Shown here one piece after another: positions 1 to 64,000 of a DNA stretch of 64,000 nucleotides. The DNA lies in NCBI GenBank assembly GCA_045628045.1, contig JAZQOV010000001.1, positions 64,001-128,000 of the forward strand. The letters are read 5' to 3'. The position numbers were made by a program, and so were the translations under genes. The stretch is from Bacilli bacterium. Its GTDB lineage: Bacteria; Bacillota_I; Bacilli_A; RFN20; CAG-826. The first letter of the stretch is position 1. Each line of letters starts with the position of its first letter. Under the pieces are notes generated by a model. That model saw nothing but the letters and a program-made list of their open reading frames with translations, did no database searches and had not been told where the DNA came from.

Positions 1-343
1 ACCCAGCACCTGTTTTTGTAACTTTTGGAGCCGGGCATCCGAGGTTAATATCAAACATATCAATGTTAGGATTAGTCTTTAAAACAATATCCATTGCTTT
101 GCAAATTGTTTCTGCTGAACTTCCAAATAGTTGAATTGCAACAGGTCTTTCTAACTCTGTTGTTTTAATATAATCAAGGGTTTTAATGTTTTCATAAATA
201 AGACCAGAATCAGAGACCATTTCAGTCACTGTTAAAGCAACGCCAAAAGGTTTCATAAAATTGCGGTATGCCAAAGAAGTAACTCCTGCCATTGGAGCTA
301 ATACAACTTTTCCTTTTATTTCAACATTCCCAATTTTAAACAT
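1..343 (-). CDS. dusB: tRNA-dihydrouridine synthase (partial, runs off the window)
   Basis: Not in the ORF track. Manual translation from ATG at 343 gives MFKIGNVEIKGKVVLAPMAGVT...TEMVS...QLFGS...DINLGCPAPKV, the Dus family motifs. Confidence 0.92.
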   Translation of the reverse strand, partial: MFKIGNVEIKGKVVLAPMAGVTSLAYRNFMKPFGVALTVTEMVSDSGLIYENIKTLDYIKTTELERPVAIQLFGSSAETICKAMDIVLKTNPNIDMFDINLGCPAPKVTKTGAG

Positions 344-347
344 ATTC

Positions 348-370
348 AAAAAAGGGAGGTAAACCTCCCT
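348..370 (-). terminator. Intrinsic terminator after ftsH
   Basis: Minus strand reads AGGGAGG-TTTA-CCTCCCT then a T run, just after the ftsH stop. Confidence 0.75.
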
Positions 371-375
371 AATAA

Positions 376-2415
376 TTATTTTGCAGTAGTCTTTTTAGCA
401 GGTGCCTTTTTAGCAGGAGCTTTCTTTGCAGCTGGTTTTTTAGCAGGAGCTTTCTTTGCTGGTGCTTTTTTCACAGCTTTTGGTTCTTCAAGCTTTCCTT
501 TGGAAAGAAGAACATCAATTTCTTCAGCCGTAATTGTTTCTCTTTCAAGAAGAGTTTCAGCAAGTAAAGTGACTTCTTTTCTATATTTTTTAATAAGTTC
601 AACTGCTTTTTTATGACCTGCTTCGATTAAGCTTCTAACTTCGCGATCAATTTCAACGGCTACTTGATTTGAGAAATTCTTTTGAGTTGAATTGTAGTCT
701 CTTCCAAGGAAGACAGAACCTGTGTCCTTTTCATATTGAATAGGACCAAGTGCACTCATTCCGTATTCAGTAACCATTGAACGAGCAATTTGTGTTGCAA
801 CTTCAATATCATTTGAAGCACCAGTAGAAACATCGGTAAAGAATACTTCTTCTGCTGAACGACCACCCATTAAACCAACGATTCTAGCTTGCATTTCAGC
901 TTTGCTGAGTAAGAATCTATCATCCTCAGGTGTCATTAAAGTGTGACCGCCAGTTCTTCCTCTAGGAATAATGGTGATTTTTTGAACTTTATCAGAGTGT
1001 GGAAGTTTTAAACCGATAATTGCGTGACCTGCTTCATGGAATGCAACGCGTTTTCTTTCTTCAGCGTTAAGACCTTTTGAAGACTTAGCTGGGCCAGCGA
1101 TTCTTCTATCAATTGCTTCGTCAATATCTTGAATTGTAACCATAGGTTTGTTAGCACGAACTGCTAAAATAGCAGCTTCGTTTAAAATATTCTCAATATC
1201 AGCACCAGAGAAACCTACGGTTCTCTTTGCTAACATTTCATAATTAACTTTTGGATCAATAAGTTTATTTCTAGCATGAACTTTAAAGATTGCTTCACGT
1301 CCTTTTTTGTCTGGCAAATTAACAGTAATTGTTCTATCAAAACGTCCAGCACGAAGTAAGGCTGGGTCAAGAACATCTTCACGGTTTGTTGCAGCTATAA
1401 CAATGATTCCGGAGTTATCTTCGAAACCGTCCATTTCAACGAGTAATTGGTTGAGGGTTTGCTCACGTTCATCGTTTCCACCGCCTAAACCAGCACCTCT
1501 TTGACGTCCAACAGCATCGATTTCATCGATGAACACGAGACATGGTGCGGCTTGTTTAGCTTTTTTGAACATGTCACGGACACGTCCTGCGCCAACGCCA
1601 ACGAACATCTCAACGAAATCAGAACCTGAAATTGAGAAGAATGGAACTCCGGCTTCTCCGGCAACTGCTTTAGCAAGTAAGGTTTTACCAGTACCAGGGT
1701 GACCTACAAGAAGAATTCCTTTTGGTAATTTTGCACCAAATTTTGAGAATTTTTGTGGTTCTTTTAAGTAAGAAACGAGTTCTTGCATTTCTGCTTTTTC
1801 TTCATCGCATCCAGCGACATCGCTAAAGCGAACTTTTGAAGAATCAACTCTTCTTGCTCTAGATCTATTAAATTCCATTGCTTTATTATTGCTTCCGTTT
1901 ACTGAACGAGAAAGCATTGCGAATAAGAAGATTGCAATAAGCACTGTAGCGACAATGGAAATGATGGTTGGTCCCCATCTATCCCATGCTGATACTTCGT
2001 ATGCGTTCATTACGCTGTACTTGCCACCTTCGTTATTATCGTGGAAATTCTTTTCAAGAATAACTGAATATGCAGCATGCTCAACTTCGTTGCCTTCTTC
2101 ATCAATATATTTGAATGGTTCACTAAAGTGATCTTTATCAATAACAAGGGAGAATTTTCCTTGATTTCCTTCGGAATCTTTAAATTCACCGGTAATCTCA
2201 ACAATTGTTTCTTGCTTGTAAACTTCAGCAGAAAGAATCTTATTTTCTGATAAAGTTTTATCCAGTGTGTAAGTATCGCCGTTCCAATTTTGCGTTTTTG
2301 CTCTGTTTGTTAAAACAATAATTGTGACAAAAGCCCCAATAATCGCTAAAAACAAAATATAAGGTAGTATTCTTCTACCGGCACTTCTTTTTTGCTTGTT
2401 TTCTTGTTCTTTCAT
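376..2415 (-). CDS. ftsH: ATP-dependent zinc metalloprotease FtsH
   Basis: Two TM segments, Walker A GHPGTGKT, Walker [20 protein letters not shown], Zn motif HEAGH. Confidence 0.98.
379..480 (-). repeat. Coding tandem repeat (KKAPA-like pentapeptides) at the FtsH C-terminus
   Basis: [34 protein letters not shown], with 15-nt periodicity in the DNA. Confidence 0.9.
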
Positions 2416-2528
2416 AAAATCGTCCTCTATAAATAGTTAAAACAAATGTTGCAACTAAAATAATACCAAAACTAATTGTTTTGTAAAAGGTTTATTTATA
2501 TATATTTTTCGCGACTAGCGTTGAGAGG

Positions 2529-3740
2529 TTAAAACTCCTCAAAATATTCGGTGTTTATTACGAATTTTGATTTGTGATTATCAACAAAATTCTTTCTATA
2601 TCTTGGCACATACAAAAGTTTGCCGTTTGTGTCATAAATTCCTGGCCAAATTTTCCTTAAAAATAAAGGCATTTTCCAATCTATAAAAAGTCGTGATATT
2701 TTTGAAGAATAATCTTTGATTATAATTTTGTCTTTTTGATTAGCATTTTGCACAAATAATTCTTTGTCTTTTAAATCTATTTTTCTATCTTCTGTTCCTG
2801 ATGAAAAATCAACATCTAGAAATTCAGTTTTAACACTATTTTTAAAAAGAATTTTGTAATTCCTCATTTTATTCTTATTAACAAAGTAGACTTCATCGTA
2901 GTCAAGTTCGAGTAAAAGTGATTTTGTAATATCGAAACCAATGCATGATTTTGTTCTAAAAGCTTTTTTAATTTCTTCAATAAAGTTTCTAGATAAATCT
3001 CTATGTTCACCAATTTTGTTCATGTATGTATCAAGAAGATCAATAATTTCTTCATATGTTAACGCGAGGAAACCTTCTTTTGTTTTACATTCTTTTGTTA
3101 ATTTACATCTTTCGTTAATTCTCTTAATCTCCAGAAGAACATTTTGTCTTTCTGCCTCATTCATTTTTTCTACAACGTGGTGTCTAAAAACGTTTCTTGT
3201 ATAACGATCTGTTAAATTTGATTCATCGATTGAAAATGGAACGTTATTAGATAGGTCATAATCTTTTAATTCTTGTTTTGAATAAGAAAGTAATGGACGC
3301 AAAACATTTACTCCTAAAAGTTCATTTTCTTTGGAAATTCCCGCATATTTTACGTAATTTCCGCGCTTTTTCTGCATTAAATAAGTTTCAATAACATCAT
3401 CTTGTTGGTGTGCTACGAGTACTGCATCAGCACTCTCTTTATCGCAAATGTCTTTAAAGAATTTATATCTTGTTTCCCTTGCCCACTCTTGGAAATTTCC
3501 TTCGTGTTTAATTCCGAGCAAATCTAATATATGACATTTAATATTTTGTTCTTCACAGAACTTCACAAGATTATTTTGCTCGTCTATCGAAACTGCTCTT
3601 TTCCTATAATTAACGTGCGCGACCACAATGTTTAATTTTTCCTTTATTGCAGCATCCAAAAGAGCCATTGAGTCCGGTCCAAACGAACAGGCAATAACAT
3701 ATTTCTTATTTTTATCTAAGTGTAAATTAATCTTTTTCAT
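2529..3740 (-). CDS. tilS: tRNA(Ile)-lysidine synthetase
   Basis: PP-loop ACSFGPDS, HVNY, AHQQDD.ET, RPLL, DESN..RN. Start moved to the ATG at 3740, which overlaps the end of mfd. Confidence 0.95.
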   Translation of the reverse strand: MKKINLHLDKNKKYVIACSFGPDSMALLDAAIKEKLNIVVAHVNYRKRAVSIDEQNNLVKFCEEQNIKCHILDLLGIKHEGNFQEWARETRYKFFKDICDKESADAVLVAHQQDDVIETYLMQKKRGNYVKYAGISKENELLGVNVLRPLLSYSKQELKDYDLSNNVPFSIDESNLTDRYTRNVFRHHVVEKMNEAERQNVLLEIKRINERCKLTKECKTKEGFLALTYEEIIDLLDTYMNKIGEHRDLSRNFIEEIKKAFRTKSCIGFDITKSLLLELDYDEVYFVNKNKMRNYKILFKNSVKTEFLDVDFSSGTEDRKIDLKDKELFVQNANQKDKIIIKDYSSKISRLFIDWKMPLFLRKIWPGIYDTNGKLLYVPRYRKNFVDNHKSKFVINTEYFEEF

Positions 3741-6700
3741 TTCTCTTTGAATGCTTTCTATAAAGTGTATCAACACATTCAATAATTGTTTCTAAATCTT
3801 TCATCCAATTATCAATTTTCTTAAGCCTAATTTTTAAAACTTTCTGAATATAAGTAACGCTAACCTTTGCTAAATATGGAGACAAAGTTTCAAACAAATG
3901 GGAACCAATTCCAGAAATTGAAGTAAATGAATTTGACAAAACAATATCAATAAATTCAGGATATTCATTTACATTTTCAAATTCTTCATTTTGCATCAAT
4001 AAGTCTATTCTTCTCTTATTAATTAACATTATAACTTCTTGTGGAATTCTACCGTAAATATCGCGTAATTTTGCTTTTATCCCCTGTAATTCCCTAATAT
4101 TTTTTGCATTTTCGATTTCTTGATAGAATTCAACTTTATCCTCTTTTTTCATGTACTCTTCAGGAATGTATGCATCGATGTTAAATAACTTAACAGGTTT
4201 TGGTGGCTCATAAACTTTTCCGGTTTTTCTCTCCTCAATAACTTCATTCAAAAGTTTGAGATAAAGTTCCAATCCAACCGAGTCAATAAAACCAGCTTGT
4301 TCAGGGCCTAAAATATCTCCTGCTCCGCGAATCATTAAGTCTCTTTGAGCAATCTTATAACCTGAGCCTAACTCTGCAAAATCTTGAATTGCTTTTAATC
4401 TCTTTTGAGCAATTTTATTTATTACTTTATTCTCATTATAGAAAAGATATGCATACGCGATTCTGTTACCACGACCAACTCTTCCTTTAATCTGATAAAG
4501 CTGAGACAAACCAAAGTGATCTGCGTCTTCAATAATGATTAAATTTGCGTTTGGAATATCAATACCATTTTCAATAATTGATGTTGCGACAAGAACATTA
4601 ATTTCTCCTGTGTAGAACTTCATCATCGTGTCTTCAATAAGTTCTTTATCCATCTTTCCATGAATAACACCAACGCTTGCAGAAGGAATTGTTTTTTGAA
4701 TTTTATGAGCAACTAAATTTATCGAAGAAACCACGTTATGTATGTAAAAAACCTGGCCTTTTCTCGTTAATTCTCGTTCAATTAGCTCTCTGCAGACACC
4801 TTCATTAAATGGTGAAACATAGGTTTGAATTGAAGATCTATTTTCTGGCGCAGTGTTGATTTGAGACACTGGTCTAACACCAATTAAAGATAATTGAAGT
4901 GTTCTTGGAATCGGGGTCGCAGAAAGAGACAAAACATCAATATTTGTTTTTAGTTCTTTTATTCTTTCTTTTTGTTCAACACCAAATCTTTGCTCTTCAT
5001 CAACAACTAATAAACCAAGGTCTTTGAATGTGAAATCTTTGCTTAATAATCTATGCGTTCCAATGACTAAATGTGTTGTGCCATCTGCGATAGATTTTAT
5101 GTATTCCTTTTGAATTCTTTCGGGAACCAACCTAGAAATAATTGCAATGTTAATTCCAAAATTTCTAAACCTCTCTAATGCAAGTTCGTAATGTTGTCTC
5201 ACAAGAAGAGTTGTTGGACATAAAATTGCTACCTGTTTTCCAGAATTTATTGCTTTAAATACGGCTCTAAATGCAACTTCGGTTTTTCCAAATCCAACAT
5301 CGCCACAAAGTAAGCGATCCATAACATCGATTGACTCCATGTCTTTTTTAATATCATCAACTGCGCGTGCCTGATCTTCTGTTAATTTATACGGGAATTC
5401 CTTCTCAAAATCCCTTTGAAAATCGTCATCTTTTGCAAAAGCGAACCCTTTTCCATGTGCTCGTTCACTATATAACGCAAACAATCTATCAGCGAGTTCG
5501 TTGATTCTAGTTTTGATTTTAGATTTAGTTTTCTCCCAATCATCTGCATTAAGGTTTGAAAGCTTTGGTTCTGCGCCTTCTCGGCCAGAATATTTTCTTA
5601 ATAATCTAAACTGATTTAATGGAATGTATAATGTGCTTGTTCCTGAATATTGAACGTGAATAAAATCTCTATGAATTCCATCAACCTCAAGAGTTTTTAT
5701 GTCTAAGAATTTTCCAATTCCATAATACTCATGAACAACAAAATCACCAGGTCTTAATTCTTCATATGTTCTTAAAATTGTGGCTTCTTTAAATCTATTC
5801 AAAAATCTTGATGTTCTGCTTTGAAAACCAAACAATTCTTTTGATGAAATAAAGGCTATATTTTGATCAACAATTTCAAAGCCTTCCTCAAGCGAAAAAA
5901 TAGTAATTCCAATCTTCTTTTTTGGAATCTCTAGACCATTCAAAATTTCATAATCTAAATGTTCGGATTTTAAGAACTCTAAAACCGTATCATATTGTTG
6001 TTTGTTAGAAAGCGCTAAAACAATTTTTGATGATAATGATGTGTATTGTCCAAGTAAGATTTTAATATTACCCGCGGTACTTTTTGTGTAAATAATTGGA
6101 TTAATTTTAAATTCGATTTCATCGGGATTTTTCTTATAAATATTCGAGAAAAGCACGTGTTTTTGATATTTCACAACATTATTAAATGAGTCATAAAGTT
6201 CCAGATGAGAAATGAGTTTTCCTTGTTCATTTAATTGTAAGAAATATTCTCTTGCTTCTTTGTTTAGGAACTCTAATGTTGTGTCAAATTGATCTTTGTT
6301 TGAAACAAAAACTAAATCAGGATTAAAGTAATCAACAATTGTGTTTGTGAAATGTTTAACATAACGGGTAAATTTATATAAAGAAGGATGATAAATTCTA
6401 TGCTCAATTCTTTCTGAATCTTGCATCGAATTTTCTTTTAGTTTTTGAGCGATTTCTGAATTCAAATTTTTACAATCTTTTTCAATTTGTGATTGAAGCT
6501 TTTCCTTAAATTCTTCAACCTCTAAATCTGTGAATAAAACATCGTTTGCAGGTTCAAAAGAAACGCTTTCTAATTCCTTATCAGAAAGCTGGGTTGCAAT
6601 ATTAAAATAATGAATGCTTTCAATTTCGTCTCCAAAAAATTCAATACGAATTGGTTTATCATGTGAGACAGGATAAATATCTAGAATGTCGCCTCTACTT

Positions 6701-7209
6701 GCGAACTGTAAAGTTTGATCAATTTTATTAACTTGTTCGTATCCAGCTTTAATTAATTTTTCTTTTATTTCTTTAAGTGAATATTCTTTTCCAACTTCGA
6801 AAGTAAATGAGCTATTTTTAAAATCATTAACTGTCGAAAGAGGCATTGTTACAGAAGATGCATGCGCAACAATAATACGTGGTTTGTCTTTTAAGGCTTT
6901 AGATAAGACATAAAGTCTTTGCGCTAATAATTCTTTTGATGATGTTAATGTTTCATTTCTTAACATGTCGTCAAAAGGGAATAAGAAAACATTCTCTTCA
7001 CCAATAAGCGAAGCGATGAAATCTGAAACCTTATTTGCAGTGTATAGATTAGATGTTAAAAGTAGGTATTTTCCCGGTTTTTCCTGAAAATATGCGGAAA
7101 AAAGCAGGGAAATTCCGATTGTATCATCAACGACAAAATTCCCACTTTTCATTTTGAGGTGGGTAGCAGCTTCGGAATTTGAAATGATTTTTAAGAGTTC
7201 ATCATTCAA
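3727..7209 (-). CDS. mfd: Transcription-repair coupling factor
   Basis: UvrB-homology region, RID (VVHEYYGIG), GDVGFGKT, DEEQRFG, SATPIPRT, QIKGRVGR. TTG start with SD GGAGGT. Confidence 0.97.
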   Translation of the reverse strand: MNDELLKIISNSEAATHLKMKSGNFVVDDTIGISLLFSAYFQEKPGKYLLLTSNLYTANKVSDFIASLIGEENVFLFPFDDMLRNETLTSSKELLAQRLYVLSKALKDKPRIIVAHASSVTMPLSTVNDFKNSSFTFEVGKEYSLKEIKEKLIKAGYEQVNKIDQTLQFASRGDILDIYPVSHDKPIRIEFFGDEIESIHYFNIATQLSDKELESVSFEPANDVLFTDLEVEEFKEKLQSQIEKDCKNLNSEIAQKLKENSMQDSERIEHRIYHPSLYKFTRYVKHFTNTIVDYFNPDLVFVSNKDQFDTTLEFLNKEAREYFLQLNEQGKLISHLELYDSFNNVVKYQKHVLFSNIYKKNPDEIEFKINPIIYTKSTAGNIKILLGQYTSLSSKIVLALSNKQQYDTVLEFLKSEHLDYEILNGLEIPKKKIGITIFSLEEGFEIVDQNIAFISSKELFGFQSRTSRFLNRFKEATILRTYEELRPGDFVVHEYYGIGKFLDIKTLEVDGIHRDFIHVQYSGTSTLYIPLNQFRLLRKYSGREGAEPKLSNLNADDWEKTKSKIKTRINELADRLFALYSERAHGKGFAFAKDDDFQRDFEKEFPYKLTEDQARAVDDIKKDMESIDVMDRLLCGDVGFGKTEVAFRAVFKAINSGKQVAILCPTTLLVRQHYELALERFRNFGINIAIISRLVPERIQKEYIKSIADGTTHLVIGTHRLLSKDFTFKDLGLLVVDEEQRFGVEQKERIKELKTNIDVLSLSATPIPRTLQLSLIGVRPVSQINTAPENRSSIQTYVSPFNEGVCRELIERELTRKGQVFYIHNVVSSINLVAHKIQKTIPSASVGVIHGKMDKELIEDTMMKFYTGEINVLVATSIIENGIDIPNANLIIIEDADHFGLSQLYQIKGRVGRGNRIAYAYLFYNENKVINKIAQKRLKAIQDFAELGSGYKIAQRDLMIRGAGDILGPEQAGFIDSVGLELYLKLLNEVIEERKTGKVYEPPKPVKLFNIDAYIPEEYMKKEDKVEFYQEIENAKNIRELQGIKAKLRDIYGRIPQEVIMLINKRRIDLLMQNEEFENVNEYPEFIDIVLSNSFTSISGIGSHLFETLSPYLAKVSVTYIQKVLKIRLKKIDNWMKDLETIIECVDTLYRKHSKRNEKD

Positions 7210-7772
7210 CTATTACCACCTCCATTAAACTTTGATCCTGCTATTGCAAAATCGTTTATCAAAAATTCACGTATAGCTTTTGCTGCACGTTCTATAGCTG
7301 AATCTATTTTTATTTTGTCTTCGCCAAATGGTTTGCCTAAAACCCATTCAATGGAATTGTTTTGAGGCTCACCGATGCCTATGCGAATTCTTTTAATGTT
7401 TTCGGTTTTTAAATTATCAATAATGTTTTGCATGCCTTTTTGACCGCCGCTTGATCCAGATGCTCTTAATCTTAAACACCCTGGTTCAATTGCCATGTCA
7501 TCAAAGACGACGACAATGTCGTCTATATTAATTTTAAAGAAGTTCACAATCTCTTGAACTGCTGTTCCGGAGAGATTCATCATTGTAAGTGGCTTAAAAA
7601 GAATGATGTCTTCATCATCTAATTTAAATTTGGCATAAATGCCATGAAATTGTTCCTTATTGAAGTCAACACCAGCTAAATCTGCAAACGCATCAATTGC
7701 ACGAAAACCGCAATTGTGTCTTGTCATTGCGTATTCTTTTCCTGGATTTCCTAAACCTACAATAAGTTTCAT
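7206..7772 (-). CDS. pth: Peptidyl-tRNA hydrolase
   Basis: LIVGLGNPG..Y..TRHNCGF, MNLSG, RIRIGIG. Confidence 0.97.
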   Translation of the reverse strand: MKLIVGLGNPGKEYAMTRHNCGFRAIDAFADLAGVDFNKEQFHGIYAKFKLDDEDIILFKPLTMMNLSGTAVQEIVNFFKINIDDIVVVFDDMAIEPGCLRLRASGSSGGQKGMQNIIDNLKTENIKRIRIGIGEPQNNSIEWVLGKPFGEDKIKIDSAIERAAKAIREFLINDFAIAGSKFNGGGNS

Positions 7773-7823
7773 AATTGTTTTTGATTATATCACAACGCAT
7801 TATATTATGCTAAAATATCTCAC

Positions 7824-8729
7824 ATGAAAAAGAAAATGCCTACTCCAATCAAAGACGGTTTGACCGGCGCCGCAATGGGAACAGCAATTATTATCCCGGG
7901 AATTAGCGGCGGAACAATTGCCTTAATTTTGGGAGCAATTGATAAAATTACCGGCGCAGTTAAAAATCTTTTCAGTAAGAAGTTTTGGCGCAATGTTTTA
8001 ATTTTACTTCCATTTATTTTAGGAATGATTGCAGCTGTCGCAGCTCTTTATTTTCCATTTAAATTTGCACTCGCGGAAATTAGATTCTCTCTTATTTGCT
8101 TATTCGCTGGATTGATCATTGGCTCATTCCCAATTATCACAAAAGAGGTGTCTGATAAAAAGATGACTGTTTCAAATTTTACTGGAGCTTTTATCGGCTT
8201 GATAATTTCCGTTTTAATTGGGGTTTTCTCGGTAATTTTTGAATTTTCTCCCACAATTTCTGCACTTTTTTCAGAAATACCTTCTTACTTATTTTTGGTA
8301 ATTTTTGCTGTTGGTGTTGTTTCAGCGGCCGGCTTAATTATTCCTGGATTATCAGGTTCACTTATTCTTTTAGTAATTAGTTTTTACAATCCTATTTTTG
8401 CACTTTTCCAATTTAAAAACGGAATCAAAGATTTTGCTCTTCTTGCATGTTTCGCAATAGGTGTTGGTGTTGGCTTTATTTTGTGGTCAATTCTCATGAA
8501 CAAAGTGTTGAACAAATTTAGAAGAGGAACAATTTTTGTTGTTATTGGTTTTATTATTGGATCATTATTCGCCATCTTCTATAATTCCGAAATGATGATT
8601 TGGTATCATAGTGAAAAATTTGGATTACTTGAATTTATTTTAGGTCCATCACTTTTAATTGTGGGGCTCGTCCTATCATTATTATTTTCAAAATTTGTAA
8701 AGAAAAATTCAGGAGCAAAAAATGCCTAG
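7824..8729 (+). CDS. DUF368 family membrane protein (undecaprenyl-phosphate translocase family)
   Basis: Two re-entrant motifs, IIPGISGGT and IIPGLSGS, in a polytopic 301-aa protein. Confidence 0.85.
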   Translation: MKKKMPTPIKDGLTGAAMGTAIIIPGISGGTIALILGAIDKITGAVKNLFSKKFWRNVLILLPFILGMIAAVAALYFPFKFALAEIRFSLICLFAGLIIGSFPIITKEVSDKKMTVSNFTGAFIGLIISVLIGVFSVIFEFSPTISALFSEIPSYLFLVIFAVGVVSAAGLIIPGLSGSLILLVISFYNPIFALFQFKNGIKDFALLACFAIGVGVGFILWSILMNKVLNKFRRGTIFVVIGFIIGSLFAIFYNSEMMIWYHSEKFGLLEFILGPSLLIVGLVLSLLFSKFVKKNSGAKNA

Positions 8730-9300
8730 AACAAAAGAACAATTTGCAGAAATGAAAGATGAAAGACGTGAGTCTATTTTTGCTGCTGCTCTTCCATTGT
8801 TTTCTCTTAATAAAAAAGTAACAATTGATGACATTTGTGAAAAGGCAAAATGTTCACACGGTATTGTGTATCATTATTTCAAAAATACTGACCAAGTTTT
8901 AGAGAAATTAATGCAAAGACCAACTATAGTTGAGTTGAAAAATTCTTTGCTAAATATCACCAAAGGTTCATCATACGAAAAAATTGAAGAAATTCTCTCA
9001 ATTATGTTAGATATTTCTCCAAAAAATGTTGTTAAAATTTGCTATTTAAATTTACTCATAAAATCACGTGAAAAAGATTCTGTTTTTGCATTGCTATCAA
9101 AGCTTGTCTCTGATGGTCAAAAAGCTCACACAATTAGCGGTGGAGTTCCAGAAGAAATTGTTGAAGCAATTTTTAGTTTATTACGTGGTATTTATCTTCC
9201 GTTTTTATTAGAAAAGCACCCTGATATCAAGGTGCCTTCAGTTGAAACTGTAATGCAATTAATTAGAAAACCTACCACTTTTTCTCATCAAATTCTTTAA
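8722..9300 (+). CDS. TetR/AcrR family regulator
   Basis: N-terminal HTH TIDDICEKAKCSHGIVYHYF; overlaps the end of the DUF368 gene. Confidence 0.9.
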   Translation: MPRTKEQFAEMKDERRESIFAAALPLFSLNKKVTIDDICEKAKCSHGIVYHYFKNTDQVLEKLMQRPTIVELKNSLLNITKGSSYEKIEEILSIMLDISPKNVVKICYLNLLIKSREKDSVFALLSKLVSDGQKAHTISGGVPEEIVEAIFSLLRGIYLPFLLEKHPDIKVPSVETVMQLIRKPTTFSHQIL

Positions 9301-10828
9301 TATCTTTATAGATATTTTTCATTTGAGGATAAATCTTCATATATGCATGACTATATAAATAGTCATATTTTTTTACATTTTCTTTATTTGGAATAAATGT
9401 TTTTGAAACACGGATCATTGAATTGGCGGCTTCTTTTTTGTTTTTAAAATCTCCGTTTGCGATAAATGCTGACATAGCACAACCCATTGAAGAACATTCA
9501 AAAGTTTGAATTCTTGAAACTGGTTTATTGAAAATATCTGCAGTAATTTGACAAATTAAATCACTTTGTGATCCTCCGCCAGAAATTCTGATTTCATCAA
9601 CTTTGTGGTGAAGCCTTTTCTTTTCAAATAATTCAAGACCTTCACGAAGTGCAAAACCGATGCCTTCGACGATAGCTCTGTACATATGAATTTTTGAGTG
9701 AATATCAGAGAATCCAACAATTGCTCCTTTAGCAAGAGGTCTTCTAAGACCTGGTCCCCAATATGGTTGAAGAACAAGTCCATTACATCCTGGTTCAATT
9801 TTTGCCATTTCGTCATTAAATTTTTGGATCATATTTCTATCAACAACAATTTCCTCAATGGTTGGGCCATTTGTCCCAAATTGTTTAATGAACCAATTTA
9901 GCATCCAATAACCACGATAAATTTGAACATCAAGGTTATAGCCATTAACGATATCCGGATATGAAGGCAAGAATGGTTCGGCGTCGCTATATTTTTTAAT
10001 AGGAACTTCGACTGTGCATGCGGTCCCGTATGAAACTGCAGCCTTTGTTTCGTCAACAACACCTAAGCCGAGAGTCTCTGCAGATTTATCAGAACCACCT
10101 GCAAAAACCTTCATTCCTACTGGTAAACCAGTAGCTTTAGCGGCTTCCTCTGTAATTCCGCCAAGAATTTCGCCTGCTTTTTTAACTTCACAAAGTTTAT
10201 CAGGACCAACTCCAAAAAGTGCTCCTCTTAAACTTGAATATTTATACCATTGTCCGGTTTTAAAATTAATTGGAAGGTGTCCTGCTTGGCATGAAGCTGA
10301 GTCGACAAAAGATCCAACAAGTTTATGATTAATATAAGTTGAAAGGAAAAGGAACTTGTAAGTTTTATCAAAAATTTCTGGTTCATTTTCCTTCATCCAA
10401 AGAGTCATTGATCTTTTTCTATTTAATTCAATAGTCGGGCCCATTCCAACAAGTTTGAAAATCATGCGACTTAAAGGAGAAAGTTTGTCTCTAGCCTCAG
10501 CGTGGCGTTGATCAAGCCATAAAATTGCTGGTCTAAGCGCCTTTCCGTTTTTATCAACTGCGACAACGCTATCTCTAAAGAAAGCCATCGAAATTCCGAT
10601 AACATTTTCTAAATCTTTTTTATGTTCTTTTGCAATTTTCTTTGTACAGGTACAAAGATTTTCAAAATAAAATTCTGGATCTTGTTCAGCGTAACCTGGC
10701 TCTGGTGAATTGTATGCCGGAGAATATTTAGCTCTCTCCATTGCGACAAAATCGCCTTTTTTATTAACAAGTGCAACACGCACAGATTGAGTGCCAAAAT
10801 CAATCGTAAGAACTAATGGATTTTTCAT
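9272..10828 (-). CDS. FGGY-family carbohydrate kinase
   Basis: IDFGTQSVR, AILWLDQR, GGSDK, SYGT, SGGGSQS. SD GAGGTGG favours the ATG at 10828. Confidence 0.9.
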   Translation of the reverse strand: MKNPLVLTIDFGTQSVRVALVNKKGDFVAMERAKYSPAYNSPEPGYAEQDPEFYFENLCTCTKKIAKEHKKDLENVIGISMAFFRDSVVAVDKNGKALRPAILWLDQRHAEARDKLSPLSRMIFKLVGMGPTIELNRKRSMTLWMKENEPEIFDKTYKFLFLSTYINHKLVGSFVDSASCQAGHLPINFKTGQWYKYSSLRGALFGVGPDKLCEVKKAGEILGGITEEAAKATGLPVGMKVFAGGSDKSAETLGLGVVDETKAAVSYGTACTVEVPIKKYSDAEPFLPSYPDIVNGYNLDVQIYRGYWMLNWFIKQFGTNGPTIEEIVVDRNMIQKFNDEMAKIEPGCNGLVLQPYWGPGLRRPLAKGAIVGFSDIHSKIHMYRAIVEGIGFALREGLELFEKKRLHHKVDEIRISGGGSQSDLICQITADIFNKPVSRIQTFECSSMGCAMSAFIANGDFKNKKEAANSMIRVSKTFIPNKENVKKYDYLYSHAYMKIYPQMKNIYKDIKEFDEKKW

Positions 10829-10864
10829 ATTTTCCACCTCGTTTGTTTAATTTTACCACAATTC

Positions 10865-10882
10865 TTGTAAGCATTTTCACAA
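10865..10882. promoter_or_regulatory. Candidate Rex/cre-like operator between the divergent FGGY kinase and ppdK
   Basis: TTGTAAGCATTTTCACAA resembles the Rex consensus TTGTGAA-N4-TTCACAA. The inner TGTAAGCATTTTCA is one mismatch from cre (TGWAARCGYTWNCW). Confidence 0.4.
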
Positions 10883-10891
10883 TTTTTTACT

Positions 10892-10920
10892 TTGCGTATG
10901 CACTCCAACGCGTGTATAAT
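10892..10920 (+). promoter_or_regulatory. Sigma-A promoter of ppdK
   Basis: TTGCGT-17 nt-TATAAT, followed by SD AGGAGG before the ATG at 10976. Confidence 0.65.
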
Positions 10921-10975
10921 GCAACTCGTGTGTGAAAAATCACATCGCTATTATTGTCACTATAGGAGGAATAAT

Positions 10976-13603
10976 ATGGCAAAGAAATACATCTACAACT
11001 TCAAAGAAGCCCATGGTTTAGGCAAAGAGTTGTTAGGTGGTAAAGGTGCTGGTTTAGCAGAAATGACCAGTATTGGAGTTCCAATTCCACAAGGATTTAC
11101 CATCACAACAGAAGCTTGTAATCTCTACTATGATTCAGGTAAAAAGTTACCAAAAGAAATCATTGATGACATTTACAAACACATCGAAGAAGTTGAAAAA
11201 GAAACCGGAAAGAACTTCGGTGGCGATCATAACCCACTTTTAGTCTCAGTCCGTTCTGGCGCAAGAGTTTCCATGCCAGGTATGATGGACACCATCTTAA
11301 ACTTAGGTTTAAATGATGTTACAGTCGCAGCCTTAGCAAAAGAAACTGGTAACGAAAGATTCGCATTTGATAGCTATCGTAGATTTATCTTAATGTTCAC
11401 AAACATTGCAAAAGGTCATCCAAGAACCGAAATGGATAAGATGCTTGATGAATTAAAAGAAAAGAATGGCTACAAACTCGATACAGAAGTTACTGCCGAA
11501 CAATTAAAAGATTTAGTCAAAGCTTATAAAGCTTACTATAAGAAAGTATTTGGTGAAGAATTCCCAACTGATCCAAAAGTTCAATTAATTGAAGCTGTTA
11601 CAGCAGTTTTCCGTTCCTGGGATAACCCAAGAGCTAACGTTTATCGTATGATGAACTCAATTCCATATTCATGGGGTACCGCTGTTAACGTTCAATCAAT
11701 GGCTTTCGGTAATAAGGGTGAAACATCTGGTACAGGGGTCGCATTCTCACGTGACCCAGCTACAGGTGAAAAGAAAATTTCTGCAGAATATTTACCAAAC
11801 GCACAAGGCGAAGACGTCGTCGCAGGTATTCGTACACCACTTCACATCGAAGAACTCAAGGCACGTATGCCGGATGTCTACGCACAATTTGAAAAAACAA
11901 TCAAAACAATGGAACACCATTATCGCGATATGCAAGATATGGAATTCACTGTCGAAGAAGGCAAACTCTATTTCTTACAAACACGTAATGGTAAACGTAC
12001 ACCAGCCGCAGCTCTTAAGATCGCTTGCGACTTAGTCGACGAAGGATTAATTACAAAAGAAGAAGCAGTTCTTCGTATTGATCCAGTTTCATTCGATAAA
12101 TTGCTCTTACCAGCATTCGATAAAGATGAACTTGCTAAAGCAAAACCAATCGCAACAGGCTTAGCCGCAGGTCCAGGTGCAGGTACAGGTGCAATCGCAT
12201 TTACTGCTGAAGAAGCAGAAAAACGTCACGCAGCCGGAGAAAAAGTTGTTCTTGTTCGTGCTGAAACTTCACCAGAAGACATTGTCGGTATGGTCGCAGC
12301 CGAAGGCGTTCTCACAATGCGTGGTGGTATGACCTCACACGCAGCAGTTGTCGCTCGTGGTATGGGTAAGTGCTGTGTCTGTGGTTGTAAAGAAGCTGTC
12401 ATTGATGAAGAAAAACGTACAGTTACAATCGATGGCAAAGTCTACACAGACAAAGATGTCTTATCACTTGATGGTTCAACCGGTAAAATTTATCTTGGTT
12501 CAATCGCAAAAGTTATGCCAGACTTAACCGCAGGTTACTTTGGTAGACTTATGGGTTGGGTTGATGAAGCTCGTAAACTCAAAGTCAGAACAAATGCTGA
12601 TACTCCAAGAGATGCAAAACAAGCAAGAGAATTCGGTGCTCAAGGTATTGGCCTTTGCCGTACAGAACACATGTTCTTCGATAAAGACAGAATCTTCTCT
12701 ATGAGAAAGATGATTCTTGCAGACACTGTTGAAGAAAGACGTGCTGCATTAGCAGAATTAGAGCCAATGCAACAAGCAGACTTCGAATCATTGTATGAAA
12801 CAATGTTACCATTCAATGTTAACGTTCGTTTACTCGATCCACCTCTACACGAATTCCTCCCACAAGAAGAGGATAAGATTGAAGAACTTGCTAAAGCAAC
12901 AGGCAGAACTGTCGCACAAGTTAAAGAAAGAATCGAATATCTCCACGAATTCAACCCAATGATGGGTCACCGTGGCTGTAGATTAGCTGTTTCATATCCA
13001 GAAATCTGTGAAATGCAAACAAACGCCATCATCAAAGCCGCTATTGCAGTTATGAAGAAAACTGGCAAAGCTATCGAACCAGAAATTATGATTCCACTTG
13101 TACTCGAAGTTAAGGAACTTAAGTTCGTTAAGAAGATTATTTGCGAAACAGCAGATAAGTTAATTGCAGAATCTGGTCTCAAGATGAAATACCATGTTGG
13201 TACAATGATTGAAATCCCAAGAGCTGCATTACTCGCAGATGAAATCGCAGGCGAAGCTGAATTCTTCTCATTTGGTACAAATGACTTAACACAAATGACA
13301 TTTGGTTTCTCACGTGATGATGCTGCTAAATTCTTACCAGATTACTACAGCAACAAGATCTTAGAAGAAGATCCATTCAAGACACTTGATCAAAAAGGTG
13401 TTGGAAAACTTGTTGATATGGCTGTTAAACTTGGTCGTTCAACACGTAAGGATCTCCACATTGGTGTTTGTGGTGAAACTGGCGGTGAAGCAAACTCAAT
13501 CGACTTCTACCATAGAGCAGGACTCGATTATGTCTCATGTTCACCATTCCGTGTTCCAGTTGCACGTTTAGCTGCTGCTCAAGCTGCAATTAGAAACAAA
13601 TAA
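10976..13603 (+). CDS. ppdK: Pyruvate, phosphate dikinase
   Basis: LLGGKGAGL, SVRSGARVSMPGMMDT, phospho-His GGMTSHAAVVAR, GLCRTEHMF, FSFGTNDLTQ. Start at MAKKY after AGGAGG. Confidence 0.98.
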   Translation: MAKKYIYNFKEAHGLGKELLGGKGAGLAEMTSIGVPIPQGFTITTEACNLYYDSGKKLPKEIIDDIYKHIEEVEKETGKNFGGDHNPLLVSVRSGARVSMPGMMDTILNLGLNDVTVAALAKETGNERFAFDSYRRFILMFTNIAKGHPRTEMDKMLDELKEKNGYKLDTEVTAEQLKDLVKAYKAYYKKVFGEEFPTDPKVQLIEAVTAVFRSWDNPRANVYRMMNSIPYSWGTAVNVQSMAFGNKGETSGTGVAFSRDPATGEKKISAEYLPNAQGEDVVAGIRTPLHIEELKARMPDVYAQFEKTIKTMEHHYRDMQDMEFTVEEGKLYFLQTRNGKRTPAAALKIACDLVDEGLITKEEAVLRIDPVSFDKLLLPAFDKDELAKAKPIATGLAAGPGAGTGAIAFTAEEAEKRHAAGEKVVLVRAETSPEDIVGMVAAEGVLTMRGGMTSHAAVVARGMGKCCVCGCKEAVIDEEKRTVTIDGKVYTDKDVLSLDGSTGKIYLGSIAKVMPDLTAGYFGRLMGWVDEARKLKVRTNADTPRDAKQAREFGAQGIGLCRTEHMFFDKDRIFSMRKMILADTVEERRAALAELEPMQQADFESLYETMLPFNVNVRLLDPPLHEFLPQEEDKIEELAKATGRTVAQVKERIEYLHEFNPMMGHRGCRLAVSYPEICEMQTNAIIKAAIAVMKKTGKAIEPEIMIPLVLEVKELKFVKKIICETADKLIAESGLKMKYHVGTMIEIPRAALLADEIAGEAEFFSFGTNDLTQMTFGFSRDDAAKFLPDYYSNKILEEDPFKTLDQKGVGKLVDMAVKLGRSTRKDLHIGVCGETGGEANSIDFYHRAGLDYVSCSPFRVPVARLAAAQAAIRNK

Positions 13604-13617
13604 TCTAAAGATTATAA

Positions 13618-13650
13618 ATAAAACCTCAGGCTTTAAACCTGAGGTTTTTC
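13618..13650. terminator. Bidirectional intrinsic terminator after ppdK
   Basis: AAAACCTCAGG-CTTTAAA-CCTGAGGTTTTT between convergent genes. Confidence 0.88.
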
Positions 13651-13652
13651 TT

Positions 13653-13913
13653 TTACTTATTTTTTATTAACGCTTGTGAGGAGAATACCAGATCGTTTTG
13701 GTCATTAACGTAACCGCCCGGTTCACCATTTATAATTATTTCATTATTGTCTTCAATGTAACCAACATATTCACCTTGGAGATAAATATCTCCTTCGTTA
13801 GACATTGCACCAAATTTATGTCCTTGAGCGAAGAAGTCTCCTTCTGGTGAAATATAGCCCACTAGCTCATCGTCTATATAAACATTTTTGCCAAAGCACT
13901 CAATAAAAATCAT
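13653..13913 (-). CDS. Small acidic beta-repeat protein (beta-flower-like)
   Basis: About four 16-aa repeats of the type (hydrophobic)xxGxxxGY(hydrophobic)xxxGD; ATGA overlap with ispE. Confidence 0.7.
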   Translation of the reverse strand: MIFIECFGKNVYIDDELVGYISPEGDFFAQGHKFGAMSNEGDIYLQGEYVGYIEDNNEIIINGEPGGYVNDQNDLVFSSQALIKNK

Positions 13914-14770
13914 TTTCTTTTTTGTTTCAAAGTCTTTGTTAAATAGACTTCGTATCCTTTATGTTCATATTTCAAATATTTTGTTAATGCAAGAGTAGGA
14001 TTTGTAGTTAATGCATAGACGCATGAACCAGAACCAGTCATCAAAATACATTTGAAACCATCCTTTCTCATCATCTCTTTTATCGAAACAATTTCAGGAC
14101 AAAGTTTCATAGAAACTTCCTCGAGTGAGTTGAACATTGATGCAGCAAGAAGCTTTTCGTCTCCTTTTTCAAGGGCTTCAATAACTTTGTTAACATTACC
14201 ATGTTTTAATTCGATTTTATCCGATTCCTCAAAAACTTCTTTTGTAGATAAACCTTGTTTTGGTTTAATTACTACAACAGAAAATTGTTTAGCAAGTTTG
14301 ATAGGTTCAACTTTTTCACCAATGCCCATTACGTGCGCAGGCACGTTTTTCATACAGAAAGGAACATCAGCGCCTAGTTTCAAACAAAGTTTTGTTTCTT
14401 CATCTTCTTCTATTTTTAGTTTTCCATATTTCTTAAAAGCTTTTAAAACTGCAGCAGCGTTTGAAGAACCTCCACCCATTCCTGCATAAATAGGAATTTC
14501 TTTGTGAACTTTAATATTAAAGTTCTTTGAATATTCATATTCAGATTTCAAAAGTTCGTGGGTTCTATGAATTAAGTTATGATCAATAATTTGATGTTCG
14601 ACATGATCGCACACAATATGTGTTACAGAAGCATTTGGAATATATTCAAGTTCAATTGTGTCATGAAGTTCCAAAGGAAGCATGACCATATCTAAATTGT
14701 GGTAACCATCTTCGCGTTTGTTTAAAACATCAAGGTATAAGTTAATCTTTGCTGGTGCTTTTACGTACAT
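13910..14770 (-). CDS. ispE: 4-diphosphocytidyl-2C-methyl-D-erythritol kinase
   Basis: APAKINLYL, DGYH, GHMP motif PIYAGMGGGSSNAA, GADVPF, MTGSGS. Confidence 0.95.
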   Translation of the reverse strand: MYVKAPAKINLYLDVLNKREDGYHNLDMVMLPLELHDTIELEYIPNASVTHIVCDHVEHQIIDHNLIHRTHELLKSEYEYSKNFNIKVHKEIPIYAGMGGGSSNAAAVLKAFKKYGKLKIEEDEETKLCLKLGADVPFCMKNVPAHVMGIGEKVEPIKLAKQFSVVVIKPKQGLSTKEVFEESDKIELKHGNVNKVIEALEKGDEKLLAASMFNSLEEVSMKLCPEIVSIKEMMRKDGFKCILMTGSGSCVYALTTNPTLALTKYLKYEHKGYEVYLTKTLKQKRK

Positions 14771-14789
14771 ACTTTTAGTTTACTATCAC

Positions 14790-15578
14790 TTATAACAATT
14801 TCAATAAATTGATATAAAATTCGATAGGTAATTCCTCCGGCCTTTTATTGGTATCAATTCCTAATTTACTCAGGATTTCCTTAGCTTTTTCTTTATTTTT
14901 CACAACATTTGTTAAATTATTTAAAATATTTTTTCTTCTTAATAAGAATAATTGTTTAATGAGTTTGAATAACTTTTCATTATCTTTATTTTTAATATTT
15001 TCGTTTGGTGTTATTACAAAAACGACAGAGTCAACATGTGGAATTGGCGCAAAATTATTTCTACTCACATCGATAGGAGAAGAAATATCTGCAACATAAT
15101 TTAAAAATAAGGAAAGTGGCGATTCGTTTGTTTTTAAAAGTTTTGGATAAACTTCTTTTTGAGTCATAAGAACAAAACGTTTTGTGTCTTTTCCATCCAC
15201 CAATAATTTTTCAATGATTCCGGATGTGATGTAGTAAGGAAGATTACCAATAATTTTAGTAAATCCTGACAAGTCATATTTAAGAATGTTTTGTCTTTTC
15301 ACCACAACGTTTTTCTCATCTTTAAAATGTTCGTCTAGAAACATTAGCATTCTTTCATCAATATCAATTAATTCGCAATTTCCTGAAGATTTTGCAAGAA
15401 AATACGATAAAGAACCAAGACCTGCTCCAATTTCTAAAACCTTATCTTCTTTATTTATTTCTAGAAGCGAAACTATTTTTTCTGCCATTTGAGAATTCAC
15501 TAAAAAGTTTTGACCAAGTGATTTGTTGGCAAGTAATTTATAACTTTTTACTTCTTCAAAATATTCCTTCTCGTTCAT
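14790..15578 (-). CDS. rsmA: 16S rRNA dimethyladenosine transferase
   Basis: KSLGQNFL, EIGAGLG, GNLPYYIT, F.P.P.VDS. The ATG at 15578 overlaps the rnmV stop. Confidence 0.96.
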   Translation of the reverse strand: MNEKEYFEEVKSYKLLANKSLGQNFLVNSQMAEKIVSLLEINKEDKVLEIGAGLGSLSYFLAKSSGNCELIDIDERMLMFLDEHFKDEKNVVVKRQNILKYDLSGFTKIIGNLPYYITSGIIEKLLVDGKDTKRFVLMTQKEVYPKLLKTNESPLSLFLNYVADISSPIDVSRNNFAPIPHVDSVVFVITPNENIKNKDNEKLFKLIKQLFLLRRKNILNNLTNVVKNKEKAKEILSKLGIDTNKRPEELPIEFYINLLKLL

Positions 15579-16105
15579 AAGCATTCCTTTAAATCATCGA
15601 CTGTTAATTTCATATAATTTAATCTTTTCAAAAATGTTTTAGCATTACAAAAACCAAGGCTAAATTTTTGAATTACTTTTTCTCTTTTTTCTTTCGAATC
15701 AATAGAACCCTCAAAACCTAGGTTCACTAAATCTGAATGGGTAATTTTCCCAATAATACTTTTATCTGCAACGATGTAATTCGCTAAGCTTTTTAGAACT
15801 TCTTCTTTCGTAGATTCTGCAACACCCACTTTGTGTTTCTTAATGGAATTTTCTTTTGCAACAAAACAATGTTTCAAATTTGGAATGTTTGAATCAAGTA
15901 CATCTCTAATTCTTTTACCAGGAGAATCGGGATCGGTTAAAACAAAAATATCGCGGTTTTCCGCAGACTTTTTCAAATATTCTATAGTTTTATCGGATAT
16001 TTCGCTTCCGTTAGTAATTACAAATTCGGCTTCCAAAAATTCTGAAAGGAAGGCAACATCTGTTTTCCCTTCTACAACAATAATTCCGTTTACAATTTTC
16101 TTCAT
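15575..16105 (-). CDS. rnmV: Ribonuclease M5
   Basis: TOPRIM VVEGKTD, LTDPDSPG.RIR, GVAE; usual position upstream of rsmA. Confidence 0.92.
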   Translation of the reverse strand: MKKIVNGIIVVEGKTDVAFLSEFLEAEFVITNGSEISDKTIEYLKKSAENRDIFVLTDPDSPGKRIRDVLDSNIPNLKHCFVAKENSIKKHKVGVAESTKEEVLKSLANYIVADKSIIGKITHSDLVNLGFEGSIDSKEKREKVIQKFSLGFCNAKTFLKRLNYMKLTVDDLKECL

Positions 16106-16866
16106 CTTATAAAAACTCTTTCGAAATTTTCTGTTGTCTCTTTTTCAACTTGTTCTGAACTAATGCCTCTAAGTAAAGCAATTTGATCTCTCACAAATTT
16201 TAAATATTTTGAATGGTTCTGGTGACCACGAAATGGTTCTGGTGTAAGGTAAGGTGAATCTGTTTCCAAAACATAAGAATTGGATGACACATGTTTTGCA
16301 ACCTCTTTTAATTTTTGAGCGTTCTTAAAAGTTACAACGCCACCTATGCCAAGTAAGAATCCAAGTTTTACAAATTCATTCATCATTTCTGCGCTGCCAG
16401 CATAGCAATGCATAATACCGCCACGCTTAACTGGATTTGATTTTAAAATTTTTAAACATTCTTCATTCGCTTCTCTACAATGAATCGAGATTGGTAATTC
16501 TAATTTGTTCGCTAAATCTATTTGTTTTTTAAAGAAAATCCTCTGGTTTTCTTGTATTTTTTTATCTTTATCCCAATAATAGTCGAGTCCGATTTCACCA
16601 ATTGCAATAACCTTTTTATTGTTTGCTAACTTTTCTAATTCGTTAATTGTTGAGTCAGAAAAATCTTGTTTCTCGGATGGATGAATACCAATTGCAGCAT
16701 AACAATCCGAAAACTTGTTTGCAATCTCGACTGCTAATTTTGAAGATTCTAAATCAAAGCCCACAACTAAAAATTTTGAGACACCTTCTTTTTGAGCTTC
16801 TTTAATATAAGCTTCTGGATTATCTTTATATAACTTATCGTTAATATGACAATGCGTATCGATCAT
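16102..16866 (-). CDS. tatD: TatD family DNase
   Basis: MIDTHCH, GIHP, IGEIGLDY, IHCR, HCY, ETDSPY. Confidence 0.95.
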   Translation of the reverse strand: MIDTHCHINDKLYKDNPEAYIKEAQKEGVSKFLVVGFDLESSKLAVEIANKFSDCYAAIGIHPSEKQDFSDSTINELEKLANNKKVIAIGEIGLDYYWDKDKKIQENQRIFFKKQIDLANKLELPISIHCREANEECLKILKSNPVKRGGIMHCYAGSAEMMNEFVKLGFLLGIGGVVTFKNAQKLKEVAKHVSSNSYVLETDSPYLTPEPFRGHQNHSKYLKFVRDQIALLRGISSEQVEKETTENFERVFIR

Positions 16867-16867
16867 A

Positions 16868-18181
16868 TTATTTTCCAACACAGAATCTTGAAAAAATTTC
16901 GTCTGTTAAATCGTTTTTATTATTTTGTCCAAGTAAGTCCAATGAACAATTGTATGCTGCCATAATGCTAACTGAAATTAGATCAATTGGCTGATTTTCA
17001 TTTGTATCTTTAATTGCATTTTCTAAATAGAATGACATTTGTTTTAAAATGCCTAATTGTCTTGTGTTATTAAATGAAGGTTTGATAACCAAATCTCCAA
17101 TATTTAGTTCATTTTTCATAGCTTTTAAAAGTTCGGAAATATCGCCGTTTTTTGCGGAAATATATAGGTTTTCCTTAGTCTTTTTGCTAATTAGGTCTGC
17201 TTTATTATAAACAGAAATGTAATGTTTATTTTTTACTAACTCAAACAAATTTTTATCAATTCCTGTTTCATCAACTACGAACAAAATAAGATCAGCATTT
17301 TCAATCGCTTTCTTTGCTTTATCAATTCCGATTTTTTCAATTAAATCTTCTGATTCGTGAATCCCTGCTGTATCAAATAAATGAACAGGAACTCCTGATA
17401 AAGAAAACTCGCCTTCAACAACATCTCTAGTAGTTCCAGCAATTGAAGTAACAATAGCTTTTTCTTCTTTGATAAGTGCATTAAGTAAAGATGATTTTCC
17501 AACATTTGGCTTACCAACAATTGCTACATTAACACCTTGTTGATAAATTTTATTTTTCTCGCCATCTTCAATTAAAACATTTATGTTCTTTAAAATATTT
17601 GAGCACTTTTCAAGAATTTCTTCCTTACTAGTAACTTCAATGTCTTCGTACTCTGGATAATCAATATTTACCTCAATGTGAGATAAAATCTCACCAATCT
17701 GATCTTTAATTGGTTTAAATATCTTAGAGGTTTCACCAACAAGTGAGACCATTGATAAATCTTTAGCCTCTGCAGTTGTGGCATTAATCATATCGTTAAT
17801 TGCTTCTGCTTGAACCAAATCTATCTTGCCATTTAGAAATGCTCTAGAAGAAAATTCTCCGTTCGTAGCCATTCTTGCGCCATTCTTTAAAAGAACAGAA
17901 ATTATTTGATTCACAATTAACATTGAACCGTGAGAAATAATCTCAACTGAGTTTTCTCCTGTAAATGAATGTGGCGCGACATAAGCAAGTAAAACAACTT
18001 GATCAATCTTAGATTTGCCATCAACTATGTAACCGTAGTGAATTCCACGTTCTTTTATATTAGTTAAGTCTTTAGTAAAAGCTTTTGAGACAATCTTAAA
18101 ACAATCATCTCCAGAAATACGAATGATTGCTAGAGCTGATTTAGCGGCAGGAGTTGCGAGTGCTACAATTGTCTCAAACAT
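16868..18181 (-). CDS. mnmE: tRNA modification GTPase
   Basis: TIVALAT, SFTGEN, GKPNVGKSS, GTTRD, DTAG, NKAD, C-terminal FCVGK. Confidence 0.97.
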   Translation of the reverse strand: MFETIVALATPAAKSALAIIRISGDDCFKIVSKAFTKDLTNIKERGIHYGYIVDGKSKIDQVVLLAYVAPHSFTGENSVEIISHGSMLIVNQIISVLLKNGARMATNGEFSSRAFLNGKIDLVQAEAINDMINATTAEAKDLSMVSLVGETSKIFKPIKDQIGEILSHIEVNIDYPEYEDIEVTSKEEILEKCSNILKNINVLIEDGEKNKIYQQGVNVAIVGKPNVGKSSLLNALIKEEKAIVTSIAGTTRDVVEGEFSLSGVPVHLFDTAGIHESEDLIEKIGIDKAKKAIENADLILFVVDETGIDKNLFELVKNKHYISVYNKADLISKKTKENLYISAKNGDISELLKAMKNELNIGDLVIKPSFNNTRQLGILKQMSFYLENAIKDTNENQPIDLISVSIMAAYNCSLDLLGQNNKNDLTDEIFSRFCVGK

Positions 18182-18212
18182 ACTTTATAGTAAAAATAGA
18201 GATATAAAATCT

Positions 18213-18818
18213 CTATTCTTCAACGTATTTAATAGTAACTGCTCTACGATGTCCTTCACCAGAAGATTCTGTTTTAATGTGTGAGAATTCTGCTAACACA
18301 TTATGAACGATTCTTCTTTCATCTGAAGGCATTGGATCTAAAGTAACATCAACTTTTGTGTGTTGAACTTCTTTTGCAGTTCTACGTGCAACGCTTGCGA
18401 CTCTTGCGTACTTTGCGTTCTTGTAATCGCCAACGTCGAGCAAGATTCTAAATCTTCTACGGAACTTTCCTGATACTGCTAATCTAACAATTTCATTAAG
18501 AGCTTGAAGAGTAACACCGTTCTTTCCAATTAAAATTGGATTGTGGTCAGTATCAATTTGAATTCTGATTATATCATCTTCTAATGAAGCTTTAGCAGTG
18601 ACTGAACCAATACCTAATGATTCGATGACTTTCTTTACATAGTCTTCTGCGAATTCAATTGCATCTGATAATTCATAAACAACAATTGTTGCTTTCTTAG
18701 AAAGAAGACCTTTCTTTTCATCAGAGATTTTAAAGATTACATCGTTTTCTTCAATACCAAGTTCTTCACTTGCTAACTTGACTGCTTCTTCAACAGTTTT
18801 AGCTGTGTATTCTTTCAT
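18213..18818 (-). CDS. jag: Jag/KhpB (EloR) RNA-binding protein
   Basis: Jag_N (AKTVEEAV), KH (LIGKNG.TL.AL), R3H (ERRIVH); follows yidC. Confidence 0.92.
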   Translation of the reverse strand: MKEYTAKTVEEAVKLASEELGIEENDVIFKISDEKKGLLSKKATIVVYELSDAIEFAEDYVKKVIESLGIGSVTAKASLEDDIIRIQIDTDHNPILIGKNGVTLQALNEIVRLAVSGKFRRRFRILLDVGDYKNAKYARVASVARRTAKEVQHTKVDVTLDPMPSDERRIVHNVLAEFSHIKTESSGEGHRRAVTIKYVEE

Positions 18819-18831
18819 ATATTTTCTCCTA

Positions 18832-20382
18832 TTATTTTCTCTTTTTATTGCCTGTAAAAATTACAGATGTAAATATTGTTTGTATCAAAGATACAATAGC
18901 ACCAACAAACCAGTAAACACCCATTGCAGCTGGAAGTGTAAAGCCCATAACAATAATCATAATTAACATTACATAAGAAACTATGTTTGCAGTTTTGTTT
19001 TGTTGTTTTTGAGCTGGGTTTGCACCAAGTCTAGCGACTTTCTTTGTTTTTGCTTTTTGAATCCATTGTGGAACTTTCATGGAGAAGAATTGAGCAGCTG
19101 ACATTACTAAAATTAATACTAAAGCTGTCCACCATCCCGCATGTCCTTTAGGACCAAGTCTTAATGTATTCCAAATTGAATCAGATAAATGAAGATCTAA
19201 GAACTTACCTGTTGATAAAACAGCAGAACCAGTCATAGCTCCCCAAACACCAATAAATACTGGGAATTGAACAATTAAAACTAAAAGTTGTGATAATGGA
19301 TTAATTTTGTGTTTCTTATACAAACGCATTTGTTCTTCAGCAAGTCTTTGCTTTTGTGCTTGGTTTGTATTTGAATTTGGATATTTTTGTTGAATCTTAG
19401 CAAGTTCCGGTTGTAGGTCATTCATTTTTCTTTGAGCTAAAGTTGATCTAAATGTAACCAAGAAAATGAATAATCTAACGATTATTGTTACAATAAGAAT
19501 TGATAAAATTTGTGGAACGCCATTTAAATAAGCTTCTTGAATTGCTGCTGGGCTTGCATTTTTTCCGCCTGCGAATAATAAGGCAAAACCATCAATCATC
19601 CATGCAACTGGATAAACAATGAGTCCTTCGATTAAATGTCCGCCTTTTCCCCAAGCTTCTTTCCAAGTAACCTTTTCAAGTGTAATTTGTTTGTCATTGT
19701 AATTACCATATTTGACTTTGTCATAAACAGTAATTGTGGATTTGTATTGTTCAACAACATTTGAAATAGAAGTCTTGTAGAATTTTTGGAAGTCATAAGA
19801 TGAATTTTCCCAGCCATATCCACCATGTGCTTCGCAAATTTCTTCATTCAAACGATCGTAATTTGCAAACATGTTGTTGCTAGAATAGAATCTTAAATAT
19901 CCATAGTTTTCAATAAAATTATTGAAAGCCTTAACATCTGGGTTGGTTAAATCTAATTGTAATGCAGCGTTTCTGCTCATTGCGTTATATTCAGCAACCG
20001 CGCCAGCAAATGCTCTTCTTTCAAGTTCGACAAAATATGGTTTGTTTGGAACAAGAACCTTGTTTGTTTTTGCTTGTTCAATTACTTGATTGAGAAGAGC
20101 TGAATTTGAATATTCTTTAAATGAACCGTCTTCGTTTTTAGAATATTCAACTACTTGAACTATATTAAATAGTTCAATTGATTCGTCTGCTATTTTAAAT
20201 TCTTCAGAAATTGATTTTTCTTCTTCGGAATCTTTGATCACAAAACGGGAAACGCCAGGCTCAAGTGCGTCGGCTATTCTACTCTTTTCAATGTTTGTAG
20301 CAAAAGAAGCAGTACATCCGGATGCAAAAAGAGCTACACATAAGCAGATTCCTAATAATCCTAATTTGTTTCTTTTTTTCAC
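18832..20382 (-). CDS. yidC: Membrane protein insertase YidC (lipoprotein, long extracellular domain)
   Basis: Lipobox LFASGC, LQPEL.KIQ.KY, LYKKHKINP, QFPVF, GVYW; downstream of rnpA. Confidence 0.93.
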   Translation of the reverse strand: MKKRNKLGLLGICLCVALFASGCTASFATNIEKSRIADALEPGVSRFVIKDSEEEKSISEEFKIADESIELFNIVQVVEYSKNEDGSFKEYSNSALLNQVIEQAKTNKVLVPNKPYFVELERRAFAGAVAEYNAMSRNAALQLDLTNPDVKAFNNFIENYGYLRFYSSNNMFANYDRLNEEICEAHGGYGWENSSYDFQKFYKTSISNVVEQYKSTITVYDKVKYGNYNDKQITLEKVTWKEAWGKGGHLIEGLIVYPVAWMIDGFALLFAGGKNASPAAIQEAYLNGVPQILSILIVTIIVRLFIFLVTFRSTLAQRKMNDLQPELAKIQQKYPNSNTNQAQKQRLAEEQMRLYKKHKINPLSQLLVLIVQFPVFIGVWGAMTGSAVLSTGKFLDLHLSDSIWNTLRLGPKGHAGWWTALVLILVMSAAQFFSMKVPQWIQKAKTKKVARLGANPAQKQQNKTANIVSYVMLIMIIVMGFTLPAAMGVYWFVGAIVSLIQTIFTSVIFTGNKKRK

Positions 20383-20395
20383 GAGTTTTTCCTAC

Positions 20396-20707
20396 TTATA
20401 ATATTTCCTGAATTTCTTTTTTAACATTGTTAAATGCTTCGGTATTGTAGCCTTTTCGAACAATTAATACATAATCGATTGGTTTAGAATAGTCACTTAA
20501 CATTGCGATACATGCTCGTATTTGTCTTTTAACTTTATTACGAATAACTGCAGTACCAGTCTTTTTTGGAACCGATATTCCAAATCGCGAATATCCTAAA
20601 TCGTTCTTTAAAGTATATACAGTAAAAGAACAAGTTCTTTTAAGTTCGCCTTCAGCAATAATCTTCTGAAATTCAGAGTGTTTTTTTATACGATTTTTTA
20701 CAATCAT
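20396..20707 (-). CDS. rnpA: Ribonuclease P protein
   Basis: RIKKHSEF, RFGISVPKK.G.AVIRNKVKR. Confidence 0.95.
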   Translation of the reverse strand: MIVKNRIKKHSEFQKIIAEGELKRTCSFTVYTLKNDLGYSRFGISVPKKTGTAVIRNKVKRQIRACIAMLSDYSKPIDYVLIVRKGYNTEAFNNVKKEIQEIL

Positions 20708-20711
20708 TAAA

Positions 20712-20846
20712 TTAGAAAACGAGTTTTGCTCTTCCTTTTGCTCTACGAGCAGCTAAAACTTTACGCCCACCTGCTGTAGACATTCTTTGACGGAAACCAT
20801 GAACGTTACGTCTGTGTTTGTTTGATGGTTGAAATGTTCTTTTCAT
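20712..20846 (-). CDS. rpmH: 50S ribosomal protein L34
   Basis: Not in the ORF track. Manual translation: [52 protein letters not shown]. Confidence 0.97.
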
Positions 20847-20884
20847 AAGATATCTCCTCTGTGCCTTTTTAGCACGCGCTGATA

Positions 20885-20913
20885 ATTATATATACGCACG
20901 CCCTGTAAGTCAA
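20885..20913 (-). promoter_or_regulatory. Sigma-A promoter of the rpmH operon
   Basis: TTGACT-17 nt-TATAAT on the minus strand. Confidence 0.8.
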
Positions 20914-20949
20914 AGACTTTTAGCGAGCGCACACGTGGTTTCCTTAATT

Positions 20950-21300
20950 TATGAGTGATAATTTTCGTCTATCAAAAATTAATCCACAAAAACATTCGAT
21001 TTTTTCTAATATTTTATACACATTTTTGCTCATTTTGTGGCAAATCCACACGTTGTTAATTCAGTGTGAATAACTTTTGTGGAAATTTCGAATTTATTCG
21101 ATTAAATCTAATTTTATTTTATATTTTTCTTTGTGGTTTGCGATTTTTTTGTGAAATGTAATTAATCAAGTTTTCCACAACTTCCCACATAGGTAGAAAC
21201 AAAATTTTGAAAAGATGTGGATAACTCTAAATATTTCGATGATTTATTATGATTTTTTTGTTTTTAATTGTGGAAAATTATTTCTTTGAACAAATGTTAT
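20950..21300. other. oriC, upstream DnaA-box cluster
   Basis: Perfect boxes: TTATACACA 21014-21022, TGTGAATAA 21065-21073, TGTGGATAA 21216-21224. Near matches at 21042, 21078, 21171, 21269. AT-rich, and gene orientation switches here. Confidence 0.9.
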
Positions 21301-21327
21301 TGATATTTATTAAATAAATAGTATACT
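21300..21327 (+). promoter_or_regulatory. Putative dnaA promoter
   Basis: TTGATA-16 nt-TATACT. Confidence 0.55.
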
Positions 21328-21355
21328 TTTTCTCGAAATTAGCAGGTGAACAAAT

Positions 21356-22711
21356 ATGAACGAGACAATTTCTGAATTGCAAAGTTCTTGGACACGAATT
21401 CAAGAAGAACTAAATAAAACAATTGAAGACAGACATTTTTTCGATGTTTATTTATGCGACTCATACATTCACGTTATTAATAATGGAGTTATGGAGGTCG
21501 TTTTAGCATCAAATTTAGCTGTTAAAATTCTTAGTTCTAAGTACACATCAGTTGTTCAAGATGCAGCAAAACTTGTTTTGGGACAATCTTTAAAAGTTAA
21601 ATTTGTAACAAAAGATGAGACCAAACCAATAGAATCTCTTTCTAATAAGAAAGAGGAATTCTTCCAAAGCCAAGTTATCAACCCTTCATTAACATTTGAT
21701 AGCTTTATTACCGGCCCTTCAAATCTTGAGGCTAAACAAGCAGCACTTTATGTTGCTTCAAATCCAGGCAAAGGATTTAACCCATTATTTATCTATTCCA
21801 ACTCTGGTTTAGGCAAAACACACCTTATGCACGCAATCATTAACTATGTTAAAGAAAGCATGCCAGGCAAAAAAGCACTTTATTGCGATTCTAACGATTT
21901 CTTATCTGAATATGTTAAATATGTTACGGGGGTGAATAAAGGATCTTCGTTTAAAGATTACATTACTAGTTTCGATTTCTTCCTTATTGATGATATTCAA
22001 AATATTGCTACAAGAGAGCACACATCATTGTTCTTCTTCGATATATTCAATATCTTACATTCACACGGAAAACAAATTGTTATCACAAGTGATAAACACC
22101 CTGGAGATCTTAAGTCATTTGATGAAAGACTCAAATCCAGATTCTCTGCTGGTCTAACAGTTTCAATAGAGCAGCCAGACGTACAAACTTGTGTGTCGAT
22201 TCTTAGAAATAAAATCGATAAGAGTTTGCTTGATATAAATACCTTTGATCCAAAAGTTCTAGAATTTATCGCTGAGAACTTCTCAAAGAACATCAGAGAT
22301 ATTGATCACGCATTCAATAAATTACTTTGGTACGTTACTAGCTTCAGACCTACAAGATTCATTGATATGGATATCGCATATGAAGCACTTCAATCTTTGA
22401 TTGATGTAAAACAAGCAAAGACAAAGCTTAACGAACAAAGAATCCTAGCAGTGGTTGCAGATTACTACAACAAAACGCCATCTCAGCTTACTGGAACATC
22501 AAGGCAAGGTGAAATTGTGTTCGCAAGACACATTGCAATGTATTTAATAAGAAAAATGTTAGATACGCCTTACACCAAAATTGGAATTATATTTGGCGGC
22601 AAGGACCATTCAACTGTTATGAGTGGTGTTGAAAAGGTGGAAAAAGAGTTGAAAACTAACCCTAATATTGAGACTGTTATTTCTGAGATTAAAAACCTCT
22701 TAAAAGCATAA
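21356..22711 (+). CDS. dnaA: Replication initiator DnaA
   Basis: TFDSFI.G.SN, NPLFIY..SGLGKTHL, DDIQ, RLKSRF, domain IV GGKDHSTV. Confidence 0.98.
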   Translation: MNETISELQSSWTRIQEELNKTIEDRHFFDVYLCDSYIHVINNGVMEVVLASNLAVKILSSKYTSVVQDAAKLVLGQSLKVKFVTKDETKPIESLSNKKEEFFQSQVINPSLTFDSFITGPSNLEAKQAALYVASNPGKGFNPLFIYSNSGLGKTHLMHAIINYVKESMPGKKALYCDSNDFLSEYVKYVTGVNKGSSFKDYITSFDFFLIDDIQNIATREHTSLFFFDIFNILHSHGKQIVITSDKHPGDLKSFDERLKSRFSAGLTVSIEQPDVQTCVSILRNKIDKSLLDINTFDPKVLEFIAENFSKNIRDIDHAFNKLLWYVTSFRPTRFIDMDIAYEALQSLIDVKQAKTKLNEQRILAVVADYYNKTPSQLTGTSRQGEIVFARHIAMYLIRKMLDTPYTKIGIIFGGKDHSTVMSGVEKVEKELKTNPNIETVISEIKNLLKA

Positions 22712-22771
22712 TCTTATATTAATACGTGTGCGCGAGAAAATTATGTGTTAAAATTTAACTAACAACATAAG

Positions 22772-22812
22772 TTATCCACACAATCCACAGGACTAATAAT
22801 AATAAAAATATA
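22772..22812 (+). other. oriC unwinding region (DnaA boxes plus DnaA-trio-like repeats)
   Basis: TTATCCACA 22772-22780, CAATCCACA 22781-22789, then GGAC, TAATAATAATAA and an AT-rich tract. This matches the B. subtilis incC layout. Confidence 0.75.
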
Positions 22813-22835
22813 TTTAAAAAGGAGAAATAAATATT

Positions 22836-23954
22836 ATGAGATTTACAATAGATAAAGAATCTTTAATGAAAGGATTGACCTTAGTAAGCAAAGCCGTTCC
22901 TCAAAAAGCTGAACTTCCAATTCTTTCATATTTCAAATTAGCTTTAACAGAAAAAGGCTTAGAAATTACAGGATCAGATAACAATATTACTATTTCAACA
23001 ATTGTTCCTTTTATGATTGGTGAAAAAGAGATAATTAGAAATTCACAAGAAGGATCTACTTTAGTAGGTGCAAAAATTTTTATTGAAGTTGTTCGTCACC
23101 TCGAAGACGAAACTTGTACATTTGAACTTATTGATACTTCAATTCTTAAAATCGAAGATTCAAAATCAAATTTCAAACTAAATTCTCTTAGAGCTGATGA
23201 ATATCCAGACATCGATTTAAGCGTTTCTGGGGCCTCTTTATCAATCCAAGGCAAAGATATTCAAGCTATCGTTGAATCAACGGCATTTGCCGCTTCTATT
23301 AAGGAAACAAGGCCAATTTTAACTGCAGTCAACCTCGAAGCAGGTGATTTTAAGCTCACCGCGACTGCAACTGACACCGCAAGACTAGCTAGAAAATCAA
23401 TTGATATTGAATCGGAAGCAAAATTTGTTGCTAATATTGCAGCCAAAAAATTACTCGACATTGTTAGAAGTTTTGAACCAAGTGATGAAGTTACGATTGC
23501 TGTCAGTGAATCGAAAGCAGTTTTTGCATTTGGAAACTCAGTTATTTCAACAAGATTAGTCTCTGGAGACTATCCAAACACAAAAAATATTTTCCCAACA
23601 ACTTTCAATTATTTTCTTGAAGTCAATGCTCAAGAGTTGTTGAAAGCCATGGAGAGAGTTTCACTTTTATCAACTGAATATGAGGGCGTAATTAAACTTG
23701 TAATGGATGAAGATGAGGTTGAGATGATTTCAAGATCTTCTGCTGTTGGTTCTGCAAACGAAAAACTTTCAGTTTTTCAATATTCAGGCGAGCACCTTGA
23801 AATCTCATTTAAAGCATCGTTTGTCGCAGACGCAATTCGTGCTTGTAAGAGTGAGGATGTGACCATTGCATTTGTTGGCGAAATGAAGCCATTTGTTGTC
23901 AAGAATGTCAAAGATGCATCAGTCCAAATGCTGCTCACTCCATTGCGCTCATAA
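22836..23954 (+). CDS. dnaN: DNA polymerase III beta clamp
   Basis: 372 aa; RPILT, ATDTARLA, GDYP, C-terminal LLTPLR; follows dnaA. Confidence 0.97.
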   Translation: MRFTIDKESLMKGLTLVSKAVPQKAELPILSYFKLALTEKGLEITGSDNNITISTIVPFMIGEKEIIRNSQEGSTLVGAKIFIEVVRHLEDETCTFELIDTSILKIEDSKSNFKLNSLRADEYPDIDLSVSGASLSIQGKDIQAIVESTAFAASIKETRPILTAVNLEAGDFKLTATATDTARLARKSIDIESEAKFVANIAAKKLLDIVRSFEPSDEVTIAVSESKAVFAFGNSVISTRLVSGDYPNTKNIFPTTFNYFLEVNAQELLKAMERVSLLSTEYEGVIKLVMDEDEVEMISRSSAVGSANEKLSVFQYSGEHLEISFKASFVADAIRACKSEDVTIAFVGEMKPFVVKNVKDASVQMLLTPLRS

Positions 23955-23991
23955 ATAGCGAAAAATTGATATTTAAAACATATTAAAAATT

Positions 23992-24020
23992 AAGGGAATT
24001 ATATATTCCCTTTTTATTTT
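23992..24020 (+). terminator. Terminator after dnaN
   Basis: AAGGGAAT-TATAT-ATTCCCTT followed by T runs. Confidence 0.7.
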
Positions 24021-24076
24021 ATATATGATACAATATCTCCAGAGGACAGAAATTTACCTTTTTTATGATTAAAAAA

Positions 24077-24286
24077 ATGACTGAAATTTCAATCTCAACT
24101 GAGTACATCACACTTGGTCAATTTCTCAAGCTTGCAGATGTTATCGATTCTGGTGGAGAAGCAAAGATGTTCCTTGCTCAAAACGAGGTTCTGATAGACG
24201 GAACACCTGACAATCGTAGAGGAAGAAAACTTAGAGGTGGAGAAGTTATTGAAATTCTTGGTCAAAAATACGAGATTAAAAAATGA
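24077..24286 (+). CDS. yaaA: S4-domain RNA-binding protein YaaA
   Basis: EYITLGQFLK...SGGEAK...RRGRKL; lies between dnaN and recF. Confidence 0.92.
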   Translation: MTEISISTEYITLGQFLKLADVIDSGGEAKMFLAQNEVLIDGTPDNRRGRKLRGGEVIEILGQKYEIKK

Positions 24287-25362
24287 TTGTTAAAAATCTG
24301 GTCCTTAGGAATTTCCGAAACTACGATTTTGCAAAAGTTGAATTTGACCCTAAGTTAAATATCATCGTAGGCAAAAATGCAGCAGGGAAGACAAACATAG
24401 TTGAAGCGATTTACTTTTTGTCCCTTGCGAGGTCGTTTCGAACTTCTGAATATGGCGAATTAATCAAAAATAAGCGCCAATATAGCGAAATTGAGGCACG
24501 AGTTGAGCAAGATACCATAAACAAAGATATCGTTGCTCTAATGACCTCTTCCAGCAAGAAGTTCACATGTAACGACAAACCAGTTAAGAAATTATCCGAT
24601 CTTTCTCAACTTATAAATGTAATAGTCTTTGAGCCTAAAGATACGCTTATGTTTAGCGATTCTCCTTTAGTGAGAAGAAACTATCTAGACATTAATCTTT
24701 CAAAGAAGTCACCAATTTATTTAGAAAATTTGATGGTCTTTGAGAAATTATTAAAGGAACGTAACGCAATTCTTAAAAGCGACGAGGTGGATAAGTTACA
24801 ACTTGATGTAGTTACTGAGCAAATGATTGCCGTTGAGGAAACCATTTGTAGATACCGCGCCGCCTACATTAGTGAAATTAATAACATTCTTTCTAGATTA
24901 ATAACAAAGTTAAAAGGCAAAGAAGAGAAAGCAGAATTAGTTTACTTGCCGTTTATTAAATTAGACGACAAGTTTAAAAATTCGTGCGCGCGTGCCTATG
25001 CGCATAATGTGGAGAGTGATATTAAACATAAGGCAACGCAATTAGGAATTCATCGTGAAGATATGAAGATGATTCTAAACGGAAAAGACATCGCTCTTCA
25101 GGGCTCGCAAGGAGAAAACAGAATTGCGGTTATCGCATTAAAACTTGCTCCTTACTTCCTAATCGAAGAAAAAGAGAAAAAGCCAATCATTATTCTAGAC
25201 GATGTTATGTCAGAGCTTGATGAAGAGCACAAACAAAGATTACTTACATTTGTAAAAGGATTAGAACAGGTATTTATTACCGCAACAAAAACAAACATTA
25301 CTGACGCTGCAATATTCGAAGTGTCAGAGCATATCATTACAAGGAGGAATGCTAAATGGTAG
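24283..25362 (+). CDS. recF: DNA replication/repair protein RecF
   Basis: [36 protein letters not shown]. Confidence 0.96.
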
Positions 25363-27359
25363 AACAAGATGAAAAAGTCGAATTAAACGTCGATGCATCA
25401 AACGAAGACAAACCAGATGCTGATTACTCAGCTAAGGATCTTCAAGTTCTCGAAGGCCTTGAGGCGGTTCGTAAACGTCCAGGTATGTACATTGGTACAA
25501 CCGCAGCAGCAGGTCTTCATCACCTTGTTTGGGAAATCGTTGATAACTCAATCGACGAAGCCCTTGCAGGTTTCTGTGACAAAATCGTAGTCACAATCAA
25601 CAAAGGCGACACAATCACTGTCGAAGATAACGGCCGTGGTATTCCAGTCGACATTGTTGCTAAATCAGGCTTATCAGGTGTTGAAACAGTCTTTACTATT
25701 CTTCACGCTGGCGGTAAGTTTGGTGAAACAGGAGGATACAAAGTATCCGGCGGTTTACATGGTGTTGGTGCATCAGTCGTTAACGCCCTTTCTGAATGGT
25801 TAGAAGTTGTTGTTAAGAAAAACGGCAAAGTTCACACCATGAAATTCGGACGTGGCGGAAAACCAGTTGATCACTTACACGTTATTGGCGATTGCCCAGA
25901 AAACGAATCTGGAACAATTGTTACATTTAAACCAGATGACACAATCTTTACTGAAACAACAGTTTATGATTATGACATTATCTGTGATCACCTTAAACAA
26001 ATGGCTTATCTTAACAAAGGAGTCAGAATTGTAGTAAAAGATGATCGTGTTTCACCAGCAAAAGAAGAAACTTATTGCTACGAAGGTGGTATTAAAGAAT
26101 ACGTTTCAGCAATTAACTTTAATAAAACACCAATCATGCAAGATGTTATCTATTGCGAAGGCCGTGGAAAATACATGGTTGGAGATGAAGAAAAAGGTCA
26201 TATCTATTGTGAAGTTGCAATGCAATATAACGAAAGCTATAACCCAACAATCTTCTCATTCTGTAATAACATTCATACTCATGAAGGTGGAACCCACGAA
26301 GAAGGTTTCCGTCTTGCAATGAGACGTGTCATGAATGATTACGCAAGAAAAGTAAAAATTCTTAAAGATGATCAAGACGATCTTGAAACAAGTGATATTT
26401 TGGAAGGCTTAACAGCAATTATCTCAATTAAGCACCCAAACCCACAATATGAAGGACAAACAAAGACCAAACTCGGTAACTCCGAAGTTCGTAAAATTGT
26501 TTCTCAAGTTGTTGGTGATTCACTTGAAAGATTCTTGCTTGAAAATCCAAAAGTTGCAGAAGAAATTATTCAAAAACTTAGAATGGCCGCAACTGCTCGT
26601 ATGGCAGCACGTGCCGCTCAAGAATCTGTCCGTAGAAAAACTGGACTTGAAGTCACTACACTTCCTGGAAAATTAGCTGACTGTTCAAGTAAAGAACCAG
26701 AAAAATGCGAACTCTACATCGTTGAGGGTAACTCAGCTGGAGGCTCTGCTAAAAACGGACGTGATAGAGAAACTCAAGCTATCTTACCACTTCGTGGTAA
26801 AATCTTGAACGTTGAAAAAGCAACTCAAGAAAAAGCATTCGAAAATGCTGAAATTGGTAACATGATTGTTGCTATCGGAGCTGGTATTGATCCAGAATTC
26901 CATATCGAAAAAGCACGTTATCATAAAATTGTTATCATGACCGATGCTGATGTCGACGGTTCACACATCAGAATCCTTCTTTTAACATTCTTCTTCAGAT
27001 TTATGAAGGAATTAATTGAAGCAGGTTATATTTACATTGCTCAACCACCACTATTCAAAGTTGATTATCATGGCAAATCATACTATGCCTATAACGAAGA
27101 CCAACTTGAAATTATCAAAAAACAACTTGATCTTAAACCAGGCTATCCATTCCAACGCTATAAAGGTCTTGGTGAAATGGATGCTGAACAACTTTGGGAA
27201 ACCACAATGGATCCAAATAATCGTAAGATGCTTAAGGTTACAATGAATGATGCTATTGAAGCAGACAAAGTCTTTACGGACTTAATGGGCGATGAAGTTC
27301 TCCCAAGAAAAGACTTTATTGCTAAATATGCTAAGTTCGTTAAGAACCTTGATATTTAA
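25356..27359 (+). CDS. gyrB: DNA gyrase subunit B
   Basis: [49 protein letters not shown]. Confidence 0.98.
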
Positions 27360-27377
27360 TGAAAGGAGAAAGAAAAA

Positions 27378-29897
27378 ATGGCAGACGAAATCAAAAAAAC
27401 TGTTGAAGCAGGTATTGCTTCCGGTACAGAAGACACAGATCTTTCTCAATTAGTCAAAGACTCATTCCTTGACTACGCAATGTCAGTTATCGTTGCTCGT
27501 GCTATTCCAGATGTTCGTGATGGTTGTAAACCAGTTCACCGTAGAGTCATCTATGGCATGCATGTAACAGGCATGTTCCCAGGAACTCCTTTCAAAAAGA
27601 GTGCCCGTATTGTTGGTGACGTTATGGGTAAATATCACCCACACGGCGACGCTGCAATTTACTCAACTTTAGTTAGACTTGCTCAACCATTCGCAATGCG
27701 TTATACACTCGTCGATGGACATGGTAACTTCGGTTCTATGGACGGCGATGAGCCAGCTGCTATGCGTTATACAGAAGCAAGAATGACAAAACTTGCCACC
27801 GAAATGGTCAGAGACCTTAACTGTAATACAGTTAACATGGTTGATAACTACGACGGTACTGAACAAGAACCAGAAGTTTTACCATCTAGATTCCCAAATA
27901 TCCTTGTTAATGGATCTAATGGTATTGCTGTTGGTATGGCAACTTATATTCCAACACATAACTTAGGCGAAACAATCGACGCAGTTATTGCTGTTGCAAA
28001 AAATCCTGAAATTACTCCAATTGAGATTATGCAAGATTACCTCCATGGTCCTGACTTCCCAACTGGCGCAACAATTTTAGGAAGAACCGGAATCAAAGAT
28101 TATTTTGAAACTGGTACAGGTTCAATCGTTATTAGATCAAAAGCTGAAATTAAAGAAAACGAAAGAACTGGTAAAAAACAAATTATTGTTACAGAAATTC
28201 CATATCAAGTTAACAAAGCAACAATGATTGAGTCAATTGCTCATCTTGTTAGAGATAAAGTTATTGATGGAATTACTGATATTCGTGATGAATCTTCAAA
28301 AGGTGATGTCCGTATCGTTATCGATGTAAGACATGATGCCATTCCAGAAGTTATCTTAAATCAACTTTATAAGATGACTCAACTTCAAACAAGTATGGGT
28401 ATTATTATGCTCTGCCTTGTTGATGGCGCACCAAAAGTTCTTCCAGTTACAGAAATTTTAAAACATTACCTTGATTTCCAAGTTGATGTTGTCGAAAGAA
28501 GAACAAAGTTCTTACTTGCAAAAGACGAAGCTCGTGATCATATCGTTGTTGGCTTACTTAAAGCTATTGGCGATATCGACGCAATCGTTGAAACAATTAA
28601 GAAGAGTGCGACTCCAGAAGATGCTACAAAAGCATTAATGGATAAGTTTGGATTCTCTGAAGAACAAACAGCTGCTATTCTCGCTATGACTCTCCGTAGA
28701 CTTACTGGTCTTGAAGAAGGAAAACTCGAAGAAGAAAGAGCTCAACTTGAAGCAAATATTGCTAACTATCATCACATTCTTGAAAGTAGAGCAAACGTTA
28801 CTGAAGTTGTTGTTAATGAACTTCTTGAAATTAAAGAAAAATATAGCGATGATCGCCGTACTGAAATTTCTGATGAAGCAGCAACAATCGAAGATGAAGC
28901 TTTAATTCCACAAAAGGAAATTGTCATCACATTATCCAAGAATAACTATGTTAAGAGAATGGAAGCAGATACATTCCGTACTCAAAACCGTGGTGGTCGC
29001 GGAGTCCGTGGTGCAGCCTTAAATGATGAAGATGAAGTTTCAATTATGCTTCACACAAGAACACATATTGACATTATGTTCTTCTCTAATCTCGGACGCG
29101 TTTATAGATTAAGAGGTTACATGATTCCAGAAGGATCAAGAATTTCAAAAGGAATTCCAATGCAACAATTACTTAATCTTGAAAAAGGTGAGAAGATTAT
29201 GTCTATCATACCAATTGAAGACTACTCAGAAGGCAACTTCTTATTCTTCGCAACTAAAGATGGTATTGTTAAACGTACATCAGTTGCTGAATTCGAATCA
29301 GTCAGAAAGAATGGTAAGATCGCTATTACTTTACGTGAAGGCGACGCATTACTTGATGTTAAATACACAACGGGCGATGTCACTGTTTGCTTAGCAAGTA
29401 GCAAAGGTAAACTTGTTAAGTTTAATGAAACTCAAGCAAGACCTCTTGGAAGAACTGCTTCCGGTGTTAAAGGTATCGAACTTGATGAAGGCGCAGTTGT
29501 TGTTGGCATGACCACATCACTTGAGGGAAATTACATTCTTGTCATTACTTCACACGGTTTCGGTAAGATGTCTGAAATCGGCGAATACCGTGAAACAAAA
29601 CGTGGCGCAAAAGGTGTTACTACACTTAACGCAACAGTTAAGGCTGGTAAGCTTGTTGCAATGAGAGCAGTCAATGGTGATGAAGACTTAATGATGGTTA
29701 CTAATGGCGGGACAGTTATTAGAATCCCACTTGAACAAGTCAAGGTTGCACACCGTGTAACTCAAGGCGTCAAAGTTATTAGACTTGAAGACGATAAACA
29801 AAGAGTTTCATCTATTACTGTTGTTCCACATGAAGAAGCTTCAGAGGGTGAAGAAGCAGTAGAAGAAGCTCCAGTAGCCGAAGAAGCTGCAAACTAA
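27378..29897 (+). CDS. gyrA: DNA gyrase subunit A
   Basis: PDVRDG.KPVHRR, YHPHGD, AAMRYTE (catalytic Tyr), GyrA-box QNRGGRG, CTD repeats. Confidence 0.98.
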   Translation: MADEIKKTVEAGIASGTEDTDLSQLVKDSFLDYAMSVIVARAIPDVRDGCKPVHRRVIYGMHVTGMFPGTPFKKSARIVGDVMGKYHPHGDAAIYSTLVRLAQPFAMRYTLVDGHGNFGSMDGDEPAAMRYTEARMTKLATEMVRDLNCNTVNMVDNYDGTEQEPEVLPSRFPNILVNGSNGIAVGMATYIPTHNLGETIDAVIAVAKNPEITPIEIMQDYLHGPDFPTGATILGRTGIKDYFETGTGSIVIRSKAEIKENERTGKKQIIVTEIPYQVNKATMIESIAHLVRDKVIDGITDIRDESSKGDVRIVIDVRHDAIPEVILNQLYKMTQLQTSMGIIMLCLVDGAPKVLPVTEILKHYLDFQVDVVERRTKFLLAKDEARDHIVVGLLKAIGDIDAIVETIKKSATPEDATKALMDKFGFSEEQTAAILAMTLRRLTGLEEGKLEEERAQLEANIANYHHILESRANVTEVVVNELLEIKEKYSDDRRTEISDEAATIEDEALIPQKEIVITLSKNNYVKRMEADTFRTQNRGGRGVRGAALNDEDEVSIMLHTRTHIDIMFFSNLGRVYRLRGYMIPEGSRISKGIPMQQLLNLEKGEKIMSIIPIEDYSEGNFLFFATKDGIVKRTSVAEFESVRKNGKIAITLREGDALLDVKYTTGDVTVCLASSKGKLVKFNETQARPLGRTASGVKGIELDEGAVVVGMTTSLEGNYILVITSHGFGKMSEIGEYRETKRGAKGVTTLNATVKAGKLVAMRAVNGDEDLMMVTNGGTVIRIPLEQVKVAHRVTQGVKVIRLEDDKQRVSSITVVPHEEASEGEEAVEEAPVAEEAAN

Positions 29898-29989
29898 AAA
29901 TATCCGCAAAAAAGTGTAGATTTTGAAAAGTTATGTGCGAATTTCCTATGATTTTCGCACATAACTAATTAAAGAAAGAAGGATTGAAT

Positions 29990-31270
29990 ATGATTGATAT
30001 TAAATTAATTCTTGATGATCCTAAAGCTATTGAAGCAAAGTTAGCCAAGAAAGGATGCAAAGTTGATTTTGCACCTCTTGTTGAACTTTCTAAAAAACGT
30101 AAGGAACTTCTTTTAAGTGTTGAGAATGCAAAAGCAGAAAGAAATAAACTTTCCGCAAGTGTTCCGCAAGTTAAAAAAGAAGGCGGAGATGTTAATGCAA
30201 TTTTTGCAAAGGTCAAAGAGATTGCTGCAAAGAGTGCAAAAGACGAAGAAGAACTTAATAGAGTTGAGGAAGAAATTAAAAACTTTATTCTTCCACTTCC
30301 AAATTTACCAGATGATGATTTACTTGCTGGCGGAAAAGAGAATAACAAAGTTATTCATGAATATGGAAAACCAATTAAGTTTGATTTTGAAGCAAAAAAT
30401 CACGTTGATTTATGTGAATCACTTGGCTTAATTGATTATGAACGTGGCGCAAAAATGAGCGGACACGGATGTTGGGTTTACACAGGCCTTGGCGCTCAAC
30501 TTGAATGGGCACTTCTTAATTTCTTCATTAGTGAACATCTTAAAGATGGATACACAATGATTCTTCCTCCACATATGCTTAATGAAGAATCTGGTTATGT
30601 TGCAGGTCAATTCCCAAAATTTAAAGAAGATGTTTTCTGGCTTAGCAATGCTGAACCAAAGAAATTCATTCTTCCTACAGCAGAAACAGCCTTAGTTAAT
30701 ATGCATAGAGATGAAATTCTCTCCGAAGATGAACTTCCAAAGAAATATTTCGCTTACACTCCATGCTATCGTAGAGAAGCAGGCACATATCGAACCGAAG
30801 AACGCGGTATGATTAGAGGTTATCAATTTAATAAAATTGAAATGTTCCAATACACCACAGAAGAAGGCGATCAACCTGCATTTGAAGAACTTGTAAAAAA
30901 AGCAATTTCGCTCCTTGATAAGTTAGGTCTTACATTCCGTGTTTCTAAACTTGCAGCAGAAGATATTACTGCATCAATGGCTAGAACATATGATATTGAA
31001 ATATATATTCCATCAATTGGAATTTACAAAGAAGTAAGTTCTGTTTCAACAGCACATGATTATCAAGCAAGACGTGGAATGATTAGATATCGTGATAAAG
31101 CAACAGGCAAAACCAAATATGCTCATACATTAAATGGTTCTGGCTTAGCAACTTCGCGTGTATTTCCAGCTTTAGTGGAACAATTCCAACAAAAAGATGG
31201 ATCAATTAAAATTCCAGAAGTGCTTAGACCATGGATGGGCGGACTTGAATATATCAAGCCAAAGAAATAA
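29990..31270 (+). CDS. serS: Serine-tRNA ligase
   Basis: N-terminal coiled coil, LPTAE, CYRREAG, RGYQFNKIE, HTLNGSGLA.SR. Confidence 0.97.
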   Translation: MIDIKLILDDPKAIEAKLAKKGCKVDFAPLVELSKKRKELLLSVENAKAERNKLSASVPQVKKEGGDVNAIFAKVKEIAAKSAKDEEELNRVEEEIKNFILPLPNLPDDDLLAGGKENNKVIHEYGKPIKFDFEAKNHVDLCESLGLIDYERGAKMSGHGCWVYTGLGAQLEWALLNFFISEHLKDGYTMILPPHMLNEESGYVAGQFPKFKEDVFWLSNAEPKKFILPTAETALVNMHRDEILSEDELPKKYFAYTPCYRREAGTYRTEERGMIRGYQFNKIEMFQYTTEEGDQPAFEELVKKAISLLDKLGLTFRVSKLAAEDITASMARTYDIEIYIPSIGIYKEVSSVSTAHDYQARRGMIRYRDKATGKTKYAHTLNGSGLATSRVFPALVEQFQQKDGSIKIPEVLRPWMGGLEYIKPKK

Positions 31271-31293
31271 TTCCTAAAAAAGAAAGGTCTCAA

Positions 31294-32448
31294 TTATGAG
31301 ACCTTTTTTACTGCCAATTTCTGTTTTCTTTTTATTTTTAAATTTCTCCACAGAAGTCCAAGATAAGTTGAAAGAGGGAACACAATAATAAACGAAACTA
31401 AATAAGGCCAAAATATTACTGGCTCATCTCCTAAAAGCGGAGTAAGAATCTGAGCGGACACATTTAAAATAATTATCCAGGAAATAATATAGATTTCGTT
31501 AATTGCACTGCTGAATTTAAAGATTGCTTTGTTAAGAAACTTAGGAGTAATCTTGCAGATGAAATGGAATAATGCAAATTCCACAAAAACAACGCCTATT
31601 GCCGCAAGAGCATAAATAAGTGAGCCAACATATTCAGGATCGGTTTCAGCATAGGTTATAAAATAACCTTCAAGACCTAAATGGTAATCTAAAAGTAAAA
31701 CTGTTGTAGTAAGTACTGCTCCAGCAACTCCAAGAATTATATAAAATCTATTTAAGTTCTTAAGTTTTTTAATTGTTACACCTAGAGTGTTTCCGACCGC
31801 TACAAAAATAAACCATGAGCAGAATGAGAAAACAGTTACTGGGTCAGTTAAGTCTTCGCTAACAAAGTTAACTGGAATAAAAGATCCAAGAAGAAGTGAT
31901 TCTGTAAAGCTGCTTGGTTCTTTCACTTTAAATATTTCTGAAATAATTAATAAGATAATAGCAACAATTAAGATAATAAGATCATTATGTTTTTTAATTA
32001 ATTTTAATAAACCAAATGCTATTAACGCTAAACCAGCGAATAAGAGAATGTCTCCACCAAAAATACAATATAGAGCCATTTGAGTTGGGTTTGCGGCGTT
32101 TGGAACAATTGTGAAAAATCCAACAGCAGAACGAAGAATATTAAGCACATAATGCATAAGAATTAATCTTAAGCCTCTCCAAATTGTCTTTTTGGGATCA
32201 GTCTCATTTTTATATGAAAGCCCTATGCCCATTGCAGTCATAAAGACTGGTGCAGCCATAAAGCCTCCAAGAATGTAACCAATAAAATAACCAAATGGTT
32301 TTGTGCTAAAGCATCCATAATATGGATAAATCATAATATGTACTAGAACCATGCCAAATATTGCAACAGCTTTTGCATAATCAATATTTGCTTGTCGTCC
32401 AATGTTTATATCTTCTCTTTGAAAGAAGGATTTAATTTTAGAAAACAT
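31294..32448 (-). CDS. Polytopic membrane acyltransferase-like protein (DUF1624/HGSNAT/acyltransferase-3 clan)
   Basis: R...ID..KA.AI.GM.LVH and AAPVF...G motifs; about 10 TM segments. Confidence 0.7.
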   Translation of the reverse strand: MFSKIKSFFQREDINIGRQANIDYAKAVAIFGMVLVHIMIYPYYGCFSTKPFGYFIGYILGGFMAAPVFMTAMGIGLSYKNETDPKKTIWRGLRLILMHYVLNILRSAVGFFTIVPNAANPTQMALYCIFGGDILLFAGLALIAFGLLKLIKKHNDLIILIVAIILLIISEIFKVKEPSSFTESLLLGSFIPVNFVSEDLTDPVTVFSFCSWFIFVAVGNTLGVTIKKLKNLNRFYIILGVAGAVLTTTVLLLDYHLGLEGYFITYAETDPEYVGSLIYALAAIGVVFVEFALFHFICKITPKFLNKAIFKFSSAINEIYIISWIIILNVSAQILTPLLGDEPVIFWPYLVSFIIVFPLSTYLGLLWRNLKIKRKQKLAVKKVS

Positions 32449-32495
32449 ATGCGCCCCCCTTTTTGTTATTTAACATTATAGACAACACAATTCAT

Positions 32496-32524
32496 TTTAC
32501 AAATTATTAATTAGCAATTAAAAT
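32496..32524 (+). promoter_or_regulatory. Promoter of SRP RNA
   Basis: TTTACA-17 nt-TAAAAT, ending 6 nt before the predicted RNA 5' end. Confidence 0.7.
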
Positions 32525-32530
32525 TATTAC

Positions 32531-32609
32531 GCCATCGCAATGGTCTACTACGAACCAGGTCAGGACAGGAATGTAGCAGCCTTAAGGAGATCAGGTCATG
32601 TGCGGTGGT
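32531..32609 (+). ncRNA. ffs: Signal recognition particle RNA, short (4.5S-type)
   Basis: Domain IV CCAGGTCAGGACAGGAATGTAGCAGC compared with E. coli CCAGGUCAGGUCCGGAAGGAAGCAGC. Terminal helix GCCATCGCA/TGCGGTGGT. Adjacent to tadA, as in Bacilli. Confidence 0.9.
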
Positions 32610-32618
32610 TTTATTTCT

Positions 32619-33071
32619 ATGTACACAATTGACGAAAAATTTATGATAGAAGCATTAAAAGAAGCGGAAAAATCCGCGAATTTTGATGAAGTTCCCGTTG
32701 GAGCTGTTATTGTAAAAGACGGAAAAATTATTGCAAGAGGTCATAATCTTAGAGAAAGAAATAATGATCCAACAGCTCATGCTGAAATTATTGCGATTAG
32801 AAAAGCGTGCAAGAAATTAAATTCTTGGAGATTAGAGAATTGCACAATTTACGTAACAATCGAACCATGTTCAATGTGCGCTGGTACTTTGCTTTGGACA
32901 AGAATTAAGAAAATTGTTTATGGTGCAAAAGATCCAAAAGGTGGAGCAATCTGTAGCTCGCTTTCGTTATTTGAATCAAGAAACATAAATCATCATCCTG
33001 AAATTCTTGGAGGAATATTAGATGAAAAATGTTCCTCTATTATGAAAGATTTCTTTAGAAACAAAAGATAA
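32619..33071 (+). CDS. tadA: tRNA adenosine(34) deaminase
   Basis: EVPVGAV, PTAHAE, WRL, TIEPCSMC. The ORF-track start at 32598 lies inside the SRP RNA, so the ATG at 32619 is used. Confidence 0.95.
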   Translation: MYTIDEKFMIEALKEAEKSANFDEVPVGAVIVKDGKIIARGHNLRERNNDPTAHAEIIAIRKACKKLNSWRLENCTIYVTIEPCSMCAGTLLWTRIKKIVYGAKDPKGGAICSSLSLFESRNINHHPEILGGILDEKCSSIMKDFFRNKR

Positions 33072-33147
33072 AATAGTTTGTACACTGTATAAGGTTTGAT
33101 ATACTTTATGTTAGAAAAGTTGTTCAAACTTTTTTCTTATTAAGTAT

Positions 33148-35592
33148 ATGTCGAAGAAAAAAAGAAGAAATAAAGATAAAAATAATGCAGAGCATTATGA
33201 TTTAGACATTGAATTTGGTTTAAGCTCAGCACAAGTAAGAGAGCGAGTTAAAAATAAACTTACAAACAAAACAAAAAAATATGTTTCTAAATCATACTTC
33301 AGAATTATTTACGAAAATTTAATTAACTTTTTTAACTTACTTTTAATCGCTATTTCCGTAGCAATGGTTATTGCTCGTCTTGAAATTGGCAAGTTTGTAT
33401 TTTTGGGAATTCTTATTTTAAATATTGCAATTGGTTTATACCAAGACTTTAGAGCAAGAAAATTAATTGATAAGTTAAAAGTTGTTTCTTCTATAAATGT
33501 TAATGTTTTAAGAGATGGCACTTTTCAATATGTCAAATCTCCAAATGTTGTTTTGTCAGACATTATTGAGATTAAACAAGGCAGTCAACTTGTTTGTGAC
33601 GGAACAATTGTTGATGGTTTCGTCGAATTAAATGAATCACTTTTGACTGGAGAATCTGCCAATATTTCCAAGAAAACTGGCGATAATGTTTATTCAGGTT
33701 CCTTTGTTACATCTGGAAGAGCTCTATATAGAGTCGATCATATCGGTAAAGATAATTATTCAGAAAAGTTGATGAATAATGCCAAAAAGTTCAAACGTGT
33801 TAAATCAGAAATTTTAAGTTCAATAAAAGCAATTTTTAAAATTATTACCGTGTTCGTTATCATTTTGGGAGCCGCTCAAATTGCAATTCACTGGAATGAT
33901 TTACAAGACATAAATAGCCAAGGATTTTCTGATGCGGTTGCAAGTATATCAGGATCTTTAGTTGCAATGATTCCTATTGGAATGTATTTATTGACTTCTA
34001 TCACATTAGCTGTCGGTGTTATTCGCTTAGCAAATAAGAAAATGCTTACTCAAGACATGTATTGCATTGAGACATTAGCTCGAGTAGACACTTTGTGTCT
34101 TGATAAAACCGGAACTCTAACAGATGGAAATTTATCAGTCCATAAAGTTGTTTCTACTTCTGAAATAAGCGAAAGAGATTTAGCAAAAATTGCCGTTACT
34201 TTAGTAGATGCTACGAGAGATGATAATTCCACAGCGACAGCAATACGTAATGAATTTCATACTTTGAATAAATTTGATTCTTATTTTGCTGTTCCATTTA
34301 ATTCACAAAGAAAATATTCGGCTGTTATGCTTGAAGATGGTCGTTCTATTGTTATGGGCGCTCGCGAATTTATTCCGCACACAAACAAGGAAGTAGATCC
34401 TTTGTGTAGAGAATACGAAAAACTTGGTATGCGTGTTCTCGTTTTAGCACAATATAATCACGTTATTTCAATTGATGAAAAACTTGGCCCGTCTTCTATT
34501 TTGGGGTTCATTGTTTTACAAGATCATATTAGAGATGATGCTCCAGAAAATATTAAATGGTTTAAAGAAAACGGCGTAAATATCCGCATAATTACCGGAG
34601 ATAATCCAGAATCTGCGGCAGAAATTGCTCGTCGTGCAGGTATTGAAGGAGCCGATAAATATATTTCTCTTGAAGGTATGAGTCTTGAAGAAGTGCGTCA
34701 TATTGCAAGAGAATATACAATCTTTGGTCGTGTTAGCCCTGAACAAAAAGCACAAATTATTGAAGCTTTGAAAGATGATGGTCACACTGTAGCAATGACC
34801 GGTGATGGAGTTAATGACATTCTTGCACTTAGGGTTGCAGATTGTTCAATTGCCATGGCTTCAGGCTCTGATGCTGCAAAGAATGTTTCGCATCTTGTTT
34901 CCTTAGATTCGAATTTCTCGTCTCTTCCTGATGTTGTTAAGGAAGGGCGAAGAGTTATTAATAACTTACAGCGTTCTGTCGCTGTCTTCTTGATTAAAAC
35001 AGTGTTTGCAATGTTAGTTACTGCTTTATTCTTGCTAAAAGCATTTAAGATTGCAGATGTTTATCCATTTGAGACAAACAACATGTATATCTGGGAAATC
35101 ATAAGTATTGGCATTGGTTCATTGTTCTTATCGCTGCAGCCAAATGAAGAAAAAATTAAGTCAAAATTCTTGATGAATATTGGATTTAGAGTCCTTCCTG
35201 CCGCGATAATTCAAACACTCTTTGTAGTGTTCTTCTTCCTCTATGAAAAGGATGTTGAAGTAGCCACAAGTTTATCTGTGCTTTCTTTCTCAATATTTAG
35301 TTTTGTTATTTTGATTCGTATTTGCTTACCGTTTGATATTTATCGTTTCTTCCTTGTTGTCGGACTCGTATTTATAAGTTCGATTGTGATGGTCGCAGAC
35401 TACTTTGCAAATAGCGCCCATTTTAATCTAGGAATTAATTATTCAGTTTTATTAAATAAAGAACATGCTTTGACGTTAATAGTTGTTATGATTGTGTCCC
35501 TTATTCTTTATATTGCACTTTCATACGGCGTTCACGTTTTGCATAACTATATAGATAAGAAGATGGAGGAAAAGAAATATGATCGTTTCTAA
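33148..35592 (+). CDS. P-type ATPase (CtpE-like architecture)
   Basis: LTGES, DKTGTLT, TGDN, MTGDGVND; TM4 reads MIPIGM. Confidence 0.92.
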   Translation: MSKKKRRNKDKNNAEHYDLDIEFGLSSAQVRERVKNKLTNKTKKYVSKSYFRIIYENLINFFNLLLIAISVAMVIARLEIGKFVFLGILILNIAIGLYQDFRARKLIDKLKVVSSINVNVLRDGTFQYVKSPNVVLSDIIEIKQGSQLVCDGTIVDGFVELNESLLTGESANISKKTGDNVYSGSFVTSGRALYRVDHIGKDNYSEKLMNNAKKFKRVKSEILSSIKAIFKIITVFVIILGAAQIAIHWNDLQDINSQGFSDAVASISGSLVAMIPIGMYLLTSITLAVGVIRLANKKMLTQDMYCIETLARVDTLCLDKTGTLTDGNLSVHKVVSTSEISERDLAKIAVTLVDATRDDNSTATAIRNEFHTLNKFDSYFAVPFNSQRKYSAVMLEDGRSIVMGAREFIPHTNKEVDPLCREYEKLGMRVLVLAQYNHVISIDEKLGPSSILGFIVLQDHIRDDAPENIKWFKENGVNIRIITGDNPESAAEIARRAGIEGADKYISLEGMSLEEVRHIAREYTIFGRVSPEQKAQIIEALKDDGHTVAMTGDGVNDILALRVADCSIAMASGSDAAKNVSHLVSLDSNFSSLPDVVKEGRRVINNLQRSVAVFLIKTVFAMLVTALFLLKAFKIADVYPFETNNMYIWEIISIGIGSLFLSLQPNEEKIKSKFLMNIGFRVLPAAIIQTLFVVFFFLYEKDVEVATSLSVLSFSIFSFVILIRICLPFDIYRFFLVVGLVFISSIVMVADYFANSAHFNLGINYSVLLNKEHALTLIVVMIVSLILYIALSYGVHVLHNYIDKKMEEKKYDRF

Positions 35593-36478
35593 AGAAGTTA
35601 AACAAGCTTTAAAAAAGCATCAACCAGTAGTTGCTCTTGAATCAACAATCATTTCGCATGGCATGCCATATCCTAAAAATGTTCAAACAGCTTATGCTGT
35701 CGAAGAAGAAATTAGAAAAAATGGGGCAATTCCTGCAACAATTGGAATTATTGACGGCGAACCAGTTATTGGAATGAGCCATGAACAAATTGAAGAATTT
35801 GGGAAAAGAAAAGGTGTTAAAAAAGCATCAAGAAGAGATCTTCCAATTATTTTTGCTAATAAAGAATGGGGCGCAACAACTGTTGCTGCGACAATGATTT
35901 TAGCAAACATGGCTGGTATTGAAGTTTTCGTTACTGGCGGAGTTGGCGGAGCTCATAGAGGAGCAGAAAATAATTTTGATATTTCTGCGGATCTTGAAGA
36001 ACTCGGGAAAACAAACGTTACTGTTGTTTCAGCAGGCGTTAAAGCAATTTTGGATTTAAACTTAACATTAGAAATTTTGGAAACAAAAGGCGTTCCTGTT
36101 TTATCTTATGGAACGGATGAATTTGCTGATTTCTATACAAGACATTCTGGAATTAAAATGGAAAACGTTGTTAATTCTCCATTAGAAGTAGCAAAAATTA
36201 TTAAAGCAAAAAGAGATAATAAACTTAATGGTGGAATTTTAGTTGCAAACCCAATTCCTGAGGAATTTGCTATGGATTCTAAGGTAATTAATGCCGCAAT
36301 TGAAAAAGCACTAAAGATGGCGGATGATGCACATGTTAAAGGTAAAGACATTACACCATTCTTATTAAAAACAATTGTTGAACTTACAGGCGGAGATTCA
36401 CTTGAATCGAATATTAAGCTTGTCTTAAACAATGCAAAATTAGGAGCAAAAATTGCTAAAGAATATTGCAACCTATGA
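35579..36478 (+). CDS. psuG: Pseudouridine-5'-phosphate glycosidase
   Basis: VALESTIISHGMPYP.N, K.SRRDL, ATTVAATM, DISADL.EL, GKDITPFLL. Confidence 0.95.
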   Translation: MIVSKEVKQALKKHQPVVALESTIISHGMPYPKNVQTAYAVEEEIRKNGAIPATIGIIDGEPVIGMSHEQIEEFGKRKGVKKASRRDLPIIFANKEWGATTVAATMILANMAGIEVFVTGGVGGAHRGAENNFDISADLEELGKTNVTVVSAGVKAILDLNLTLEILETKGVPVLSYGTDEFADFYTRHSGIKMENVVNSPLEVAKIIKAKRDNKLNGGILVANPIPEEFAMDSKVINAAIEKALKMADDAHVKGKDITPFLLKTIVELTGGDSLESNIKLVLNNAKLGAKIAKEYCNL

Positions 36479-36999
36479 AAATTGAGCAAGTATTCCAAGA
36501 TGGCTTAAGAACATTGCTTAAGGAAAAACCTCTTGAAGAAATTAATGTAATTATGTTGTGCGATTTTGTTAAATCAAATCGTCAAACTTTTTACTATCAT
36601 TTTAGAGATATTTCTGATGTTGTTGATGCAACATTTTTAAAGGCAAAAGTTGGTTACAACAGAAAGTTCTTGGATTACGAACCAATATTAAAAGAAATGA
36701 TTTCTTATATTAGTGAAAATTATCAATACGTATCAGCAGTTAACAAATCATATGCATCTGATAAATTGTATTCATTTTTCTTCTCTTATTTTTATTTAAG
36801 AGTTGGAAATCTATTGAAAAACCACGGTATTTCTGGAACAGATATAACAAGATACATATCAGTTTTATCTGCTCAAGAGCTAATATTCTGGATTTCAAAT
36901 AGAAGATCAGAAAAGAACATTTCATTAATAAAAAGGCTAAATACAGTTTGGCATTATTTAGTTTCACAATATCAATCAGATTTAAAACGTTCATATTAG
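36475..36999 (+). CDS. TetR-like regulator (DhaS-like)
   Basis: HTH with NRQTFYYHFRDI; ATGA overlap with psuG. Confidence 0.8.
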   Translation: MKIEQVFQDGLRTLLKEKPLEEINVIMLCDFVKSNRQTFYYHFRDISDVVDATFLKAKVGYNRKFLDYEPILKEMISYISENYQYVSAVNKSYASDKLYSFFFSYFYLRVGNLLKNHGISGTDITRYISVLSAQELIFWISNRRSEKNISLIKRLNTVWHYLVSQYQSDLKRSY

Positions 37000-37009
37000 G
37001 AGAAAGATT

Positions 37010-38125
37010 ATGAGAAAAGAAGAAATTAGAGGTTTAATAATTTACACAATTCTTATTGCAGTAGCTTTAATTGTTGGAATGACCGCAATTAAAGATGCAT
37101 TTCAAGAATATTACAGCATTAAAATGAATCAATTTTTGTTTGTTATTCTTTGTTTGGCAATTGCATACTTAGTAAACGCTATTGGCCATGAATTGCTTCA
37201 TATGTTTGGGGCCGCACTTGGCGGATATAAAGTTGTTTCGGTAAATATTTTATATTTCTGTTTTGAACATAATGGCTTCCACTTTAGAGAATTTGATGGA
37301 TTCACTGGCGAAACAAAAATCGCTCCAGGTAAGAAAGCTAAGAAAAACATTAATTTATTTATGTGGCTTCCTATTTTTGGTTGGGCAGCAGAAATTGCAA
37401 CATGTATTGTTATTATGTCTTCAACCAAATCAAATGCAATAGCTGATGCCTCATGGTTAGTTGTTGCATCAATATTCTTTATTCTTGTATCTTCAATGAT
37501 GGCATTCTATGAATTAATTCCAATTCGTTTAGATTGCAAAACTGATGGTTATAGAATGAGATTATTCTCAAACCCAATTAATGTAAAAGCATATAACGAA
37601 ATGCTCGATATTCAAGATAAACAAAGACGTGGCGAAAAAGTTGAAAATGTTCCGGTTTTTGAAGAAATTACTGAATACACCGCAGAACTTAACACAATCG
37701 CTATGTATCACTTCCTAGGTAAGGAAAATTACAAAAAGAGTGGAGAAATCATTGATATTTTGTTAGCGAATGAGAAAAAACTTAACACAAATGATATTTA
37801 TAGATTAATTTCTCAAAAGCTTTATATAGAGATTCTTACTAAACCACTTGAAGATGCTAAAAAGTTATATGATAAGATTGCACCAATTGAGGTTAGAAGA
37901 TTTATTGCAAATGATATTTCAATGGAATCAATTAGATCTTATATTTTGATAGCAGGAATGATTGAAGGATCAGAGGGTGAAGTTAAATATGCTTTATCAA
38001 AAGTTGAAAAAGCAAAGAAACGTGCGCTAGCCTCACAAAGAGACGTTGAAGAAAAACTCCTTATGAAGGCAGTTGATTATGTTTATAAAAATCATCCAAA
38101 ATGGCAAAAAGAAATCGCCGCGTAA
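37010..38125 (+). CDS. M50 (site-2 protease)-like membrane metallopeptidase
   Basis: HELLH in a TM segment, ELIP...TDG third-ligand motif, soluble helical C-terminus. Confidence 0.7.
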   Translation: MRKEEIRGLIIYTILIAVALIVGMTAIKDAFQEYYSIKMNQFLFVILCLAIAYLVNAIGHELLHMFGAALGGYKVVSVNILYFCFEHNGFHFREFDGFTGETKIAPGKKAKKNINLFMWLPIFGWAAEIATCIVIMSSTKSNAIADASWLVVASIFFILVSSMMAFYELIPIRLDCKTDGYRMRLFSNPINVKAYNEMLDIQDKQRRGEKVENVPVFEEITEYTAELNTIAMYHFLGKENYKKSGEIIDILLANEKKLNTNDIYRLISQKLYIEILTKPLEDAKKLYDKIAPIEVRRFIANDISMESIRSYILIAGMIEGSEGEVKYALSKVEKAKKRALASQRDVEEKLLMKAVDYVYKNHPKWQKEIAA

Positions 38126-38142
38126 TGCGACGATTTTCTTTT
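38107..38142. terminator. Bidirectional hairpin between convergent M50 and XRE genes
   Basis: AAGAAATCGCCGC-GTAAT-GCGACGATTTTCTT, an imperfect stem flanked by A/T runs. Confidence 0.55.
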
Positions 38143-38458
38143 AGTCTTTTTCCTCGTATCTAGAATTATCTTCTCTGGCAAAATCTTCGTAGATGATATT
38201 TGCTTTATCTTCTCTAACAATTGTTGCACAGAGATGTTCGCCTTTTTTAGGTTCAGCTAGTGTAGACTCATCACACAAGAAATCTTTAGGATCTAAATTA
38301 TAATCTTTGCAGATTCCTTCAATATCTTTTATTTCAGGTTTTTCGCCGTTTTTCCAGGCTTTTAAACTATTTAATTTTATATGATATTTAGCTGCGAACT
38401 TTTTATCGTTTAGTTTAAGAGATTCTTGTAAGAATAATATTTTCTCTCGGAATTTCAT
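38141..38458 (-). CDS. XRE-family helix-turn-helix protein
   Basis: FREKI..L...LKLN...FA.KY......L..WKNG.KP pattern; starts 1 nt after the mscL stop. Confidence 0.65.
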   Translation of the reverse strand: MKFREKILFLQESLKLNDKKFAAKYHIKLNSLKAWKNGEKPEIKDIEGICKDYNLDPKDFLCDESTLAEPKKGEHLCATIVREDKANIIYEDFAREDNSRYEEKD

Positions 38459-38459
38459 A

Positions 38460-38984
38460 TTATTTTTTCTTTAAAAGATCTCTAATTTCAGTTAATAATT
38501 CTTCTGTGGTTGGAGCTGGTGCTTCAGGAGCAACTGGAGTTGGTCTTTCTTCAGGATGCTTTTGATAGTATTTTTCTCTTTCAGCAGCATCAAGTTTTTC
38601 TTTTGCTTCTTTTGCTTTGTTCATACCTTTAACAATAAGGAATAAAACCATAGCAATAATGAAGAAATTAATAATTGCAGAAATAAATGCTCCCCAATCA
38701 ATATAAATTGATGAAGCCCAATCAACAACTTTGGTGCCTTCTTCGTTAACTGCATAAACTGGTGAAAGCATTGTACGTGCTGATGCTAAAGCATCACCAC
38801 CACCTATTAATGAAATAATCCAGTTGATGAGTGGTGTAAAAATATGGCTTGTTAAAGCGGTAACGATAGCGGTAAATGCACCACCAATGATAACGCCAAC
38901 AGCTAAATCAACAACACTGCCTTTTGATATAAATTTTTTGAATTCAGCAAAGAAACCAGTACCTTTTTCACGATGTTTTCTCAT
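38460..38984 (-). CDS. mscL: Large-conductance mechanosensitive channel
   Basis: EFKKFISKGSVVDLAVGVIIGGAF, WGAFISAIINF, LLTEIRDLL. Confidence 0.96.
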   Translation of the reverse strand: MRKHREKGTGFFAEFKKFISKGSVVDLAVGVIIGGAFTAIVTALTSHIFTPLINWIISLIGGGDALASARTMLSPVYAVNEEGTKVVDWASSIYIDWGAFISAIINFFIIAMVLFLIVKGMNKAKEAKEKLDAAEREKYYQKHPEERPTPVAPEAPAPTTEELLTEIRDLLKKK

Positions 38985-39073
38985 AACAAAATTCCTCCTA
39001 TTAATATTGATTATAAAACACTTTTATTTGTTATAAAAGTCAAATTGATATAATATAGACGCGGAGAATTCAT

Positions 39074-39925
39074 ATGAACAAAGTAAAAATTCTAGTAGAT
39101 TCTTGCTCAGATTTATCAAAAGAAATTTATGAGCAAAATAAAATGGATGTTTTAGCCCAAAATGTCTCTTTTGGCGAAAAAAATTATAAAGACGGAATTG
39201 ATATTACGTTAGAAGAACTATTCGCAAATGTTGAAAAATTTGGAGAACTTCCACATACTGCAGGTCTTTCGCCAGCAGTTTTTGATGAATATTTTTCAAA
39301 AAATATAAAAGAAGGTTATGACATAGTTTATGTTGGACTTGGTTCAAAACTTTCTACAACATTTCAAAATGCATTTATTGCAAAGCAAAATTATCCAGAA
39401 GACAGAATCTTCCTTGTAGATTCAAATACTCTTTCTTCAGGAATTGGTCTTTTGGCTCTAAAAGCATGCAAATTTAGAGATGAAGGATTAAGTGCTGCAG
39501 AAATAGCAGAGAAGTGTAGAGCAATCGTACCAAACATTACTGCGCAATTTGCTGTTGAAACACTTGATTATCTTCATAAAGGCGGAAGGTGTAACGGAGC
39601 TAAAGCTCTTATTGGTCATTTATTACATGTTCACCCATACATTAAAGTAGTTGATGGATCACTTATTGTTTACAAGAATCCAAGAGGGCCAATGAGAATT
39701 GCAATTAATGAACAAATCAACGAACTTAAGGCAGTATTATCAAAGTTAGATCCGGATCATGTGATCATTACGCACGCGGGCGCTACTAAAGAAATAGAAG
39801 ATTACGCGAAAAACGAATTATCTAAGATAGTTCCAAAAGAAAAGATTTGTATAACAAGAGCAGGAAGCGTTATTGCTTCCCATTGTGGATCTGGAGCGAT
39901 AGGCATTTTGTATATAACAAAATAG
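39074..39925 (+). CDS. DegV family fatty-acid-binding protein
   Basis: ILVDSCSDL, LPHTA, SKLSTT, DSNTLSSG, YLHKGGR, SHCG. Confidence 0.92.
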   Translation: MNKVKILVDSCSDLSKEIYEQNKMDVLAQNVSFGEKNYKDGIDITLEELFANVEKFGELPHTAGLSPAVFDEYFSKNIKEGYDIVYVGLGSKLSTTFQNAFIAKQNYPEDRIFLVDSNTLSSGIGLLALKACKFRDEGLSAAEIAEKCRAIVPNITAQFAVETLDYLHKGGRCNGAKALIGHLLHVHPYIKVVDGSLIVYKNPRGPMRIAINEQINELKAVLSKLDPDHVIITHAGATKEIEDYAKNELSKIVPKEKICITRAGSVIASHCGSGAIGILYITK

Positions 39926-39932
39926 GAAAAAT

Positions 39933-39960
39933 AAAAACTGGCGCGAACGCCAGTTTTTCT
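39933..39960. terminator. Bidirectional intrinsic terminator
   Basis: AAAAACTGGCG-CGAA-CGCCAGTTTTT. Confidence 0.88.
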
Positions 39961-39970
39961 TTAGGTTAAT

Positions 39971-41797
39971 TTATTTGTTTCTTACTCCAGGATATTCCTC
40001 ATCTGAAGGTTCGTTTTCATCTTCGAGATATGGAGTATATGGTGGATAAGCGATGTATGAAGGTGAATTGTATATAATTTGAGTTTGTGTTTGATACATA
40101 CGTGCTGCCTTCTTGTCATGCTTTTCAATACGTTTAACCATCTTATTGTTGACTTTAAGTCTATGTGCAATGATTGCGTAGATAATTCCAAGCACGATCA
40201 TTTCAAGATAAACATATGATGCAACAAAGCAGTTTGTTTTAACAGTAACTGTTGAGTCTTTTATAACGTTTGCGTATGTTTGATATTTTGAAGACAATCT
40301 ACCTGCAACTGTATCTACAAGTTTTGGCATCATCTTGCTAAAAGCAACAGTTAAGACAACACCGAGTAAAAGTTCAATGAATGCAAAGACATAAACAACC
40401 CATAATTTGGTCCAGCATTTTTCCTTCTTGAATAAACGAATGAAGGTAATTAATCCAAATAACACCCACGGGAATGCTAATAATGCAAAGTAGGCTGTGA
40501 AGATAAGTGGAGTTACTTTTCTAACAGATTTTTGTGTAATTCTATTGATTGTTCCCATTGGAAGTAAACCTTTGATCTTTTCTTGTACAGTCAAGATTAA
40601 TTTACTTTCTTCTGCTGCTGATGTTTCTCTATCAACGACTTCGTCTCTTTTTATTGATTTAGTGACTGGAGTTTTGAAGTAGTAATCCATCAAACCAATT
40701 AAAGCAGCATCAATATTAAGGATAATAATTTCATAATATTCGGTATTTGGATCAAATGATTGTCCTTCAGCACCGACTACTTTTTGGTATTCATTGCCGA
40801 CTTTAACATAGAAGTTTTGTGTAGCTTCGCTAATCAAACCAGTTGGTTGTGGTTCTGCTACTCTATAGTCTGTAAGGCCAGGCATTGTTTGAAGAGCTTG
40901 AACCATCTTATTTTCAATGTCGGTTGTGTCAACATCTTCATAGTCAATGGTTTCAAATCCTGGGACTTCTTTTTCTTGCATATCTTGAAGAACACCGAAG
41001 ACACCAGCGCCGTATTTTACTTCGTAATAAGTTGTACCTGGATCGAATGAATTTCCGGTGAATTTCACATATTCTTCGCCATTTTTTACAAAGTAAGAAT
41101 GTGAAGCATGAACAGCATCTGTTGGTTGTGGATCTGCAACAACATAGTCACTTGTACCAGCTAATACCTTTGATAATTCGGCAACAGATGTTGTTTCTTG
41201 AGAATCGAAGAGGTCATAGGCATTTTGAACAATTTGATTAACTGTGTCTGCATCAGCAATTGGTTCTTCTTGACCGGAGCTACTATCAAAGTAATTGTGA
41301 ATTTGGTTTTGCATTTGGTCAGTAATGACTTCAGCAGCAACTTCCATAGCAACAGCTTTAATAACAACTTTAAGTCTTGGTGTAACGACTTGTGCTAATG
41401 TGTAAGAAATATTATCGATATTCCTATCGACGAATTCTTTAAATACAGCTTCATTTCTTGGGTGGAAACAAGAACCAACCTCTAATTCGATTGTGAATTT
41501 TTGGTTTTTGACTGCTCCAACACCAGGAGTTGTATCTGTACCATAAACAATTCTTTCAGCGCTTAACTTATTTAAGATGTCGATTTCTTCATCTTCTGTT
41601 AAACGGTAAATAGCTTTTTCTTCTTTGGTACGATTTGTTGGGATACCATTGTCGACAAGCATTTGATAAAGATTACCTTCACTAAAATTAAGGTTAAGAT
41701 CAACCTTCATTAATGGAAAAAGCCCTAAGCTGATTGCAGCAAAAACGGCACATCCAAGGAAGATAACGTTGAATATACGAACTAACATTTTTCTCAT
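39971..41797 (-). CDS. Hypothetical membrane protein with a large extracellular domain and two internal repeats
   Basis: One N-terminal TM, about three C-terminal TMs, SD GAGGG; family not recognised. Confidence 0.8.
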   Translation of the reverse strand: MRKMLVRIFNVIFLGCAVFAAISLGLFPLMKVDLNLNFSEGNLYQMLVDNGIPTNRTKEEKAIYRLTEDEEIDILNKLSAERIVYGTDTTPGVGAVKNQKFTIELEVGSCFHPRNEAVFKEFVDRNIDNISYTLAQVVTPRLKVVIKAVAMEVAAEVITDQMQNQIHNYFDSSSGQEEPIADADTVNQIVQNAYDLFDSQETTSVAELSKVLAGTSDYVVADPQPTDAVHASHSYFVKNGEEYVKFTGNSFDPGTTYYEVKYGAGVFGVLQDMQEKEVPGFETIDYEDVDTTDIENKMVQALQTMPGLTDYRVAEPQPTGLISEATQNFYVKVGNEYQKVVGAEGQSFDPNTEYYEIIILNIDAALIGLMDYYFKTPVTKSIKRDEVVDRETSAAEESKLILTVQEKIKGLLPMGTINRITQKSVRKVTPLIFTAYFALLAFPWVLFGLITFIRLFKKEKCWTKLWVVYVFAFIELLLGVVLTVAFSKMMPKLVDTVAGRLSSKYQTYANVIKDSTVTVKTNCFVASYVYLEMIVLGIIYAIIAHRLKVNNKMVKRIEKHDKKAARMYQTQTQIIYNSPSYIAYPPYTPYLEDENEPSDEEYPGVRNK

Positions 41798-41851
41798 ATT
41801 TTTACCCTCTTCTCAAATAATATTGTAGTAATAATATACATTATTGTTTCT

Positions 41852-43180
41852 TTATTGTCCACTAATTGCCATTTTTTTGATTAAAATTGATGGGCAAGAC
41901 ATTTGGTTACCAATAACCAATTTAGAGTTATTAGCAACAACTTTAATGTTATTAAAAACATTTATTAGGTTATCAGCGACAGTAATAAGTGACAATGGTT
42001 CTGCCTTTTTTCCATTTCTAATCATAAAACCGCTACATTGAAGTGAAAAATTTCCTGAACTTGCATTCATGCCTGAATGAAGACCTGCCAATTCTGTTAA
42101 ATAAACGCCTTCTTCAATTTCAGAAAGCATTTCCTCTTCGGTTTTACGCCCTGGTTTTACAATAACATAACCAACATCAGCACTTGCCTTTCCTTTGCCA
42201 TAACCGTTACCGGTTGGCTCAACTTTATCTTTAATTGCAGTTTGCAATGTGTACAAGTATGTTGAAATAACACCTTTATTGATTAAATATTTTTTGTTAG
42301 TGGCGACTCCTTCGTCATCAAAATATCTAAAGAAAATATTTTTCTCTAATGGATTTTCGATAACAGTAAGTTTTTTTGATAAAACTTGTTGATTTAATTT
42401 TCCCTCGAATAAGGAAGTGTGTTTTTGTATTTCTTCTGCATCTAATGAACTTATTAAAAAGCTAAGTAATGTTGAAGCTGCATCAGGATTTAAAACAACA
42501 GGGTATTTTTTGGATTTACATTGGACTGATCCAAGTTTTGATAAAGCTTCATTTGCAACTTTTTTAACAAATTCGTCAATGTCAAATTCTTCAGGATCTG
42601 TTGACACAAAAGCGTCATAGCCTGTACGAATCTCACCATTTTCTTTTGCAGTAACTTCAGCAAAATATGAATAATTAGCAACCTTTTGTGAAAGTTTTAA
42701 ACCATAAGAATTTGACTTCTTCATACAGGTATATGATTGTTCATATCCGACAGAAACAACCTCATTTATTCTGCTATCAAATTTGAGTAATTTTTCCTCA
42801 ATTTTGAGCAAAATATCCACCTTTTCACGGGTATTTTCATCTAAAACAGCTTTATTAAAAATTGATTTTTTGTGATATTTTTCACTACCTTTAAAAATGG
42901 AAACTGGATCATTATTTTCAATTAAAGAAGCTGTTCTTTTTATTGTGTTTATTAGAAATTCAGGAGCCTCTTTACTTAGAGATTCTGTAGATGCCATTCC
43001 TAATTTTCCATTTATAATTCCGCGTGCAACAAGATTAAAAGATTGACTAGAGGTGAATGAATCTATTTCCTTATGGAAAACAGAAATGGATAATGTAGAA
43101 CTTTCGGTCGATGTTACATCAGCCGATTCAAATTTATTCTCTTTTGCAAGTTCAAAGAATCTTTTTTCATTAAATCTCAT
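41852..43180 (-). CDS. pmbA: TldE/PmbA family protein
   Basis: FDDEGVAT, TGNG, SGNFSL; lacks HExxxH; ATGA overlap with tldD. Confidence 0.85.
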   Translation of the reverse strand: MRFNEKRFFELAKENKFESADVTSTESSTLSISVFHKEIDSFTSSQSFNLVARGIINGKLGMASTESLSKEAPEFLINTIKRTASLIENNDPVSIFKGSEKYHKKSIFNKAVLDENTREKVDILLKIEEKLLKFDSRINEVVSVGYEQSYTCMKKSNSYGLKLSQKVANYSYFAEVTAKENGEIRTGYDAFVSTDPEEFDIDEFVKKVANEALSKLGSVQCKSKKYPVVLNPDAASTLLSFLISSLDAEEIQKHTSLFEGKLNQQVLSKKLTVIENPLEKNIFFRYFDDEGVATNKKYLINKGVISTYLYTLQTAIKDKVEPTGNGYGKGKASADVGYVIVKPGRKTEEEMLSEIEEGVYLTELAGLHSGMNASSGNFSLQCSGFMIRNGKKAEPLSLITVADNLINVFNNIKVVANNSKLVIGNQMSCPSILIKKMAISGQ

Positions 43181-44574
43181 TTTATTTGTCCTCCATTTCC
43201 GCCTACCGTCATTTCACTAACTCTGATTGTTGGTTGCCCGCAATCCACTGGAACGTACCCTGAAGCAGCACCACACATTCCTTGTGCCCTTTCAAGGTCG
43301 TTACCAATCATGTCTATTTTCATCAAAATATCTTGGCCGGTGCCTATTACTGATGCTCCTCTAACTGGTTCGCAAATTTTACCATCGCGAATTAAATAAG
43401 CTTCACTACAACCAAAGTTAAATTCACCTGTTACTGGGTTAACTTGGCCACCTGCGAGTGACTTGGCGTAAAGTCCAAATTTGGTTGCTTTTATAATTTC
43501 TTCAGGTGTAGATTTGCCGGCACAAATGTAAGTATTTGACATTCTTGATGTTGGTTCAAATTTATAAGATTGGCGTCTGCATGCGCCATTGCCTTGGCGC
43601 CCCATACGACGTCCGTTAAAATCGTCAATTAAAAAGTTTTTAAGAATGCCGTTTTCGATGAGAAGAGTCTTTTCTGTTTTGTTTCCTTCGTCATCAATAT
43701 TATTGCTTCCCCAAGCATTTGGGATGGTTCCATCATCAATAGCAGAAAGTATTGGAGATGCGATTTGTTTTCCTAATTTATCCGCGAAAACTGACAAATT
43801 TTTCGAAACTGCCGATGCTTCTAGCGGATGTCCGCATGCTTCATGGAAAAGAGTTCCGCCAAATCCGTTTCCAATTACAACAGGCATTTTTCCACTTGGG
43901 CATTCTTTAGCTTCGAGCATCATAATTGTTTTTTCAGCAACAGATTTTGCAATCTTTTTAATGTCAACCTTAGATTCAAAAAACTCAAAACCAGCGCTTG
44001 CTCCTGGACCTTCAAAACCTGTTTCGATTTTGCTTTGATCTACAGCTTTGCATGAAATTCCAACCCTTCCTCTTTCTTTCTTATCGAGGTGGTTAAAACC
44101 TTTTGAATTAATTATTTGAATATTTGAAATTTTATAGTTGAATGATACGTTTGATCTAACTATGCGTTTGTCGTAATTCATCAAAACATCACAACCACTT
44201 TTTAGATAATTGATTATTGTTTTGTCATCAATTTCTTCAAATGGTTTTGTACAAACTGAAAGATCTTTTGCTCGTTTCGTTTTTAATTCTTTGACTTCTA
44301 GAATTTGCTTATCCTTAAACGAACAAGCGAGTGATTCGATTAATTTTGTTAGTGATTTTTCGCTTAAATCATTTGTGTAGCCATAAACACTTTGAAGTTT
44401 GTTTAATAATCTAATTCCGGCGCCGGATGCACGTATGACTGCTGAATTTTCGACTTTACCATTTTCAACACTTACGGTGAAAGTTTCTATATTTTCAATA
44501 TAGATTTCAGCATAATCAGCGCCCGTGCACAAACCTTTATTTAAGATTCTAATACCTTGATTTTTACTTAGCAT
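43177..44574 (-). CDS. tldD: TldD family metalloprotease
   Basis: HEACGH.LE, DDEG, SRMSNT, GGQVNP..G.F.F, C-terminal GMCG. Confidence 0.92.
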   Translation of the reverse strand: MLSKNQGIRILNKGLCTGADYAEIYIENIETFTVSVENGKVENSAVIRASGAGIRLLNKLQSVYGYTNDLSEKSLTKLIESLACSFKDKQILEVKELKTKRAKDLSVCTKPFEEIDDKTIINYLKSGCDVLMNYDKRIVRSNVSFNYKISNIQIINSKGFNHLDKKERGRVGISCKAVDQSKIETGFEGPGASAGFEFFESKVDIKKIAKSVAEKTIMMLEAKECPSGKMPVVIGNGFGGTLFHEACGHPLEASAVSKNLSVFADKLGKQIASPILSAIDDGTIPNAWGSNNIDDEGNKTEKTLLIENGILKNFLIDDFNGRRMGRQGNGACRRQSYKFEPTSRMSNTYICAGKSTPEEIIKATKFGLYAKSLAGGQVNPVTGEFNFGCSEAYLIRDGKICEPVRGASVIGTGQDILMKIDMIGNDLERAQGMCGAASGYVPVDCGQPTIRVSEMTVGGNGGQIK

Positions 44575-44585
44575 AGGCTTTCTCC

Positions 44586-46124
44586 TTATTTATAAAATTT
44601 ATATTTATATCTTTTTGTTATTTTAAAATTTAATCTTTGCGAATGAAGAATTCTTTGAATTGCAAATTTGCCCGAAAGCATAGCGATTGGAATTCCGCCT
44701 GGAGTGATTCCCCATTGACTTGCAACGAAAAGATTTTTGATTTTACCAATTTTTCCGTTGTGATTTAGCATCTTTCCCTTCGCAGTGAGCATGAAAGGTT
44801 GGAAACTTCCGTGATAGCTTCTTGTGTATCTTTCAAACGTTTTGTGAGTGCAGACATCAAGTGTTTCAATTTTGTCTTTTAAAATAGGGAATTTTCTCTC
44901 AATTTCTGCTTTAATTTCGTTTGCGATTTGTAACTTCGCATTATTGTATTCATTTTTGTTTGAAAAACTATTCCAAAAATCATAGTCAGAATCAGTTTGA
45001 GAAATCATCACTTGGACAACAGATTTTCCGTCGTTAATAAATGTTTTGTCATAAGAATAATCACGAATCCTAATTGAGTTTTTATATTTATTTCCAACAA
45101 GAAATGGACGAGATTGAAATTCGTATGTTGAGGTTAAATTTAAAGAATCTAAAGATTCTTTATCAATTGCATAATGAACTAGAATGCATGATGGAATTGG
45201 GTAAGCTTTTTCATCATCGATATGTTTATAAAAAATCTTAATTCTTTCTTGTGTATCAAGCAATGAAACTGAGTTAAATGGATCACTTGCTGATACAACA
45301 AAATCAGCATAAATTTTCTCACCGTTTTGTAGTTCAATTCCAATGGCTTTATTTTCCTTAATTAAAATACGTTTTACATCAGAATTATAATGAATAAAAC
45401 CACTATTATTTTCGTATGAACTAACAAGGTTTTTTATTAAGGTATTTGAGCCGCCTTCGAGAACACCGCCATTACCAGATGCAACGGTTCCGTAAGCATA
45501 AAGTGTTGAATAAAGATTAGTGTTATCTGGAATAATGTGTTTGAAGGATTCTCTTATTACTGAAGATTTAAATTTGTTTGCATAATCAGAAGCCATGATT
45601 TTGTTGCACTTAATGTATTGAGGTAAATATTTTAAGGTATCAGTAGCAACCCTAAGTAAGTCACCATAACCCATAAGTGAAAGTGGAACCTCAATTGGGA
45701 GGTGCATGTTTTGGAATAATTTAATGTATTTAATTGTTTTGTGAATTTGGCGAGAATCTTTTGGAGAAATTTCAATTAATTCTTTCTCCAATTTTTCTAA
45801 ATCTGCCCAAAAAGTGACGGTTTTTCCGGCGAATTCGTATGTTCCGAAGTTATCGGTTGATATGATTTGATCATCCTCAAAAGCTTCAAGTTCATCCCAA
45901 AGTCTTCTGATTGGAGAATCGGGTTTTACACCAGTTAACCAATGGATGCAACCATCAATGTTGAAGCCTTTTCTATTCCAACATCTACAAAGGCCACCTG
46001 CCACGGGGTTCTTTTCAAAGATTTCAGTTGTGTAACCATTTTTCTGACCAAAAATTCCAGTCGAAAGACCAGAGATTCCTGCTCCGATAATGATAATTTT
46101 CTTCTGATTTTTTTCTGAAAACAT
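44586..46124 (-). CDS. FAD-dependent oxidoreductase, phytoene desaturase-like
   Basis: IIIIGAGISGL, EKN...GG, F..DGCIHW, C-terminal QW...PGGIP. Confidence 0.82.
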   Translation of the reverse strand: MFSEKNQKKIIIIGAGISGLSTGIFGQKNGYTTEIFEKNPVAGGLCRCWNRKGFNIDGCIHWLTGVKPDSPIRRLWDELEAFEDDQIISTDNFGTYEFAGKTVTFWADLEKLEKELIEISPKDSRQIHKTIKYIKLFQNMHLPIEVPLSLMGYGDLLRVATDTLKYLPQYIKCNKIMASDYANKFKSSVIRESFKHIIPDNTNLYSTLYAYGTVASGNGGVLEGGSNTLIKNLVSSYENNSGFIHYNSDVKRILIKENKAIGIELQNGEKIYADFVVSASDPFNSVSLLDTQERIKIFYKHIDDEKAYPIPSCILVHYAIDKESLDSLNLTSTYEFQSRPFLVGNKYKNSIRIRDYSYDKTFINDGKSVVQVMISQTDSDYDFWNSFSNKNEYNNAKLQIANEIKAEIERKFPILKDKIETLDVCTHKTFERYTRSYHGSFQPFMLTAKGKMLNHNGKIGKIKNLFVASQWGITPGGIPIAMLSGKFAIQRILHSQRLNFKITKRYKYKFYK

Positions 46125-46180
46125 ACGGTTGTTATTATACTCTTAGGCCGAGTTAATATAAATATTTATTATATTTTTTC

Positions 46181-46208
46181 TTGCTTTTGGCGGTTTATAT
46201 GATACGAT
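46181..46208 (+). promoter_or_regulatory. Putative rpmE promoter
   Basis: TTGCTT followed by an extended -10, TG-A-TACGAT. Confidence 0.5.
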
Positions 46209-46262
46209 ATTAGGGCACTTTCTTTAGGAGCCACTAGAGCCCTAAGGCGGAAGGAGTTAATT

Positions 46263-46466
46263 ATGAAAAAAGATATTCATCCAGAAGTTTACGAAGTTGA
46301 AGTTACTTGTGTCTCCTGTGGAGCAAAGTTCAAAACTCACTCAACAAGCAAGGAAATCCACGTCGATACTTGCTCAAATTGCCACCCATTCTATACTGGC
46401 AAACAAAGATTCGTTTCATCTGACGGACGTGTTGATCGTTTCAATAAGAAATACGGAATCAAATAA
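46263..46466 (+). CDS. rpmE: 50S ribosomal protein L31 (Zn-binding type)
   Basis: MKKDIHP.., [20 protein letters not shown]. Confidence 0.97.
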
Positions 46467-46483
46467 GTTAAAAAAACAATTAG

Positions 46484-46516
46484 AAACTCGCGAGAAAATC
46501 GCGAGTTTTTATTTTT
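46484..46516 (+). terminator. Terminator after rpmE
   Basis: AAACTCGCGA-GAAAA-TCGCGAGTTT followed by T runs. Confidence 0.85.
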
Positions 46517-46576
46517 TACATAAGATTTCTTATATACAACTTTATTTTTAAATAAATGCGACTATAATATATGTAT

Positions 46577-48055
46577 ATGAAATCGTGTCGTTTAATTCTC
46601 ATAGCTAGCGTATCAGCCTTACTTTTAGGCGGCTGTGACTTTTCGTCATTACCTGCAATTGGAGAAGAATTACAAATTTCTAATCCACCTTCAAAAACAG
46701 TTTATGTTGTCGGAGAGTCCTTTGATCCAGAAGGAATGGAGGTTGTGCTGAGCAGTCTTTTAAAAAGTGAAGTTGTTACAGACTATACATATGAGCCAAC
46801 CACTCCATTAACCTTAGAAGATGAATATATCACTGTTTTATATGATAAATATTCTGTGCAAACCCCAATTGAAATTAAGGAAGCTGCTGAAAAAGTTTTA
46901 GTAAGCATTGAAATATCAACTCCGCCTTCAAAATTAACTTATATAGAAGGTGAATCATTTGAAACTTCAGGAATGGTTGTTAAAGCTGTTTATTCAACAG
47001 GCGAAAAAGAAACAATTAGCAATTATTCAGTATCATTAACTGGTGCTTTGACTACTTCAGATAATGAAGTTTCAATTACTTACGAAGGAAAAACCGCCAG
47101 AATTTCTATTGTTGTTCAACCAAAATCCGGTGCGGTTCTTCAAAGTATTTATGTAAAAACTCAACCAAGTCAAACCACATACACCGAAGGTGATTACTTT
47201 AATCCAAACGGCATGGTTGTTATGGGCCGATACTCTGATGGAAGTGAATCTCAAATTACTTCTTATACATGCTCACCAACGAGTGCTTTAACTACTTCAA
47301 ATAAAACCATTACAGTAAGTTGTGGTAGTTTTACAGCCACAGTAAATATTACTGTTAACCCAAAACAAGGTGGTTATACTGGTTATTATGAAGAAATTAA
47401 CCCAAACAGTACGAATTTACTTAGCGATTTGCGCTCTTTAAATGGCAAAAAGCGAAAATCAACAGTTGGTTATAAACCAATGCTTAATGATCCTCAACAT
47501 GGTTTCTATTTAACAGACCCAGGAAATGGGCAAAACACTATTACTTCCTTTTATTCAGGCAAAAGTATTAACGGAACTGGTGGTTTAAATAGAGAACATG
47601 TTTGGCCAGATTCTAGAGGCGGCAATTATGTTGACAACGATATTCATATGACTCGTCCAACACTTACAGCTGAAAACGGAAATAGAGGAAATTCCTTCTA
47701 TGTTGAAGGCAAATGCAGCTCTAGTGGTGGATGGGATCCAGCAGCGACATCATTTGGCTTAGAATCCTATCGTGGCGATGCCGCTCGTATTATCTTCTAT
47801 TGCGTTGTTGCATCCAATCAATTGTCGTTAGTCGATACGAACGATGATGATAAAAATAATAAAACAATGGGCAAATTATCTGATTTAATTAAATGGAATT
47901 TAAAATACCCAGTTCTCGAGCGCGAAATGACACGAAATAACGCAGCTGAAAAGCTTCAAGGCAATAGAAATCCATTTATCGATCATCCAGAATTAGTTTG
48001 CAAAATCTGGGGAAACTACAATTCGACTACAAAATCAATATGCGGAGGATATTAA
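46577..48055 (+). CDS. Lipoprotein nuclease: three bacterial Ig-like domains plus an endonuclease I domain
   Basis: Lipobox LLGGC; three P.K..Y..GE.F...GM.V repeats; NREHVWP, N..RGN, RGD.AR..FY, QGNRNPFIDHPE. The start may be 46571. Confidence 0.88.
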   Translation: MKSCRLILIASVSALLLGGCDFSSLPAIGEELQISNPPSKTVYVVGESFDPEGMEVVLSSLLKSEVVTDYTYEPTTPLTLEDEYITVLYDKYSVQTPIEIKEAAEKVLVSIEISTPPSKLTYIEGESFETSGMVVKAVYSTGEKETISNYSVSLTGALTTSDNEVSITYEGKTARISIVVQPKSGAVLQSIYVKTQPSQTTYTEGDYFNPNGMVVMGRYSDGSESQITSYTCSPTSALTTSNKTITVSCGSFTATVNITVNPKQGGYTGYYEEINPNSTNLLSDLRSLNGKKRKSTVGYKPMLNDPQHGFYLTDPGNGQNTITSFYSGKSINGTGGLNREHVWPDSRGGNYVDNDIHMTRPTLTAENGNRGNSFYVEGKCSSSGGWDPAATSFGLESYRGDAARIIFYCVVASNQLSLVDTNDDDKNNKTMGKLSDLIKWNLKYPVLEREMTRNNAAEKLQGNRNPFIDHPELVCKIWGNYNSTTKSICGGY

Positions 48056-48056
48056 A

Positions 48057-48986
48057 ATGAAATTTGGAAAAATCGCACTTCTAACATTAGTTACCTTGGG
48101 TAGTGTTACATTAAGTAGCTGCTACATTGATTTAGGTTTTATTAAAATTGGAACAAAAACCGAAAATGGTGGAGGCGGTGGTAGCACCGTTATTGATGAT
48201 AAAACTCAAAATAATTTAATTTCAAAATATTATTCAGGTCTAAATGATAATCAAAAAGGCACCTCGCTTTTGAACGCACTTTATACATTAAACCTTTCTA
48301 AAAGAAAAACATTAACTGGATATTCAGCAATGGGTTCAACCTCTGGTGGAAAATTCAAGTTTACAGATTTTGACCCAAATTCAACAATTAAAACTGTAAA
48401 AGCCACAATTGATGGAATTAGTGTCGATGTTCCATATGGCTCAAAAGTTTTAAGTTTCTACAGCGGAAAATCCACTGCAACATTCAATAAAGAACACGTT
48501 TGGCCTGCTTCAAGACTCACTGGAGGAAGGGGCAATAATGATTTAGAGGATGATATCCTCATGCCACGCCCAACCATTTCAGAAGAAAACTCTGATCGTG
48601 GAAACTCAGTTTACGTTACAGGAATGTCCACCAGTAATGCTGGTTGGGATCCAGTAACAGCATTTAAGAACACCATAGGTGTTGCTCAAAATATTCGTGG
48701 TGAATGCGCAAGAATTATTTTCTATTGCATGACTGGTGATAATTCATTAGTTCTTAATGACAACACAAATAATAGCGGCAACAATATGGGAAAGATATCT
48801 GATCTTGTTGAATGGGCCTGTGAAAACCCTGTCAATGACAGAGAAAAACGCAGAAATTTAGGAGCCCAATATCTCCAAGGCAACAGAAATGCCTTCGTTG
48901 ATCACCCTGAATACGTTTGTAAGATTTGGGGATCAACAAACTCAAGAACAAAATCAGCTTGTCAAAAAGCAAATTACGCATATTAA
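48057..48986 (+). CDS. Lipoprotein endonuclease I family nuclease
   Basis: Lipobox LSSC; Gly linker; NKEHVWP, NSDRGN, RGECARIIFY, QGNRNAFVDHPE. Confidence 0.88.
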   Translation: MKFGKIALLTLVTLGSVTLSSCYIDLGFIKIGTKTENGGGGGSTVIDDKTQNNLISKYYSGLNDNQKGTSLLNALYTLNLSKRKTLTGYSAMGSTSGGKFKFTDFDPNSTIKTVKATIDGISVDVPYGSKVLSFYSGKSTATFNKEHVWPASRLTGGRGNNDLEDDILMPRPTISEENSDRGNSVYVTGMSTSNAGWDPVTAFKNTIGVAQNIRGECARIIFYCMTGDNSLVLNDNTNNSGNNMGKISDLVEWACENPVNDREKRRNLGAQYLQGNRNAFVDHPEYVCKIWGSTNSRTKSACQKANYAY

Positions 48987-49020
48987 TTTTTAATTAATTC
49001 GAGAACAAGGAGTACCTCAT

Positions 49021-50598
49021 ATGAAAAACAAGTTCTACATTACTACGCCTATATATTATCCAAGCGCTGAAGCGCATATTGGGCACGCTTATTGCACTAC
49101 AATGTGCGATATTCTTGCACGTTCAAAGCGCATGCGTGGTTTTGAGACATATTTTCTAACAGGCACCGATGAACACGGCGAAAAAATCCAAAAGAAAGCT
49201 GCTGAAAAAGGTGTTACTCCTCAACAATACGTCGATGAAATTGCTGGCAAATTCAAAGAATTATGGAAGGCAATGTGTATTTCAAATGATGACTTTATAA
49301 GAACAACCGAAGAACGTCATACTAAGGTCGTTCAATCAATATTTTCTAAAATGCTCAAAAATGATGATATTTACCTTGGTAAATATAAAGGTTGGTATTG
49401 TACTCCTTGTGAATCATTTTGGACTGACACTCAAGTAGGTGAAGAGCATCTTTGCCCAGATTGCCATAGACCAGTTCATGAAGCAGAAGAAGAATGCTAT
49501 TTTTTCAAAACCTCAAAATACATTGATGTTGTAACAAAGCATTATGAAGCAAATCCAAAATTCATTACTCCTGTTGCTCGTAAAAACGAGATGATGAATA
49601 CGTTTATTAATAAAGGACTTGATGATTTGTGTGTATCAAGAACAACATTTGACTGGGGAATTCCAGTTATTGAAAATAACAAACACGTTATGTACGTTTG
49701 GTTAGATGCGCTTTGCAATTACATTACTGCTCTTGGTTATGGTTCAGATAATCCAGAACTTTTCGAAAAATTCTGGAATGATCCAAATTGTGAGATTGTG
49801 CACGTTGTAGGCGCTGATATTACGCGCTTCCACGTTATTTATTGGCCGATGTTTTTAACATCACTTGGATTAAGACTTCCAGATAGAGTTTTCGTCCATG
49901 GTCTTTTAGATTTAAATGGGGAAAAGATGTCAAAATCACGTGGAAACGTAGTTTCACCATTCCCATTAATTGAAAGATATGGTGTTGATACAGTTCGTTG
50001 GTTCCTCGCTAAAGAATTTGCCTTCGGCAGTGATGGAAGATTTACTCCTGAATCTTTCGCAGAACGTATTAATGTCGATTTAGCAAACAACTACGGAAAT
50101 CTTGTTAGCAGAACAATTTCAATGATTGCTAAATATTTTGATGGAGTTATTCCAACACTCTCAAATCCTGGAGAAAAAGAAAAATCAATTCGTGACTTAA
50201 CAGAAAAAACAGTTAAAGCTTACGAAAATTTAATGGATGATTTAAAGATTTCTGAAGCACTTAGTGAAGTTGTAAATTTACTTAATGTCGCAAACAAATA
50301 TATTGAAGAATCCGCACCATGGGTTTTAGCTAAAGAAGGTAAGCAAGAAGAACTCGGAAACGTAATGGCAGTTTTATCAAATTCAATTATCGTTTGTTCG
50401 AAACTTTTATCACCAGTTTTAGTTGAATCCACTGAAAAAGTTTTTGAAATGTTTAACTTAACAGAAACCCAAAAATCCTATGAATTTAACGGGAATTTCT
50501 GCGGATTTTCCGGAAATAAAGTTACAAAGGGTGAACCATTATTCCCAAGACTTGATCTTCAAGTTGAGACAGAATTTATTAGTTCGTTATCAAAATAA
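49021..50598 (+). CDS. metG: Methionine-tRNA ligase (short form, no C-terminal tRNA-binding domain)
   Basis: FYITTPIYY, HIGH, LTGTDEHG, CxxC zinc knuckle, YVWLDAL, KMSKS. Confidence 0.97.
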   Translation: MKNKFYITTPIYYPSAEAHIGHAYCTTMCDILARSKRMRGFETYFLTGTDEHGEKIQKKAAEKGVTPQQYVDEIAGKFKELWKAMCISNDDFIRTTEERHTKVVQSIFSKMLKNDDIYLGKYKGWYCTPCESFWTDTQVGEEHLCPDCHRPVHEAEEECYFFKTSKYIDVVTKHYEANPKFITPVARKNEMMNTFINKGLDDLCVSRTTFDWGIPVIENNKHVMYVWLDALCNYITALGYGSDNPELFEKFWNDPNCEIVHVVGADITRFHVIYWPMFLTSLGLRLPDRVFVHGLLDLNGEKMSKSRGNVVSPFPLIERYGVDTVRWFLAKEFAFGSDGRFTPESFAERINVDLANNYGNLVSRTISMIAKYFDGVIPTLSNPGEKEKSIRDLTEKTVKAYENLMDDLKISEALSEVVNLLNVANKYIEESAPWVLAKEGKQEELGNVMAVLSNSIIVCSKLLSPVLVESTEKVFEMFNLTETQKSYEFNGNFCGFSGNKVTKGEPLFPRLDLQVETEFISSLSK

Positions 50599-50600
50599 TT

Positions 50601-53228
50601 ATGGCAAAGTTAGATCAGAATAGAACCCCATATTTAGATGCCTTAAAAACCTACATTTCAAGGAGCACTTCTCAACTAGATGTTCCTGGTCATCAACAAG
50701 GCAATGTCGAAAATAAATTAAAGGACTTTATTGGTTCTCAAGTTTTTAAATGCGACGTTAACGCTCCAATTGGGATGGATAACCTCGCAAACCCACATGC
50801 TTGCTTGGCAGAAGCCGAAGAACTTATGGCCGATTATGCAAACGCGGATCATTCGTTTTTCTTAATTAACGGAACATCAAGTGGAATCATTGCGATGATT
50901 ATGTCGGCATGTCATGCAAATGACAAAATCATTCTTCCAAGAAACGTTCATAAATCAATTGTTTCAGCACTTATTCTTTCAGGTGCTCAACCAATTTACA
51001 TAATGCCTCGTATTGACGCCGATCTTGAAATTGCAAACCAACCAACTGTAGATGAATACATAAATGCTATGCATCGTTATCCATCTGCAAAGGCAATATT
51101 TGTAATAAATCCAACATATTTTGGTGCAGTTAACGACTTAAAACGCCTCGTTGAAGAAGCTCATAAACGTGGCGTTACCGTTTTAGTAGATGAAGCACAT
51201 GGTGCTCATTACTACTTCGATAAAAAAGGGCCAGTTTCTGCTATGGATGCAGGTGCAGATATGGCTTCTGTTTCATTTCATAAAACAGCAGGATCTTTAA
51301 CTCAATCCTCAGTTTTACTTTTAAAATCAGAGATTATCGATAAAATTACTGTTCAAAAAACACTTAATATTTTAAATACAACTTCTCCATCCACAATTCT
51401 TATGGCATCTATTGATGCTGCAAGATATTTTGTTGCAACTCAAGGACAAGAAGCAATCGATAAAACTCACGAAATAAGCAAATATGCAAGAGAACAAATC
51501 TCTAAAATTAAAGGTTTTGTCCCTTGTGGAAAAGATCATTTCTTAAAACGTGGTTGTTATGATTACGATGAAACAAAACTAGTCATTAAACTAGAACATT
51601 TAGATATTAACGGCTTTGATGTTTATCAGATGCTTCAAAAAGACTATAAAATTCAGATTGAATTGGCTGAAACCTACGCAATTATGGCTATTTTGGCCAT
51701 TGGTACAGGCAAAAAGCAAATTGATAAGCTTATTAGCGCTCTTAAAGATATTTCTAAGAAACATTACAAAAAAACTTACGAATATAAACGTCATGCCTTT
51801 GGCATTGAGTTCCCATTCCAAGTTGTAAGACCAAGAAGTGCATATCACGCTGCAGGAAAACGTGTTCCTTTAGCAGAAGCTGTTAATCAAATTTCAAAAG
51901 AATCAATTATGATTTATCCTCCAGGAATTCCTTTAATTGTTCCAGGAGAAATATTTACTTCCGATCTTGTTAAGAGAATTCAAGAATACAAAAAAGCTGG
52001 AATTACAATTCTTTCCGATTATGGCGCTGACGTTGTAAACGTCATTGACACCGAAAAATGGAGAGCATTTAAATCCTATCAAAATAAAGTTAATGATTAT
52101 TTAACAAAAAAACTTACAACTCCAAGAGCTGATGATTTTTCAATGCCTTTTGAAGGTGACAAACATAGTGGAACAATTATGTTACTTCCATTTAGAAAAG
52201 ACACTTGGAGAAAAAATGCTGAGCCAGCATTAGAAAACTATAAAAAAGTAGCTCTTGCTATTGCAAAATATGAACCAGTTTATTTAGGAATTGCTCCTAA
52301 GTTATATAACCGTGTAATCAAAGATTACGAAGGAATTAAAAATATTCATCCAATTAAAGTTGCATATAACGACGCTTGGGCTCGTGATAACTCACCAATT
52401 TTTGTCACAAATGGTGAAAGAATGAGGGTTGTTGACTTTAGATTTAACGCCTGGGGCGGAGAAGTTGATGGGCTTTATTCAAATTACAAAAATGATGATG
52501 CTTTAACAAAGAATTTAGCCAAGAAATTTTCACAAGAAGTTTATAGACTTGAAGAATTTATTCTTGAAGGTGGTTCAATTCATGTTGATGGCGAAGGAAC
52601 ATGTTTAGTTACAAAAGCATGTCTACTTTCTGAAGGAAGAAATCCCGAACTTAACCAATTAGAAATTGAAGAAACTTTAAAGATTTATCTTGGTGTTAAC
52701 AAAGTTATTTGGCTTGATAACGGAATTTATCAAGACGAAACAAATGAACACGTTGATAATATGGCGTGTTTCATAAAACCTGGTGTAGTTGCCTTAGCCT
52801 GGACTAATGATAAAAAGGATCCTCAATACAAAAATTCTTCTCAAGCATTCAAGACTTTAAGTAATGAAACAGACGCTAAAGGAAGACATTTTGAAATTAT
52901 TAAAATTAAGGTTCCAAAACCAATTTATATGACTAAAAAGGAGAGTAAAGGCATTACTGCTGGAACTCATAATGCTAAAGTAAGAAATGAAGGAGACCGT
53001 TTAGCAGCTTCCTACATCAATTTCTATCAAGGTGAAAAATTTGTTATCTTGCCAGCCTTTGGCGTTCCTGAAGATAAACTTGCAAAAGAACAACTTCAAA
53101 AGCTTTATCCAAACAAGGAAATCATTCAAATTAATACAAAAGAAATTTTATTGGGCGGTGGAAATGTTCACTGCATTACAATGCAAATTCCATACAACAA
53201 GGAGTTTATAAAGAAAAATGAAAATTAA
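50601..53228 (+). CDS. Fused Orn/Lys/Arg decarboxylase (probably arginine) and agmatine deiminase
   Basis: N-terminal half: VPGH, NGTSSG, PRNVHKS, DEAHGAH, PLP-Lys SFHKT, YPPGIP. C-terminal half: TP..D.F.MP.E, DAWARD, FNAWGG, LEGGSIHVDGEGT, HVDN, GGGNVHCITMQ. Confidence 0.92.
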   Translation: MAKLDQNRTPYLDALKTYISRSTSQLDVPGHQQGNVENKLKDFIGSQVFKCDVNAPIGMDNLANPHACLAEAEELMADYANADHSFFLINGTSSGIIAMIMSACHANDKIILPRNVHKSIVSALILSGAQPIYIMPRIDADLEIANQPTVDEYINAMHRYPSAKAIFVINPTYFGAVNDLKRLVEEAHKRGVTVLVDEAHGAHYYFDKKGPVSAMDAGADMASVSFHKTAGSLTQSSVLLLKSEIIDKITVQKTLNILNTTSPSTILMASIDAARYFVATQGQEAIDKTHEISKYAREQISKIKGFVPCGKDHFLKRGCYDYDETKLVIKLEHLDINGFDVYQMLQKDYKIQIELAETYAIMAILAIGTGKKQIDKLISALKDISKKHYKKTYEYKRHAFGIEFPFQVVRPRSAYHAAGKRVPLAEAVNQISKESIMIYPPGIPLIVPGEIFTSDLVKRIQEYKKAGITILSDYGADVVNVIDTEKWRAFKSYQNKVNDYLTKKLTTPRADDFSMPFEGDKHSGTIMLLPFRKDTWRKNAEPALENYKKVALAIAKYEPVYLGIAPKLYNRVIKDYEGIKNIHPIKVAYNDAWARDNSPIFVTNGERMRVVDFRFNAWGGEVDGLYSNYKNDDALTKNLAKKFSQEVYRLEEFILEGGSIHVDGEGTCLVTKACLLSEGRNPELNQLEIEETLKIYLGVNKVIWLDNGIYQDETNEHVDNMACFIKPGVVALAWTNDKKDPQYKNSSQAFKTLSNETDAKGRHFEIIKIKVPKPIYMTKKESKGITAGTHNAKVRNEGDRLAASYINFYQGEKFVILPAFGVPEDKLAKEQLQKLYPNKEIIQINTKEILLGGGNVHCITMQIPYNKEFIKKNEN

Positions 53229-54087
53229 AGTCGCAATTACTCAAATGAGTTGTTCAAACAACTATGAAGAAAACATTAAGAAAGCTGAAGCAATGGTAAA
53301 AAAATGTGCAGAAGCCGGAGCACAAATTGTTCTTCTTCAAGAACTTTTCTCAAACTTATATTTTTGCCAAGTTGAGGACTATGATAAGTTCGATTTAGCT
53401 GAAATTCGCGAGAAATCCCCGTTAATTTCACATTTTAAGGAAGTCGCTAAGAAATATAATGTTGTTCTTCCGATTTCATTTTTTGAGAAGTCTGGAAGCA
53501 ATTATTTTAATTCGTTAGTAATGATTGACGCTGACGGTAAAGATCTTGGATTATACCGCAAGACCCACATTCCTACCGGTGAATGTTATGAAGAAAAATT
53601 CTATTTCTCACCAGGCGACACTGGGTTCAAAGTTTTTAAAACAAAGTATGGAAGAGTAGGTGTTGCTATTTGTTGGGATCAATGGTTCCCAGAGACTGCG
53701 AGAATTTTAACTTTAAAAGATGCTGAAATTTTACTTTATCCAACAGCAATTGGAAGTGAACCAGTTTTAGTTCGTGATTCAATGCCTCACTGGAGAAATA
53801 CAATGTGTGGACATGCAGCTGCAAATATTATTCCTGTTTGCGCATCAAATAGAGTTGGAACTGAAAAGGCCGGAAAATCTAGCATGAATTTCCAAGGATT
53901 CTCATTTATTGCTGATCAACATGGATGTGTTGTCGAAGAAATGAATAGAGAAGAAGAAGGTTTTAGAATCCACGAATTTGATCTAAAAGAAATCGATAAA
54001 GAGAGAGTGTCATGGGGAATCTTCAGAGATAGACGCCCAGAAGTTTATAAAGAACTTATTGGCTACTCAAAAGAAATAGATGAATAA
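53218..54087 (+). CDS. aguB: N-carbamoylputrescine amidase
   Basis: Nitrilase fold: LLQELF, YRKTHIP, EKFYF.PGD.GF, ICWDQWFPE, YPTAIGSEP. Overlaps the fusion gene. Confidence 0.93.
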   Translation: MKIKVAITQMSCSNNYEENIKKAEAMVKKCAEAGAQIVLLQELFSNLYFCQVEDYDKFDLAEIREKSPLISHFKEVAKKYNVVLPISFFEKSGSNYFNSLVMIDADGKDLGLYRKTHIPTGECYEEKFYFSPGDTGFKVFKTKYGRVGVAICWDQWFPETARILTLKDAEILLYPTAIGSEPVLVRDSMPHWRNTMCGHAAANIIPVCASNRVGTEKAGKSSMNFQGFSFIADQHGCVVEEMNREEEGFRIHEFDLKEIDKERVSWGIFRDRRPEVYKELIGYSKEIDE

Positions 54088-54994
54088 AAACAATAAGAAA
54101 AGAAATTTACATAAAGGAAAAGTAAATCCTAACTCGATAAAAGAATTTAAGGTTCACGAGGAATGCGAATTGCTTTCCTTTTTGTTTACGAAATTTCCTA
54201 ATCTTTCAAGAAACTCTGTTAAATCCATACTTAGTGGTCACTATGTTTCAGTAAATGGTGCACCAGTTTCTCAATTTAATTTAAAACTATCAAAGGATGA
54301 CGTTGTAATCGTATCAAAACAACGAATAACAAAGAAAAATAGGCAAGATTTACCGATTATTTTTGAAAATGATGAATTTATTGTCATTAATAAACCAAGC
54401 GGTCTTTTAACAATCCCAAGTGATAATGAAAAAGGAAGAACTGCCTACCGAATGGTTAACGATTACGTCCAACAAAAAGACAAACATAACCGTATATTTG
54501 TAGTGCATAGATTAGACGAAGATACATCAGGCGTTTTGATGTTTGCAAAGAACCCAAAAATAAAAGATATTTTGCAAAAAAATTGGAGCGAAATTGTTCT
54601 TGAAAGATGTTATTATGCGGTTGTCGAAGGGAAGATGCAAAAAGAGGAAGAAACTCTTGTGAATTACCTCAAGGAAAATTCATTAAATTTAATGTATGTT
54701 TCTAACGATAAAACTAATGGTAAAAAGTGTATTACTCATTACAAAGTAATGAAATCAAATAAGCTTTATTCACTTTTAGATGTGAATATTGATACAGGAA
54801 GAAAGAACCAAATTCGTGTTCAATTAGGGCATATTGGTCATCACGTTCTTGGTGATGATAAATATGGTGAACCTTTAGACCCATTGAAGAGGCTCGCTCT
54901 TCACGCTTATAAATTAAAATTTGTTCACCCTGTGACAAAGAAAATTTTTGAATTTAAAGCGGATATTCCTGGAGAATTTTTAAAACTTTTCTAA
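54080..54994 (+). CDS. RluA/RluD family pseudouridine synthase
   Basis: S4-like N-terminus, NKPSGL, VHRLDEDTSG, TGRKNQIRV, GDDKYG, LHAY.L. Confidence 0.93.
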   Translation: MNKNNKKRNLHKGKVNPNSIKEFKVHEECELLSFLFTKFPNLSRNSVKSILSGHYVSVNGAPVSQFNLKLSKDDVVIVSKQRITKKNRQDLPIIFENDEFIVINKPSGLLTIPSDNEKGRTAYRMVNDYVQQKDKHNRIFVVHRLDEDTSGVLMFAKNPKIKDILQKNWSEIVLERCYYAVVEGKMQKEEETLVNYLKENSLNLMYVSNDKTNGKKCITHYKVMKSNKLYSLLDVNIDTGRKNQIRVQLGHIGHHVLGDDKYGEPLDPLKRLALHAYKLKFVHPVTKKIFEFKADIPGEFLKLF

Positions 54995-55029
54995 AACTAT
55001 TAGTTATTGATCAAAAAGTGCGTAAATCA

Positions 55030-55057
55030 TTGCGCGCTTTTTATTTTCGGTTATAAT
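55030..55057 (+). promoter_or_regulatory. Promoter of the DUF1538 operon (leaderless candidate)
   Basis: TTGCGC-16 nt-TATAAT, with an ATG 6 nt downstream and no SD. Confidence 0.6.
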
Positions 55058-55063
55058 ATGCGT

Positions 55064-56605
55064 ATGGTCGATGCACTTAAGAAGTTAAAAAATTCATTTT
55101 TATTAGTCTTACCTGTTGCTTTGGTTGTTTATGCTCTTGCTTTAGCAAAAGTTGTAGAATTCGAGCAAAGTGAGCTAATTATTTTCGGCATTAGCTGTGC
55201 TCTTGTTGTTTTGGGAATGTATCTATTTAATATTGGCGCAGAATCCTCAATGCAAAAAATGGGCGAACTTGTTGGCTCAACTGTTACTAAGAAAAAGAAT
55301 ATTGTGTTTTTGATTATCATCTTTTTCTTGTTTGGTTTATTAATTACTGTTGCCGAACCTGATTTGTCTGTGTTAGCCGAGCAGGCTTCTAGCGACCCTG
55401 CTACTAGATTGTTTTTGATTATATCAATCGGTGTAGGTGTCGGTATTTTCCTTGTTATTGGTGCATTAAGAATTTTATTTCAAAAGTCACTTAAAATTTG
55501 GCTACTCTGTTTTTATGGATTAATGTTTGCTTTATGCTGCTTAGTAGATAAAGCTAGAATTCCAGTTTCACTCGATAGTGGCGGAGTTACAACTGGCCCA
55601 ATTACAGTTCCATTTATTTTGTCAGTCGGTGTTGGTATTGCTACCAGTAAAGCCGGAAATAAATCAGACGCAGATTCATTCGGCCTTGTCGCATTCTCAT
55701 CTATTGGCCCAATTTTGGTTGTTTTAATTACCTCAATTTTAATGAGAAATATTTCAACAGCTTATGATGTTTCTGTATTAGAATACAGCTCGACTGCAAC
55801 ATCTTATTTTGACGTTTTTGCCGGAAAATTACTGGGATTTGACGGTGTTTTAATAAAAGTAGCTCTCTCAACATTACCAATAGTCGTTGTTTTTACTTTG
55901 TATGAAATCATCTTCATTAGATTATCATTCAGAAAACTTTTCGGCATGTATATCGGTGTCATATTTGTATACATTGGTTTGGTTTTCTTTTTAACTGCAG
56001 TTGAAACCGGGTTCTTACCAATGGGTCAAAAATTAGGAATTTCTCTTGCCGGAAAAGATCCAAAATTATTTATTCTTATTGGCGCTGCACTTGGCTTAGC
56101 TGCAGCATTAGCAGAGCCTGCTGTTCACGTTCTTACTCAACAAGTTGAACTTGTTTCTGACGGCTCTGTTAGCAAAGCTACAGTTTTAATTACTATTGCT
56201 TTAGGCAATGCACTTGCTATTGGGCTTTCAATGTTCCGTGTTGAATTGGGATTTGATTTGCTATGGATTATTGTTCCTGGTTATATCTTAGCATTTGCTC
56301 TTTCACTTATTGTTCCAGATATTTATTCTGCAATCGCGTTTGACGCAGGCGGAGTCGTATCTGGTCCAATGAACTCAACATTCATTTTGCCATTCGCTAT
56401 TGGCGCTTGCTATGCAATTAATGGCGAACAAGCCAGCGAAGCAATTATGACAGATGCATTTGGAACTATTGGTGTGGTTGCCTTGATGCCACTTTTAATG
56501 ATTCAAATTGTTGGTTTATCTGGAACACTTCGTATTGTTACCGAACGCAGAATTGCTCGTAGAAGAACAACATCTGAAAACGACAATCAAATTATTCATT
56601 TTTAG
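55064..56605 (+). CDS. Membrane protein with two DUF1538 domains (putative transporter)
   Basis: Duplicated motifs AEPDL/AEPAV, DSGGVTTGP/DAGGVVSGP, DSFG/DAFG. Confidence 0.85.
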   Translation: MVDALKKLKNSFLLVLPVALVVYALALAKVVEFEQSELIIFGISCALVVLGMYLFNIGAESSMQKMGELVGSTVTKKKNIVFLIIIFFLFGLLITVAEPDLSVLAEQASSDPATRLFLIISIGVGVGIFLVIGALRILFQKSLKIWLLCFYGLMFALCCLVDKARIPVSLDSGGVTTGPITVPFILSVGVGIATSKAGNKSDADSFGLVAFSSIGPILVVLITSILMRNISTAYDVSVLEYSSTATSYFDVFAGKLLGFDGVLIKVALSTLPIVVVFTLYEIIFIRLSFRKLFGMYIGVIFVYIGLVFFLTAVETGFLPMGQKLGISLAGKDPKLFILIGAALGLAAALAEPAVHVLTQQVELVSDGSVSKATVLITIALGNALAIGLSMFRVELGFDLLWIIVPGYILAFALSLIVPDIYSAIAFDAGGVVSGPMNSTFILPFAIGACYAINGEQASEAIMTDAFGTIGVVALMPLLMIQIVGLSGTLRIVTERRIARRRTTSENDNQIIHF

Positions 56606-56614
56606 GAGGGACTT

Positions 56615-57049
56615 ATGGCTTTAAAAAATAAAAAATTATTTAAAAAGAACGATGACAAAGAAAGCTTTGTGCCTTTTGAAAAAGAAAATGAAGTTAAACC
56701 ATTAAAACTTTTTATTACTGTTGTTCCTTTTGGCCAAGCAAATGCCATTGTCAAATTAATAGAACAATTTAGATCAACTTATAGTTATGTTACAACGGGT
56801 GAAGGCACCGGAAGGAATTTTATGCCTGGTCTTTTATCTGTTTCCGATTCTAAAAAGCAAATTGTGTTTTCTTTTGTTAGAGAAGATAGAGCAAAAGAAG
56901 TTGCTGATGCGTTAGCAGAAAGATTTTCGACTTCAAAAGCCGCGAATGGCGTTTCTATGTCAGTCAAATTAACTTCCATTGCTGGAGTTTCTGTTTATAG
57001 ATTTTTAACAAATATCAGAAAGGTTAAAAAGGTATCGAAATATGAATAA
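56615..57049 (+). CDS. Divergent PII-like protein with an N-terminal extension
   Basis: LFITVV..G.A..., GEGTG T-loop base, KQIVFSFV, GVSMSV; parallels the next ORF. Confidence 0.65.
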   Translation: MALKNKKLFKKNDDKESFVPFEKENEVKPLKLFITVVPFGQANAIVKLIEQFRSTYSYVTTGEGTGRNFMPGLLSVSDSKKQIVFSFVREDRAKEVADALAERFSTSKAANGVSMSVKLTSIAGVSVYRFLTNIRKVKKVSKYE

Positions 57050-57365
57050 TTCAAACAAAGAACTCATTTGTTGTGTTATCAACAATGGTTATTCAGATTT
57101 AGTAATGTCTGCCGCAAAAAAGAAAGGCGCAAGAGGCGGAACCATTTTCCATGGTAAAGGCACAGGCGCAGAAGATGCAGAAAAATTCTTTGGAATTAAA
57201 ATTTCTCCAGAGAAAGAAATTGTACTAATTGTTGTTGAAGCTGAACAAAAGGATGATATAGTTTCTGCCATTTATGAAGAGGCAGGTCTTGACACAAAAG
57301 GACAAGGCATTATTTTTACCTTACCAGTTGATGATTTTATAACAAGCAAAATTGAAAATAAATAA
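57042..57365 (+). CDS. PII-like protein
   Basis: GARGGTI..GKGTG, EKEIVLIVV, GQGIIF.LPV; 107 aa. Confidence 0.85.
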   Translation: MNNSNKELICCVINNGYSDLVMSAAKKKGARGGTIFHGKGTGAEDAEKFFGIKISPEKEIVLIVVEAEQKDDIVSAIYEEAGLDTKGQGIIFTLPVDDFITSKIENK

Positions 57366-57422
57366 TAAAAAAAACACGGTTTTTCCTGGGAATTTCCGGA
57401 TAAATGCCGTGTTTTTTCTTTG
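57366..57422. terminator. Bidirectional terminator between convergent operons
   Basis: AAAAAAACACGG...CCGTGTTTTTT, a long stem with A/T flanks. Confidence 0.75.
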
Positions 57423-57427
57423 CCTTT

Positions 57428-58276
57428 TTAATTTATGTGGAATATTTTGTAGACTGTATTTTTATTAATCTTAGTAATTTCTGAAACCTTCTTAATTGCG
57501 TCTTTCGTGGACATTCCTGATTCCACTAAAGATTTAACCATTTTAATTAATTCAGCATCACCAACGATTGGTTTTTCTTCACCGTTTGAACCTTCGATAA
57601 TAATAACCATTTCGCCAATTAATGTTTCAGGATCAATTTTACAAAGTTCCTCTAAATTGCCTCTAATGAACTCCTCGTGTTTTTTTGTTAGTTCCCTAGC
57701 AATGCAAGCTTTTCTATTTCCTAAAACTTCATACATAACTTCAAGAGTTTTTTGAATACGATGTGGAGCCTCATAGAAGATTAATGTTTCTTTTCTTTGT
57801 GCTAATGATTTTAATTCATCAATTTTTACGCTGTCTTTTGCAGCAAGGAATCCATGGAAATAAAAATGATCTTCGCATAATCCAGAAGCGACAAGAGCAT
57901 TTAATGCAGCATTAGGCCCTGAAATAGGAGCAACATTAATGCCATTTTCTAAACAAATTTTAACAAGTTTTGAACCAGGATCAGAAATGCATGGATAACC
58001 AGCGTCTGACATGTAAGCGACTTTAGTACCTTCAAGAATTTTCTTTACAATATTTTGTGATTCAGAAACTTCATTATGTTCGCGAAGCGAAACAAGTTCT
58101 TTTTTAAACCCGAGAATTGATAATAATTTTCCAGTTACTCTTGTATCTTCACATGCGATTAAATCGACACTAGAAAGAACCTCAAGCATTCTTGGAGAGA
58201 CTTCTTGCATATTGCCAATTGGTGTTGGTACTAAATAAAGAAGTGGTTTATCTAACTCGTAGTTTAAAGATCTCAT
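57428..58276 (-). CDS. rsmI: 16S rRNA C1402 2'-O-methyltransferase
   Basis: LYLVPTPIGN, CEDTR, SDAGYPCISDPG, YEAPHR, RELTKKHEE. Confidence 0.96.
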   Translation of the reverse strand: MRSLNYELDKPLLYLVPTPIGNMQEVSPRMLEVLSSVDLIACEDTRVTGKLLSILGFKKELVSLREHNEVSESQNIVKKILEGTKVAYMSDAGYPCISDPGSKLVKICLENGINVAPISGPNAALNALVASGLCEDHFYFHGFLAAKDSVKIDELKSLAQRKETLIFYEAPHRIQKTLEVMYEVLGNRKACIARELTKKHEEFIRGNLEELCKIDPETLIGEMVIIIEGSNGEEKPIVGDAELIKMVKSLVESGMSTKDAIKKVSEITKINKNTVYKIFHIN

Positions 58277-59094
58277 TATCTTTTTACCTTCTTGAATTTT
58301 AATGCGATATCAAGTGGAACGAATTCAAAATCGTTTTCGCAAGTAAGTTTAACGTGTCTTGAAAAGACGTTATATGATGTAACTTTCCAAAGTTTTCCGT
58401 CTTCTCTTTCATAAACAGTGCCTAGAGGTGGGAAATCTTTCTTTAAATCTGTATAAGCATCATCTTCATAAAGAAGACAACAAATAAGTTTGCCACAATG
58501 GCCACTTAATTTTGGAATATTTAATGAAAGCATTTGGTTTTTTGCTCTATTTATAGAGACGCCTTCCATGTTGGCTGAAAATTGTTTGCAGCAAAGAGGA
58601 AGACCGCAAAGGCCAATTCCACCAACCATTTTTGCTTTATCTCTAGGGCCAACTTGTCTAAGTTCGATTCTACAATGGAATTTTGATGCAAGAACTTTTA
58701 ATAATTCTCTGAAATCAACTCTTTCTTCAGCAACATATGTGATTGTGACTTTAGAACCATCGAGTGCAAATTCAGCATCTATTGGATTCATTTCGAGTCC
58801 AAGCTTTTCAATTTCCACACATGTCTCTTTGAGAGCTTGTTTTTTACGTTTTTGGTTTGCTTCAAAAAGTAATTTATCATCTTCTGTAGCAATTCTTGTA
58901 ATTGGTTTTAATTCAAGCGAGCTTTTATAAGCACTTATATCAAAAACTGGTGTTGCGACTTCACCTAATTGAAGGCCTCTAACAGATTCTGCAACTATAA
59001 GTTGCCCCATTTTTAAATCGGCAATGTCGGTGCCAAAGAAATATGCCTTACCTGAGTTGGAAAATTTAATACCTACATAATATCTAACACCCAT
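58276..59094 (-). CDS. ricT: RicT/YaaT (PSP1 domain) Fe-S protein
   Basis: RVDFRELLK, RIELRQVG.RD, GGIG.CG..LCC, SG.CGKL.CCL.YE. Confidence 0.92.
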   Translation of the reverse strand: MGVRYYVGIKFSNSGKAYFFGTDIADLKMGQLIVAESVRGLQLGEVATPVFDISAYKSSLELKPITRIATEDDKLLFEANQKRKKQALKETCVEIEKLGLEMNPIDAEFALDGSKVTITYVAEERVDFRELLKVLASKFHCRIELRQVGPRDKAKMVGGIGLCGLPLCCKQFSANMEGVSINRAKNQMLSLNIPKLSGHCGKLICCLLYEDDAYTDLKKDFPPLGTVYEREDGKLWKVTSYNVFSRHVKLTCENDFEFVPLDIALKFKKVKR

Positions 59095-59095
59095 C

Positions 59096-60079
59096 TTATT
59101 TTCCTCCTTTTGTAATCGAATATATGATGTGGTCTAACAAGAGACCAATATTTACGTTGTAGTCGAACTTTTTAAGTGATGACATAAGAACAATAATTGA
59201 CTTGTCTATGTTAGTCACATGATTTAAGAGTTCATGTAATATATTATCATAACTTTTCAATGTTATGGATTTGTTTACTTGTATATTAAGCAATTCTTTA
59301 AAAATTTCAGTGAGCATTTTGATGTAGAGTTTTGCGACACTTGCTTGTTTCATTTCTGGAATGATTAATCGTTGGCAAGTAAACACTGCATTCTCAGGTG
59401 AAATAAGCAATGAATTAATTTGATCATCAAGTGCTTGTTTTGCAACTTGGTAATCTTTGCTTTCTGCAATTGCTTTTAGTGAATCTGCATCATTGCAAAA
59501 ACCACTTAAAATTTCAGCTTCTTCCGGTAAAACCCCGTTATTTTCCGCTTCTTTTATAATTTTGTCTCTGTCAATTTCTTTGAACCTAAGTACTTGAGTT
59601 CTAGAGATAATTGTTGGCAAAATCTTTGTTTCGTTTTCGGTTGTTAGGAATGCAAAAATGTTCTTTCCTGGTTCTTCCAAAAACTTCAATAATGAGTTAA
59701 CAGCAATCGGAGTCATTGTCTCTACAAGATGAAGGACATAAATCATAATTCCTTTTTCTTCGAGAGCGGTTTTATCAAAACTTGAAATAATTCTTTCGAT
59801 ATCACCTTTTTTAATCTTTGCATCTCCATCACCAAAAACCAATAAATCTGGGTAGTGATTTTCATCCACTCTGCAACAAGTAATACAACTGTTACAAGCA
59901 AGCGGATTTGGATTATCGCAGAGTATTGACTTTGCAAGATAAATTGCTGTTTCTTTTAGAGGCATTCCAACAGAACCGCTTAATAAATAAGCGTGTGAAA
60001 GTTTCTTTGTTTGGAGTGCATTAACAAAGGTTTTATAAATTATCGGTTGGTATTCTTCTAAATATTTATCTATTTGCAT
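59096..60079 (-). CDS. holB: DNA polymerase III delta' subunit
   Basis: SHAYLL, zinc module C..C..C, NSLLKFLEEP, LPTIISR; lies between tmk and ricT. Confidence 0.92.
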   Translation of the reverse strand: MQIDKYLEEYQPIIYKTFVNALQTKKLSHAYLLSGSVGMPLKETAIYLAKSILCDNPNPLACNSCITCCRVDENHYPDLLVFGDGDAKIKKGDIERIISSFDKTALEEKGIMIYVLHLVETMTPIAVNSLLKFLEEPGKNIFAFLTTENETKILPTIISRTQVLRFKEIDRDKIIKEAENNGVLPEEAEILSGFCNDADSLKAIAESKDYQVAKQALDDQINSLLISPENAVFTCQRLIIPEMKQASVAKLYIKMLTEIFKELLNIQVNKSITLKSYDNILHELLNHVTNIDKSIIVLMSSLKKFDYNVNIGLLLDHIIYSITKGGK

Positions 60080-60696
60080 TTCGCTATTCTACTTTTGATA
60101 GCGTTATAGGCATCTTTTACGACTTCATCAAATGGTTTTGAAGCATCTAAAACCACATATCTATCGCTAAATCTTTTGGCAAGATCTAAAAATGTCCTTC
60201 TAACACTGTCATGAAATTCAATTTTCTCTAAATCTAAACGATTTACTTCTCTATTATTATTTGCTGCTATTCTAGCAAGGCCAATGCGTGGATCAATGTC
60301 AAATAACAAAGTTAAATCAGGATAAAATCCATCAGTTGCATATTGATTAAGTGATAAAACTTTATCAATTCCAATTCCTCTAGCTCCACCTTGGTAGGCT
60401 AAAGAGGAATCTAAAAATCTATCAGAAATAACAATTTTGCCTTCTTTAGAAAGAGGCCAGACCTTTTCAACTAAATGTTGCCTTCTACTTGCAGCATAAA
60501 GCAAAGCCTCTGTTACTGGATCCATTGCAGTATTCTTTTTATCTAAGATAACATTACGAATTTCTTCTGCGATTGGAGTTCCTCCAGGTTCGCGAGTTAA
60601 AACGATGGAGTAGCCTTCTTGTTCTAGAAGTTTGGTTACTTCTTTAGTAACGGATGATTTACCACTTCCTTCTGGTCCTTCTATAGTTACAAACAT
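60070..60696 (-). CDS. tmk: Thymidylate kinase
   Basis: EGPEGSGKS, TREPGG, DRF..SS.AYQG. SD AAGGAG precedes the ATG at 60696. Confidence 0.97.
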   Translation of the reverse strand: MFVTIEGPEGSGKSSVTKEVTKLLEQEGYSIVLTREPGGTPIAEEIRNVILDKKNTAMDPVTEALLYAASRRQHLVEKVWPLSKEGKIVISDRFLDSSLAYQGGARGIGIDKVLSLNQYATDGFYPDLTLLFDIDPRIGLARIAANNNREVNRLDLEKIEFHDSVRRTFLDLAKRFSDRYVVLDASKPFDEVVKDAYNAIKSRIAKCK

Positions 60697-60706
60697 AGTT
60701 TTCTCC

Positions 60707-61303
60707 TTAAATCTTATTTCTTCCTTCAAGTGCTTTGGTCAACGTTAATGCATCTGCGTACTCAAGATGGCCGCCTAAAGGGAGCCCGTACGCGAGACGT
60801 GTAATTTTAACACCAGTACTTGCGAGTATATGCGCCAAATATAGAGCGGTTGTTTCGCCTTCAGTATTTGGATTTGTTGCAATAATAATTTCTTCAGCAT
60901 TTTGAGATTTGATTCTATCGAATAATGAGGAAATATTAAGTTTATCGATTGTAATTCCGTTCACGGAACTTAGTGCTCCACCTAGCACATGATAAACACC
61001 ATCGTAAACGCCAATTTTTTCAAATGAAATTATGTCTTTTGCGTATGAAACAACCATGATTTTTTTAAAATCTCTTGTTTTTGAACTACAAATTTCACAA
61101 AGTTCGTCTTCTGTGTATGCGCCACAAACTGGGCAATGGTGAATATTTGTTTTTACTTCGTTTAAAGCATTTGAAAACTCTTCAACAGTTTCTGGTTTCA
61201 TATCTAAAACCTGGTAAGCCATTTTTTCGGCAGTTTTATGGCCGATTCCTGGTAAACGTTGAAATGAGTTAACTAATTTTGAAATGCTGCGAAGTTCTTT
61301 CAT
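60707..61303 (-). CDS. recR: Recombination mediator RecR
   Basis: LPGIG.KTA, C4 zinc finger, YHVLGG, ATNPNTEGETTA. Confidence 0.97.
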   Translation of the reverse strand: MKELRSISKLVNSFQRLPGIGHKTAEKMAYQVLDMKPETVEEFSNALNEVKTNIHHCPVCGAYTEDELCEICSSKTRDFKKIMVVSYAKDIISFEKIGVYDGVYHVLGGALSSVNGITIDKLNISSLFDRIKSQNAEEIIIATNPNTEGETTALYLAHILASTGVKITRLAYGLPLGGHLEYADALTLTKALEGRNKI

Positions 61304-61599
61304 TAAAATAATTTTCCCGGGGCTGTCATTTTGGAATTAATAGCTTCTTCTTCAGCCCTAATTTGTTCAATAGCTTCATTGATTGCTAAAGCAATTAATT
61401 CCTCAACCATTTCTTTATTGTCAGCATCAAAAGCATCTTTATCAATATTAATTGATTTTACGGTTTTATCACCTTTCACAACTACTGTAACGGCGCCGCT
61501 TTTGCTAACTGTAAATTCTTTTTGCTCGAGTTCTGCCATTTGTTTTTGCATTTCTCTTTGCAATTTCTGCGCTTGGATTAGCATTTGTTGCATGTTCAT
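61303..61599 (-). CDS. YbaB/EbfC nucleoid-associated protein
   Basis: MNMQQM..QAQKLQ, GAVTV, E.LI..A.NEA; lies between dnaX and recR. Confidence 0.93.
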   Translation of the reverse strand: MNMQQMLIQAQKLQREMQKQMAELEQKEFTVSKSGAVTVVVKGDKTVKSINIDKDAFDADNKEMVEELIALAINEAIEQIRAEEEAINSKMTAPGKLF

Positions 61600-63350
61600 T
61601 TTCTAAAATCCTCCAAACTAAGTTTTATATCTTTTGCCAATGGCAAATGAGAGATTTGTCTTAAATTTTGATATGCTTTTAATAATCTAACTGATTCACT
61701 TCGTGAGATTGCATAGACAAACATATCCTTCCCTAACATCATTTTAATGATTTCTGAAATCTTGTTTGAATTTTCCTTTACGTTAAATTTCGTAGCAAGT
61801 TTTTCAAAGTCATATTGTAAAACAAGAACATTTTTAGCAGCGACAAAAGGAACTCCGTCTTTAAGAAGGGCAACTAAATCACCGAAACTTGGGTGGCCTA
61901 AATATGCATTTAATTCATCCCATCTAGCTGTAATGTCTCTCCTGAAATCTTTGTCGCCGAGAACCATAATCTTAATAATGGTGTCATCGTCAAGTTCATA
62001 TTTTTCGCCATCAAGAACAACTTCTTTTTTGTTTGGATCATCATCAATCAACCAATCTGGAGCCTTTGTATCGTCTTCAACGTTTTCAATGGCTTCCTCT
62101 TTAATTGGAACGACGGTTTCCACTGGTTTTTCTATGACAGGTTCTGCAACAGGCTCAACAGTTGGAGCTTGTGGTTTTTCCTCAAAAACTACCGGTTTTT
62201 CCGGAGATTCTACAGGTTTTTCTATCTTTTCTTCAACTTTGATAACAGGTTTTACTGGAGTTTCTGCTTCTTGATCATCAAACGATAAAAGTTTCAAAAG
62301 AGAAACCTCAAAAAGTGTTTTTATGTTGCTTGCATTTTTAAAATCTAATTGAAGTTTCAAGAACGTTGCAATCATTTCGTTAAGCTTTTTAAGTTGCATT
62401 ACAGCAGCGAGTGCTTCCGCATCCGCTTCGTTAAGAACACTGAGCTCGGAAGCTTCATTTGTTTTCTTGTAAATTAAAACATCTTTTAAGATTTCTAAAA
62501 CATCCTCAGAAAGTCGTTTTAAGTCTACGCCTCCTTCGGAAAATGATTTAACTCTATCAAGAGTTCTGGAAACGTCACCTTTATTAATATCTTCAATTAA
62601 ACTTAATTTTTCTTTTGTTGAAATAAGACCAAAGATAGCGTAAACATCTTCAACACATAGTGTGTTATTCGAATAGGCCAAAATTTGATCCAATATTGAT
62701 AAAGCATCACGCATTCCACCGTCTGCTAATGAAATAATTGCTCTAACAGCGTTTTTCTCATATTGAACGCCTTCTTTTTCAAGAATTGTCATCATTCTTT
62801 CTTCAATATCTGCATCACTTACTTTGGTAAAGTCATATCTTTGACATCTAGAAAGGATCGTCGGAATAATATTATGAGGTTCTGTTGTAGCAAGAATAAA
62901 AATTACGTGTGCAGGAGGTTCCTCAAGTGTTTTAAGCAAAGCGTTAAACGCATTTGCGGTCATCATATGAACTTCGTCAATAATATAAACCTTGTATCTA
63001 CCTTTAATTGGAAGATAATTGACTTTGTCAATGAGGTCTCTGACTTGTTCAACCCCGTTATTGGAGGCAGCATCGATTTCAATAACATCAGGATGTGAAC
63101 CTTCGGTTACTTCGACACAATTTGAACATTTATTACATTGCGAACCAATTCCTTCTTCGCAGTTAAGTGCTTTAGCAAATAATTTTGCCATTGTTGTTTT
63201 TCCGGTGCCTCTAGGGCCACAGAAAAGATAAGCATGTGCAATTTTGTTGTTTGCCAATGCGTTCTTTAAAGTACGAATAATGTGCTTTTGACCTGCAACT
63301 TCTTCAAATGTTTGAGGTCTATATGTTCTGTATAATGCTTTATATGCCAT
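61596..63350 (-). CDS. dnaX: DNA polymerase III gamma/tau
   Basis: MAYKALYR.YRP, GPRGTGKT, EIDAAS, DEVHM, LLKTLEEPP, SRC. Start moved to 63350. Confidence 0.97.
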   Translation of the reverse strand: MAYKALYRTYRPQTFEEVAGQKHIIRTLKNALANNKIAHAYLFCGPRGTGKTTMAKLFAKALNCEEGIGSQCNKCSNCVEVTEGSHPDVIEIDAASNNGVEQVRDLIDKVNYLPIKGRYKVYIIDEVHMMTANAFNALLKTLEEPPAHVIFILATTEPHNIIPTILSRCQRYDFTKVSDADIEERMMTILEKEGVQYEKNAVRAIISLADGGMRDALSILDQILAYSNNTLCVEDVYAIFGLISTKEKLSLIEDINKGDVSRTLDRVKSFSEGGVDLKRLSEDVLEILKDVLIYKKTNEASELSVLNEADAEALAAVMQLKKLNEMIATFLKLQLDFKNASNIKTLFEVSLLKLLSFDDQEAETPVKPVIKVEEKIEKPVESPEKPVVFEEKPQAPTVEPVAEPVIEKPVETVVPIKEEAIENVEDDTKAPDWLIDDDPNKKEVVLDGEKYELDDDTIIKIMVLGDKDFRRDITARWDELNAYLGHPSFGDLVALLKDGVPFVAAKNVLVLQYDFEKLATKFNVKENSNKISEIIKMMLGKDMFVYAISRSESVRLLKAYQNLRQISHLPLAKDIKLSLEDFRK

Positions 63351-63484
63351 AAAATTTACCGCTATTGATTTTATATCAATTATTAAATAAAGAAAAGTAA
63401 AAAGAGACAAAATTAATATAAATATTAAAAAATACATGTTTCGCTTTATCAAAACTTAAGTTTATGGTATAATTCTTGGCACTT

Positions 63485-64000
63485 ATGGAACAAAGCATGT
63501 TAAAACGTCTTGAAGCTTCTGAAATAAGACTAGCTGAAGTAGACAAAGAATTATTAGATGAAAACGTGATGAAAGATATAAAACGTTTTCGCGACCTTTC
63601 TAAAGAAAGATCTAACCTTGAACCAGTAGTTGAAGGTTATCATAAATATCTAAGAATTGCCTCTGACATTAAAGATGCCGAAGCAATGATAAATGATAAA
63701 GACCCAGAAATTGTTGAATTGGGTCATTCAGAACATAAACGTCTTCTCGAAGAGGAAGCTGTTTTATGCGATCAATTAAGAATCGAACTTCTTCCAAAAG
63801 ATCCAAATGATGACAAAAACATCATTGTTGAGATTAGAGGAGCCGTTGGTGGAGATGAGGGAAACATTTTCGCAGGCGATTTATTTAGAATGTATGTGAG
63901 ATATGCTGAAACACAAGGCTGGAAGATTCAAATGATTGATGAAAGCCCAAGTGAAGCAGGTGGCTATTCTCTTGTATCATTTATGATAAAAGGAGATAGT
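63485..64000 (+). CDS. prfA: Peptide chain release factor 1 (5' portion, runs off the window)
   Basis: Not in the ORF track. Manual translation: MEQSMLKRL...LLPKDPNDDKNIIVEIRGAVGGDEGNIFAGDLFRMY. Confidence 0.95.
   Translation, partial: MEQSMLKRLEASEIRLAEVDKELLDENVMKDIKRFRDLSKERSNLEPVVEGYHKYLRIASDIKDAEAMINDKDPEIVELGHSEHKRLLEEEAVLCDQLRIELLPKDPNDDKNIIVEIRGAVGGDEGNIFAGDLFRMYVRYAETQGWKIQMIDESPSEAGGYSLVSFMIKGDS

Follow-up and report, generated by a model that had tools for sequence, protein, structure and literature searches.

A single-chain fusion of a predicted arginine decarboxylase and agmatine deiminase, encoded with aguB in uncultured gut Bacilli

Introduction

The decarboxylase family considered here spans arginine, ornithine and lysine enzymes, close homologues are described as switching specificity, and product inhibition is reported for the ancestral-type members (PMC8503589). 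Ancestral-form AAT-fold arginine decarboxylases (ADCs) from S. pneumoniae (SP_0916), C. difficile, Psychrilyobacter sp. S5, and from Methanimicrococcus blatticola, are described as stand-alone, wingless PLP domains of ~490 residues, often encoded with spermidine genes (PMC8503589, PMC7531197). Agmatine deiminase (AguA), known with AguB and represented by E. faecalis 2JER, S. mutans 2EWO and Arabidopsis 3H7C, has no extra domain in the proteins known so far to PMC4487231. Two fusions come nearest to the one described below. In F. nucleatum an ancestral ornithine decarboxylase (ODC) is joined to an arginase-like domain, which was judged inactive in the assayed protein (PMC8503589), and in a Diapherotrites archaeon aguA and aguB form one gene (PMC10407285), which belongs to the same three-step pathway but joins its second and third steps rather than the first and second.

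The gene described here was found in a 64,000-nucleotide stretch (the window) of the genome of a Bacilli bacterium (GCA_045628045.1; 1.07 Mb, 96% complete). Its product shares with the ancestral-form ADCs the wingless PLP domain, the catalytic residues and the N-terminal clade signature, but continues on the one chain into a helix followed by a complete AguA, and its source genome yielded no spermidine pathway. With the AguA proteins it shares the propeller fold, the catalytic set, the TTP..D motif and an aguB gene behind, but here AguA sits behind a decarboxylase of ~490 residues, a departure from the single-domain organization. The F. nucleatum ODC-arginase is the nearest precedent in that the same decarboxylase fold precedes a C-terminal guanidino-processing enzyme and dead second domains occur in both families; it differs in decarboxylase clade, substrate and second fold, and the fusion described here keeps its second domain intact in nearly all members. 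No published description of a decarboxylase-AguA fusion was found by a full-text literature search that covered mostly papers available without subscription, and the fusion is apparently undescribed in print. Its component enzymes are well known and newly combined, with no new chemistry involved.

The best overall explanation, given a probability of roughly 0.8, is that the two-domain chain converts arginine to N-carbamoylputrescine and AguB converts this to putrescine in a biosynthetic role, with agmatine free in solution and the fusion having a single origin.

Organization of the fused gene

The fused gene (50601..53228, forward strand; assigned by Pfam, NCBIfam, translation and an AlphaFold model) is a single open frame of 875 codons with zero internal stops. 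It begins 2 nt past the metG stop, and its 3′ end overlaps by 11 nt the aguB gene for N-carbamoylputrescine amidase (53218..54087, forward strand; 289 aa; TIGR03381, 422 against a cut-off of 410). Both belong to a closely spaced, co-directional set of genes, metG - fusion - aguB - rluA - DUF1538 - two P-II-like genes, in which profile searches of the neighbours detected no speE or carboxyspermidine genes flanking the fusion. Between codons 465 and 530 the only in-frame starts are Met515 and Met527, both without a purine-rich ribosome site, which the fused gene's own start likewise lacks. A preliminary description of the locus had reported the uninterrupted frame, the motifs of both domains, the overlapping aguB, the absence of a Shine-Dalgarno-preceded internal start at the junction and flanks devoid of spermidine genes, and had predicted three Pfam domains on one chain; each of these observations held, all of the motifs being present in the translation and the domains being found as OKR_DC_1 (residues 9-326, E 9e-68), OKR_DC_1_C (377-455) and PAD_porph (515-864, E 3e-108). 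In the codon usage of the gene, considered with an alternative genetic code in mind, CGG and CGA are absent and AGG occurs at residue 609 on a conserved Arg.

The decarboxylase part (residues 1-486; 50601..52058, forward strand) comprises PF01276 and PF03711 and ends shortly after the last predicted strand (478-482). It has no N-terminal receiver (wing) domain, PF01276 beginning at residue 9, and models of the winged forms match only from model position ~108-141, far under their cut-offs. The PLP lysine is K228 (codon 51282-51284), and H117, D197, H200 and K228 are present in 94/94 aligned fusions. The agmatine deiminase part (residues 506-864; 52116..53192, forward strand) scores 451 bits against a cut-off of 382 for TIGR03380 (aguA) and misses the cut-off of the PRK13551 subfamily (462 against 483), and the model of the domain superimposes on the solved AguA chains 3h7c, 2jer and 6nic with TM 0.94-0.95. 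Its catalytic cysteine is C858 (codon 53172-53174); W593, H717, D719, N807 and C858 are invariant in the 94 aligned fusions and D596 is present in 93, this set corresponding to W93, D96, H218, D220, N306 and C357 of the E. faecalis enzyme as given in PMC4487231. At the level of sequence both active sites are intact, in line with the two complete domains reported in the preliminary description. The strict catalytic patterns of both halves are found in 243 of 249 distinct fusions, and among the six misses four have a change beside a catalytic residue, one has D596 changed and one is a dead form of the kind described below.

The decarboxylase was also considered as a YaaO paralogue, a non-polyamine protein encoded by a second copy directly upstream of tmk. 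This assignment was rejected, as the source genome has exactly one PF01276 gene; a tmk-like ORF recognized by eye lies on the other strand at 60070-60729, with another gene upstream of it.

It is virtually negligible as a possibility that the single frame results from an assembly or sequencing error merging two genes. Near-kin operons in which the two genes are split and overlapping do exist, a point in its favour; against it, the junction region (52050-52150), where the preliminary description had proposed a search for an indel or stop, is crossed with 0 gaps by contigs from 4/4 runs compared, which derive from four studies, one of these contigs covering the whole 3.7 kb with 108 substitutions, and 249 distinct fused sequences were recovered. 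The fusion is real and no assembly artefact.

Distribution and annotation

Homologues of the fused protein are full length and possess both domains in 120/120 cases among the matches listed; close relatives that all have split genes, which the preliminary description had named as evidence against its reading, were not observed. The fusion is carried by 78 of the 301 genomes of the order (probably RFN20), a count that takes in the source genome itself and two copies truncated at contig ends that still span the junction. Of these, 77 are among the 198 genomes of the source genome's family, and 1 belongs to a different family. When 399 genomes drawn across the class were scored, the fusion was present in 2 of the 347 from outside the order, both from one genus, and the best 150 matches among 1.84 billion 50%-identity representatives hold 2 full-length fusions and one fragment. 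Within the genomes and representatives searched, the architecture is thus frequent in a single clade and almost missing outside it. As in the preliminary description, no characterized example was found, but the architecture is not rare within its own clade. In a protein atlas the matches were confined to clusters of stand-alone decarboxylases, at 0.84. Five apparent further fusions, open frames of 778-801 aa that cover stand-alone decarboxylases (G091, G154, G377, G464 and G540), were rejected: four proved to be separate genes, and G154 had just an open stretch upstream that matches nothing in Pfam.

An aguB gene lies directly downstream in 79/79 distinct fusion loci, in keeping with the earlier proposal of a two-domain protein coupled to aguB. 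Records of relatives are labelled as Bacilli, Bacillales or Erysipelotrichaceae MAGs, and several of the runs carrying the stretch are animal gut metagenomes; no RNA runs were among the runs listed as carrying it. Small-genome uncultured gut Bacilli would possess a two-gene route from arginine to putrescine, which is hidden in databases because the fused protein is mostly named 'agmatine deiminase' alone, and the production of putrescine and consumption of agmatine by such bacteria in animal guts may consequently have been overlooked. For putrescine engineering, an enzyme that takes arginine to carbamoylputrescine on a single chain could be convenient.

Substrate of the decarboxylase

Arginine is probably the preferred substrate, a proposal well supported by context from the clade signature, the tree and the partner genes. 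Compared by eye with Fig. S4 of PMC8503589, the N-terminal signature of the fusion, D-V-P-G-H ... D-x-N ... M/L-D-N, agrees with the rows for the assayed ADCs of S. pneumoniae, C. difficile, Psychrilyobacter and M. blatticola, and differs from the ornithine enzymes of Clostridium and Fusobacterium, whose rows in that figure read H-V-P-G-H ... D-V-T; the assayed enzymes, which are absent from the trees, were set against the fusion by eye through this published alignment. SP_0916, which has the same signature, is reported to favour arginine 24-fold over lysine and 83-fold over ornithine (PMC7531197). Since the H-type signature is also found in the B. subtilis ADC, the motif marks a clade and not a specificity residue. 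In the 200-sequence tree the Fusobacterium-type sequence P0129 falls in the other half.

Among 70 genomes chosen for a count of partner genes, an agmatinase-type gene is present in 24/25 that have the decarboxylase and no AguA and in 0/40 that have AguA (fused, split or remote), one of which has an arginase-like gene; the genomes were hand-picked and are related, so that these counts are not independent and describe a pattern rather than a statistical test. Agmatinase and AguA both use agmatine. In many cases the agmatinase gene comes directly after the stand-alone decarboxylase gene, and in genera g24 and g27 the agmatinase-type genes score 152-173, just under the curated cut-off of 174.

Alternatively, the N-terminal domain might prefer ornithine or lysine while the deiminase and AguB process imported agmatine, in which case the fusion would merely co-localize two diamine routes. 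There are parallels for such an arrangement, and gene context has been a misleading guide to substrate before, in that C. botulinum is described as having AguA and AguB together with an ornithine-specific decarboxylase, and the F. nucleatum fusion likewise joins an ODC to an arginase-like domain (PMC8503589). It is nevertheless very unlikely here, given the ADC-clade signature, the near-perfect pairing with agmatine-using enzymes, the lack of any detected arginase or arginine synthesis that would provide ornithine, and the lack of an agmatine antiporter among the adjoining genes.

Pathway role and end product

With arginine as the substrate, the two intact domains of the one chain would likely convert arginine via agmatine to N-carbamoylputrescine, and the overlapping AguB would convert N-carbamoylputrescine to putrescine. 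This route would release 2 CO2 and 2 NH3 per arginine with no ATP gain, a stoichiometry supported as the preliminary description had set it out. In the ATP-yielding AgDI system aguA is clustered with genes for putrescine transcarbamylase, carbamate kinase and an antiporter; the fusion operon has none of these three and is therefore not an AgDI system. The only carbamoyltransferase of the source genome scores 236 against 500 for TIGR04384 and is located in an ssnA/xdh/ygeY cluster, and its carbamate kinase is on another contig.

A direct search of the 96% complete source genome covered SpeE, SpeD, AR-fold decarboxylase, deoxyhypusine synthase, agmatinase, argininosuccinate synthase and carboxyspermidine dehydrogenase, and found none of them, the last being judged by its cut-off; SpeE was found in 0/54 genomes. 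Weak PF01564 matches in 20/24 genomes of the genus were rejected as SpeE, being proteins of ~360 aa that match only model positions ~20-111; the one such protein scanned matched no NCBIfam family at E 1e-15. As no spermidine pathway was found in the source genome among the enzymes searched, putrescine is probably the end product. PotA is present over its cut-off with a PotC-like permease gene nearby, and spermidine would probably be imported through PotABC. The role most consistent with these observations is a housekeeping biosynthetic one, in which imported arginine would be converted to putrescine.

Acid neutralization, which the preliminary description had offered beside polyamine supply, fared less well. 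The pathway would then serve mainly to consume protons and release ammonia, and in its favour are the established yield of 2 NH3 per arginine and a DUF1538 gene, similar to the UmpA/UmpB cation/proton antiporters, which lies two genes downstream and is also found in three other loci. This role is clearly unlikely, however: the acid-inducible decarboxylases in PMC8503589 combine a wing with an adjacent cognate antiporter, whereas the fusion is wingless, and no amino-acid/amine antiporter lies beside it in the loci examined. Furthermore, the only APC permease of the source genome is on another contig, among sugar-nucleotide genes, and the fused gene sits between the housekeeping neighbours metG and rluA, a promoter scan having given no more sites than expected at random (34 found, 41.6 expected).

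Linker and coupling of the two domains

The junction W487-P516 (52059..52148, forward strand) is predicted from the alignment and the AlphaFold model to form an amphipathic helix (488-503) that leads into the AguA N-terminal TTP..D motif. In the model, which has a mean pLDDT of 89 and a pTM of 0.67 and consists of two well-formed domains with a joining helix, the helices span 488-492 and 494-503 and confidence dips at 501-510. W487, F/Y490 and Y/F500 are each conserved in 94/94 aligned fusions and L497 in 88/94, and one face of the helix is formed by W487, F/Y490, Y493, L497 and Y500. The distance from W487 to P516 is 29 residues in 245/249 distinct fusions, the other 4 being unmatched by the pattern, in proteins that are only about 51-99% alike. 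Judged by its fixed length and conserved face, the linker is more than a random tether.

Five clusters have been found in which the decarboxylase (four full length, one a fragment) and linker are intact and the deiminase has lost its catalytic residues: D719, N807 and C858 in 5/5, and H717 in 3/5. The dead second domains share 46-67% identity among themselves and 20-27% with the window protein. The predicted model of one dead form has a pTM of 0.81 and the same secondary-structure pattern, its alignment consisting mostly of active-form sequences. Genomes encoding dead forms were not found among 401 genomes of the order, where the best matches are at most 36% identical and are ordinary fusions, or in a metagenome scan, where the best segments reached 34-57%.

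These clusters, together with the parallel of the F. nucleatum ODC with its dead arginase, are the main ground for supposing a structural coupling in which the linker helix would dock the deiminase onto the decarboxylase. The deiminase half, held by this helix of fixed length, would then be a structural or regulatory subunit controlling assembly or activity, and the active form could channel agmatine. Such coupling would account for the retention of a dead pseudoenzyme in a sub-lineage and of the helix as a tail in split decarboxylases, and it fits the fixed 29-residue linker with its single conserved aromatic face. Overall it is rather unlikely. Eight genomes retain split operons and many more have fully separate genes, and whichever direction the change took, the two enzymes can do without being covalently joined, a point against obligatory channelling; the AguA active sites in PMC4487231 are closed; packing of the conserved helix face may involve only the decarboxylase; the window protein's model reaches a pTM of 0.67, with lower confidence at 501-510; and the dead-form model was built mostly on active-form sequences. 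The suggestion in the preliminary description that agmatine may be channelled is accordingly not supported in view of the split operons and closed active sites, and agmatine more probably moves through solution than through a tunnel, the tethered deiminase likely serving to clear it as a product that inhibits such decarboxylases. Should the regulatory reading be true, the fused-active, fused-dead and re-split forms would represent a natural series from pathway enzyme to regulatory domain.

Split relatives and origin of the fusion

The fusion probably had one origin, with a later return to separate genes in one lineage and inactivation of one half in another. Trees were built from subsets of sequences chosen for spread (41, 55, 49 and 40 rows). 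In an early decarboxylase tree the split form was a plain sister of all fusions, a placement that changed once two fusions from outside the order had been added: the split clade is now sister to these two (97/86), whose 87-nt junction and identical linker length probably support a single fusion origin. On that one branch and the shared junction, one fusion followed by fission is the favoured sequence of events. A topology uniting all of the fusions could not be rejected (p-AU 0.156), which leaves room for an origin from an overlapping operon. In the deiminase tree the g13 split genes first fell beside stand-alone f3 genes, the grouping of fused and g13 genes not being rejected (p-AU 0.086), and in a larger deiminase tree the base is without resolution.

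In the 8 genomes with split loci the operon consists of three genes, for the decarboxylase, AguA and AguB, in unchanged order. In 8/8, aguA reads in the +1 frame, overlapping the tail of the decarboxylase, within which a ribosome-site-like GAGG is present, and the tail is recognizable as the linker helix in 7/8. From W to P the split loci measure 76-91 nt (88 in one of them), compared with 87 nt in the fusions. Together with the fused and half-dead versions, the split loci provide a matched set of one enzyme pair on which to test the reasons for the fusion of consecutive enzymes.

Split and degenerate forms of the fusion

In eight genomes, at loci L050, L051, L153 and L263–L267, the decarboxylase, aguA and aguB genes are separate, and aguA begins in the +1 frame within codons of the linker helix; for four of the eight, the assigned label is Anaeroplasma or Anaeroplasmataceae. 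The deiminase half of one fusion sub-family (P0122, P0343, P0344, P0345 and P0346) is missing its catalytic residues, and is nevertheless retained as a complete domain. Genome context for these five proteins was not found in 401 genomes of the order or in a metagenome scan.

Other decarboxylase fusions and related enzymes

A Fusobacterium cluster represented by P0129 encodes a 782-aa decarboxylase-arginase fusion, in which the metal-binding Asp residues of the arginase half are apparently kept and are absent from the F. nucleatum counterpart; this cluster could be an active arginase-ODC chain. In P0223 (1051 aa), the only member of its cluster, an AR-fold decarboxylase domain shares one chain with an agmatine deiminase, the two being separated by ∼300 residues without assignment; this protein may have joined the two steps independently of the fused gene of the window.

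Diverged putative agmatinase-type ureohydrolases, scoring slightly below the curated cut-off (152–173 versus 174), are found in genera g24 and g27 (L280–L284, L286, L287), where several adjoin an Fe-S protein gene. Most genomes of the genus of the window encode a ∼360-aa protein (L024–L027) that matches the spermidine synthase Pfam model weakly, over ∼90 positions only.

The window's own 1-Mb genome (G000) holds both an ssnA/xanthine-dehydrogenase-like/ygeY cluster ending in an unclassified carbamoyltransferase (G000:C11:89959-100610, L167) and, apart from it, a carbamate kinase (G000:C2:49782-50714, L166).

Codon usage and neighboring genes

CGG is nearly absent from long ORFs across this genome (9/210,417 codons), and no tRNA with a CCG anticodon was found genome-wide. 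PMC8629427 reports a CGG-to-Trp clade within the order RFN20.

Downstream of the fusion, a DUF1538 protein gene (two UmpA/UmpB-like halves) is followed by two P-II-like genes (window 55007-57365), a block that recurs in the vicinity of the fusion at three other loci (L070, L085, L158). Upstream are two tandem Endonuclease I genes (window 46571-48986), the first encoding two Ig-like domains; by eye, both protein N-termini appear lipoprotein-like.
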